A DNA stretch of 64,000 nucleotides from contig NC_079168.1 in NCBI RefSeq assembly GCF_947568905.1, positions 12,276,001 through 12,340,000 on the forward strand, in the 5' to 3' direction. This document shows, piece by piece, positions 1-64,000 of the stretch. The translations under genes were made by a program, and so were the position numbers. Below the pieces are notes generated by a model, which made no database searches, was not told the origin of the DNA, and saw only the letters and a program-made list of their open reading frames with translations. The DNA is from Ostrea edulis (taxonomy: Eukaryota). The stretch's first letter is position 1; each line of letters starts with the position of its first letter.

Positions 1-3000
1 AGTTTCAGTGGCACAGAGGCCAGTGGAATACTGCTGGTCCCTTTCACGGTTGCTAGGGACTGCAGAAATTCCACGGACAGCCAGTTTTCTTTGGAGGCTC
101 CCAGTGAACCAATGCTGGAAAACTGCCCAATGACTGGCCATTTTGATGCCTGCTCCTTGAGGGGACCATGGTCATGTAGAAGTTTTCTGAGCTTCATGTG
201 ACCAAAACAATGCTTCTTGTCTGCCATATGTCTGCCTGGCACTGAACCCACAATGAAAACGCTACAAGGTAAGAACTTGTTGAGATACCTTTCATTTAAA
301 AAGTGTACAAGTGCATACAATATCTGCTATTTACGATTCTAATTTTCGTAAAAACTTGTGGATGGAAAATACACTCTCCGGCTGAAATCTTACTTCGCAG
401 TGGACAAATCATGCCTGGCAATGTGGTCCTGCCAATCCTTTAACTGGTAGGCTTTGTAAGCTGTTACGTACTGTAGAAGATCCCTCTTGAAATGAGTAGG
501 GGAGTCACCCTGTGTTAGAGATGGGCCAGATTTCAGCTTTGGAAAGACTGGGCTTATCCAAATCCTGCAAAAGTTTTCATGCTTTCTCATTCTAGTGAAC
601 ACAGCATCTTACCTGTCTAACTATGGACATATATATATACATACTGTTCTATACATAGAAGTCTTACCTGTCTAACCAGGGATGTATGTATATATATATA
701 CTATATACAGAAGTACCCAGTGTAACATAACTTTTTATTGCTGTCCGTGTCTGCTTACCTACCCTTGAGTTTTCTGATGCCAGTCCCTCTCTATCAGGTT
801 TGCTGTATGAATCACAACTCTAAGTCCATTGTCATACAACAGAAACATCATTTTCCTGTCAACAAGAAAAACTGTTTACTCTACAGAGTAAGTAATGCCC
901 TTACATTATTCAAATCAAAGCAAATTGGGGATTTTTCCCCCTCCGATTTTCATTACAATCTGCAAGCTGTTTTATCTTTTAATTCCATTTTTATGGTTTA
1001 ATTCATAAAAATTCAATACTTTTGAAATAACACTATAAAAAAAACACCCCAAAACAGATAAAATGTATCAAGACACTTGCGTGTGATGTGTTCCATATGG
1101 CATTTCCAATCTTGCCTACAATAAAACCGAATAAAATCTTATCCGAGAAGTATATCATAAATGTATTTGTTACTCATTTACTAAAAGAGTAAAAACAAAA
1201 CAAAATGTGTAAGAAAACAGTTCATTGGCATTTAATATGATTTCATGCTTAAATGGATCTACTATTTAAAGTATAAATTTCTATTTTAAAGAAGAGTTTG
1301 CAATGTTAAGCTGTCCATGAATATATGCACTACTGAATTTGAAGTTTTTGGCAAAGCCATAAAATTTGATACCCATTAATTTTTTTTTTTAAATATCTTT
1401 TGTATATCAAATTTAGAATATTTTAAGCATTTTCTTTTATTTAAGCAAGGAATGAAATGAGTCAATTAGAAATTTCAAAATGTGCAAGATTTAATCAAAA
1501 CGTTAAATTTAATTTATACACATTTCATTTTCTATAATATACAATAGTTTTCTACAACATCTATCTGACAATGTTTCTTATAACACTTTCCTGACAGAGC
1601 CTGGTGTTGATAAATTTCCCTGTTTTCCTATCACACATACCTGACAGAGCTTGGTGTTGTTAAATTTCCCTGTTTTCCTGTAACACCTACCTGACAGAGC
1701 TTGGTGTTGATAAATTTCCCTGTTTTCCTGTAACACCTACCTGAGAGAGCTTGATGTTGATAAATTTCCCTGTTTTCCTATAACACCTACCTGACAGAAA
1801 TTGGTGTTTATAAATTTCCCTATTTTCCTATAACACTTATTAAATTTCCCTGTTTTCCTTTAACATCTGCCCGACAGAACTTGGTGTTGGTAAATTTCTG
1901 TTTTCCTATAACACTTTACCTGACAGAACTTGGTGTTGATAAATTTCCCTGATTTCCTATAACACCTGCCTGACAGAACTTGCATTGATAAATTTCTGTT
2001 TTCCAATCACATCTACCGACAGAACTTGATGTTGATAAATTCCCTGTTTTCCTATAACACTTACCTGACAGAACTTGATATTGATAATTTTCCCTCATTT
2101 CCCATAACACTTACAAATTTCCCTGTTTTCCAATCACACCTACCTGACAGAACTTGATGTTGGTAAATTTCCGTTTTCCTATAACACTTACCTGACAGAA
2201 CTTGATGTTGGTAAATTTCTGTTTTCCTATAACACTTTACCTGACAGAACTTGGTGTTGATAAATTTCCCTGATTTACTATAACACCTGCCTGACAGAAC
2301 TTGCATTGATAAATTTCTGTTTTCCAATCACATCTACCGACAGAACTTGATGTTGATAAATTTCCCTGTTTTCCTATAACACTTACCTGACAGAACTTGA
2401 TGTTGATAATTTTCCCTCATTTCCTATAACACTTACAAATTTCCCTGTTTTCCAATCACACCTACCTGACAGAACTTGATGTTGGTAAATTTCCATTTTC
2501 CTATAACACTTACCTGACAGACCTTGATGTTGGTAAATTTCCCTGTTTTCCTATCACACCTACCTGACAGAACTTGATGTTGATAAATTTCCCTGTTTTC
2601 CTATAACACTTACCTGACAGAACTTGATGTTGATAAATTTCCCTGATTTCCTATAACACCTGCCTGACAGAACTTGTATTGATAAATTTCTGTTTTCCTA
2701 TCACATCTACCGACAGAACTTGATGTTGATAAATTTCCCTGTTTTCCTATCACACTTACCTGACAGAACTTGATGTTGGTGAATTTCCTAGCATCGGCCT
2801 CTAACCCTGCTTTCTGTCCTCCCTGAAATCCATGAACACAAAGCAGAGGCTTCTGTCTGAAACACATACACTAACCGTGATTTATTTACTAGTCAGAACA
2901 TGTTACTTTTACTGTTCTTGTATGTCTTATATCAAAGGACCTGCTTTTCTGCACGTCTTAGAAGACATAAATATATCATATACTTTTTGAATGTGGGTGT

Positions 3001-4942
3001 ATTTCATGTATGTGTCAGTAGTATTTAATGATAGATCTCTTACTTAAATGATGCTGGGTATTGCTGCATTAGCCATGGAATTTCAAACATATAGTTGAAC
3101 TGCCAATACAAAAAGACAATCAAGAAAACAAGTATATAGATAAGAAGTAATATTGTACAGGTTGTAAAATAAAAGTTTTTATTTCATGAAATGAACTCCT
3201 ATCTTATAACATTGATCAAATAAGCAAGTTGTTGGGATGCAAATTAAACGTTAAATGCACTAGCACAGTCAATGTGTGATAAATAAGATTCTAGAATACA
3301 CAAATTATACTTTTTGGTAAAATACTGACCAAAATCCAACATGAGGAAAACATGATTTAAGATATTACAGATTCCTATGACATTTACTTTAGACAAGGGG
3401 TGTAACTCTCTCACCAATCCTGCTGAATTTACCTATATTTGGTTTCCTTTGAACAAAAACTGAGGACATGCAATGGAATCAATTATTTTCACAGGTACAA
3501 TGAGACATTTTCTTGATACTTAAAAGTAAGGAACTTTTTTGCACATCCTATTCAATATCTAAGCATTATTTGCAAGTAAATTTGTGCAAATGTTAGCCAT
3601 GATTGACAGAATTACTTCCCCTATCTTTACTAATTCTCACAGAAATTCATCAATTCCTATTGCAATCAAAGAGAGTCATTTTTCATGGTGATTTGTGACA
3701 TACTTTGTGAGAAAATTACACAAGAATGTTTTCTTTTGCAATTTGACTGAGGTCAGTGCTAAACCTTTGCTATTGGTAGATTGAATGGCCTATACAATAC
3801 ACAAGAATCGTTGAAATAACATTACCTGACAAGACTCTTGCAAATTGCCCATGCTTTCTGATAAAATGTCTGGAAAATAATTTTGTTTTTTAAAACGTTT
3901 TTCAATTCAGTAAAGTGGAATGTATTTGTGTATGAGGAAAATCATCAATTTAGATTTTATCACATTCAACATCAGATATATATATATACCTTTGAGACTC
4001 ATTGTAAAAGCACCATTGTATTCACTAGAGATTCCATTAACCTTTGTAAGAAAGAAGCTCATTGGTTGAGCATGATCAAAGACAGCCACTGGTTCCTTTG
4101 AGGTAAGTGCCATGGTTCCTGTCTTCTGTCTTTTCATTGGAGGAGACACTGGTCCCTGTCTGGTTTTGCTTCCACTCGCAGCACCATCATCATCAGCTGG
4201 TGCTAATAATAATTATATTAATCAGTTTACTTGCGACTCTTCTAATGAACATAAAGTAAAAATTTTTAAAGATGCTTCATGATTAACATGTACAAAATGG
4301 ATAAACTGAGGACAATTGCTATCAAATCTCTGAAAATTAATAAATGTACATGAATTTTTAGCTTTAATAATATAAAACTTTCCAAATTACAGAAAACTTA
4401 CATGGATGTGAGAATTCCTTGAAATGAGCAGGGTTTTTCCTGTAACAGTTTGAGCCATATTGACAAGGAGGTATGGACTGACAAGCACTTTGTACTAAAC
4501 CTCTGCTAGAACTGTCACTTGAAGAATGTTTTCTTTTTAAAGATGGACAATCTTTTACTCTCGTCTCTGGAACACTTTTACTTGCTCCTGATTTCCCACC
4601 CCTGGCTGAATTGTTCTGATCACTGGTTTTTTTAAATTCTGAAGAATTTTTATCCTTTTGTGAAGTTGAAATAGGTGAATATGCCATAACATGTTTGTTT
4701 ACCTTCTTAAGTAACTTTGGAGAAGTCCTTCCACTGAGAAAATCTTGTGTATTTTGTCGACGAATTGTTGCAGGCTGTTTCATCACAGACTTTGGCTCCT
4801 CGTCCTCAGAATCTGAAAGTTGGTGATTTGTAGACTGTCGTTTTGGAAATGTCGGTTTTGTAGGAGAAGGATTACAGAAAAGTGGTGAATCCCAGTCACT
4901 TGGATCTGGTTCAATGGTGGCATCCGAATCGGTGTCTGACAT
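1..4942 (-). CDS. TDP1: Tyrosyl-DNA phosphodiesterase 1, 5' part (9 coding exons in window, 3' end beyond left edge)
   Basis: Exons 4942-4402, 4202-3990, 3869-3826, 3099-3044, 2856-2760, 1115-1081, 855-763, 564-394 and 261-<1 join in phase. They read ...[10 protein letters not shown]...[25 protein letters not shown]...[48 protein letters not shown]...[11 protein letters not shown]...[14 protein letters not shown], the TDP1 pattern with the first HxK catalytic motif. ATG 4942 is preceded by an in-frame TGA. Confidence 0.95.
1580..2789 (-). repeat. ~47-50 bp minisatellite (~24 units) built from the TDP1 exon 3' end plus donor site
   Basis: Unit on - strand GAAATTTATCAACATCAAGTTCTGTCAG|GTAAGTGTTATAGGAAAACAG. 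The outermost copy is the real exon end (KFTNIKFCQ|gtaagt at 2760/2759). Confidence 0.95.
4406..4465 (-). other. PBZ (poly(ADP-ribose)-binding zinc finger) motif in TDP1 N-terminus
   Basis: [20 protein letters not shown] fits the PBZ consensus C-x-Y/F-G-x-x-C-Y-R-K-N-x-x-H-x-x-x-F-x-H. Confidence 0.85.
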
Positions 4943-5047
4943 TTTCCCTTTTCTTCACTTTGTGTTCCTCTTTAGCAATTAAAACAATAAGTAATTCAGC
5001 TTAAATCTATAAATGCACCAAAACACATCTAGAGGTACACAATCTTG

Positions 5048-5128
5048 CATCTTCACAAGCCAAGTGTCCGAATTGCTTACCCTCATCTCATGAGAGTAAG
5101 TGAATCTGACATTTGGCTTGTGAAGATG
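5048..5128. mobile_element. 81-bp hairpin mini-MITE, MULE-like (9-bp TSD)
   Basis: TIRs CATCTTCACAAGCCAA...TTGGCTTGTGAAGATG, flanked by an exact direct repeat ACAATCTTG at 5039-5047 and 5129-5137. Confidence 0.8.
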
Positions 5129-5173
5129 ACAATCTTGTTTCACATACTAAAATACAAAAAAAATTATCACCTG

Positions 5174-5278
5174 CATCTTCACTAGCCAAGGGTTTTCAGT
5201 CCACTCTGCTCCCCACAAATGTAATGAAAATAAAAATGGGGAGCAAAATGGCACGAAAACCCTTGGTTAGAGAAGATG
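5174..5278. mobile_element. 105-bp hairpin mini-MITE of the CATCTTC-TIR family
   Basis: CATCTTCACTAGCCAAGGGTTTTC...GAAAACCCTTGGTTAGAGAAGATG; the TIR matches the 47120-47628 element. The TSD is not clean. Confidence 0.7.
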
Positions 5279-6473
5279 CATCTGCAGCAAATTACAAAAC
5301 AAATGACCTCTTCCCCAAAATATGCGACAGGTTGACACTGCTTTTTTATAGGATGAACTCTGAGGTACACACTATGGTCCATCATACTCCTCCCATTCAT
5401 TTCAAACCACTTTATCATTTGTATACTGAGGCCTTCAACAAACTAGTCCAAAATATTTTTTAATTTCTCAGATTTATGAAAATATATCTTACACCATCTG
5501 GAGAAAATCAATGTATTGAAACTAAAGCAATTATTGCATCACAAAAGACACAACCGTAGGCACATGTTTCTGAAGCATAATCCACTTTATCAACTTTAGA
5601 TTTCTTAATCTTTGCTATTTTTCACCTCTAAAGACACCAGGATAAAAAAGGTTTGACTACAATTTTGATATATGATAATTTTCAGACAAAATCATGCACA
5701 ACACATACGCAAGATTCATGTCACTCTCGACTTTGCCTCTGAAAATTCATACTTTTGACCCTTCGCATTCAGAAGTTGTTTGTATGTGTAAAACCTGATA
5801 AAATCACAGGAATAACCCTTACATAAGCTTGATACTACAACTGTACATACAATTATGTGTATCTCAATACAGACCTGTAGACCTAAATGTTTCACTACTC
5901 TTTTATTCGTTACTTGTTAAAGGGATTGATTCACGATTCCCCCCACCCCCACACATCTTGTTTTTCCCTGTTAAATGATTAAAATCTACTGTCTAATGCG
6001 TTGAAAAGGTTTCACCAAAAAATTAAGGCTATATTTTATCACAGAAGCTCATTTTAGAGAGTTTGTTGCTTGTTTTGTAAACAAAGATTGCAATTTGTTA
6101 TTGTTTATGAAGTTTTCAAAAGAAATGGATATTGATCTAGTTTTATTATATCTATCACATTTCATTAAGTATTCTTTAGGTAAAATGTGTCATCCAAAAC
6201 TTCAATTTGTGACTGTGCAAAATTAAGATCCTTTAAATTACAGAATTAAACATTTCACTGGTAGGCTGTCAACATTAAATGAGTTAGATTTTTAATGTTT
6301 AACATCAAAAATGAAAAATATTCAAAAAACGCAAAAAGTTGGTGTCGTTGACAACCCTGCACTGCAGGTTGTCCTGTCAGGGGCGAAAAAAACCTGTGTT
6401 GTGTCTTCGACAGAGAAGAAAAATCAAAGGAGAGAAGAATGTAGTAGTTAGGGTTATATGAACTGTAGATATT

Positions 6474-6556
6474 GGCCTGGATAGCTCAGTATTTAGAGCA
6501 CCAGACTAGTAATGCAGGGTTCCCGGGTAACTGGGGTTCGATATCCAATTCAGCCA
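6474..6556 (+). mobile_element. Degenerate tRNA-like SINE head
   Basis: A-box-like TAGCTCAGTATTTAGAGC and B-box-like GGTTCGATATCC, but the stems do not pair as a functional tRNA. Confidence 0.5.
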
Positions 6557-6617
6557 TGGATTTTCTCCTCTCCTATAGTACTAAAAGTTTATTACTTATT
6601 TGTATGTAGCCACTACT

Positions 6618-6999
6618 TAGTGGTGTTGAAAAATCGGGAAAATTTCATAATCGATAATAATCGGAAGAACTGTTTTGACCAATGATCGATATAATCGGTA
6701 TTTACATGTAGTTAACAATGTCTATTATTTTTGGGGTTATTTCTATTTAGTTTTATGGATATATGCAGCATACACACTAGCTGGTGTCACTGAATTCCCA
6801 CTTTTCAATGTGGAGTCCACTCTGACTTTCCCCCGCACATGTCTCGATATAAAAGTGGGATTAACAGTCAGATGAATCTTGGATTAGATATTAATTAGTG
6901 TACAGGCGATAATCTATTATGAAAATAGAATCGATAATCGGAATCGAAGAGCCAAAAATGATCGACAATTGATTGTCAGCGACAATCGTTTCATCACTA
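6618..6999. mobile_element. MITE with TAGTG...CACTA ends and internal AATCG(A) subterminal repeats (hAT-like, uncertain)
   Basis: Ends TAGTGGTGTTGAAAAATCG and CGACAATCGTTTCATCACTA; CTACT is repeated on both flanks. Confidence 0.45.
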
Positions 7000-7056
7000 C
7001 TACTTAGAATCCTGTGAAATAATGGCACTCTCTCTTTTAACAATTTAATCAATTAA

Positions 7057-7378
7057 GGAGGTACTCTACATCGTCACAATCGCTGACTTCCTTTTAAAAC
7101 ATGGATGAAAATATAAATATCAGCAATATTTGTGGATTCATTTAAAAAATTCTCGCCTAGCTGAGTAGCTTAGCATGTCGACTACTGAACTGTAGATCGC
7201 GTGTTCGAGTTCCAGTCCAGCAGGGGTTTTGAAGTTTTCTTATATTGTTTTCAACTAAAACTGCATTTTTTAACTAAATAAAGTAAATTTGAAAGTTTTC
7301 AATTTTAATATATTGTTGTAGATCTACATATCCTCCACTTTTCATCCATATCAAATTTCTCTGGTGTAGCATACATCC
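7057..7378. mobile_element. Kolobok-like MITE (TTAA TSD) containing a tRNA-like segment
   Basis: TTAA|GGAGGTACTCTACATC ... GGTGTAGCATACATCC|TTAA; internal tRNA-like stretch ~7155-7225 with GTTCGAGTTCC B-box. Confidence 0.65.
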
Positions 7379-9150
7379 TTAATGTAAGCAATTTTTAACA
7401 CGATTTTTAAAACGGGTACTGGGCATGACTCGAAAGATAATCATTGTAATTAAAACAGCACTTAGCACTATCCATAATTTGAAAAGAAAAGATCTTAAAT
7501 CTGTAATACCTAGAAGGCCTAGCAGCCGAGTAACTTTTCCAGCTAAATTGAAAATAAAACTAAAATTGGGTTTCACTATTGTCAGTAAGTAAGTCACGTA
7601 TAAGTTAGACATGATAATAATTTTAGACACATAATGAAAATAATTTTCTTTAAACTTAGATATTGTAAGACCATACAATGCATATAGAACTGATCTAAAA
7701 TGTAACATATAAAGTTACCAAATCTTCTACGTCCTAATTTAGTCTATCTTATTCTGTAATTAGTTAAACTCGCATTCAGTATTTTCGTACGAATCGTATA
7801 AATCTCATTTTACGAAATTTTCAATGAAACATTTTAATTAAAAGTTATTATTGAAATAGAGAAATACAAACAATCTACATATCTATTTTTTGATCAACCG
7901 CCTGAAAACCTCACATGAATACGAAAATACGGCGAATGGAATCCCATGTAAACATTTTTTACCAGCTCGCAGAGAAAATATGCTGAAACACTCTTCCTGA
8001 GGATTTTTATTGAGGTTTGTGTAGTGTTTCTTTTCGAAATCTATTCTTTTAAGTATAAACTTTAATCGTATACGAAGAAAGTTATTTATTTTGGAACCAA
8101 ATTATCGGATATTGCAAATTCTTTTAAGAAGATGTATTTTCAAACATGTCTGGACAGCACACAACCATTCATATTCTGTTTTGCTTAGTTGATATTTCAA
8201 ATTATATAAAACTAAAACAAAAATATCTTGGTAGTGTATGACATATTCTATTCCATGTATACTTTTCTTTTTGTGATCCATTTATATTTGACCATATCCG
8301 TATACACATGATATTGACTTAGACATAAGAGAATTTCCACTATATATTTTTTACAAAACCATATAGTTTCAAACAATTTTCCTGAAGTACTTTCTTGATC
8401 AATTTTGATGAAATAAAAAGCACTGATCTCAGAAGTATTTACAGTTCTCATCTAAAAATTTCAGAATGATTATATCTTAATCTATTGTAAAGATATATAT
8501 GACAATTCAATTTGAGAGTACTTAATCTTTATATAAGTATGTGTATTTTTGAAATAAAAAAAATCAACATTATGAATAAAATGTTATCTCTCTGCAGTAT
8601 TTCATCATAACATTTTTTCCCTTATATTACGACAGAACTTTACTTTTAATATTGCTAAACAAAATGGTGTTTATTTCATCCAAATAGAGGGAAAATTGGC
8701 TCAAAGGGAAGATTTTGAAAATATATGGTTTTATATGAAATATATAGTTTTGTATGAAATATGAAGTGGAAATTTCTTTTGGAACATTATTTCATACTTA
8801 TCATGCTTATGGCCAAGTACTGTATGATGCTGAAATTAGAATTAATAAGTTCATTATTCATCAAGGTTTGACAATTGTCTACTTTGCCCTCTTTCAATTT
8901 ACAGCGATTGTAATACATAATATTTGTTTGCTTCGTTATTTTCCTCAGCATCCATATTCTTCTCCACAGATCCGCAAATTGATTTTAGCTGTTTGAATAA
9001 AATTTAGAAAGAGATAGAAATGAATGTATTATTAAAAATAGAAAAAAATATTCAATTGTTTGTATAGTATATTCTCCCATAAAAGCTGCTTTTGAGATAC
9101 AACGCAGACTTTACACTTTCCACTTGTCATTTTCTGTTTGGATGTTGTAG

Positions 9151-10430
9151 ATGGCAGAGGTTCATATTGTTGGACAAATTGTGGGAGCCTCAGGGTTTCC
9201 TGACCACAACCTCTTCTGTAAATGGGGAGTCAACACAGGTAATACACTACACAGGTTCTATAGGTGTGTGAAAAAAAAATTCTTAAAATTAAAAAAGAAT
9301 TAACAATTTTTTCCTTTGTTGCATTTTTATGGCCCCAGAATTGAAGATTTGGGGGCATATAGTTTTTGGTCTGTCTGTCTGTGGCAAAAAACTTTAACCT
9401 TGGTAATATCTTTTATGCCATAAGAGGCAGAGCTTTCATATTTGGTATGTGTATTTCTTGTGACAAGACCTTTCTATTGACACCAAAATCTTCGACTTTG
9501 TGACCTTAACATTGACCTTTGACCTGGTTCTACTTTGTTGTAATCCAGGGACGTCAGTGTTTCACAAACACATCTTGTGTGAAATATTAGATAATACGTT
9601 AATTTTTTTCTTTTTCTTTGAACACCTACACACTTTCCCACATTTCCTCCTCAAATTAAACTACAGTAAGTTTGAAATGTTTTTTAAGAAATGTATGATT
9701 TTCATGTTCAAATTCTGTTTGTGTAGGAGGTGCTTGGAAGGCTCTAGCAGGGCTTAGAGAAGGACAGACACAGGTGGACAACCCACAGCAACATGACGCA
9801 GCCTACTGGGCCCACCCTATAGACATCCACTACGCTACCAAGGGCTTGCAAGGTCGGAAAGAAATTTTTTTGTTCTCTTGTCAGTGATATGCATTGACTT
9901 ACTTGTACAATATGTGTATTGTGTTCAATATGTTGGTGCATCATGTTCAATATGTAGAGCAAATGATGGGGAATAAATTCAGATCCCTGTGGCAATGCAT
10001 GCCTAGGATTCTTAACTTTAAGAAAAATTCAGTATTGGCAGTATTGAAGGGCATATATATGAAAATTAAGTGTTCTTGATATGTACATAAAAATTTTGGA
10101 TATTATAAACTTACAGGTTGGCCAAAGATTCATTTTCAAGTCTGGCATCAAGATTCTTTTGGAAGAAATGAACTTTATGGCTATGGCTTTTGCCATGTAC
10201 CAACTACTCCAGGCATGCACGAGATTGAGTGCCCAACTTGGAGACCCTCGGGGAGTTTCAGAGAACAAGTGTCACAGTATTTTCTGGGAGGAGGACCACA
10301 GTTGAAAAATCCAGACTTGATTTATAGTGGTGCAGATCGCTACAGACTTCATACCATTGCAATGGGAAATATACATTTAAGACTTGGAGTTATACTCAGG
10401 AACTTTGACAAATATGGAATTGAATGTTAA
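9151..10430 (+). CDS. B9D2: B9 domain-containing protein 2 (ciliary transition zone)
   Basis: Exons 9151-9238, 9727-9852 and 10117-10430 give [16 protein letters not shown]...[17 protein letters not shown]...[23 protein letters not shown]...GGGPQL...ADRYRLHT...[10 protein letters not shown], near end-to-end match to B9D2. ATG directly follows an AG acceptor, implying an upstream non-coding exon. Confidence 0.97.
9327..9560. mobile_element. Helentron-associated non-autonomous element (HINE) fragment
   Basis: TTTTATGGCCCC start, GTCTGTCTGT microsatellite and TGACCTT motifs typical of bivalve HINEs. Confidence 0.6.
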
Positions 10431-11849
10431 TTGACATCTTTAAATCAGCTCCATTCCACTTTTTTAAAAGTAAAAATCTATTAAATTGTTAGGTAGGAGA
10501 TTACTTTGGGAATGCCATGTAATATTTTGGTGACATTAGTTTTTTATATATAGATTCATGAATGAAACATACTATTTTTAATATTCACCATCTGGATTCC
10601 CATATTTGCAAAATTGTGTTTTCAAGGGAAACAACTCTGATCTTGTGACAAACTTTATACACTATTTATGTAAAATTTTCCATATGCTTTATGTTGTTTG
10701 ACATGAATTATCATGTAGCAGTTTGTAAATATGTAGGAACAATACAGTTTAGGCTAATAAATTATTTAACTATAAGTGGCCTCAATAAATGTGTCAGTTC
10801 TGTAGTTATTCCTCCTGTCCAATTATAAAAAAAGAATTATGAGGATAATGCTATTGGAGTACAATGTCTGTATTCTGCACAATAGTGGTCATTACTGCAA
10901 TAGCGGTTGCAACTGTAATGATGGGTGTCGATATTCATCCTACCTCCTTTGGTGGATTGTAAAGTTTGAAACAGACATGTAAAACTTCTACCAGTAGATT
11001 GATGAACTAGTATTAAAATAGTTGTAGTAGTGGTAATAAATGAAAAATCGTATTGAAGTTCTCATCACCAGACAGATACAAAGCAATATGCCCCTCTTCT
11101 ATGAAAACGGGCTATTGGTGGATTGATCATCAATGAAGTGCAAATGATATGCCCATGGAGATCATACAAACTAAATTTGATAAGAGTGAGGAAGCCAATA
11201 CCAAATTGTGAAATTCAAGACCACTGGGTGAGGGGTTGTAGGAATGCATTGTTGAGTATGATTCCATAAGAAGTTAAGCTGAGAAAGGTTTCCATATCTA
11301 AGACCAGCATATGTAGCTATTCCTTCACACGATGGACAGTTCCTGCATCAAGAAATGTTTCAGAAACATGTATGCCCCCAGTGGTGCAGAATTGAAAAGG
11401 ATTATACATGTGAATCATTTAAGGTATCCGACCCATAAAACCCCCATTTCCCCCCCCCAATAATTGTTATTTAATACAAAACTTGGTATCAAATGAAAGA
11501 TAATTAACATACACAGTGATTCACCAGAAGAATTTTCAAAATTGACAATACATATAAGAAATATCTGTTTTAGAGATTAACATTAATCCTTATGAGAAAA
11601 ACGCATTTCTGACATATAAAATCAATCAGAATATAATTTCCAAAGAAAGCTCATGGTGAAAAAATTCCTATTACCATGGTCTATCAAAATATGTGAAGAA
11701 AATCGCTAAAACGCATCAAAGATGCGCATGGCTGAGTTGCAGTTTGGAAAATTATGCACCCTTGCATTTTCACAAAGTAAAAACATGCACGTATTTAATA
11801 TAGTTTATATTAAGTATGAAGCTTTGAATGGCCGCTATAGGTATTTAGT

Positions 11850-12470
11850 GTGATAATGACCTTGACCTTTGGATTTCAAAAGCAACATGAATCTTGAATG
11901 TCATCAGGATTTGGAGTCTGATAAACATGCACCAGCAAGTACATGTATAAAAGTTAAAAGTCAAGCTCAAATCTACAGTATATAGTGTAAAAGAGACCTT
12001 GACCTTTTGACCTCAAAATAAATAGGAACTTCCTCTTTTGGATGTGATCAAAATATGCAAGTCTGACAAAGACACACCAAGTAGTATGAAAGTTAGAGAC
12101 TGGACAAGCTCAAATCTATGGTATTTAGTGAGAGTGACCTTTTGACCTCAAAATAAGTAGAAACCTTCCTCTTTTGGATGTGATTATGTTATGTAAGTTT
12201 CACAAAGATGCCCCTAGTAGTATGAAAGTTAGAGACCGGACAAGCTCAAATCTGGCATTTAGTGACAAAGTGACCTTGACCTTTGGACCTCAAAATAAAT
12301 AGGAACCTTCCTCTTTTGGAAGTGATCATGTTATGCAAGTCTCACAAAGATGCACCAAAAAGTATGAAAATTAGAAAAGGGACAAGCTAATTGTGGATGC
12401 TGCCCGCCCGACTGGACGCCCATCCTTCACCAATTTAAAAGCCAAGATTTGCTACGCAACTCTGCTAAAA
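11850..12470. mobile_element. HINE with internal ~120-130 bp tandem repeats
   Basis: Repeated GACCTTGACCTTT(T)GACCTCAAAATAAATAGGAAC units; end GCCCGCCCG...GCAACTCTGCTAAAAA. Confidence 0.65.
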
Positions 12471-12689
12471 AGTAAAGGTCACCATATATATTATGAAAAT
12501 ATCCAATTTTTTCTTCATTTCTACAAGGGGAGATAACTGACAAAAAAAATCTAATTCACTATAAATAGATGTGGCATCATCTACCCTCTCTGCCATATCT
12601 TTATCTCACTAAAAATCGGACATTTTGTTTTCATAAAAGATTTAGTGCTACAGATATTGATTTTTGTGAAAACAAATGCTTTTATGGAT

Positions 12690-13205
12690 CGGATACCTTG
12701 AGATAGAAGTGCCAAAACAATTCAAAATATTGAGTGGGCAATATCTTCCTATGTCCAGAGTGAATTGACCCTTAAACATGTGATCTCCGATCAATAGGGG
12801 TCATCTACTCCTTTGGATTTACCAGTATTCCAAGTTTGGTGTCAATCAAGCTATTGATTCTCTAAATATAAAGGAGACAGTATATCATGAAGTCCAGTTT
12901 GACCCTTGACTATGTGAATCCCACATCAATAGGGTTCATCTACTCCTTACCAGTGTACCAAGTTTGATGTCTGTGAAGGAAAAGTAGAGCAGACATTTTC
13001 ATCTACTCCTTAGGATGTACCAGTGTACCAAGTTTGACATCTGTCAAGCAAAGGGTTCTCAAGATATTGAATTAACAGTATATTCCCATGTCCAATTTCA
13101 CCCTTGACTTTTGACATGGTGACCTCAAAATCAATATTGAGCAGACAAGATTTGGTCTACAAACTGACAGGTGCAAAACAATATGTCCCCTCTTTTTCGA
13201 ATGGG
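12690..13205. mobile_element. HINE fragment
   Basis: TTGACCCTT and TACCAAGTTTG motifs, ends CAAAACAATATGTCCCCTC...poly-G ATAAAAA. Confidence 0.55.
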
Positions 13206-14349
13206 GGGGGGGGGGGGATAAAAATGATTATAAACATAATTCTTATAAATACAGATTGAAATTGGGTTTAAAATTTATTGTTTAAACAATTGTAGCTCAC
13301 CTGAGTTGGAGACCCAAGTGAGTTGAGAAAATTTTGTCAACAGCCACAAGGATAATTTGTCAAATTACAAATATGCCAGCCTTATGTAGTGTTATGCATG
13401 TTTGAATTGTTGCGCACATGAATTGAATGTACGATATCTTTAATTCAAATGAATTTAAGAACAATTTTTTAATAATTGCGTGCATTTGTTATGTTATATT
13501 TATCGATATTGATCATATACAGTAAATAAAACTTGATTATCAGGAAGTCACTTGGAGCTCCAAATTAAATGTTCCTTATACAAGATATCTGATCTCTCTC
13601 CATAGCAATTGTAATCCGTCATGCCGAATAGCTGACTAAAGACAAAATGAACGGTCGTTCACAATTTAAAAATTTGAAGCTCAGTATTGCAAATGTGTTT
13701 ACAATGGTAGTTTTTGTCCAGTGTGCCAATTTAAGGGTAAAATTATGAATACACGTCATTTCTTCTCGTCAAACGCAATAATCATAAACATAATGCACTC
13801 TATGAAAGACAAACAGAAAAATTGCTATATTGTAAACTGTGGCCCAATTTCTTAGACATATTGTCAGGTAGTGTACAACCTACTTTTTTGTACAATGTTT
13901 GAAGTTATAAGGTGCAAACTTCCCAGACCATTCGATATCTGACATATTGGACAGTTTTTGACTTATTACTTACTTTCAAGATCTGTTTCATCACAAAATA
14001 TGTCCAACCAAAATAAAAAAAAAATTGTGTTTATCTATGTGTTTGTACATATCAGTAACTGTTAATAAATTATTACAAAAAGTTGTAACAGTGACTTCTA
14101 TAATCATGGAAAAAATTAAGAACATAAAAAATATCAGATGAATATCATACAGAATATCAATGTGTTAGATCATTGGTCTCGGGAGGGGGAGGGTGTGTGT
14201 GTCATTGAATGAGATGTATATAAGTAAAATAATATAAATCTTCATAAAATGATAAATATGGGCCTAGTCAAAACTATTATACGCATACGTAACACTGAAC
14301 ACCTACACCATTTGATGCTGATCATGTTGTAAAAAAAGTGCACCGCCAC

Positions 14350-14760
14350 GGCACATGATACGCCCATCACATATTGTTAACAGTATAGATTGTACCCATT
14401 AAAACATTTTTTTTTATATCACCTTAATTAAATGTCACAGTGACCTTAAAGTAGGATGCGACACACCTTCTACCTAAGATGCATTAGTTGACCAATTTTG
14501 GTGATTCTAGGTCTAATAGTTTTCAAGTTATGAGCCGGACAAGTTTTTGCCATATATGGCCATATCTTCTTAATGAAAAGTCACAGTGACCTGGATTAAT
14601 GTGCGACACACCTTCTACCCAAGATGTATCTACAGACAAAGTTTGATGATTCAAGGCCTTGTAGTATTTAAGTTACGGGTCGGACACGAAAAAGCTAACA
14701 GACGGACGGACATGAACGCCATACCATAATACGTCCCGTCTTAAGACAGGCGTATAAAAA
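14350..14760. mobile_element. HINE
   Basis: GTCACAGTGACC motifs, GACGGACGGAC microsatellite, terminal hairpin ACGTCCCGTCTTAAGACAGGCGT followed by ATAAAAA. Confidence 0.6.
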
Positions 14761-15771
14761 TCGCAACTTCTCAGCCTGCCAGAAAAGGCCTGAGAATGTG
14801 CGATTGGTTGTAGACCTAAACGTCCAAGATGTTGCCTCGCTTCATTCTGGAAATTTCCATTAGGCTGATTCAAGAATAAAATCACGGATCAAAGAATTTG
14901 TGACGAACAGGCATATTTTCTTTATTCAACAATTATCAAAACTTATTCCTTCTTTAAAACCAAAATCAAGCATCGATTAACAACAGATTAACTTCATATC
15001 GTATTATCTTAAGTTGTCATTTCAAAACAAAGAAAACTGGCTTAGATCTGCCAAAATGTGTCTGCCACTTTACTCTCATTTTTGCTATTTCAGAGTAGTT
15101 TATCGAAAACAAAAGTAGGTTCTTAATTAATTATGCGATATTTACTAATCAAGTAAGATTCTATTATAGCTTATGGACTTCATCTCATATGAAACAATAT
15201 CAAAAACGTGCAAGCAGTAACTCTGGAGCAAGTGTTTCTGAGTTTATTGGCAAAATTTGTTAATTTACAAGTAAAGATTTAAATATTTCTTTAAAAAGCA
15301 TGTCAAAAGCCACAATTCATTAAACATGCAAGCATCTTCATGCAGTGTAGATTCAAGTTTGTGTACACCATGACCACGGATAATGGTTGGGCCACAATAG
15401 GAATGGGAAATTGCATTTTTACTCCAGGGGAGAGATTCAACTGTTCAGTGAGCAATGCAGCCCGTAGGCCTCTTTTAAAAATGTACTTTGTAACAAACGA
15501 ACAGTTATACATCTGATGTAAAATTTGCATATCACTTCGTAACATAGCTTTAAACTATTACATGCAAGCACTTCATTCATTTGTACATAATCAAAGAAAC
15601 TGTATTAATCCAGTGTTCCCAGAACTGATACGGTGGGTTTCTTTAGTCACCTAAATAGTTCAAACAAAATATGGACCACTAATGCTAAAACAAATCAAAG
15701 TTTATTCCTTCAAACATAGTGAAAAAAGTTCATTTCATAGCTTGATTGTGAACACTTAATCTCTCCATTGA

Positions 15772-26191
<10,420 letters not shown>

Positions 26192-26563
26192 TGCACACAC
26201 GTGCATTTCTTCGACATTGGAAAACCCCCTTCTCCAAATGACCTCGATTTCGAATGATAATTCGCCACGTCTGGTATATCTATATTCATCCGCAAAGTGA
26301 TTTCATTGCCTACTTTGAAACAAATTTACTTTTATTTTAATGTAAATTTATTTAAAACTTTTTAGAAAACATATATTGGCATGAAACTTAAGGTTTTACG
26401 AATTTATCAGATATTTGTCAATGGACTATATTTCGTTATTTAAGCGACTTCGCATCCTCTTTTGGGTTATTGGTGCGTGATATATTTAGAATCAAAACAA
26501 AAATTAGCATATCCATATGTCTTACTGGGCGGTGTAGTAGTGGTAAAATAATTGGTATTATAA

Positions 26564-27107
26564 ATGACTTCATTACTGCTGAAGTTTCTCATCTTGGCAA
26601 CCATACTTCCTTTGCTGTTGTATGCAAATAATGGAAGCAAAAGTCACCCTAATCCATGCTTTTGCAAGGTAAGGGCCTAGAGGGTTTTAATTTCGAATTT
26701 CCTCATGAAGATTCAAACAACACGCAGTTTTCCCGACGGCGGTTATGTTAGACAAAATGAAACAAAGAACGATAATATTTGTTTTGATTTCGAAAGGGAG
26801 ATTTCGATCTTCTCATTGCACTGTCAATTCAGGTCACAGTTTGGTGATTTTACGAATTTCTGAAAGCAAACTATCACTATTAGGTTCAGCACAACCTCTG
26901 TATTTAGCTATATAGATTTATAAAGCTACAGTATTTGAAATAGCTTGATTAAGCTAGTTTAGATTTAATTAGTTTGAACTTCTTAAGTGCAATGGCATAA
27001 CCAGAAAGTCGCATAATTTTTTAACATGTTTATTCTTTTGAAAGTAATCACAACACCACAGTTCTAATTCGGTTAGTTAGTTTTATATTGTTTAACGTCC
27101 CTCCCAG

Positions 27108-27142
<35 letters not shown>

Positions 27143-30100
27143 AGTGAAGGGCTGCGAAATCTAGGCAGGCTTATGCTTAGCGCTCATGACCTTTGAGAAG
27201 GAAGGGATCTTAATTTATCATGCCACACCTGCTGTGACACACGGCCTCAGTTCTTGCAGTCTCATCCAAAGAACCGCCCCATTTAGTCACCTCTTACGAC
27301 AAGCAAGGGGCACTGAGGACCTATTTCAACACGGATCCCCATGGGAGCTGTTCTAATTAGAGTTCAGAACAATATTACATTGTTTTAAGAATGTTCTTGA
27401 AAAGAGAATTTCTTTTATGTTGTTAACTGTCCGCTACCCTGTGTGCATTGAAGCATAGATAAGTATCATGATGACTTTACAATATAGTTCATGAAGCATT
27501 TTTTGTTTACAATGTGTTGTATGAAGTACAGGACTCGGTGATCGAAATTCGATTATTATGCTTTTAGAAATTGAATTGATAAACAATTTGAAATAGCTAA
27601 ATCAACCTATTTCAAATAACTCTATAAAGCTATATAGCTAGATGTAGAGATTGTGCTGGACCTGACCATATCATAGTCATTAATGTGTATATTGCTCAAT
27701 TTGGGTAGCAGATGCAAATTAAGTATAAGTTTTCTCAGATGTATCTATTTACATTCAGATTACATGTACATGTTAATCTGTGCACAACATTTTGTTGAAA
27801 GGTTACTTTGTTGAATTGACATTTCATGAAATGTTTCGTTGACTGAAAAAATTAGGGAATGCAACCGACAAAATTTCTTGAAAAAGAATAAGTGATTCTG
27901 CATATGATCTGCTGTAGTGTGCATGCTCATGCATGTTCTATTTTAAATCAGAATCATACTACTATTGGTTAATGGAAAAATGTATGAATTCTTTTACTGT
28001 GTATTTCAAAATTTGTTATCACAGAAGAAGAATCCGTGATAGCAGTGTGTTTATTGTTAGACCATGACGATCACATGACAGCTTGTTTCCAATACACGAG
28101 AAACTCCAGCTAATTTTTTATTTTTGTAACATTTGTTAGTTGGAGAGCTGAATACACCACTGTACATATGATGATAATGATATTCATTGGTTTCGTCGAA
28201 CTAGTAATGGAAAAAACACACTATTACAGTGTAAATCAACATCATTGTAACATCAGTGCATTAGCTCTGAGGTATAATTTCAAAAGAACTGCTCAGCAAC
28301 AAATTATACGGAGCAAGAAGAAAAAAACAACCTTGTAAAAAATGATGAAATATGTTGTATTGGATGTCATATACACAATGATTTTGCTATTGAGCTAGTT
28401 TGAAATTCTTGACAAACTTTAACAGTGAAAATTTAAAATCCACATAGAATTGTATGAATTACAAATATCATGTTTATAAAGAATATGTTTAGGGTACTTT
28501 AGGACTGAAATAATTTTATAGATACTTGATAGTGTAAAACTTTTCCCCTAAAACACCTGCTGTCCTCTTTAGAGATAAATTTATCTGACACGTAGGACAC
28601 TATGATTTATATTCTGTATATGATGCTGTTTTCGGCATATTGATTCATGCTGCAGTATTTATATTTAATCAAAGTAACAGTCAGTCAGGTGTGACATTTA
28701 ATTAAATATATATGGGAAATCAATGCAATATTAAATCAGTTTGATTAAGGGGTGAGATCAAAAGATTGATGTTGGATAAAAATCTAAATTCAAATAGTCA
28801 GGGGGAGGGGGGATAAAAACTCCTGGTAGTTTCTGTCATGACATCGATTACACTTAGTGGGAAAAGAAAAATACCAGTGACTGTTAAAAACCACATAATA
28901 ATATTACATTTTAATGAATATTTAATAGTTTTAATGTACACTTTAATTTGTGAATAAAAAAGTAGAAAAGGTGTACAGAGTGTTATTAATTTATACTCGT
29001 GTATGTTTTTACTTGTTAATGGATTAGTTTCAACATTCATCATATATAGTTTTAAGGGGATGGGGTCTTGGTGAAAACTATGTAAATTTAGTTTTTTTTA
29101 TGGTCAGACATTGATCTTTTGTCCTCGCCTCTAAAATCAAACCTTTCATTTTACAATTATTATACCCCCCCCCCCCCCCCCCTCCAAACGAAGTTCAAAG
29201 GGGTATATAGGAATCACTGTCTGTCCTTCCGTCTGTCTGTGCAGATTCGTGTCCAAGCCATAACTTCTTTGTTCTTTGACTTAGGCATACCATATTTGGC
29301 ACACAGGTGGATCACAATGAGACGATGTGTCATGTACCTTCATGACCTCCATATGACCTTGACCTCAAGGTCAAAATTAAAGGTTTTTACAATGGATTCG
29401 TGTCAGGGCCATGACTTTGTTCTTTGACATAGGCATACCATATTTGACACATGAGTGTATCACCATGAGATGATGTGTCGGGTACCTTCATGACCTTTAT
29501 ATGACCTTAAACTTTGACCTCAAGGTCAAAATTGATTATAGGGTTTTGACATAGTCATACCATAAGACATGGGTGTATCACCATGAGACTATGTGTCATG
29601 TACATTCATGACCTCTTTATGACCTTGAACTTTGATCTCAAGGTCAAAATTATAGGTTTATGCCATGGATTTGTGTTCGGACTATATCTTCCATTTTCTT
29701 CTACAAAGGCATTTTATATTTTTACACTCAGGAAAGAGGTAATTTATACCTATTAACACCTTTTGGGAAATTGGGGTAAGCAGTGGGTATTCTTAGTGAG
29801 CATTGCTCACAGTACCTCTTGTTTAGATTGACACTGCCCACTCAGAGAGAAAAAATGACTATTTCTGGAATCCTTGGAAAGGAAAATATCTTTAAATCAG
29901 AATTTTTATTTATTTTTTGTTGTTGTTGTTACGACAAAAGTTTAAATTATTTTGTTTCCATGCATCAAAGCAGAATTTGATATAAAAGCATGATATGAAT
30001 AACTGTTTAAATGTGAATAACTGCATGTAGATTTATCTTGTTAGCTTCAAGGTGAAGTAGATGACTGTTCTTGTAAGGTGGAGAATTTGGACTCCTTAAA

Positions 30101-30644
30101 CAACAGAAAGATTTATCCCATTCTGAAGAGCTTGCTACAGAGGGACTACTTTAGGTATTTCAAGGTAATGTAGATTGAACATCGTATATTGGCAAGATTT
30201 GTGTTGCCTCTCACACCTGATAAATTCTTTTTACCTTCATCTTCAGGAGTACATGTGTTTCTCAAAATGATCATGCACAGAAAAAAATTGAGTGATGAAT
30301 TTCAAAATGTGATGGGCCATCAAATATAAGCAATTCAGAACTTTCAAGGCCATCAATGTAAATTCGAACCATAAGTGAATTAAATTAGTACCAACGGAAG
30401 AAGTACTTTATAGATACTTAGGAGTGGGACTTTGAAGGCCATAGAAGGACAGATTTACTAATGCACTACGTCAGCATATTCTGCCGAGCGAAACTGCTAT
30501 ATTACAGTGTTGTTGATACTTTTAGTACTCAGGACATAGTACATAACAGAGCTGAGAGAGAGAGAGAGAGAGTACTCAGGACATAGTACATAACAGAGCT
30601 GAGAGAGAGAGAGAGAGAGTACTCAGGACATAGTACATAACAGA

Positions 30645-30709
<65 letters not shown>

Positions 30710-30731
30710 TCAGGACATAGTACATAACAGA

Positions 30732-30778
<47 letters not shown>

Positions 30779-30800
30779 TCAGGACATAGTACATAACAGA

Positions 30801-30843
<43 letters not shown>

Positions 30844-33800
30844 TCAGGACATTGTACATAACAGAGCTGAAAGAGAGAGAGAGAGAGTACTCAGGACATA
30901 GTACATAACAGCTGAGAGAGAGAGAGAGAGTACTCAGGACATAGTACATAACAGCTGAGAGAGAGAGAGAGAGAGAGTACTCAGGACATAGTACATAACA
31001 GCTGAGAGAGAGAGAGAGAGTACTCAGGACATAGTACATAACAGCTGAGAGAGAGAGAGAGAGAGTACTCAGGACATAGTACATAACAGCTGAGAGAGAG
31101 AGAGAGTACTCAGGACATAGTACATAACAGAGCTGAGAGAGAGAGGGGGGAGAAGGAGAGAGAGAGGGGGGGGAGAGAGAGAGAGATGTGAATAAATTGT
31201 TTTTATGTTTTGTTTATTAATGAGTTTAATGTTTTATGAAATCAGGACTTGTCTTTTTGTAGGTGAATTTAATGAAGCCATGTCCATTTTGGTCAGATGA
31301 CAGTCGCTGTGCTCTGAAGGACTGCCATGTTCAATCCTGTTCAGAGGTAAATTATTAGATCCTCCCCTCCTCACATTTTGTATAGGAATTAATGTATCTG
31401 TCCATTCATCCTATTCCAGCCCTTAGCTTTGGAATGGAGAAACATTCAAACATTAGCCTGCTCCAATGTGTGGAAGGATAACAAAAGATATTAACTTACT
31501 GTTCCAAAAGAATGAGTTTTACAAACAAGTTTGAAGTGGTATAACTTAGTGATCAAAATTGTCACGAATGAAAAATTAAGGACATTTGTGATAAAGTGGT
31601 ATTTGAAATTTGGCTGAATGTGGCTAAAAATGGCAATTATCATAATATAGAATCAACCTCCATGGAGCTTGAACAAGCAATCAAGAAATTACCATCCAAT
31701 TGCCTTAATCAACTGCCAGAGCTAACTATAGAGGCTATAGATTTGAAAAGGATAAAGATTGTATTTCTGATGTTGTTTTTTCCATAATGGTGTACTTCCA
31801 TTAAAAAAATTATGACAATGTGTTTTTCCGTGTGATAACTTGTGTATCACACTACGAGTATGGAGAGTCCAAAGTTTTATATCGGAATATGATTAGTGAA
31901 AAAAATTCTCTGAAGAACAATAAGGCAACAGATTGTAAATACGATATGCAAGCTTATCTGTATACTCAATTACATAAATTGTAATATTAAAATGGTATCA
32001 AATCACCTTAGTCATCTAACGGAAACATTTCATGCCCCCCTCCCTACCTATTGCATTTCTTCGTGATAGCTACCAAATTCCGCATTTATGATTTAATACT
32101 AAGAAAACTTTCATTGCACTAAAAATATAAAGCATGAAAATCTGTTATCTGCCATTACATGTATTTAAGTTACAAAGTTAGCAGGTTGAATTTGGAAAGG
32201 AGAAAATTACAAGAATACCCTTTTCTTTAAATATCTTAAATGATAATTATGAGCCTGAATTTGATCAAATGATTATTATCATTTTGAGTGATGTGAACAT
32301 GGTTTTTTCATCTGTAAGCATTTTAAGTTCAACTTCTCTTTATCAATAATCTGAATTCTGTCCTCAAGCACTCACACGAATTAGTTATTAGTGTCTGTTC
32401 TATGTCTCTTTCAATCTTCCATTCATAACTGGAAATCATCAGCTATTGGTGAAGTGCCACATATTTTCTTATTTTGCCCAGCTGATTGATGCTGTTTTTA
32501 AAAGTAGCCAGGCGTGAACGTGAAAGAATGAGAGATATACGTTGACCTCCCCGTCTGATGGCATTGGGTTGGTCTATAAATGTTAATCTATCAATCTATC
32601 TATTCATAACCATTAAAACAAGTGTCCTGGGGAAACATCCCCCACCCCGGGGTATCAAACTGCAATCTTATTGATAAAAACATTTGATTTATTTGTGAGC
32701 TATAAGTATAGTGTTTATACCTAAAGGTCTTATTTGCGCATTGTGAATTTTTAGGCCTAACCACTTGTGGGCCTTTTTGAGTCAACACATTTTGGATCTT
32801 AATTGATGAAAAATTACAACTTCATCTTATTTTCAAACTTACCTTATGTTTATTAACTTAATTCTATCATCAAAGATTTTCGTTATCATATGATATAGAC
32901 AAACACTATGCATAGGTTTACAGCATGTGATATCATAATTTCATATAATAATATGAGGGAATCGAAAAGAAATATTTAGCCATATGTAATTAAAATGTCA
33001 CAAATATAACAGGCATTTTGTGGAATTCAATATGTGGACAAATTACTACCCCCCCCCCCCCCCTAAAAGTTGGCAATTTGTTGACTATCTTTATTCCATT
33101 GTTGAGTCACATGATATCATTCACAAAAGAAAACGAATATGGTCTGTAAACATGCCCCAAAACTAAATGGTGACTATAGATTGATATGCTTATTATCTGT
33201 GTTTCACAGGCATTCCATGAGGCAAACATGCAGAGGCAATAAAAGCCAGTAAATTATAGTAAATATTGAGTGATTTTCACCATACAGTGTCACCAAGAGC
33301 CAGGCTTGTGATGTCATTGTTACATCATTGTGAATGATTAATAATCATATGCCAGCAGTAGGGTTTAGCATAGAAAAATGTTATGATATTAAAGATACTA
33401 TACCATCAGTTAAATTTTTTTAAAAAGTATTTGGGCCATTTTGGTCCTTAGAGCCCCTAGCTCTTTAAATGGTGAGGAAAGAAATCTTCTGAAAATGATA
33501 TGTAAATATTCTCATGGAGTGCACTGTTGTACACTTTATATTGGTCTTGGTAAAATGTAAGATTTTTAAAAGTCATGTCTCTTTAAGAAATATATGACAA
33601 AGGTGAGCACCATGGTCTATTGACCTTTTATTGATTCAAACTAGTAATGTATAGGTGTAATTCTCTACAGACGTTGGGCTTAAGATTGATTTTTATGAAA
33701 TGATTTCTCTTCAAGGATGAAGTACCAGAGGGTTTGAAAGCAAATGGAAATGGAAATTCTAAAGAAATCAATAAGGTACTAGGATTTAAGCTTCCACGCA

Positions 33801-36800
33801 TCAATTGTACAATGTATTATATTTAGAAATTGTACCCAATACCTAATAAAACTGTTCAGATTTGAAGGCTTGAATTTAAAATCAAAATTTTGTTGTTGTT
33901 TTTTTTTTCATATTGTCATTACCTACGATATTTTTGTTTTATTATATTTTTTATCAAATATTATGTATCATTGTGTCTTTTCCTTTTATCATAATTGTAT
34001 AAATTGATATTTATGTATAATTCTATGCAATATGTAATATTTTACAATTTTGTTACACTTGATTTTGGTAGTACTCAGAGGAGGCACAGAAAGAACATAA
34101 CTGTGATCAAGAGAGAGAACTCAGTGCCTTAGATCGGACCATTAGGTGAGTATCATGTGTCACAGCTGTAGTTGTCACAATGTGGCATAGTCAGTTGTGT
34201 TGATAGTAACAAGGTGATGAGACGTACCATTAGTTATAGATGTTTTTCTATTTCAGTGCTGAGAGTTTGGAAGCCTTCAAAAATTGGACTCGCCATGACG
34301 ACAGACAAGAGACGTTCTGTGAGATAGATGGTAAAAAAAAAATTTTTTTAATATAATTTATTTATTTTTTTGGTTACATACAATACATCAGACACTTACA
34401 CAAACATACCTTTCATACATGCATACATCTCCCTGTGGTTTAGGTTACTTGCTGTACAATAGTGAAAGTAATAATAATAACAATAATACATGTACTAAAA
34501 TAATGACAAGTACATGTAGTCATAATTAATCAATTGCAAAAATATTTTCCCACTTCATCCATATTTTATCAAAGTTATGTATTTTAAATGTTTGAATTGC
34601 AGCATATTTCTCTACATGATATTTAAACTTTAAGTGACATAGTAATCCAACAAGATTTGGTTCTTTATTCTGCATTAAACAGATAAATATGTATTGTTTA
34701 ACATATAGAATTATAAAGTTTATAGCTTTATTATTTAAAGACAGTGGAATTTCACCAAATATTATATTTGACACATTAAAACCAATTCTTTCTGAAATTT
34801 TTCTATATATATGAAGACTTAACTCACTCCACAATGTTTGGGTCTTATTACAAAAAGTAAAAATATGTGTTATTGTTTCAATATTACTTGTCAAAAGATT
34901 TGACAAAATCTACAGAGATCATTTGTTTTAACACTAATGTTTAGATGGTAAAATTTTATGATTAGCTTGGAAAATTGCCTTGGAAACCTTCATTGTAGTT
35001 TAGTTCATGACAGTTATAAAAGGTTTTGATATTTCATGGTTTTTGAGTAGAAGGATTAATTTGTTCACATCATGAGTAGAAGGATTAATTTGTTCACATC
35101 ATGAGTAGAAGGATTGATTTGTTCACACTTTGAGTATAAGGAGGGATTTGTTCACATCTTGAGTAGAAGGATTGATTTGTTCACACTTTGAGTATAAGGA
35201 GGGATTTGTTGACACTTTGAGTATAAGGAGGGATTTGTTGACACTTTGAGTATAAGGATGGATTTGTTCACATATTGAGTAAAAGAATGGATTTGTTCAC
35301 ATCATGAGTAGAAGAATGGATTTGTTGACATTTTGAGTATAAGGATAGATTTGTTCACACTTTGAGTATAAGGATGGACTTTTTTTACAGATGACGATAC
35401 CCCAGACTGTCAGTATGTAGACCTGCTGTTGAATCCAGAGAGATACACTGGTTATAAGGGTGCATCTCCTCACAGGATCTGGAACAGTATTTATGAGGAA
35501 AACTGCTTCAAGTAAGTAACGTTATGTGATACAGTGTGTGTATAGATTGATCATCACACCAAGTAAAAAATCCATCTTTTGAACATTGTGTGCATGAATA
35601 TTTACATGTACATGTACTTTACTTATTGTTGTGTGTCGTTTGAATCACCTAAGTGTCCCTGGATATCCCTCAACATCTCCTTTGTCCCAGAAATACCCCT
35701 AACCTCCCATTGGTCCCAGAAATACCCTTAACCTCCCATTGGTCCCAGAAATACCCTTAACCTCCCATTGGTCCCAGAAATACCTTTAACCTCCTAATGG
35801 TTCCAGAAATACCCTTAATTTCCCATTGGTTCCAGAAATACCCTTAATTTCCCATTGGTCCCAGAAATACCCTTAACCTCCCATTGGTCCCAGAAATACC
35901 GTTAACCTCCCATTGGTCCCAGAAATACCCTTAACCTCCCATTGGTCCCAGAAATACCCATAATTTCCCATTGGTCCCAGAAATACCCCTAACCTCCCAT
36001 TGGTTCCAAAAATACCCCTCAGTCTCTCTTTGGTCCTCAAAATACCCCTTAACCTCGGTCCCGAAAATACCTCTCAACCTCTCCTTGGTCCAAGAAATAC
36101 CCCTCAGCCTCTCCTTGGTCCCAGAAATACCCTGTCCTCTCCTTGTTCCCAGAAATAAACCCCTAACTTCTCTTTTATCTCAAAAATGCCACCAATCTCT
36201 TCTTGGTCCGATGTATATCCTCTAACCTCTCATTGTTTTTGTTGCTATGTCATTCCCAGCTGTACCCCATGTTTTCCAGTGCAGCCTCCTCCTTCTCCCA
36301 AATCGTCTGACCGTGGCTTTGTGTGCAACCTTCATCTCACATTATTGGATTTTTTTGTTGAGTTCATTATCTGAAAGCCTGTTTAGGCTGCCATTGTCAA
36401 ACTTTGTTTGATGCAGAATTTCAGTTCAAGATGTCTTGCAGAAATATTAATTGATAGCTTGCATAATTCTTACAAAACTCCACTTTTAAATATATGACTC
36501 TTTTGTCTGCTTTGTTGAACAGACCTGAAGGAACTGTATATGGATCGAAGAAGACATTGGCAGGTAGGCAGATTAAAACTACACAGAAATTAGCAAAACA
36601 TCTGTACAATCAATTTCAAGATCAATGTACATTTGTCACAGTACACTGTAATTTGTAATCTTACAGCTTTTAAACAAATATTTTAAAATGATTGTTTGTT
36701 AGAACCTTGCTTTTGCTAGATGTTACCTCTTTATGTTCAAGACTGTTTCAGAGGTTTGTTTTAGCACAACTGTATATGTACTGCACAGGTTTTCTTTTCT

Positions 36801-39800
36801 TTCACAAATCTTTTTAATAATTTTAATTAGATTGGTAGCACTTAAAAATTCAAATTGAAAAACACCTTTTTTTTTAATCTAGTGTTTCCAGGATTAATAT
36901 ATGGTAATGTCACTACGAATAGGAAATTATTTTTTTCCCCACTTAAACATACGTCTCCATAACATGAAAGGAAATCCGACCCTGTCCCCATCATGCTGAA
37001 GTCCAAAGTTTGATTTGTTATGGAATTTTACTTCTTTTTTTCCTGCAGATGACTTCTTCTTATGTATTAATGGTTTGGTTTGGTTGTAGATTAACTCTTT
37101 TTGAATCAATTTTTGAAGATCACAATTGTATAGATATACCTGGCCATTGGTACAATCCCTCTAACTTCTTTATTTCATTAATTTGCATTTCATATGGTGT
37201 TTTAGTTTACATTTCATTTTTATTTTTAGATCACCTGAGCCATATACCCTAGTGAATTTTTCTGATCACAATTTGTTTGTAGTCTATTGTCTGTTTTTGT
37301 CAGTGATAACTTTTGACTACTTTCCATCAATTTTAACCAAACTTGACACAAAGAATCCATTGGTAAAGGGGATTCAGAATTGTTCAGATGAAAGTTCATC
37401 TCTCCTTAGAAGGGGGCATAATTTAGAAGTAGGTTATAGTTTTTAACAATCTTCTTAAAAAGCTAGACTTGTCGAAATGTTTCATTATATAATGAAAATT
37501 CATTGATCACAAAGTTAGTGTTTAAAGTTTTACAAAGTTTATTCATATAGGAAAATAATTTTAAAAAATCCCTCCCAGAAATACAAGGAAACAAGTTTAA
37601 TAGATTAATATGCAAACATCCTCATGTAGTGTAGGATCAATTTTGTTAATTAGAACGTGACCCTCGGGGCTGGGGTGGGGCCACAATAAGGATTAAAGTT
37701 TTACATATGAATACAAAAGATGATTTTTAAAAAAATCTTCTCAAGAACCATTGTTTGTGAGATTAATATGCAAGAATCCATATGTTGTGTAAATTCAGTT
37801 TTTGTTTGAATTAGACTATAACCCTCATGATGAGTTATCCCCAAGCATCCTCTTGTTGTGTAGATTCAATTGTGACTAGTTTCGTGAGACCAGGCCTGGA
37901 GGTTATAAAACTTTTACCATACTCATACACAAACTCAGCCATGTTTGCTTTGAGTACAACTCTGAGCAAGCTTCGAAACATAATCAAAAAATCTTCTGCA
38001 TGTACCTCATTTGAGTGTGAGAATTATTTTATAAAACTTTTGTAACCTTCACTTTTGAGTATGAGTACGATTTAGATCACAGAGGTAAGAGTTTGAGTAT
38101 GAAAACGTGCTCCAAAAAGTTTTACAACCTTCAGGGCTGGGGCACGAGAGAGGGTTAAAGTTCAATTTTGGGTTGCGTAGTTTTACAAGGGGAACTGCAA
38201 CTGCTCAGGAGAGCAATGTGACTCATGGGCTACATGTTTTATTTTGAATTAGAATTTTTTTTCATCAATTGTAATGAGCATTGTCATTAAAAATCAGTAT
38301 TTGTAAACCAGGTAATTTGTTCATTATTTGATTTTCTGCCGTATTTCATTACAGGGTCATTGGAAGGTATGCTGGCGGTAGCTTCTGTAACACTCTATAT
38401 ACTAACTCTTACCTTCTTTCTCTCTCTGCAGCTCAAAATGCATGCAGCATTAGTGTAGTGTGACATGTGATTTATTGTAATCATCATAAGGATATTATAC
38501 ATGTATATATCAAAGGAAACTGTTCAAAATTAAAGTAACGTATACATTTAAAACGTTTTAAGTAAGAAGTATTCATAACACCTGATAGGTTTTTTTTCTT
38601 GGATTTTGCTACAGTAAAAGTCATTTATATGGAGCTTGTTTATTATAAAGAAAATTTGATTATAAATTTTGTTTAATAGAAAATATGGTTATTTGAAATT
38701 TCCTATGAAGAATTCTAAGTTATAAAAAAATCATATTGAATTCTCATTTTTAAAAATGTTTAAAATTTCTTTTTATAGTGAAATGGAATTCATGTGTTCT
38801 GACCTCAGTTAAAATTCCATTTATTATAAACTTTTCAAATGTTCAATCATGATCTGAGGTGTTGCATACTACAAACAAAATAAATTTTTCTTGATTATCG
38901 AGCATTCCTTTGATTATTTTAATATGTTGAAATAACTTTAATGTTTATTTTCTTGTTGATTTTTTATTATACACTTCCTTATATATATAAAAATCTTCCC
39001 GATCAATAGATAGAATCTGGGTTATAAGGAATTAGGCATAGTGTCCGTCTCCAGGAACTCCTAATAAACAAGTTTTACTGTATACAGCTTATATCCTCTT
39101 GTAAAATTGTCCATGTTGTTTTATATTCAATTTCCATCTAGTTAATTATCTTTCTCTAATTAGATTGCTTATACTATCATTCAAATTTACTAATTATTAA
39201 ACTAAACCATCCTCTTTATTTTATGAAGCATGTGGTCTGTTTGATAGTTGTGACAAGATATGAATAACAAATACACAAAGCATAAAGTATATTAAACGCA
39301 TTGTAGTGATTTCAATGTATTACTTTCACTATTCTGGAAAGGTGGCACTGAACATTTCATGCATGTTATAAATAAGTGTACATAGTTTCACAAAGTGTTA
39401 TGGTAATCTATAACAAAGTTTGTAATTCTTTTTAATTAAACTTGCAGTCAAGAAGACAGAAACAAATCAATACTATTTTCTATGTACAGTAGTTTATTGG
39501 TCACTTTTGTGTGAGGTGATTAAACATGTGTATTTTCCTGGTAATGTAGGTCTCTGTTTGAGATGATTTAACATGTGTATTTTCCTGGTAATGTAGGTTT
39601 CTGTTTGAGATGATTTAACATGTGTATTTTCTATGTACAGTAGTTTATCAGTCACTTCTGTGTAAGATGATTAAACATGTGTATTTTCTATGTACAGTAG
39701 TTTATCGGTCACTTCTGTGTAAGATGATTAAACTTGTGTATTTTCCTGGTAATGTAGGTCTCTGTTTGGAACAGCGAGCTTTCTACAGACTCATTTCTGG

Positions 39801-42800
39801 ACTCCACACCAGCATTAATCTACATCTCTGTAACGAGTACCTTTTTCCTTGTGAGTATGAGTGTGTGATAATTTTTACTTTTTCCTTGTGAGTATGAGTG
39901 TGTGAGAATTTTTACTTTTTCCTTGTGAGTATGAGTGTGTGAGAATTTTTACTTTTTCCTTGTGAGTATGAGTGTGTGAGAATTTTTACTTTTTCCTTGT
40001 GAGTATGAGTGTGTGAGAATTTTTACTTCTGATACATGAATTTCATTGTATTAGTAGAATTCCATACAACTTCAGAGTGACTTAGAAAATGACAATGTAC
40101 ATGTGTAATTGAGTAAAACAGCATATAGAATAGAGTATGAAGTGATTGACTAAGAATCATTCAAACATGGATAAGTCAACACATTTAAAATGAGCTGATA
40201 CTTTCAGATATCAATGCATGTACTTGTTATAGTAGCAATCTGGTGAGAACAAATGAATTTGACCAGAAAATTGAAATTGTGCTGTAGTTCTCCAAATTGA
40301 TGCTCTTATGTAATACATGTACCTTGTTGGTTTTTATCATTTCTCAAATTTAGACTTATATCCAGAAGATTTCTTTTTGCATGATTTTAAGGTGGACCTG
40401 TGCTTTGCAAAATGTACACTGGTATCTAGAATACAAACAGATAAAGTGCCATAATTTTTGTTTCCTGCAATATTTTATAGCCACAACATTGCTGTCTTCA
40501 CCCGAATTTAGACCAAACACTGAAGAATTTATCATGCGATTTGATCCTAAAGCCACCAAAGGCCAGGGGCCACAACGATTAAAGAACCTTTACTTTACTT
40601 ACCTGGTAGCGTTACGGGCTCTTGCTAAGGCTGCACCTTATCTGGAGGAGGTACGTTTTAAAAAAAAGTTTTTCGAATTGTCAAAACAGTTGTTGCTTTT
40701 TACATTTAATATCACTACATTTGGATTATAGGAGATAGATTTTGGAATTCTTTTATTTTTGTACAGTATCTGAACAAATGTTATGAATTTTTATTGGATA
40801 ATAAAAAATATTTTTCTTTTTCATTTAACAAACTAGGAAGAATTTTTCACGGGGAGTCCTGAAGAGGAAAAAGATATAAAGGATGGAATCAAGGATTTAC
40901 TGAAAATCGTCAAGTGAGGATATTAGCTCATTGAATTTTACTGAATTTCACAAATGTTGTGAGGGCTCTCTATATATTAAAGAACGAGGTACAAGTGTAA
41001 CTATATTTAAATCTAGAAAGTGGGTATAATTCAGAATGAGGAAATAATACTTCCTTTTCTATAATGTGAAAGTACAATATACTCCACTTATGTTGAAGTC
41101 CCTTATATTGAACTACATGTATCTGTTATATTGAAGTAAAAATAAATCCTCAATAACTTTTATATTTATATAGTTCAACATCGGTTATATTGAATTTTGG
41201 ATATAATGAAGAATTCAGGTTGGTACCCTGAATTTCAATATATCTGGAATAAACTGTATAAGGACTGCAAAATGTATGATAAAATCAGTATCGATGGATT
41301 TGGTGTTTAATAAAAGAAGAAAAATGAATTATTTCAGAGAAGTTTTGCTAAGGAAGGTGTGAGCAACTCAGATTGATGTATATTGTATACATTTATTATG
41401 TAAGCAATGAAGTGTGATTTTGTTGTTATTATTGAGGGTATGATGAACTTCAGCAGTAAAATCAAATGATGTGTATAAGTGTTTCATGTAAATTTTCTTA
41501 CACTGCTGGTGACCATCATCTCCCCCAGTAATGACAACAAAAACACTTTTCATTGTTTACATTCACCTCAACACCAACTGCAGAAAGCGGTCATAGTAGC
41601 TCAGTGGTGTAAAGTGTTCACTTTGTAACAGGGAGGTCGTGAGTTCAAGCCCCGCTCGTGCCAAGGTCGCGTCAAACTTAAGACGTAAAAACATAGGTTG
41701 TGATTGCTCCCTCTCCAAACACTTGGCATTTACAAGTGAGAATCACAGGTCTTTCGGATATGACCTTAAAAATGAAGGTCGTGGCAGGCGTTGGCACGAT
41801 AAAGAACCCTCACTGCTACGGCTATAATCGCTTAGCATAGGTCTAAATTTGTGGTACTTCACCTACAACTTGTGACGTCTCAATGTGAGTGAAAAATTCT
41901 TGATGGGATGTAAAACAAACAACCCACTATAGAATGGTCTATGATATATGCAGTTATAACCACATTATGAAAAGTGAAAACACTAAATGGAACACTAAAC
42001 GGGTGGTCACATGGTTTTTTCAATTGACAAAAAAGTCCAAAGTTTGTTTCATTTGGGTTTGTGTGGTAAATCACTGAAAAAGATAGGAGGTTTACAGATA
42101 GGTTTTACTTTTGTTTATATTTTTTGCTTAAAACAAAAAACAAATGTTTTAAATTTTAAAGAATTGACACCTGTCGTTTTCAGTGATTTGGCAGTCAACA
42201 CGTATGGCCAACCTAGAGCATGGTTTGGCATCCCGCCAAGTACTGCCAACTGTTTTATGCATCATGGATATATGAACTTAAAAACTCTACAACAGAATTG
42301 ATAAGGAAAAAATCTTTTGAATGTAAATATTGAGATATGAACTTGATACTCCTTAGTGAAATTGATAGGAAAGAAAATCTATTGAATATAGATATGTTCA
42401 AACTATTTTTGTATCATATTGCTTGAAGCCTGCATTCTGTTTTCTGATGGAGACACTTCCATGTGAAAACAAAACGATTTATAGAATTACTGAGCAATTT
42501 CTGCTGTTGTAATGAAATAGCTAATGAGTATTTCACTGGGAAATCACTGATTTCAACTGTTTGTCTTTAACTTAAAAAAACAACATCTTTTGACATTTTT
42601 ACCATTACATTGATAGTTTTGGGCCAAAATGCAGTTGTGACTACACAAGATTTTGGGCCATATTGCTTTGACACAATCTCCGAAAGCCATATTTCTTTTA
42701 GTCACCTTCATATCCATTTCATATTAGTGATATGAAATATTGAGGTCAGCTAAGGTGATGGCCATATGGTGAAGATGAAATTTATCACCATTGTATTTTA

Positions 42801-43591
42801 GGCCTTGATATGCAATTGAGGGCATAGTGTTTCTTATCTCATTACGTTTTTTTCCAGGTCATTTCCTGACCACTTTGATGAAAGTAATCTTTTCAAAGGA
42901 GACTCCAAAGTTGCAAAGAAACTTCTGGTAACTTAAATCTATTGTCTTATTCGTACAACATGAATTTAGCCGACTACATCTAACTGAATCTTCTGTACAT
43001 ACATAGACTTGCTGTGAATATTCCTATTTATATCTGCAGACTGAATTCCGGGAGCACTTCAGAAACATTTCCCGCATCATGGATTGTGTTGGATGTGACA
43101 AGTGTAAGCTGTGGGGGAAATTACAGGTAAATGAAAATTACCTGTTCCTGGAAATGTACTTTTCTTTCTAAAAAATCCTCAGAGATTGTGAAAAAAACAA
43201 AATGTGATCACAGAAAAAGCAATTTGAAATAAATTTAGACTATTAACTGTGAATTTGTTTATTTTTTCACACCAGATACAAGGTATGGGGACTGCCCTGA
43301 AGATTCTGTTTTCTGGAGACAGTGTTGGGCTACAGTCAACTGTCAATGCCAATCACAAGCAGCGTTTCCAGCTCAGGAGAACAGAAATTGTCTCTCTCTT
43401 TAATGCGTTTGGAAGGTAGGTCATTTACAGTAAAGTGGATGTAGTTATTGAAGACAGTTTTTACTTTTCTTACATTTTAACGGAATAGTATGGATTGTGG
43501 ACAATCGTAATATTTATTGCTCTTTTCACTTTCCTTCAGGCTCTCAAGCAGTATACATACAATAGAAAAATTCAGGAAGTTGACAAGCTGA
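26564..43591 (+). CDS. ERO1: ER oxidoreductin 1 (ERO1-like), 15 core exons plus candidate microexons
   Basis: Exons 26564-26668 (signal peptide, CFCK), 30045-30164, 31263-31346 ([20 protein letters not shown]), 33716-33775, 34072-34145, 34257-34330, 35391-35511 ([19 protein letters not shown]), 36523-36563, 39758-39850 ([17 protein letters not shown]), 40481-40650, 40837-40913, 42858-42927, 43040-43126 ([18 protein letters not shown] active site), 43276-43415 and 43540-43591. Confidence 0.97.
26880..27665. mobile_element. Old TIR element (~80-bp diverged TIRs) interrupted by a SINE
   Basis: AGGTTCAGCACAACCTCT...TTTGAAATAGC is mirrored by GCTAAATC...AGAGATTGTGCTGGACCT. Confidence 0.55.
27075..27346 (-). 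mobile_element. SINE copy (same family as 54241-54499; 3' domain shared with 41587-41925)
   Basis: Shared TTTAACGTCCC...TTTCACTCATATGGAGA...CCGCCCCATTTAGTCACCTCTTACGACAAGCAAGGGGCACT, with a short simple-repeat tail. Confidence 0.75.
29160..29821. mobile_element. HINE with ~3 internal repeats
   Basis: Poly-C, CTGTCCTTCCGTCTGTCTG microsatellite, repeated ATGACCTTGACCTCAAGGTCAAAATT, terminal hairpin GTGAGCATTGCTCAC then CTCTTGTT. Confidence 0.7.
30525..31145. repeat. Compound minisatellite: ~30-bp core plus variable (GA)n, ~12 units
   Basis: AGTACTCAGGACATAGTACATAACAG(AG)CTG(AG)n repeated, in ERO1 intron 2. Confidence 0.95.
34500..35000 (-). mobile_element. 5'-truncated L1/Tx1-clade non-LTR retrotransposon, ORF2 C-terminus
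   Basis: ORF 34906-34526 reads [10 protein letters not shown]...LW...IIFG...[13 protein letters not shown]...KW, and the frameshifted upstream part reads NDLCRFC, giving the C-x2-C...H-x4-C zinc knuckle. (TAT)n-like tail; antisense in ERO1 intron 6. Confidence 0.8.
35040..35380. repeat. 29-bp minisatellite (~11 units) abutting the ERO1 exon 7 acceptor
   Basis: TGAGTA(G/T)AAGGA(TT/GG)(A/G)ATTTGTT(C/G)ACA(C/T); the last unit runs into the TTTTTTACAG acceptor at 35390. Confidence 0.9.
35685..36200. repeat. 29-bp minisatellite, degenerating rightwards
   Basis: GGTCCCAGAAATACCCTTAACCTCCCATT repeated. Confidence 0.9.
36892..36903 (+). CDS. ERO1: Candidate ERO1 microexon A (12 nt; G-L-I-Y)
   Basis: Poly-T tract...GTTTCCAG|GATTAATATATG|GTAATG; phase 1-1, frame-preserving. 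Confidence 0.55.
37049..37072 (+). CDS. ERO1: Candidate ERO1 microexon B (24 nt; D-D-F-F-L-C-I-N)
   Basis: CTTCTTTTTTTCCTGCAG|ATGACTTCTTCTTATGTATTAATG|GTTTGG; phase 1-1. [11 protein letters not shown] aligns ungapped to vertebrate SFYTWLEG-LC. Confidence 0.55.
37213..38208. mobile_element. HINE (opposite orientation to 56612 element) with a nested MITE at 37890-38140
   Basis: Starts TTTTTAGATCACCTGAG and ends GCTCAGGAGAGCAATGTGACTCATGGGC...TGTT. Nested element has TIRs CCAGGCCTGGAGGTTATAAAACTTTT / AAAAGTTTTACAACCTTCAGGGCTGG. Confidence 0.7.
38355..38366 (+). CDS. ERO1: Candidate ERO1 microexon C (12 nt; G-S-L-E)
   Basis: TTTTCTGCCGTATTTCATTACAG|GGTCATTGGAAG|GTATGC; restores LEG-LC as in vertebrate WLEGLC. 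Confidence 0.6.
39473..39768 (+). repeat. Mixed 47/56-bp array containing copies of an ERO1 acceptor plus exon start
   Basis: TTTTCCTGGTAATGTAG|GT(C/T)TCTGTTTG at 39549/39550, 39596/39597 and the real site 39757/39758. Confidence 0.9.
39838..40030 (+). repeat. 37-bp array containing copies of an ERO1 exon end plus donor
   Basis: TTTTTCCTT|GTGAGTATGAGTGTGTGA; GT at 39851 (real), 39888, 39925, 39962 and 39999. Confidence 0.95.
41587..41925 (+). mobile_element. tRNA-derived SINE, apparently full length
   Basis: A box TAGCTCAGTGG 41597-41607, B box GAGTTCAAGCCC 41641-41652; 3' part CGATAAAGAACCCTC...TGAGTGAAAAATTC...TAAAACAAAC is shared with the other two SINE copies. Confidence 0.75.
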
Positions 43592-44642
43592 CAACCAGGA
43601 AACAATAGAAAAGTTAGAAGTCTCTAAAATACGTTTTTTTTTTTACCAGAATAATGTATTTCAACTCACAATATACTATAGCTTGTAAATGTTAGCTATA
43701 GATGCAGAACATGACCTTGTGTTGAATTCAAAGTCTTTTGAAAATAATCATTTTGTCTCACAAAAGGTTTTTAAGAAGTTGGTGAATAATCCTAACCAGA
43801 AAACCTATTAGTAGATTTATATTAGCTTGGGATCACTTTCTTCATTTTGTTCCATTTACTTAAACATTTTTCAGAAAAATTAAGAAAACATGTTCTTTTA
43901 CTTGTTAAGGCATGATTGTAAGTTGTCACATTCCAGTCAATGGGACCCACCTTATTTTCAAAAGTAGTACATTTGTATATGTACTTACAGTATTGTAAAA
44001 TTTGTTTTAAAAATTGAGTTGATAGGTATCACACGAGATGTTTTGTAGACTTAGTAGAAGTGTTGTGAAATATATTTAGAAAAATATAAAAACACATTAA
44101 GTGCAATATGAGAAATACAACATACTTGTATGTGCATATATTTATTTCTCAATGTTATTTGATTTTGTCATATATGATTTTAAAAACCTCAATGAATTAT
44201 ATAAGCTTGAATAATGTATGGAGTATATGGTGTCATTGGGGTTGTAGAATTGTTTGGCAAGCCCTTAAGACGACAGACTGTAATACATGGTGCATTATAC
44301 ATGAAATTCTTGAATTGAATACATTTGGAGTTGAATTTATTTTTTGCCTGCCTTGAATTAAGAGATTGAATGTTTCCAAATCTCTCTAAGTAAACAATTT
44401 TACTTTGTTTTTTGCTTATGGTGCTGGATAAGGATGTTGTACCAAAACATTTTGTAAATATTTGACAGTGAACTCATAGAATTGTATAAAATTTCTCTTT
44501 GCTGTATATGGATCCTTACATGAAAATTTCCTCACTACACTCCTGGATTTACTGTGTGTTTGTGCTATGCACTCTGGTTTGGCTAAGATTTGTTTGTTTT
44601 GTGTATTTTTGTTAATTACATCATAAACAAGTCGTTGATTTC

Positions 44643-44760
44643 CAATCTGATTAAAATCAGCTCCTCGATCCGCTCCTCTCTTTTTTAAAATGGCGCTGCA
44701 TGTGTAGCAACACACAAAAAAAAAAAGTAGTGGATCGAGAAGCTGATTTTATTTAGATCG
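44643..44760. repeat. ~32-bp inverted repeat (MITE-like)
   Basis: CAATCTGATTAAAATCAGCTCCTCGATCCGCT versus AGTGGATCGAGAAGCTGATTTTATTTAGATCG. Confidence 0.55.
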
Positions 44761-45740
44761 GTTGATTTCTTGGTTACAATCTTTAACTATGCATGTTTAA
44801 CAATTCTCTTTTGTACTTTGTGATGTTTCTATATGCATCTTTTGACTGGTTGAGACTTTGCACCGAAAAGAAAAATTATTTAAATCCTTGCTGTGATGTA
44901 GTACCAACTTTTCAGATATGTAATACTGGTTTCACAACCCATTTATATCAACAAAAGATAAAAAATCTCCACCATTGTTGATTTGATTTCTTGCGGACTA
45001 CAAAGCTCTACCTAGTAAGGTGGCCATCAATTTCATAATGTTTATTACCTACACATGGTTATCAGGAAATACAGTGAACAGTCATTGTATCATTTTACAA
45101 ATCATCAAAGACTACTGATGATGCCTTTTGTCTTAAACACATCTAACATCATAAAGATTTATTGAAACCATTCCAAAATAACATCCAAGTTTATTTTTTG
45201 AAATGTAGATTTTTTTGTAGAAATTAAGAATGTAGAGATTTAGTAGAAATTTTTGAAATTTGAATTACCTGTAAAATATAATGCATCTTAATTTTTGGAA
45301 AGAAGCATGCAGATTGATGATAAACTAATTTTGCCACTGAGTAACATGTAGAAGTGGACATTATTAAATCTAAATATAGTAAATTTGTAGGATCTGTTAA
45401 TGTGTGGAATTCTACAATATTGATCTTAAAATAGATATTATATTGGAAAAAAAATTCCAAATAAATCTGCAGAAAATGTTAATTGCTTTAACAATTCTGT
45501 TAGGAATTTTTATCTAACTGGTAATTTTTAAAAGTTATTTGCTGAATTCCTCTTGTAGATGACCCACTTTGTTGTTTATTGTTCGGCATGACACTGTGTA
45601 TTCACCCCTGTGATATTTTAAAAACACACCACCACTTTTATGTATTGTACATGTATACCGAGGGTAGATTTATCCACATTAGTTTAGAATTTTAGATTTA
45701 AAAGACATAACATTATGATATTTAAAACCACATGTATATA

Positions 45741-45838
45741 TATAATCCGAGATTCCTCCGATTCTTACCCCCGCTTTTATGTGCGCACGTCACACTATAA
45801 AAGCAGGGGTAAAAGACAGGGGAATCTTGGATTAGTAT
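45741..45838. mobile_element. Short palindromic MITE
   Basis: TATAATCCGAGATTCC...TACCCCCGCTTTTA / TAAAAGCAGGGGTA...GGAATCTTGGATTAG. Confidence 0.55.
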
Positions 45839-47119
45839 AGATATTGCAATGTCCTAATTATACAAGTCATGAATATATGTATATAAACATTGTTACTTTA
45901 CAACATATGTTGTCTGACTTCTTCAGGAATCTTTAAGGAGACTTAGTAGTTCTGTTGTTTTTATGAAGATATTGACATTCATCATCATCATCGTCCATTT
46001 TGATTATGATGAATGTGGTTGTTAATACATGTAATGACTAGCTTTTCAAATATTCATTTTTCTAAAAATATGTTGTAATTTTCAGCATTAACTGCCATTA
46101 GAATTGCATGTATATATTCATATATTTATGACATTTTTACGGTTGTTAACAAAAGTCGTGTAAACAAACTGGGAGGACCAAAGCTGTTGGTAACATTTTA
46201 ATGTGCATTTCATATTCGTTTGTTTCAACACTGGTGGCACGTCTTCAGATTGTTTTAAATGCAGTATATGATTCAATGTCTCGACTGGGTGCTTTTATAC
46301 TATACAAAATGAAATTTTCTATCCTGTCTATACTGCTTTCTAGAGTGTTGTTTAATATTTTAGATATGTATACTTGTCATATAATTATATTTGTATTAAG
46401 CTAATGAAATCCATTAGATTTCTCACAAATTGTACATCTGTACAATAATTAGTTACATGTATTAATATCTTATAGTCAGATTGACAGGGGTTAAAGACCA
46501 ATTCTAATTCAGGTTCTTGTCGAACAGACCAAACTTTGTACTGTTAGCATGATGTGAATCTTAAAAATTAGAAAGTTTTTGTTCAGATAAAGAAGAAAGA
46601 TCACTTAGAAAGGGTAAAAACTGAAAGAACTGAACTTCTATTGGTAAATACCACCCTTTGATTATTCCTCTTAGTCTGTAGCGATATTAATCATGACTTA
46701 GTCTGTACTGATATTAATCATGAGCAAGTACGATACCTTGTATGTATAACTTAATAATTCTGAGCAAGTACCTTCCATGTATAACTTGTCAAATGCAAGT
46801 TAATTGAGGTGCATGCATGGTTCATTAGTCCATTCTTGTAAACATGCTATTTGCTGGGTAGAAAGCCCTCGGTTGATATTTTCTCTTTTAGTAGCTGTAC
46901 GTTACCAAGCTAGATCTAATGCTGTAAACTTCATCATAGTTTGGTTTTCCTGTTGAATGTTATTCCTGTTGAACATGATGTTATTTGTCATTTTGAAAAT
47001 ATGTTGCTTACTCTGTTATTGACCTATCCATATAAATTGTAATCTATATTTGCTACATTTTAAATGGAATTAAATGTTAGTGATTATTGGGAGTGTTTTT
47101 CTGTTGTCATTGGCAGACT

Positions 47120-47628
47120 CATCTTCGCTAGCCAAGGGTTTACAATCCACTCCGCTTCTCTACAACCCTTGGCTGTGTTAGCACGATTTTCGTGACGACA
47201 ATTTCCTGCATATGATTGAATGCAGACTGAGTCCCCTGCAGAAAGCGTGTTACGTCAGAACACGTGCAAGACGAAGGAATGTGTAAACAATTAGTTATTG
47301 TTTTCAAAATGCTTCCATTTAATCAGATTTTCATAGTCTCATACAACATGGTTGTGCAATGAGGCTTTGCCTACAAAAAAAAGTTTATTGATTTTAAATG
47401 AGTTACATATAAAACAGTGTAACTCACTGGTTGCAGCTATTTTTAGTTTAACAACACACAAAGTGTAGCTGAAAAACGCAGTTTCATTGGTTGAACATGA
47501 TGTAAACCAAACAGTTTGTTTTCTCCATCCACTAGAGGACGCCACTCAAAGCTATGAAAATCGTTCTAACACAGCCAAGGGTTGTAGAGAAGCAGAGCGG
47601 ATTGTCAAACCCTTGGCTAGCAAAGATG
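47120..47628. mobile_element. MULE-like MITE with ~70-bp TIRs and a 9-bp TSD
   Basis: TIR CATCTTCGCTAGCCAAGGGTTT...CTCTACAACCCTTGGCTGTGTTAG; exact TSD TGGCAGACT at 47111-47119 and 47629-47637. Confidence 0.85.
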
Positions 47629-48031
47629 TGGCAGACTTTGATTCACAAATTACATGGAATACTGAGCTGATTCTGATCCAAGTAATGAAGGAATAGTGTA
47701 TTTAAAAAAGTGTATTTTATATTCACAAATAGTTATAATTCCAAGAGTTTGCACATCGATAAATTCTTCAAAAAGAATGTTTAATCCTATAATTAACTAC
47801 AAACTTTACATGGTAAAAGTATAAATTTTCTTCTGTTTTATATTATATCAAAAATCTTAAAAATAACCCAATAATCATATATGAAATTTTTATTAAAGAT
47901 TCATAGGGTATAATGGAAAACAATCTTGGTATATAGTATAACAACAACAAAAATCTGATCAGTAAAATATTGCCATTACATGAAACATTTTGAAAACAAA
48001 TTCATGCAGTGGATTGAAAATGGACAAGAAA

Positions 48032-51000
48032 TCAGTAGCAGTTTTCCAGCTCCGGGAACAGCTTGAACGCTTTTCTGTATAATTCCACTGCCTTCATGCA
48101 ATCGCCTTGCGCCTTTAATTAAAAGAGGGACATATTAATACATCAGGCATTTAAAAAGGAGTGAAGGAGAAAAAACTAATACTACATGTACTGACAATGG
48201 AATTTTGCAGCAATACAGGAATCGTATTTATCCATCTTGTTTATATCCAGCTGTCTGCCTTTGCAAATGAGGATCTGTTCAAGTCCGGGGTGTTCTTGGA
48301 CCTTGTCTGAACCATAGCTATTGTATAGTACACAAACTATACAGTGCACAACTGCACATAGCTAATTTTTCGTTCCCATATTATTTTCGCCCCTTTTACT
48401 ATCATCCTGATAGGGCAAATATAAAGCTGTGAGATTTTAGATTTACTTCTTTCTATCAAGTATAGTGATGGGCAGTTTTGGGCCAATGTAAAACAAAAAC
48501 ATTTAACAGGTCTATTCTATGGTATTAATCAGTTTTCACTGGTTTTCAGGGGCAGTAACTCTTCCATGCCCATAACCTCCTCCAATAACAAACTTGGATA
48601 TATTTGTATTGAGGGTCCCCTTTACTATGATTTCACCAAATATGAGGAGAATTCATGGACAAGTAATGTTTTTCATCCCACTGTCCTGCGTATCCTTAAG
48701 GGAGCTAATGCTACATACATGTAAAATGCATACATCTAACTGGCCCGGTCTACCTACAGTACACACTTACCTCCAGCCTCTCAGCTTCCTGTATCATTAA
48801 GACAGCTTTCTCTTGGTTTTCACCTAGTTTTTTTTCTTCAATCTTTTTGTACATTATATCAGTTCTCAGGATGTACTTTTTGCCAGACCTACAAATATTT
48901 CATTTTTATGCCTCGTTCACACGGATGCGCATTAAATTTTACTTCGCATTAAATTTGATGTGAAGTAAAATAATGTGCATTAAATTAATTCGAATTAAAT
49001 AGCGATCACACAGCGGTTATATTTAATGTGAAGTAAACTAATGCGCATTAAATTCGTATGCATCTCTAAATTAAAGGGTGCAAGAAATGAATTAAAGGAT
49101 ATAATATATTATTGAAAATTATTTCTATAGATATTTTAATGAATATTGGGTATAGATACAGAAAATATTGTTCAAAATATGTTTACAATATACATGTAAC
49201 TGATCTACACACAAGGAGTTTTGTTGTGTTTATTTTTATATATTCCCAAGAAACTAGTGTTATTTCCTCTGGCAACCAGCATTCATTCTAAACAATATAT
49301 TGCTTCTTCATGAGCCCAGTTTAAAAAACCTCGGAATATCTTTTTCATCTTTCCGCTGCCTATTATTGTGACGTAATTTTTAATTACTAATACGTATTAT
49401 AAGTCTACTATGACGACATATTGTATAAAAGAATTTAACTATGAGTGGCACATTTGTTAAAATGTAAAAAAAGAAAATCATAACACTATTTTAAAACGTT
49501 TTTATCGTATTTAAAAGCAATTCCTTCCATATGTATTACTCCGTATGCTGAGCACACATTTACGTCTGACATTATGCTGTTTGTACATTCTTTCTTTAGT
49601 GATTATTATCATTTTGATTAGTTTTTCGCACAAATCTAACATTAATATATATAGCTGACCCGTGACGGGTATGATGCATGTGACCCACATTTTCCATTAC
49701 ACATGCGTGTATATTTAATGCGAATTAGCTTCGCTTTGTGTTCACATGGAGCTAATGCAAAGTAAATCTATGCCTCGTTCACACGGATGCGTATTAAATT
49801 TTACTTTGCATCAAATTTGATGCGAAGTAAAATAATGCGCATTAAATTAATTCGAATTAAATAGCGTTCACACGGCGGTAATATTTAATGCGAAGTAAAC
49901 TAATGCGCATTAAATTCGTATGCATCTCTATTAAAGGGTGCGCAAAATATTAGAATAGACTATGTTATTGAAAATTATTTTTATAGATATTTTAATGAAT
50001 AGTGTGTAGATACAGAATTCTTTGTTCAAAACGCTATATAGGCCTACATGTAGTATACTACATGTTTACAATTTACATACATAACTGATCTACACATAAG
50101 GAGTTTTTTGTCGTGTTTATTTATATGTTCCCAAGAAATTACTTGTTATTTCCTCTGACAACCAGCATTCAATCTAGACAATATATTGTTTCTTCATGGG
50201 CCCAATTTTTAAAACTTCGGAACGTCTTTTTCACCATTCCGCTGACTACTGTTGTGACGTAATTTTTAATTACTAATACGTATTATAAGTCTACTATGAC
50301 GTCATATGGTATAAAAATATTAACAATGAGCGGCATATTTGTTTTAAAAAATGTAAAAAAGAAAATCATATTATCACTATTTTAAAACATTGTTGTCGTA
50401 TTTAAAAACAATTTCTTTCACATGTATTACTTAGTATGCATATGCAGAGCACAGATTTAGGCTACGTCTGACATTATCTAATGACATGTTGTTTGTACAT
50501 GTTTTTAGTGATTATTATCATTTTGCTTAGTTTTTCGTACAAAACTAACATTAATATATATAGCTGACCATGGGTATGATGCATGTGACCCAAATTTGCC
50601 ATTACGCATGCGTCTACATTTAATTCGAATTAGCTTCGCTTAGTGTTCACACGGAGCTAATGCAAAGTAAATTTAATTCGCATTAAATCGCGACGTCAAT
50701 TTTAATTCGAAGTAAACTAATGCGCATTAAAATCTCCGTGTGAACGTGGTTCAGATTTAATTCGCATTAACTTACGTTTAATGCGAATTAAATTCTTCGT
50801 GTGAACAAGGCACTAATTCGCATTAAATCGCGACGTAAATTTTAATTCGAAGTAAACTAATGCGCATTAACATCTCCGTGTGAATGTGGTTCAAATTTAA
50901 TTCGTATTAACTTATGTTTTATGCAAATCAAATTCTTCGTATGAATGAGGCATTACATTTCCAATGTACTAATTGTAATGATAGCCATTTCTTCATGAAT

Positions 51001-53982
51001 GTGATGCATGTGTGAACAATGCTCGTATGAATCTTGATATTAAATATAATACATGTATTTCAACGACTGGGAATTCGGCCAAAAATCAAACTAGAATGTA
51101 AGAAATAAATTTCATTTTTGAAAATACATGAGGGAATGAACAGCAGTGCTTCATGCTGGCCTACATTTCATGAAGTGCTAACATGCTGTGGAGCATCGCA
51201 GTTCATTCCCTAATGTATAGTTACAAAAAGGAAACTCTATTATTGACAAATTCTATCATACACTTCTCAGCAGTAACATTATGCAGATTACATGTTTTCA
51301 TCTTAATTGCGTATGGTACAGTTTACCATAATACAATTATGTTATATTGAACATCTCATCCAAAACGACATACATGTATATACAGCAAGAGGCCCACGGG
51401 CCACATTGCTCACCTGAGTCACATTGGCCCTTATTTGAAGATTTTCCATATATATTTGCATGTAAAACCTTTGTCCCGGCCTATTGTGGCCCAAACCCAC
51501 CCCTGGATGCCATAAGTTTTACAAACTTGAATCCGCACTATGTGAGGAAGCTTCATGTAAATGTCAACTTCTTTGACCCATTGTTCTTGAGAAGAAGATT
51601 TTAAAGATTTTCTCTATATATTTCTATTTAAAACTTTGATCCCCTATTGTGGCCCCAACCTATCCTCGGAGGCCATGATTTGAACAAACTTGAATCTGCA
51701 TGTCAGGAAGCTTTTATGTAAATCTCAGCTCTTCTAGCTCATTGGTTCTTGAGAAAAAGATTTTTAAAGATTTTTCCTATATATTTGTATATAAAACTTT
51801 GATCCCCTATTGTTGCCTCATCTTACCCCCGGTGGTCATGATTTTAACAAACTTGAATCTGCACTATGTCAGGAAGCTTTCATGTAAATTTCCACTTTCC
51901 TGGCCAAGTAGATTTTTAAAGATTTTCCCTATACATTTGTATGTAAAACTTTGATCCCCGATTGTGGCCTCATCCTACCCCCGTGATTTGAACAAAGAAG
52001 TAGGTACAGTTTCTAAAGTCATCTGGCCCAAAATATCGATGATTTCACTTGGAGCTCAAATCCTGGCATTCAAATAAGGAATAGATTAGCAAACCCAAAA
52101 TCTGCTCAGTTTGATCAGCACAATGATTTGTGTCATATGACGAGAGCTAGAAGTTACATAAAATTGCAAAAAATGCCATTTTCAATGAAAATATCTACAA
52201 ATTCAGGTGGTTTTCCTTTCAGAAAACATACAGCGCACGTGTCGAGCAAATTCATGTTTAAGTATGTTTTTCATCTTAAAATAATATACAATATATATCA
52301 TTTTCATTTTGCTCGACAAATGCGCACATCTTTTCCTGAGCAATAATCTGTAAGATATTTGACAGTTTTCAGACTTATTTTGAAAAAAGGGCGGGAAATG
52401 TGACTTATTCATGATGTCATAATGCTATCCAATTAGAAATATCATTCTGATTTTGTTGACATAGTATACCTGTCATATATTTTACTTTCTTAAAACGCTG
52501 ATTAAGGTTAATTCCAGACACATTTTATAGAGAGAAAATTTTTGGGCCTTTTTATGTATACAATCGTACCTTGTTCTTTGAATCTGCACTATGTCAAGAA
52601 GCTTTCATGTAAATTTCAGCTCTTCTGGCCCAGTGGTTCTTGAGAAGAAGATTTTTCCTATATATTTTTATGTAAAAATTTGATCCCCTATTGTGGCCCC
52701 ATCCAACCTCCAGGGGCCATGATTTTTAGCCGAGTTGCAACGAAGTTGAACTCGGCTATTGGTTTGGTGATGCGGGCGGGCGTCAACAATTGGTTTCCGG
52801 ATGATAACTCAAAAAGTTTACAATCTAATCAAATGAAACTTTGTGATATTGTTGGATACCAGGTAAGAAAGACTACTATTAATTTGGGAGAAAAATGGTC
52901 AATGGTCAAGGTCACAGTGACTGAAAATAGAAGGAAAATTTCAGTAAAATTTGGTTTCCGGATGATAACTCAGAAATTTTAAATCCGAATCAAATGATAC
53001 TAAAAGTTGTTGTTATGTACCAGGTAAGGAAGACCCCTATTGATTTTGGATAAAATAGGTCAAAGGTCAAGGTCACAGTGACCGAAAATAGAAGAAAAAT
53101 TTGGTTTCCGGATGATAACTCAGAAAATTTAAATCTGAATCAAATGATACTTAAAAATATTGTTATGTACCAGGTAAGGAAGATTCCTATTGATTTTGGA
53201 GAAAATAGGTCAAAGGTCAAGGTCACAGTGACCAAAAATAGATTTAAAATTCCAAAAAAATTTGGTTTCAGGAGGATAACTCAAATTTTTTTAATTTGAA
53301 TCAAATGAAACTTGGATATATTGTTGGATGCTAGCAAAGCAAGGCCCCTATTGATTTTGGAGAACAAAGGTCAAGGTCACAGTCCTGAAAAAAGATTGAA
53401 AACTTTAGACAAATATGGTTTCTGGACAGTAACTTGAAAAGTTTAAAACTGAATCAAATGAAACTTGGTTATATTGTTGGATAGCAGGTTAGGAAGACAC
53501 CCTATTGATTTTGGAGAAAAAAGGTCAAGGTCACAGTCCTGAAAAAGATTGAAAATTTTAGAAATATCTGGATCTGCATGATAACTCTATAAGTTTAAAT
53601 CCGAATATTCACAATTATAACTATGCCACATCATTCCTGACTTTAAAATGTATCCCATGCAACTCGGCTCATGCACCCCTGGGTGCATATATTGATTTTA
53701 ATAAACTTGAATCTGCACTATGTCAGGAAGCTTTCATGTAAATCTTAGCTTTTCTGGCCCAGTGGTTCTTGAGAAGATTTTTAAATAACCCCACCCTATT
53801 TTTACATTTTTGTGATTATCTCCCCTTTGAAGGGGGAATGGGCCATTTGTACAAACGTGAAATCCCTTCACTCAAGGATGCTTTTGGCCAAGTTTGGTTA
53901 TAACTGGCCCAGTGGTTCTGGAGAGGAAGTCGATGTAAAAAGTTTGCAGACAGACAGACGACGGACAACAGGCGATCAGAAG

Positions 53983-54018
<36 letters not shown>

Positions 54019-56145
54019 TGATATCTACACATGGCATACAAAGTTTTAGGCCTGTCCTTCATTTTATCTAATTCATTGAAATAGTGTTTATTTGCAAGGC
54101 ATGGCTATTTAGAGTTGTGAGATAAAGTTACAGGTCACAAATACAGTTGTATTAACTTACAAAAGTTGTCCCCCTTCATGAAGTCTTTCATGATTAATGT
54201 AAGTTGAACCTACAAGAGTTGTCCCCCTTCATGAAGTCTTTGATTGATTGTATACTGTTTAACGTCCCGTTCGAGAATATTTCACTCATATGGAGATGTC
54301 CCCATTGCCGGTGAAATTTATGCCTATGCTCGGCACTTACGGCCTTTGAGCAGGCAGGGATCTTTATCGTGTCTCACCTGCTGTGACATGGGGCCTCAGA
54401 TTTTGCAGTCTCATCTGAAGGACCGCCCCATTTAGTCACCTCTTACGACAAGCAAGGGGCACTAAGAACCAGCTATTCTAACCAAGATCCCCACGGGATT
54501 TAAGTCTTAACTTACAAAAGTTGTTCCCCTTTATGAAGTCTTTGATGATAAATGTAACTTACAAGAGTTGTTCCCCTTTATGAAGTCTTTGATTAATGTA
54601 ACTTACAAGAGTTGTTCTCCTTCATGAAGTCTTTGATGATTAATGTAACTTACAAGAGTTGTTCCCCTTCATGAAGTCTTTGATGATAAATGAAACTACA
54701 AGAGTTGTCCCCCTTCATGAAGTGTAACTTACAAGAGTTGTCCCCCTTCATGGAGTCTTTGATGATTAAACAAAATTGCCATCCCTGTCTCTGGTTGAAT
54801 TTTGCATAGTATGTTTTCTTTTTCTGCACAGTACTTTCCATTTTCATCCTGTAAATTCAAATATTCTTCTAATTAGTTAATATTTTTTCTAATTAGTTCA
54901 TAATCTTCTAATTAGTTCATACATATTCTTCTAATTAAATCTGAACAATAAAACTGAGTAGTTACATTCCCTCATTAGACCTGATCAAAAATTATCTCCC
55001 TTGTGCATGCTATCTGTACACTAGTTTACAACATGTGCACAATGATGAAGTTATTCAAATATTTACTTTGTGCAGTGTCTGTGCTTCATCAACAAAGTTG
55101 GTGCTCCCTCCATCAAAATCTCCGTTGAGGTATATCATGAAAGTTTTAAGAGATCGCTCCTGTGGACTTTTAGTGTAATAACCGTCAAAGTGTGGGGCAA
55201 AGTGTCCTCCTGCGTAGTACCTACACAGCCGGAATAACTGAAAGCAGTCAATCTGTGTCATGACATCACACTGATGAATTAGGAAAATTTGGCTAATTTT
55301 TCTTTCAAAATGTTGGTGTTTATTTTTTGGAGGATTTTTATTTCACACAATTAAGATTCCTATGAATGGAAAAATTGGCACATTTATTTTTATAGAATTC
55401 TTGTCATCTGCTAAAACAGCCAAAATTTCCCGATATATGGTACATGTACCTATAATCTTGACCGAGATTCGGCTCAGCTCAATATTAATTTGGACAGAAG
55501 CCTTTATCGTGTCGGTCCAAATATCCAGCCAAGCCGAATCTCAGCCGAGATTAATGGTACAGTATGCAAATTAATCATACATGCTTAATAGTTTACCTTA
55601 TTCAATCCTACAGGTTGCCATTTGCCCCAGAGTAAGTGTGGTACACCCTGAATGTGCAGATCTTTGAGAGAAGATTCTTCAGGAACATTAAATTCAGAAC
55701 TTAGGAAGGGCTGTATCCTCCTCCAAAGGATATCTGCTAAGTCATCGCTTTCTATCACTATCCTGCAAATACACAAATCATTTGTTATATATATAAGTGA
55801 AATATATGACCTAGACAATGTTAAAGCTAATATTTGTTGAATATTCTTTCTCTCTCTCTCGCACCTGTCACAACTACGGTAATCTCGTTTTACTCCTTTC
55901 ATTTCACCAAATCCGATCTTTTCGCCTTCCTCAATAATGAGTTGACATTCACTAGATGTCATTAACTTGTGCAGTAAAAATCCTTGATCGCTGAAGTCCA
56001 TTATTTCAGTTCTACAGACATTCCCGTCGCTGTATAAACCAGTATCCTCAGTTACTGATAATTTGTGTACTTTATCAAGGTCACTAGCAATTTCTCCATT
56101 AACATCTGCCCCTGCCTCTACACCTGGTATAAATTCTGAAGTCAT
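48032..56145 (-). CDS. Uncharacterised 2OG-Fe(II) oxygenase (prolyl-4-hydroxylase-like) with a C-terminal TPR-like hairpin, 310 aa, 6 exons
   Basis: Exons 56145-55865, 55762-55597, 55237-55067, 54848-54733, 48888-48771 and 48112-48032 total 933 nt. Motifs: RLCRY...HFAPHFDG (HxD), TFMIYLN...GGST, LFNHQRLHEG (distal His), GKKYILRTDIMY (2OG-binding Arg); C-terminus EAERLEAQGDCMKAVELYRKAFKLFPELE. Confidence 0.85.
48909..50952. mobile_element. PIF/Harbinger-like ~1-kb MITE with a second family copy (49771-50812) nested inside it
   Basis: TIRs TGCCTCGTTCACACG / CGT(G/A)TGAA(C/T)(A/G)AGGCA; outer TSD TTA, inner TSD CTA. Confidence 0.85.
51386..54018. mobile_element. Cg170-like satellite-bearing HINE carrying two nested insertions
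   Basis: Starts CAAGAGGCCCACGGGCC...GCTCACCTGAG, has ~166-bp units and ends GCTCAGGTGAGCTAAAAA. Inserts at ~52000-52575 and 52723-53696; the latter is an opposite-orientation HINE with TAGCCGAGTTGC / GCAACTCGGCT sub-TIRs, hairpin ATGCACCCCTGGGTGCAT and ~140-bp repeats. Confidence 0.8.
54155..54770 (-). repeat. ~47-bp array of the oxygenase exon-4 end plus donor, split by a SINE
   Basis: Unit TAATCATCAAAGACTTCATGAAGGGG(G/A)ACAACTCTT|GTAAGTTACAT; real junction at 54733/54732. Confidence 0.9.
54241..54499 (-). mobile_element. SINE copy inserted into the junction array
   Basis: High similarity to 27075-27346; TGATTGATTG tail. Confidence 0.8.
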
Positions 56146-56611
56146 TTTCTATATTGTATTTAGTCGACAGCAAACCTTCGATCAATGTAGTTAAAGTTTG
56201 TTTATTTCACAACACATGCTTCCGGTAACTGCCATGTATATTTTTAGATTTGACGTACTAGTTTAGATGTTTGACAAGTCGGTTTTCGGTTTATTCGTTA
56301 TATTTTTGCATTAGAGTGAGCTAAACAGTAGTTTGTGTAGAAAATTATAATGATGAAAAGATAAACAATGTCCGATACACCAACTGATTGAAAATGCTGG
56401 GTTGTTTTTTCTCTCTCCATGCATGCTGGTTTTATCTAGAGAAGAGAAAAAAAATCTTTGAAAATTTAGATTTTACAAAGTAGAAGATAAAAGAAGAGTA
56501 AAAGTCTTCATTAGGATTGGAACCCACCCTGACAAGCTAAAATTCTCCGTCATTATACCGACCTCTCTTTGGTAACTTTTTCCATTGGTCAATGCCGCAA
56601 ACAAACACTTG

Positions 56612-56646
<35 letters not shown>

Positions 56647-58063
56647 TCACCTTGGTCCATATCCGAAGACTTTCCATATATATTTGCATGTAAAACCGTA
56701 GTCCCTATTATGGCCCCAACCTACCCCTGTAGGCCATGTTTTTTTGCAAACTTGAATCTACACTATGTCAGAAAGCTTTCATGTAAATGTGAACTTCTTT
56801 GGCCCAGTGGTTCTCGAGAAGAAGATTTTTCCTATATATTTGTATGTAAAACTTTGACCCCCCCCCCCTTGTGGCCCCATCCTACCCCCAGGGGCCATGA
56901 TTTGAACAAACTTGAATCTGCACTATGTCAGAAAGCTTTCACGTAAATATCAGCTTTTCTGGCTCAGTGGTTCTTGAAAAGAAGATATTTTAAAAGATTT
57001 TCCCTATATATTTGTATGTAAAACTTTGATCCCCTATTGTGGTCCCATCCTACCCCAGGGGGCCATGATTTGAACAAACTTAACTCTGCACTATGTTAGG
57101 AAGCTTTCATGTAAATATCAGCTTTTCTAGCTCAGTGGTTCTTGGGAAGAAGATATTTAAAGATTTTCTCTATATATTTGTATGTAAAACTTTGATCCCC
57201 TATTGTGGCCCCGTCCGACCCCCGGGGGCCATCATATTAACAAACCTGAATCTGCACTTTATCAGGAAGCTTTCACTTAAATGTCAGCTTTTCTGGCTCA
57301 GTGGTTCTTGAGAAGAATATTTTTAAAGATTGTCCCTATATATTTGTATGTAAAACTTTGATCTCCTATTGTGGCCCCATCCGACCCCCGGGGGCCAGGA
57401 TTTTAACAATTTAGAATCTGCACTATATCAGGAAGCTTTCATATAAATATCAGCTTTTCTGGCTCTGTGGTTCTTGAGAAGAAGATTTTTAAAGATTTTT
57501 CCTATATATTTGTATGTAAAACTTTGATCCCCTATTGTGGCCCCATCCGACCCCCGGGCCAGGATTTTAACAATTTTGAATCTGCACTATATTAGGAAGC
57601 TTTCATATAAATCTCAGCTTTTCTGGCTCAGTGGTTCTTGAGAAGAAGATTTTTAAAGATTTTTCCTATATATTTGTATGTAAAACTTTGATCCCCTATT
57701 GTGGTCCCATCCAACCCTCGGGGGCCATGATTTTAACAATTTAGAATTTGCACTACCTAATAAAGATTATCTATAAATTTCATATTTTCTGGCCCAGTGG
57801 TTCTTGAGAAGATTTTTTAATGACCCTACTCTATTTTTACCTTTTCTTGATTATCTCCCTTTGGAAGGTGGCCTGGCCCTTTATTTTAACACTTTAGAAT
57901 TCCCTTTACCTAAGGATGCTTTGTGCCAACTTAGGTTGAAATTGGCTCAGTGGTTTTTGAGAAGAAGTCAAAAATGTTAAAAGTTTACAAACGGACGGAC
58001 GGACGCCGGAATACGGGTGATCGGAAAAGCTCACTTTAGCTTTTAGCTCAACTGAGCTAAAAA
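56612..58063. mobile_element. Intact HINE with ~7 Cg170-like ~166-bp satellite units
   Basis: AACAAGAGGCCCATGGGCC...GCTCACCTGAG start; unit AACTTTGATCCCCTATTGTGGCCCC...GAATCTGCACTA...GGAAGCTTTCA...GGTTCTTGAGAAGAAGATTTTT; ACGGACGGACGG microsatellite; GAGCTAAAAA end. Confidence 0.85.
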
Positions 58064-58069
58064 CGTGAA

Positions 58070-58490
58070 TCGGGTAGGGAGAAAATGCTCATACTGCTTT
58101 TACGCCTGAATCAGGCAGGGAGAAAATACTCAAACTGCTTAAAACGCCTGAATCAGGCAGGGAGAAAATGCTCAAACTGCTTAAAACGCTTGAATCAGGC
58201 AGGGAGAGATTGCTCAATCTGCTTAACGCTTGAATCATGCAGGGAGGGGTTGCTTAAAAACTGCTTATTTGAAACGCTTGAATCAGACGGGGAGGAATTG
58301 CTTAAAACGTTTGAATCAGGCGAGGAGAGATTGCTCAACCATCTTAAAAACTTGAATCAGACAGGGAGGGATTGCTCAAACAGCTTCAAACGCTGGATTC
58401 AGGCGAGGAGAGATTGCTCAAACGGCTTAAAACGCTTGATTCAGGCGAGAAGAGATTGCTCAAACAGCTTTTTAAAAACGCGTATTCAGT
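58070..58490. repeat. ~42-bp minisatellite (~10 units)
   Basis: TGAATCAGGCAGGGAGA(A/G)A(A/T)TGCTCAAACTGCTTAAAACGC repeated. Confidence 0.9.
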
Positions 58491-58633
58491 GGCGTAGCTT
58501 CCATTGAGACAACCGAGGCAGCTGCCTCGGTAAAAAAAACACCTTTTACGTTGTTAAAATGTCGATAGCTTCTGGGGGGCACAGCCCCCCAGACCCCCTG
58601 CCTCGGTAATATTCGAACCCAAGCTACGCCTAT
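58487..58633. mobile_element. Short MITE
   Basis: CAGTGGCGTAGCTT ... AAGCTACGCCTATG inverted ends. Confidence 0.6.
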
Positions 58634-59017
58634 GGTGTTAGAAAGGTATATCGTATCAGATCATATCGGATATCTAAACGTCACGAGCAAAGCAAAAATG
58701 TCTCTACGGAGCACGAAATTAACATAACGCAAAAAATTGAAGATATCATTAATCATTTGCAGCTATCGATAATTCAATTATTGCGCACACATCATCTGAA
58801 ATATTACTCACAATGATTGAATTAATGCGCGCATCAAATTGATTGTTGTTCTTATCAATTGAAACAATGCGCGCAATAATTTAGATTTAAAGATATCATC
58901 AATTATTGGAAGAGATATCTAATTTGCGATTAGACAACAAATGAACAAAACATGTATTCTGTTCTTTATATTCTTTATGCCATTTTTGTCTACAAAGATT
59001 TCATAACAACTTAAAAT

Positions 59018-61048
59018 TTACAAAAGATACTGGAATATCTTCACCATTCCATTGCTGCCGCCCACCCACAGGTAGCCATCATTGTCAACGGCAACGGAGA
59101 ACGGCTGCTTGATTGTTTTATCTGACTTAGTGAGGTGACTTACAAACTGTCCCTGCTGGTCCAACAGATGGACGCAATTGCTTTTATAGTCCGCGATAAT
59201 CACGTTACCGTAGCGATCACACGTGATCCCACATGGCTCGCCAAGTTTGGTGGACTCCATGCCCGTGTATTTACGTTTGACTTTCCCGTCATCAGAGAGG
59301 ATGTGAACACACCCTTCATTGTGATCAGAAACATAAATATCACCATTCAGATTTTCGGCGATTCTTCGTGGGTACTTCATCTGGACATTTGCTCTCTCGA
59401 ATTCTGCAACAACCTTGCTTCCCACTTTTGAGTATTTCACGACGACATTTTTATCCGTCGGTCGATAGGCGTCATATGTGCTGGACTTTGTGAGACAGAT
59501 GAGAAGATCCCCACTCTGCGATAGAGCTATACCTCTCGGAAAGTCATGCAAAAGTACCATGTCACGAATTCTAATGTCCTTATTCAGCATCTTAATGCAA
59601 CGATTCTTCCGACATGAAATATACACATTGTCATGGTCGTCGGAAGTGATGTAATCGATGTCAACGTCATTTCCGAGTTTTATCGTACGTATTCGAGTAC
59701 CTTCGCGGCTTATGAAGTGAAGACGAGGATCAAATCCACACACTACCCATGCTCTTCCCCCCGATACAGGTGCAATCCCGCGAATCAGATGCATTCCTGG
59801 GACCTTATAGTGACCACACTCCGTGACTGTTACAGTTGTAGTGCCTTGTTTTGAGACTGCTCCGAACATATCTGGGACTATCGTTTCTTCCGTTTGTGGT
59901 TCTGTAAAGTTCAGTTCAAAGCGAGGAATGAAACCCACTGGTAACATTTTTGACGCTTCTTGCAAATGAAATTGCAACGTTTCTTTGCTAACGGCTATGT
60001 CTTGATTTGAGCCGAAATCGATACAATGTTTCGCCGCCGCTACTTGGGATGTGACAAACGTTATTGCCTCAGCCACTCGATTTTTGAAAATGACTATCCT
60101 ATCCTCTTCTATTTGAATTTCAGAGTTTATCTGAAAGACAAATTTCTCTCTTAGATCATCAATTTCTTTATGTAACCGTTCAGAACGTGCATCAACTTGC
60201 GCAATCAAACTTTCTCTCACATTTGAAAAGGCATTTTCATTGGTTTCAACGTCTTTTAGTCTATCTTTAAGTGACGGCAAGTAACTCTGCAAAAGATTCA
60301 CCGAATCGGCCAGTTCTTTCTTTACTTCACTCGCAAACTCTGATATGCCTTGTGTATTGTGGAGTTCGTGAGCGGCATCTCTGCAAATCGAACAAATGGG
60401 CAATCTACATTTGAAACAAAAGATGTTGATTTCCTGCTTATGCTGATCGCAATAAGAACGTGACGTCATTTTCTGACCGTGTTCGTCGGGTTTTTCCGAG
60501 ACCAAATGATGAGACTTAGACATGGTCATTTTCAAATGAATCTTTCCACATCTGGCACAAAAATTCTGTTTACATTCCAAACAGTAATTTTCTGCATGTG
60601 TTTTGTTGTCATCGCATGTCTCACAAAATGTGTCTTGCATATTTTTAGTCGCCTGTAGCGCTGTGATATAAATATTGGGTTTGAAACCCTGGACCCCGTC
60701 AACGGGGACCGGGTGTTTGAATTTACATAACGGACATGTGAAGTGACCACACTCTTCAGTTTGATCTATGTAGTCTTTCAGACACCTGCTGCAGTAACTA
60801 TGGAAACAAGGAAGCATTCGAGGGTCGGTATAATCATCAAAACACAATCCACACCATTCAAATTGACTGTCCTCTTTCAATACGGTCCGAGGAGTTCGGG
60901 TTATTCCTGGTTCCTCGGAAATTGCAGTCATTTTTCTTTGAACGGTACTCGAACTCCTTACAGTGGCGGAAGTTGAGATAGAAACACTACTGAGACTGGA
61001 AGAAAGTTCCCGCAATGCTTCGCTGCTTCCGCTGACATTGGAGTACAT
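59018..61048 (-). CDS. TRIM-NHL family E3 ligase (RING, B-box1, B-box2, coiled coil, NHL beta-propeller), single coding exon, 676 aa
   Basis: RING CGLCFDDYTDPRMLPCFHSYCSRCL...CPLC, B-boxes CETC...CLEC...C..C..IH and CDQH...C..C...C..C...H, helical region, and NHL repeats (PRGIAL, YPRRIA, PCGITCD..GNVIIAD, PFSVAVD..GYLWVG). Confidence 0.9.
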   Translation of the reverse strand: MYSNVSGSSEALRELSSSLSSVSISTSATVRSSSTVQRKMTAISEEPGITRTPRTVLKEDSQFEWCGLCFDDYTDPRMLPCFHSYCSRCLKDYIDQTEECGHFTCPLCKFKHPVPVDGVQGFKPNIYITALQATKNMQDTFCETCDDNKTHAENYCLECKQNFCARCGKIHLKMTMSKSHHLVSEKPDEHGQKMTSRSYCDQHKQEINIFCFKCRLPICSICRDAAHELHNTQGISEFASEVKKELADSVNLLQSYLPSLKDRLKDVETNENAFSNVRESLIAQVDARSERLHKEIDDLREKFVFQINSEIQIEEDRIVIFKNRVAEAITFVTSQVAAAKHCIDFGSNQDIAVSKETLQFHLQEASKMLPVGFIPRFELNFTEPQTEETIVPDMFGAVSKQGTTTVTVTECGHYKVPGMHLIRGIAPVSGGRAWVVCGFDPRLHFISREGTRIRTIKLGNDVDIDYITSDDHDNVYISCRKNRCIKMLNKDIRIRDMVLLHDFPRGIALSQSGDLLICLTKSSTYDAYRPTDKNVVVKYSKVGSKVVAEFERANVQMKYPRRIAENLNGDIYVSDHNEGCVHILSDDGKVKRKYTGMESTKLGEPCGITCDRYGNVIIADYKSNCVHLLDQQGQFVSHLTKSDKTIKQPFSVAVDNDGYLWVGGSNGMVKIFQYLL

Positions 61049-62481
61049 GATGATGAAGGTCTATGATGTCAAAAAAGATACCGGTGTTGTATATTTGGTA
61101 AAACCACGTTTTCCATAGTTCCAAGCAATATGTATAGCTTCGTTGTCAAACTCGCAATTTGCTGTACAATGTATAGAGACATGCTGAATGAAATCATTCT
61201 TTTGGAAAGTACTTTCTGTTAATTGAAACCACGCGGCTCACTAGCGCATGTAATCTTACATTATACCCACAATGGTTTGACACCAGTTTTGATCTCATTA
61301 ATATAAATTTAAAGTTCCTTTGTATTACATTCGGTGTAAACAATGCTATCCTTTAATATCTGTAAACTACAACAGATGAAACGAAGGAACATCTTGGAGA
61401 GAAATAAGGAAATAATACTAACTATTATTAATTAACAAATAATCAAAACTAATCAGAACTGTAAGATTGTGGGTCTTGTACATATTCCTTTGTATTACTT
61501 TAATAATTTAAACTACATGAGGATGTTCCCGCACTAAAGTATTCAATGTGAAGGGATAATTGTATAAGAATTTTTAATGACTTATCAAAATAAATGTTTG
61601 TTGTTACACAATTATGAAAGTGAAGTAGATCAAATTGAAATGAGTAGATACTGACCTTTTTACACTGGAGACTTTTTGAAGAGTTATCCTCCCTTGGTGA
61701 ATAAGAAAAATCTGCAAGAATATGTGTGGCAAATGATTAATTTTATTTCATATTAATAGAACATTCTTTTCCCATACACTTCAATAGAAAATTCTAAATG
61801 AAATAAATAGAGGATTATTTTTATTTGATGAACTAACCTTCGATATGATACAAATGGACCCATGATTACAAAAACCCTATCCTCCATTTACTAGATATGA
61901 TAGTTTTGAAGAATTTACTTCTGTAACCTAACCTCATAGGATGAAGAACCGTGAATTGATTTTTTGTTTTATTTTTTATAGTTACTATCCATTCAGGACT
62001 ATGTAACACGGCCTAGCTATACATAGATGGCAAGAAATCGGAGCAGTATCCCCACACTTGACCTAACTTTACAAGATAGCTTTCATGCAAGTTTTGGCAT
62101 TTCTGGTTCAATGATTCTTTAGAAAAACATATAAACCCCATCCTATTTTCAGTCTCCCCCTCGCCGGGATATTCTCTCATAGCGAGCGAATGATTTTATG
62201 TACATGTTATTTTGATGCATACGATACCGCCACCTATTGGGAAAGCACCTGCATTAACGGAAGTAAACATGTGTCATCCATGTTTCTTAGGACAAACGAG
62301 TTGATGAGAGTGGCTAGTTGTTTTTATCTGTGTTTTGCAGATGCTGTTGTTTATCTAATGTTTTTTGTACGTATTTAAAACGTGACACACTTACTGTGTG
62401 AGGGGCCGTAACATTTGATTTTTGTATTGTTTACAGTAATCCTGAGTCTTAAACAGTGCAGTTCTAATTTAATCAGTCTAC

Positions 62482-63160
62482 ATGGTTAAAATGAGTGTAT
62501 CGTCTGTGCCGTCTGCTGGATCCAGTGCTCGAAGTACACCTGTTCCGAGTCAAAATTCCCCGGGTCCAATATCATACAAACCCATTATTCCCAGTCAATA
62601 TGGAGCAGCCATCGCTAAACAGAGTGACGAGGATCTCAGAAGAAAAGGGGTGGAGGATCTCTTGCGCATGGTTCGGCGTCTAGACTCGGAAAACAGATCA
62701 ATCATAGCAGAGCACAGCAGCATCATCAAGGATGTAAACAGACGCGTTCAGATATACAACATGGAAATGCGAGGCCTGAAGGACATTAACCAGAAGCTTC
62801 AGGACGACAACCAGGAGCTCCGAGACTTGTGCTGCTTTCTGGATGATGACAGACAAAAAAGTAGGAAGCTGGCTCGTGAGTGGCAGCGCTTTGGACGATA
62901 CACAGCCTCAGTGATGAGAAGTGAAGTGTCAGCTTATCAGGAAAAACTCAAAGCTCTTGAGGGTAAACAGGACGAGTTGATCTCGGAGAATATTGAACTC
63001 AAAGAGTTGTGTTTGTATCTTGATCAAGAGCGCATCCGTTTTACCCAGACCCGGGATGATGGGGATGGTAGCAGTAATAGCACAACAGCTGGGAATGAAG
63101 AAAATGTACAATCACCACAGATTCCTGATGTTGCAGTTACCAATGACTTAAACAGAAGAG
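62482..63160 (+). CDS. CCDC85: Coiled-coil domain-containing protein 85 (CCDC85C-like), first coding exon
   Basis: LKDINQKLQDDNQELRDLCCFLDDDRQKSRKLAREWQRFGRYTASVMRSEV...ELKELCLYLD is the CCDC85 signature. Probable donor AGAG|GTTTGC at 63160/63161; the gene continues beyond the window. Confidence 0.88.
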
Positions 63161-63239
63161 GTTTGCATCACTCTAAATTCCTACAATCTACATAGGTCTA
63201 CCTCTCATAGATTCAATTTCACATGTATGTAATCACAAT

Positions 63240-63736
63240 TAGGGCTGTCACGGTTCCAAAAAATTTCGGGTCGGGTCGGTTCTAAAAATTTTATTTCGGG
63301 TTCGGGTATTTCGGTTCGGGTCTATATATTTAAGAATCTAATATCAGTTCAAATAAAAAACCTTCATTGTATTTTGCCACAATAATTACTCGTAACGTGG
63401 ACTAAGGTTTAGACTCGACATCCATGGTACTAGAAACAGCATTGTCACTTCTACTCGTTTCCATCCATGCTTTCAATGTTTTGTCATTGACGATGTTGCT
63501 CCTGTGGCGTATTTTCAATGCGTCCGACATATCTTACATGTACTGTCATTATTTACAGTTTTGTCGACAATGCCATCATTTAACAATTGATCAAAATGCA
63601 GCCACCTTTGAGGATTTTGCCGACATAATGATTCTATTTGAAAAACCGAACCGAAATACGGAAAAATGGAACCGAACCCGACCCGAACAACATGACCTGC
63701 GGTTTTTGGTTATTTCGGGTACCCGTTGCAGCCCTA
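63240..63736. mobile_element. hAT-superfamily MITE (8-bp TSD)
   Basis: TIRs TAGGGCTGTCACGG / CCGTTGCAGCCCTA, subterminal TTCGG/CCGAA repeats, exact TSD ATCACAAT at 63232-63239 and 63737-63744. Confidence 0.9.
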
Positions 63737-64000
63737 ATCACAATGCAATTGCATGTACAATAAATCTTTGCATTTTTTCTCTAAGTTGGAAATAGATATG
63801 ATTTGTATGTATTACAACTGACAACTGCAGGCATCATTAAAAACTTTTCATGAAATGGGCATTTGGACCTGTATAGCAGGATTGTTTACTAGACCATTAG
63901 GAGAAATTTGCAACCCCAAATTAAATACAGTATATTGCGGTTTTGAAAGTGAAAAAATCAAGAGTTCAACTCTCCGCCATGATCGAATTTGGGTTGCATT

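What the first reader, a model, noticed from the sequence alone, without database searches (positions are those of the whole stretch)
36564..39757. Cluster of frame-preserving microexons in the ERO1 Cys208-Cys241 regulatory loop
Seen: three candidate cassette exons with good acceptors lie between exon 8 (...KKTLA-G) and the GLCLEQR exon: A 36892-36903 (12 nt, GLIY), B 37049-37072 (24 nt, DDFFLCIN) and C 38355-38366 (12 nt, GSLE). All are phase 1-1, multiples of 3 and end in G. A+C gives LIYGSLEGLC and B gives [11 protein letters not shown], and both align ungapped to vertebrate (T/S)FY(S/T)WLEGLC, which is otherwise missing from the model. B adds a new cysteine. Established: in human Ero1-alpha the Cys208-Cys241 disulfide clamps this loop and is reported to gate O2/H2O2 access to FAD. 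Inference: combinatorial or mutually exclusive microexon splicing could tune ERO1 oxygen gating in a hypoxia-tolerant animal.
Basis: partly seen in the sequence, partly recalled or inferred. Interest (0 to 1): 0.8.

Follow-up and report, generated by a model that had tools for sequence, protein, structure and literature searches.

The report
Oyster ERO1 loop microexons: one confirmed
In the flat-oyster ERO1 gene, one of the three proposed 12-24 base mini-exons (C) is used in the main mRNA and is already annotated; a second (A) is conserved among oysters but not yet seen in oyster RNA; the third (B) looks like chance.

Summary
The window carries the 16-exon ERO1 gene of Ostrea edulis. RefSeq isoform X1 (459 aa) maps onto it at 100% identity.

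- **C (38355-38366, GSLE): real.** Spliced transcript contigs from two runs, in two studies, join exon 8 to C to the GLCLEQR exon. RefSeq X1 and X2 differ only by GSLE, so C is an already annotated cassette microexon. Its sequence, splice sites and a downstream TGCATG are conserved in four oyster genera.
- **A: conserved, but no oyster RNA evidence.** AG, GT, length and open frame hold in Saccostrea and Crassostrea virginica. Its 21-nt form (36883-36903, VFPGLIY) is the single best match in all three oyster introns to an annotated Mytilus microexon (VFRGLGV).
- **B: probably chance.** It is not conserved and has no RNA support. The intron holds 74 mechanical candidates of this kind.

Arrays of phase 1-1 microexons at this exact site are annotated in mussels (three) and a scallop (two). 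I mapped two in gar ERO1B, and amphioxus isoforms differ by GSPLE. A 2018 Conus paper already reported mollusc Ero1 isoforms with indels in this loop.

Combinatorial use in the oyster and any effect on oxygen gating remain untested.

The parts
35391..35511 (+). ERO1 coding exon 7 (...[10 protein letters not shown]...EENCF-K). It holds the Cys208 equivalent (Cys211 of the oyster protein).
   Evidence: Transcript contigs join 35511>36523 with GT..AG. Exact match to O. edulis X1 residues 173-213. Pfam ERO1 hit.
36523..36563 (+). ERO1 coding exon 8 ([14 protein letters not shown]). It ends in phase 1 with G.
36742..36753 (+). It lies in a conserved intronic island at 36691-36777.
   Evidence: AG, GT, the 12-nt length and the open frame are kept in Saccostrea (DFFR) and C. 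virginica (DIFQ). It loosely resembles the scallop AYFK microexon. No RNA evidence.
36883..36903 (+). Candidate microexon A. The 21-nt form is VFPGLIY (acceptor ctag|). The donor is ATG|GTAATGT.
   Evidence: Conserved island at 36868-36915. Both forms keep AG, GT, length and frame in Saccostrea (VFQGLYN) and C. virginica (VFQGYIH). This site is the best match in all three oyster introns to the annotated Mytilus californianus microexon VFRGLGV: 20/28, 22/28 and 19/28 identical, with the next best at 16-17. No joint and no depth here in the RNA contigs.
37049..37072 (+). Candidate B (24 nt, DDFFLCIN): most likely a chance AG..GT segment.
   Evidence: Three-way identity is 0.20-0.26, which is background. 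It fails the conservation screen. It is single-copy in the genome. No joint or depth in the RNA contigs, and it is absent from the two RefSeq isoforms.
38355..38366 (+). Microexon C, coding exon 9 of 16: 12 nt, GGTCATTGGAAG, (G)SLE, phase 1-1. It is a cassette exon.
   Evidence: It is included in the spliced contigs of X7 (1379 nt, depth 53) and X1 (3199 nt, depth 70). RefSeq X1 and X2 differ only by GSLE. It is conserved with synonymous changes in Saccostrea, C. virginica and a Magallana/Crassostrea-type oyster.
38400..38445 (+). Conserved intronic element 34-79 nt downstream of C: TACTAAC (38400-38406), a pyrimidine tract, CAG (to 38431), then TCAAAATGCATG with TGCATG at 38439-38444.
   Evidence: TACTAAC, the CAG and TGCATG are invariant in four oyster genera. 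This is the only conserved island between C and exon 10. GCATG occurs about 0.9 times per kb in the window. Its function is inferred, not shown.
39758..39850 (+). It holds the Cys241 equivalent (Cys233) and the start of the FAD-domain helix.
40481..40651 (+). ERO1 coding exon 11.
   Evidence: Joint 39850>40481 with GT..AG in X7. Exact match to X1.

Best explanation
The region is the intron-rich part of the Ostrea edulis ERO1 gene that encodes the loop between the equivalents of human Ero1-alpha Cys208 and Cys241.

The loop is built from exon 8 plus a 12-nt cassette microexon, C (GSLE). C is included in the predominant mRNA and skipped in a minor annotated isoform. Including it adds four residues directly before the Gly-Leu-Cys of the second regulatory cysteine. 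It restores the conserved (S/W)LE-GLC motif and lengthens the Cys-Cys loop by four residues.

C belongs to an old gene architecture. The upstream exon ends in phase 1 with G, the next exon starts with the rest of a Gly codon, and one to three phase 1-1 microexons lie between them, almost all of which also end in G. Any subset of them therefore keeps the frame.

Two more conserved, exon-like islands in the oyster intron (A in its 21-nt form, and A0) are probably rarely used members of this array. B is a chance match.

The conserved UGCAUG about 74 nt downstream of C is the kind of site through which an Rbfox-type factor would promote inclusion. That step, and any change in oxidase regulation, are inferred rather than shown.
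For: - RNA: contigs of two runs from two studies contain exon 8, then C, then the next exon. They show canonical joints and no other insert.
- Species and gene: O. edulis X1 (XP_048734875.1) maps at 100% identity to 16 exons of the window.
- Cassette status: X1 and X2 differ only by GSLE. C. gigas (457/453 aa) and C. virginica (455/451 aa) show the same 4-aa difference.
- Conservation of C: it is coding-conserved, with synonymous changes, in four oyster genera.
- Motif: exon 8 plus C aligns ungapped to human ...TFYSWLEGLC.
- Array in other bivalves: microexons with AG/GT, phase 1-1 and a final G were located in genomic DNA of Mytilus californianus (15, 27 and 21 nt) and Mizuhopecten (12 and 15 nt). 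RefSeq isoforms use them in different combinations.
- Array in chordates: gar ERO1B has 12-nt and 27-nt microexons at the same intron position and phase. Amphioxus isoforms differ by GSPLE, and several vertebrate ERO1B isoforms skip the segment.
- A and A0: of 73 candidates screened, only these keep AG, GT, length and frame in two other oyster genera. A is the top match to the Mytilus VFRGLGV exon in all three oyster introns.
- Prior literature: mollusc Ero1 isoforms with indels in this loop are reported in PMC6275033.
Against: - All RNA evidence comes from assembled contigs. These show the major form only and cannot give inclusion levels or exclude rare isoforms.
- The skip isoform X2 rests on RefSeq models. 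I did not see it in reads.
- A and A0 have no transcript support in any oyster: not in RefSeq, not in the contigs, and not in the listed members of the Crassostrea protein cluster.
- The order of exons differs between oysters (A before C) and mussels (VFRGLGV last), so one-to-one orthology is not settled.
- Scoring the splice variants against the Pfam ERO1 profile does not discriminate between them: 47.8 bits for skip, 47.6 for +C.
- The structure model is unreliable in the loop.
Confidence: 0.8

Rival explanations
1. One reading: A, B and C are all functional cassette exons of O. edulis ERO1, used combinatorially or mutually exclusively (A+C versus B) to tune oxygen gating.
For: All three have the right phase, length and splice dinucleotides. 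B has the best pyrimidine tract of the candidates (14 of 15). Other molluscs do produce several loop isoforms.
Against: B is not conserved in Saccostrea or C. virginica. No contig joint or depth is seen at A or B. Only +C and skip isoforms are annotated in four oyster species. There are 74 chance candidates in the intron. The motif is complete with C alone.
Confidence: 0.07
2. The conserved islands at A0 and A are not exons. They are intronic splicing-regulatory elements or pseudo-exons that help define exon 8 and microexon C, and they never enter mature mRNA.
For: No transcript or annotated isoform in any oyster contains them. The whole 370 nt after exon 8 is weakly conserved, at 62-66%. The encoded peptides vary (GLIY/GLYN/GYIH and DCFR/DFFR/DIFQ). 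A0 has a weak donor, GTTTGT.
Against: The conservation peaks exactly on AG and GT at fixed 12-nt and 21-nt spacing, with an open frame in three genera. Only these candidates out of 73 behave so. A is the single best match to an annotated mussel microexon in all three oyster introns.
Confidence: 0.35
3. C is constitutive in O. edulis, and the skip isoform X2 is an annotation artefact caused by aligners that miss a 12-nt exon.
For: Both RNA contigs contain C and no skip contig was seen. Short-read aligners often drop 12-nt exons (own knowledge).
Against: The same +/- pair is annotated independently in C. gigas and C. virginica. Equivalent cassettes are annotated in Mercenaria (DYSLE), Dreissena (EKSLE) and amphioxus (GSPLE). 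A Logan transcript-derived protein from another bivalve also lacks the cassette (P0190).
Confidence: 0.15

Closest known systems
RefSeq models of Ostrea edulis 'ERO1-like protein beta': isoform X1 (XP_048734875.1, 459 aa) and X2 (XP_048734876.1, 455 aa)
   Same: X1 maps at 100% identity to the window. X1 and X2 differ only by GSLE, which is microexon C.
   Different: Neither model contains A, A0 or B. The annotation says nothing about conservation of the intronic islands.
Conus geographus Ero1 X1/X2 and the mollusc Ero1 loop-indel isoforms described in PMC6275033 (Int J Mol Sci 2018)
   Same: The isoforms differ only by short indels (7 aa in Conus) in the flexible loop between Cys208 and Cys241. 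The authors note four such isoforms in Aplysia and seven in Biomphalaria, and suggest regulatory differences.
   Different: That paper works at cDNA and protein level in gastropods and, in the passages I read, does not describe the inserts as separate exons. Here the exons are located in bivalve and gar genomes, and their shared phase and position are shown.
Mytilus and Mizuhopecten ERO1 microexon arrays, as annotated in RefSeq
   Same: Same intron and same phase 1-1, and every microexon ends in G. Mytilus has 15-, 27- and 21-nt exons giving five isoforms. Mizuhopecten has 12- and 15-nt exons giving three isoforms. The Mytilus VFRGLGV exon matches oyster A.
   Different: In oysters only one microexon is known to be expressed. 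The order of the look-alike exons differs between mussel and oyster.
Human Ero1-alpha regulatory Cys208-Cys241 pair (PMC4683387; structures 3AHQ and 3AHR)
   Same: The oyster protein keeps both cysteines and the (S/W)LEGLC...[11 protein letters not shown] segment. In human the pair is regulatory and is needed for maximal turnover.
   Different: The oyster loop is shorter: 21 residues lie between the two cysteines with C and 17 without it, against 32 in human. No biochemical data exist for any bivalve isoform.
Rbfox- or SRRM4-type regulated microexons of animals (own knowledge)
   Same: A very short cassette exon with conserved flanking intron and a conserved UGCAUG downstream.
   Different: No evidence here for tissue specificity or for dependence on any factor. 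ERO1 is a housekeeping ER oxidase, not a typical neuronal microexon host.

Membership tests
ERO1 (Pfam PF04137), ER oxidoreductin | Match to the family profile above the curated cut-off | tested here: met
   Five exon-wise hits of up to 65 bits against a cut-off of 27. The loop peptide scores 46-48 bits.
ERO1 (Pfam PF04137), ER oxidoreductin | Inner active-site CxxC motif and the regulatory Cys208/Cys241 equivalents | tested here: met
   CVGCDKC is encoded at 43040-43126. NCF (Cys211) lies in exon 7 and GLC (Cys233) in the exon starting at 39758. The segment aligns to human 227-265.
Cassette microexon (30 nt or shorter): candidate C | Canonical splice sites, inclusion in mature mRNA, and an isoform without it | tested here: met
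   The exon is 12 nt with cag| and |gtatgc. It is included in two transcript contigs. The skip isoform is RefSeq X2; I did not see the skip in reads.
Cassette microexon: candidate A (36883/36892-36903) | Splice sites, length and frame conserved in related species | tested here: met
Cassette microexon: candidate A (36883/36892-36903) | Inclusion in mature mRNA | tested here: not met
   No joint or depth in X7 or X1, and no oyster isoform carries it. Contigs cannot exclude rare forms, so this lowers the claim but does not exclude it.
Cassette microexon: candidate A0 (36742-36753) | Conservation of splice sites, length and frame; inclusion in mRNA | tested here: inconclusive
   Conservation is met. 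Inclusion was not seen. The donor GTTTGT is weak.
Cassette microexon: candidate B (37049-37072) | Conservation of splice sites and frame, or inclusion in mRNA | tested here: not met
   Background identity. It fails the screen and has no RNA support.
Rbfox-dependent exon | Conserved (U)GCAUG in the downstream intron | tested here: met
   TGCATG at +74 is invariant in four oyster genera.
Rbfox-dependent exon | Inclusion depends on Rbfox | not testable with these tools
   This needs knock-down or CLIP experiments, or tissue-resolved RNA-seq.

The most novel reading that the evidence does not exclude
Oyster ERO1 holds three conserved microexons (A0, A, C), not one. Two of them would be unannotated and included only in particular tissues, stages or stresses, giving up to eight loop variants beside the regulatory Cys208-Cys241 pair. 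This phase-1, G-ending microexon array would be an ancestral bilaterian device, since it is also seen in mussels, a scallop, gar ERO1B and amphioxus. Its role would be to retune ERO1 regulation by splicing.
Probability: 0.3. Interest if true: 0.6.

Novelty: new member of a known kind. Interest (0 to 1): 0.4.

Why it matters
ERO1 is the main source of disulfides and of H2O2 in the ER, and the Cys208-Cys241 pair is one of its regulatory switches. The residues next to that switch are supplied by an old, alternatively spliced set of microexons in bivalves, a fish and amphioxus. This gives ERO1 researchers natural loop variants to compare. It explains the unexplained 'indel isoforms' seen in cone snails. 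It also flags two conserved oyster exon candidates that annotation pipelines would miss.

For this window itself the result is sobering. The one exon that is certainly real is already in RefSeq, and the hypoxia and oxygen-gating story has no evidence.

Tried and rejected
- **Pfam scoring of five splice variants.** Scores were 45.3-47.8 bits, so it does not discriminate.
- **AlphaFold2 model of X1 with 44 homologues.** Mean pLDDT was 64.8 and the loop 193-233 is below 50. I drew no inference and did not run a fold search.
- **Sequencing runs X8 and X9.** I expected RNA, but they hold only low-depth intron pieces and no exons, so they are uninformative.
- **Representative search with exon 11.** It returned mostly genomic ORF fragments. 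No full-length mollusc appeared, because those sit in a cluster represented by a vertebrate protein.
- **P0002.** It is not on record.
- **P0003 contigs L005-L007.** They stop about 350 nt upstream of C, so A and B could not be checked in that oyster.
- **L009.** This is an unknown animal in a 1.39-Mb ENA contig and is too diverged for intron comparison.
- **MAFFT alignment of exon fragments to a full-length protein.** It scattered several rows. Only well-placed rows were kept for the query alignment A5.
- **Orthology of Mytilus ASYLK and AVYIRSEMT, scallop AYFK and DNTFE, and the gar exons to A0 or C.** Sliding matches gave no unique top hits. Only VFRGLGV to A is clear.
- **The segment after the conserved CAG at 38431 as a further exon (AQNACSI).** Rejected. 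It has an in-frame TGA in the Magallana-type oyster, no GT donor nearby in Saccostrea, and an indel in C. virginica.
- **Paper searches.** ERO1 plus microexon, ERO1B plus microexons, and Ero1 plus oyster plus alternative splicing found nothing relevant.
- **Exact look-up of hypothetical A- or A0-containing full-length isoforms.** Not done, because they have no reference and would have had to be typed.
Full report
**What is in the sequence.**

Exon 8 (36523-36563) ends ...TTGGCAG|gtaggc in phase 1. The GLCLEQR exon starts at 39758 after aatgtag|.
- A is tttccag|GATTAATATATG|gtaatg.
- B is cctgcag|ATGACTTCTTCTTATGTATTAATG|gtttgg.
- C is ttacag|GGTCATTGGAAG|gtatgc.

These mechanical properties are common. 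The 3.2-kb intron contains 74 stop-free AG|3n|GT segments of 6-30 nt in the required phase, and several of them also end in G. The bare observation is therefore not above chance, and each candidate needs its own evidence.

**The gene.**

Pfam ERO1 matches lie exon by exon on the + strand. RefSeq 'ERO1-like protein beta isoform X1' of Ostrea edulis (XP_048734875.1, 459 aa) maps to the window at 100% identity in 16 coding exons, from 26564 to the stop near 43590. The window is therefore the O. edulis ERO1 locus.

**RNA evidence.**

Two searches for runs gave no run on record as RNA, so I laid four candidate runs on 35300-40750. Two of them contain one high-depth spliced contig each: X7, which has the same organism label as the DNA runs that hold the window, and X1, which has a different organism label and study.

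The contig pieces are 35390-35511, 36523-36564, nine letters GTCATTGGA, 39756-39850, and then 40481-40651. In X1 the last piece starts at 40490, after nine unlike letters. The aligner absorbed one G on the left and AG on the right. Those plus the nine letters give exactly GGTCATTGGAAG, which is candidate C.

No joint touches A or B, and the depth over them is zero in both runs. The other two runs, X8 and X9, hold only low-depth intron pieces. Contigs show the major form and cannot exclude rare isoforms.

**Is C needed for the conserved motif?**

Exon 8 plus C plus the next exon ([26 protein letters not shown]...) aligns without gaps to human Ero1-alpha 227-265 ([26 protein letters not shown]...).

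**Annotated isoforms.**

I queried with a profile built from a full-length invertebrate ERO1 plus exon translations of the window and of a related oyster. This retrieved many mollusc ERO1 proteins, and cluster look-ups gave their isoforms.
- O. edulis X1 and X2 differ only by GSLE.
- C. gigas X1 and X2 (457/453 aa) differ by GSME.
- The C. virginica 455/451-aa pair differs by GSLE.
- Mercenaria has ±DYSLE and Dreissena has ±EKSLE.
- Mizuhopecten has skip, +AYFK and +DNTFE.
- Mytilus species have skip, +ASYLK, +AVYIRSEMT, both together, and +VFRGLGV.

C is therefore an already annotated cassette microexon. Multi-microexon combinations at this exact site exist in other bivalves.

[quoted passage not shown] It gives 7 aa in Conus, four isoforms in Aplysia and seven in Biomphalaria, and it suggested regulatory differences (PMC6275033).

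**Genomic proof of arrays elsewhere.**

I fetched the loci and located each insert as a separate exon with AG/GT, phase 1-1 and a final G.
- Mizuhopecten: 12 nt (AYFK) and 15 nt (DNTFE).
- Mytilus californianus: 15 nt (ASYLK), 27 nt (AVYIRSEMT) and 21 nt (VFRGLGV).

In gar ERO1B the exon-8 equivalent ends AAAG|gtaaga and the next exon starts GA-CTG-TGT. This is the same position and phase as in the oyster. Two microexons lie between them: 12 nt (GDDD) and 27 nt (GEGFYNWLE).

Amphioxus isoforms differ by GSPLE, and several vertebrate ERO1B isoforms lack the whole segment. The architecture is therefore old: a G-ending phase-1 exon, then one to three G-ending phase 1-1 microexons, then the rest of a Gly codon. 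It lets any subset be spliced in frame.

**Conservation test of A, B and C.**

I compared the window with the ERO1 loci of Crassostrea virginica (L011) and Saccostrea echinata (L012), and with short contigs of a Magallana/Crassostrea-type oyster (L005-L007).

Between exon 8 and the GLCLEQR exon there are only three conserved islands:
- 36691-36777.
- 36868-36915.
- 38330-38445.

The third island holds C. Its sequence reads GSLE, GSLE, GSLE and GSME in the four oysters, with synonymous differences. The donor context GTATGCTG is identical in all four.

The second island holds A: CTAGT.TTTC.AG|GAT......ATG|GTAATGT.

It reads DCFR in Ostrea, DFFR in Saccostrea and DIFQ in C. virginica.

In an objective screen of 73 mechanical candidates, only two sites keep AG, GT, length and open frame in both other genera:
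- A0.
- A, in both its 12-nt form and a 21-nt form (36883-36903). The 21-nt form reads VFPGLIY, VFQGLYN and VFQGYIH.

B sits in sequence at background identity (0.20-0.26 three-way). It fails the screen and is single-copy.

**Link of A to an expressed exon.**

I slid the Mytilus VFRGLGV microexon, with 3 and 4 flanking bases, along each oyster intron. Its single best ungapped match falls exactly at the 21-nt form of A in all three oysters: 20/28, 22/28 and 19/28 identical, with the next best at 16-17.

This makes A the probable counterpart of a microexon that RefSeq annotates as expressed in a mussel. The order of look-alike exons differs between mussel and oyster, so strict orthology is not settled. 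The other cross-species matches were not unique.

**How it most likely works.**

*Shown:* the main oyster mRNA includes C. Including C puts S-L-E directly before the Gly-Leu-Cys of the second regulatory cysteine and lengthens the Cys-Cys loop by four residues.

*Inferred:* inclusion or skipping of C, and perhaps of A and A0, changes the geometry or stability of that disulfide or its access by PDI.

*Inferred:* the invariant TGCATG 74 nt downstream of C is the type of site through which Rbfox proteins enhance inclusion of an upstream exon. This rests on my own knowledge and was not tested.

*Unexplained:* the conserved TACTAAC, pyrimidine tract and CAG just before the TGCATG look like a 3' splice site. 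What follows is not a conserved open exon.

*No structural argument:* the AlphaFold model has pLDDT below 50 through residues 193-233. This agrees with a flexible loop but allows no structural claim.

*No evidence:* nothing bears on hypoxia or O2/H2O2 gating.

**Verdict.**

C is real but already annotated. A is a credible conserved candidate, probably 21 nt long, and is unseen in oyster RNA. B is most likely chance.

Alternative microexon splicing of this loop is genuine and widespread. The specific combinations and their physiological meaning are not supported.

What is new here is modest: two conserved, unannotated candidate microexons in oysters, and the recognition that the mollusc 'loop indel isoforms' come from an ancient phase-1 microexon array shared with chordates. 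I found no paper that says this. The oyster isoforms and the mollusc phenomenon themselves are already public.

- Only short peptides (44-52 aa) were typed.
- No N stretches were met in the region.

Noticed in passing
window 39473-39950: Tandem repeats of 47/57 nt and 37 nt duplicate the acceptor plus the first ~11 nt of the GLCLEQR exon (copies ending near 39549 and 39596). They also duplicate its last ~10 nt plus the donor GTGAGT (three copies, 39841-39950). The transcript contigs use only 39758 and 39850. One low-depth X7 contig 'goes back 104', which suggests copy-number variation of the repeat.
   Followed up: partly
window 38400-38445: An element conserved in four oyster genera lies just downstream of microexon C: the branch-point consensus TACTAAC, a pyrimidine tract, CAG, then TCAAAATGCATG. 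It looks like a 3' splice site followed by an Rbfox-type UGCAUG, but no conserved open exon follows it.
   Followed up: partly
window ~37600-38200: An interspersed repeat lies inside the intron. Summed contig word-depth reaches hundreds to thousands in all four runs, with many loose ends and strand-switch joints. It probably explains why related-oyster contigs break about 350 nt upstream of C.
   Followed up: no
window 18389-22612 (- strand): A Methyltransf_28 (PF02636, NDUFAF7-like) gene lies upstream of ERO1 on the opposite strand. The same neighbour on the opposite strand is present at the ERO1 loci of C. virginica, Saccostrea echinata, Mizuhopecten and Mytilus californianus, so the synteny is conserved.
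   Followed up: partly
L015:15506-15517 and L015:16617-16643 (gar ERO1B): Vertebrate ERO1B also encodes this loop with two microexons, of 12 nt (GDDD) and 27 nt (GEGFYNWLE). Annotated isoforms in a seahorse, coelacanth, a lizard, a bat and others lack one or both.
   Followed up: partly
window 40481-40489: Run X1 (organism label A) carries CCACAGCCC in place of the first nine bases of exon 11, plus a few single-base differences in the exons. Its microexon letters are identical. It is probably a sister Ostrea species or a divergent haplotype.
   Followed up: no
L009 (ENA ERZ25072999, 1.39-Mb contig): A metagenome assembly holds a long animal contig with an ERO1 gene: exon 7 at 3638-3757, the MCLEKR exon near 7560, and the next exon near 10030. 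The intron before the Cys241-equivalent exon is again in phase 1 but lies one codon further upstream. The organism was not identified.
   Followed up: no
P0309 (Mercenaria mercenaria isoform X2) and P0327 (Tegillarca granosa): Mercenaria X2 carries a roughly 48-aa lysine-rich insert before DYSLE. This may be a retained or extended exon. The ark-clam model reads SIS-ALNGFRK-GTFE-DSTSTCT-GMC, which would mean several microexons included together.
   Followed up: no
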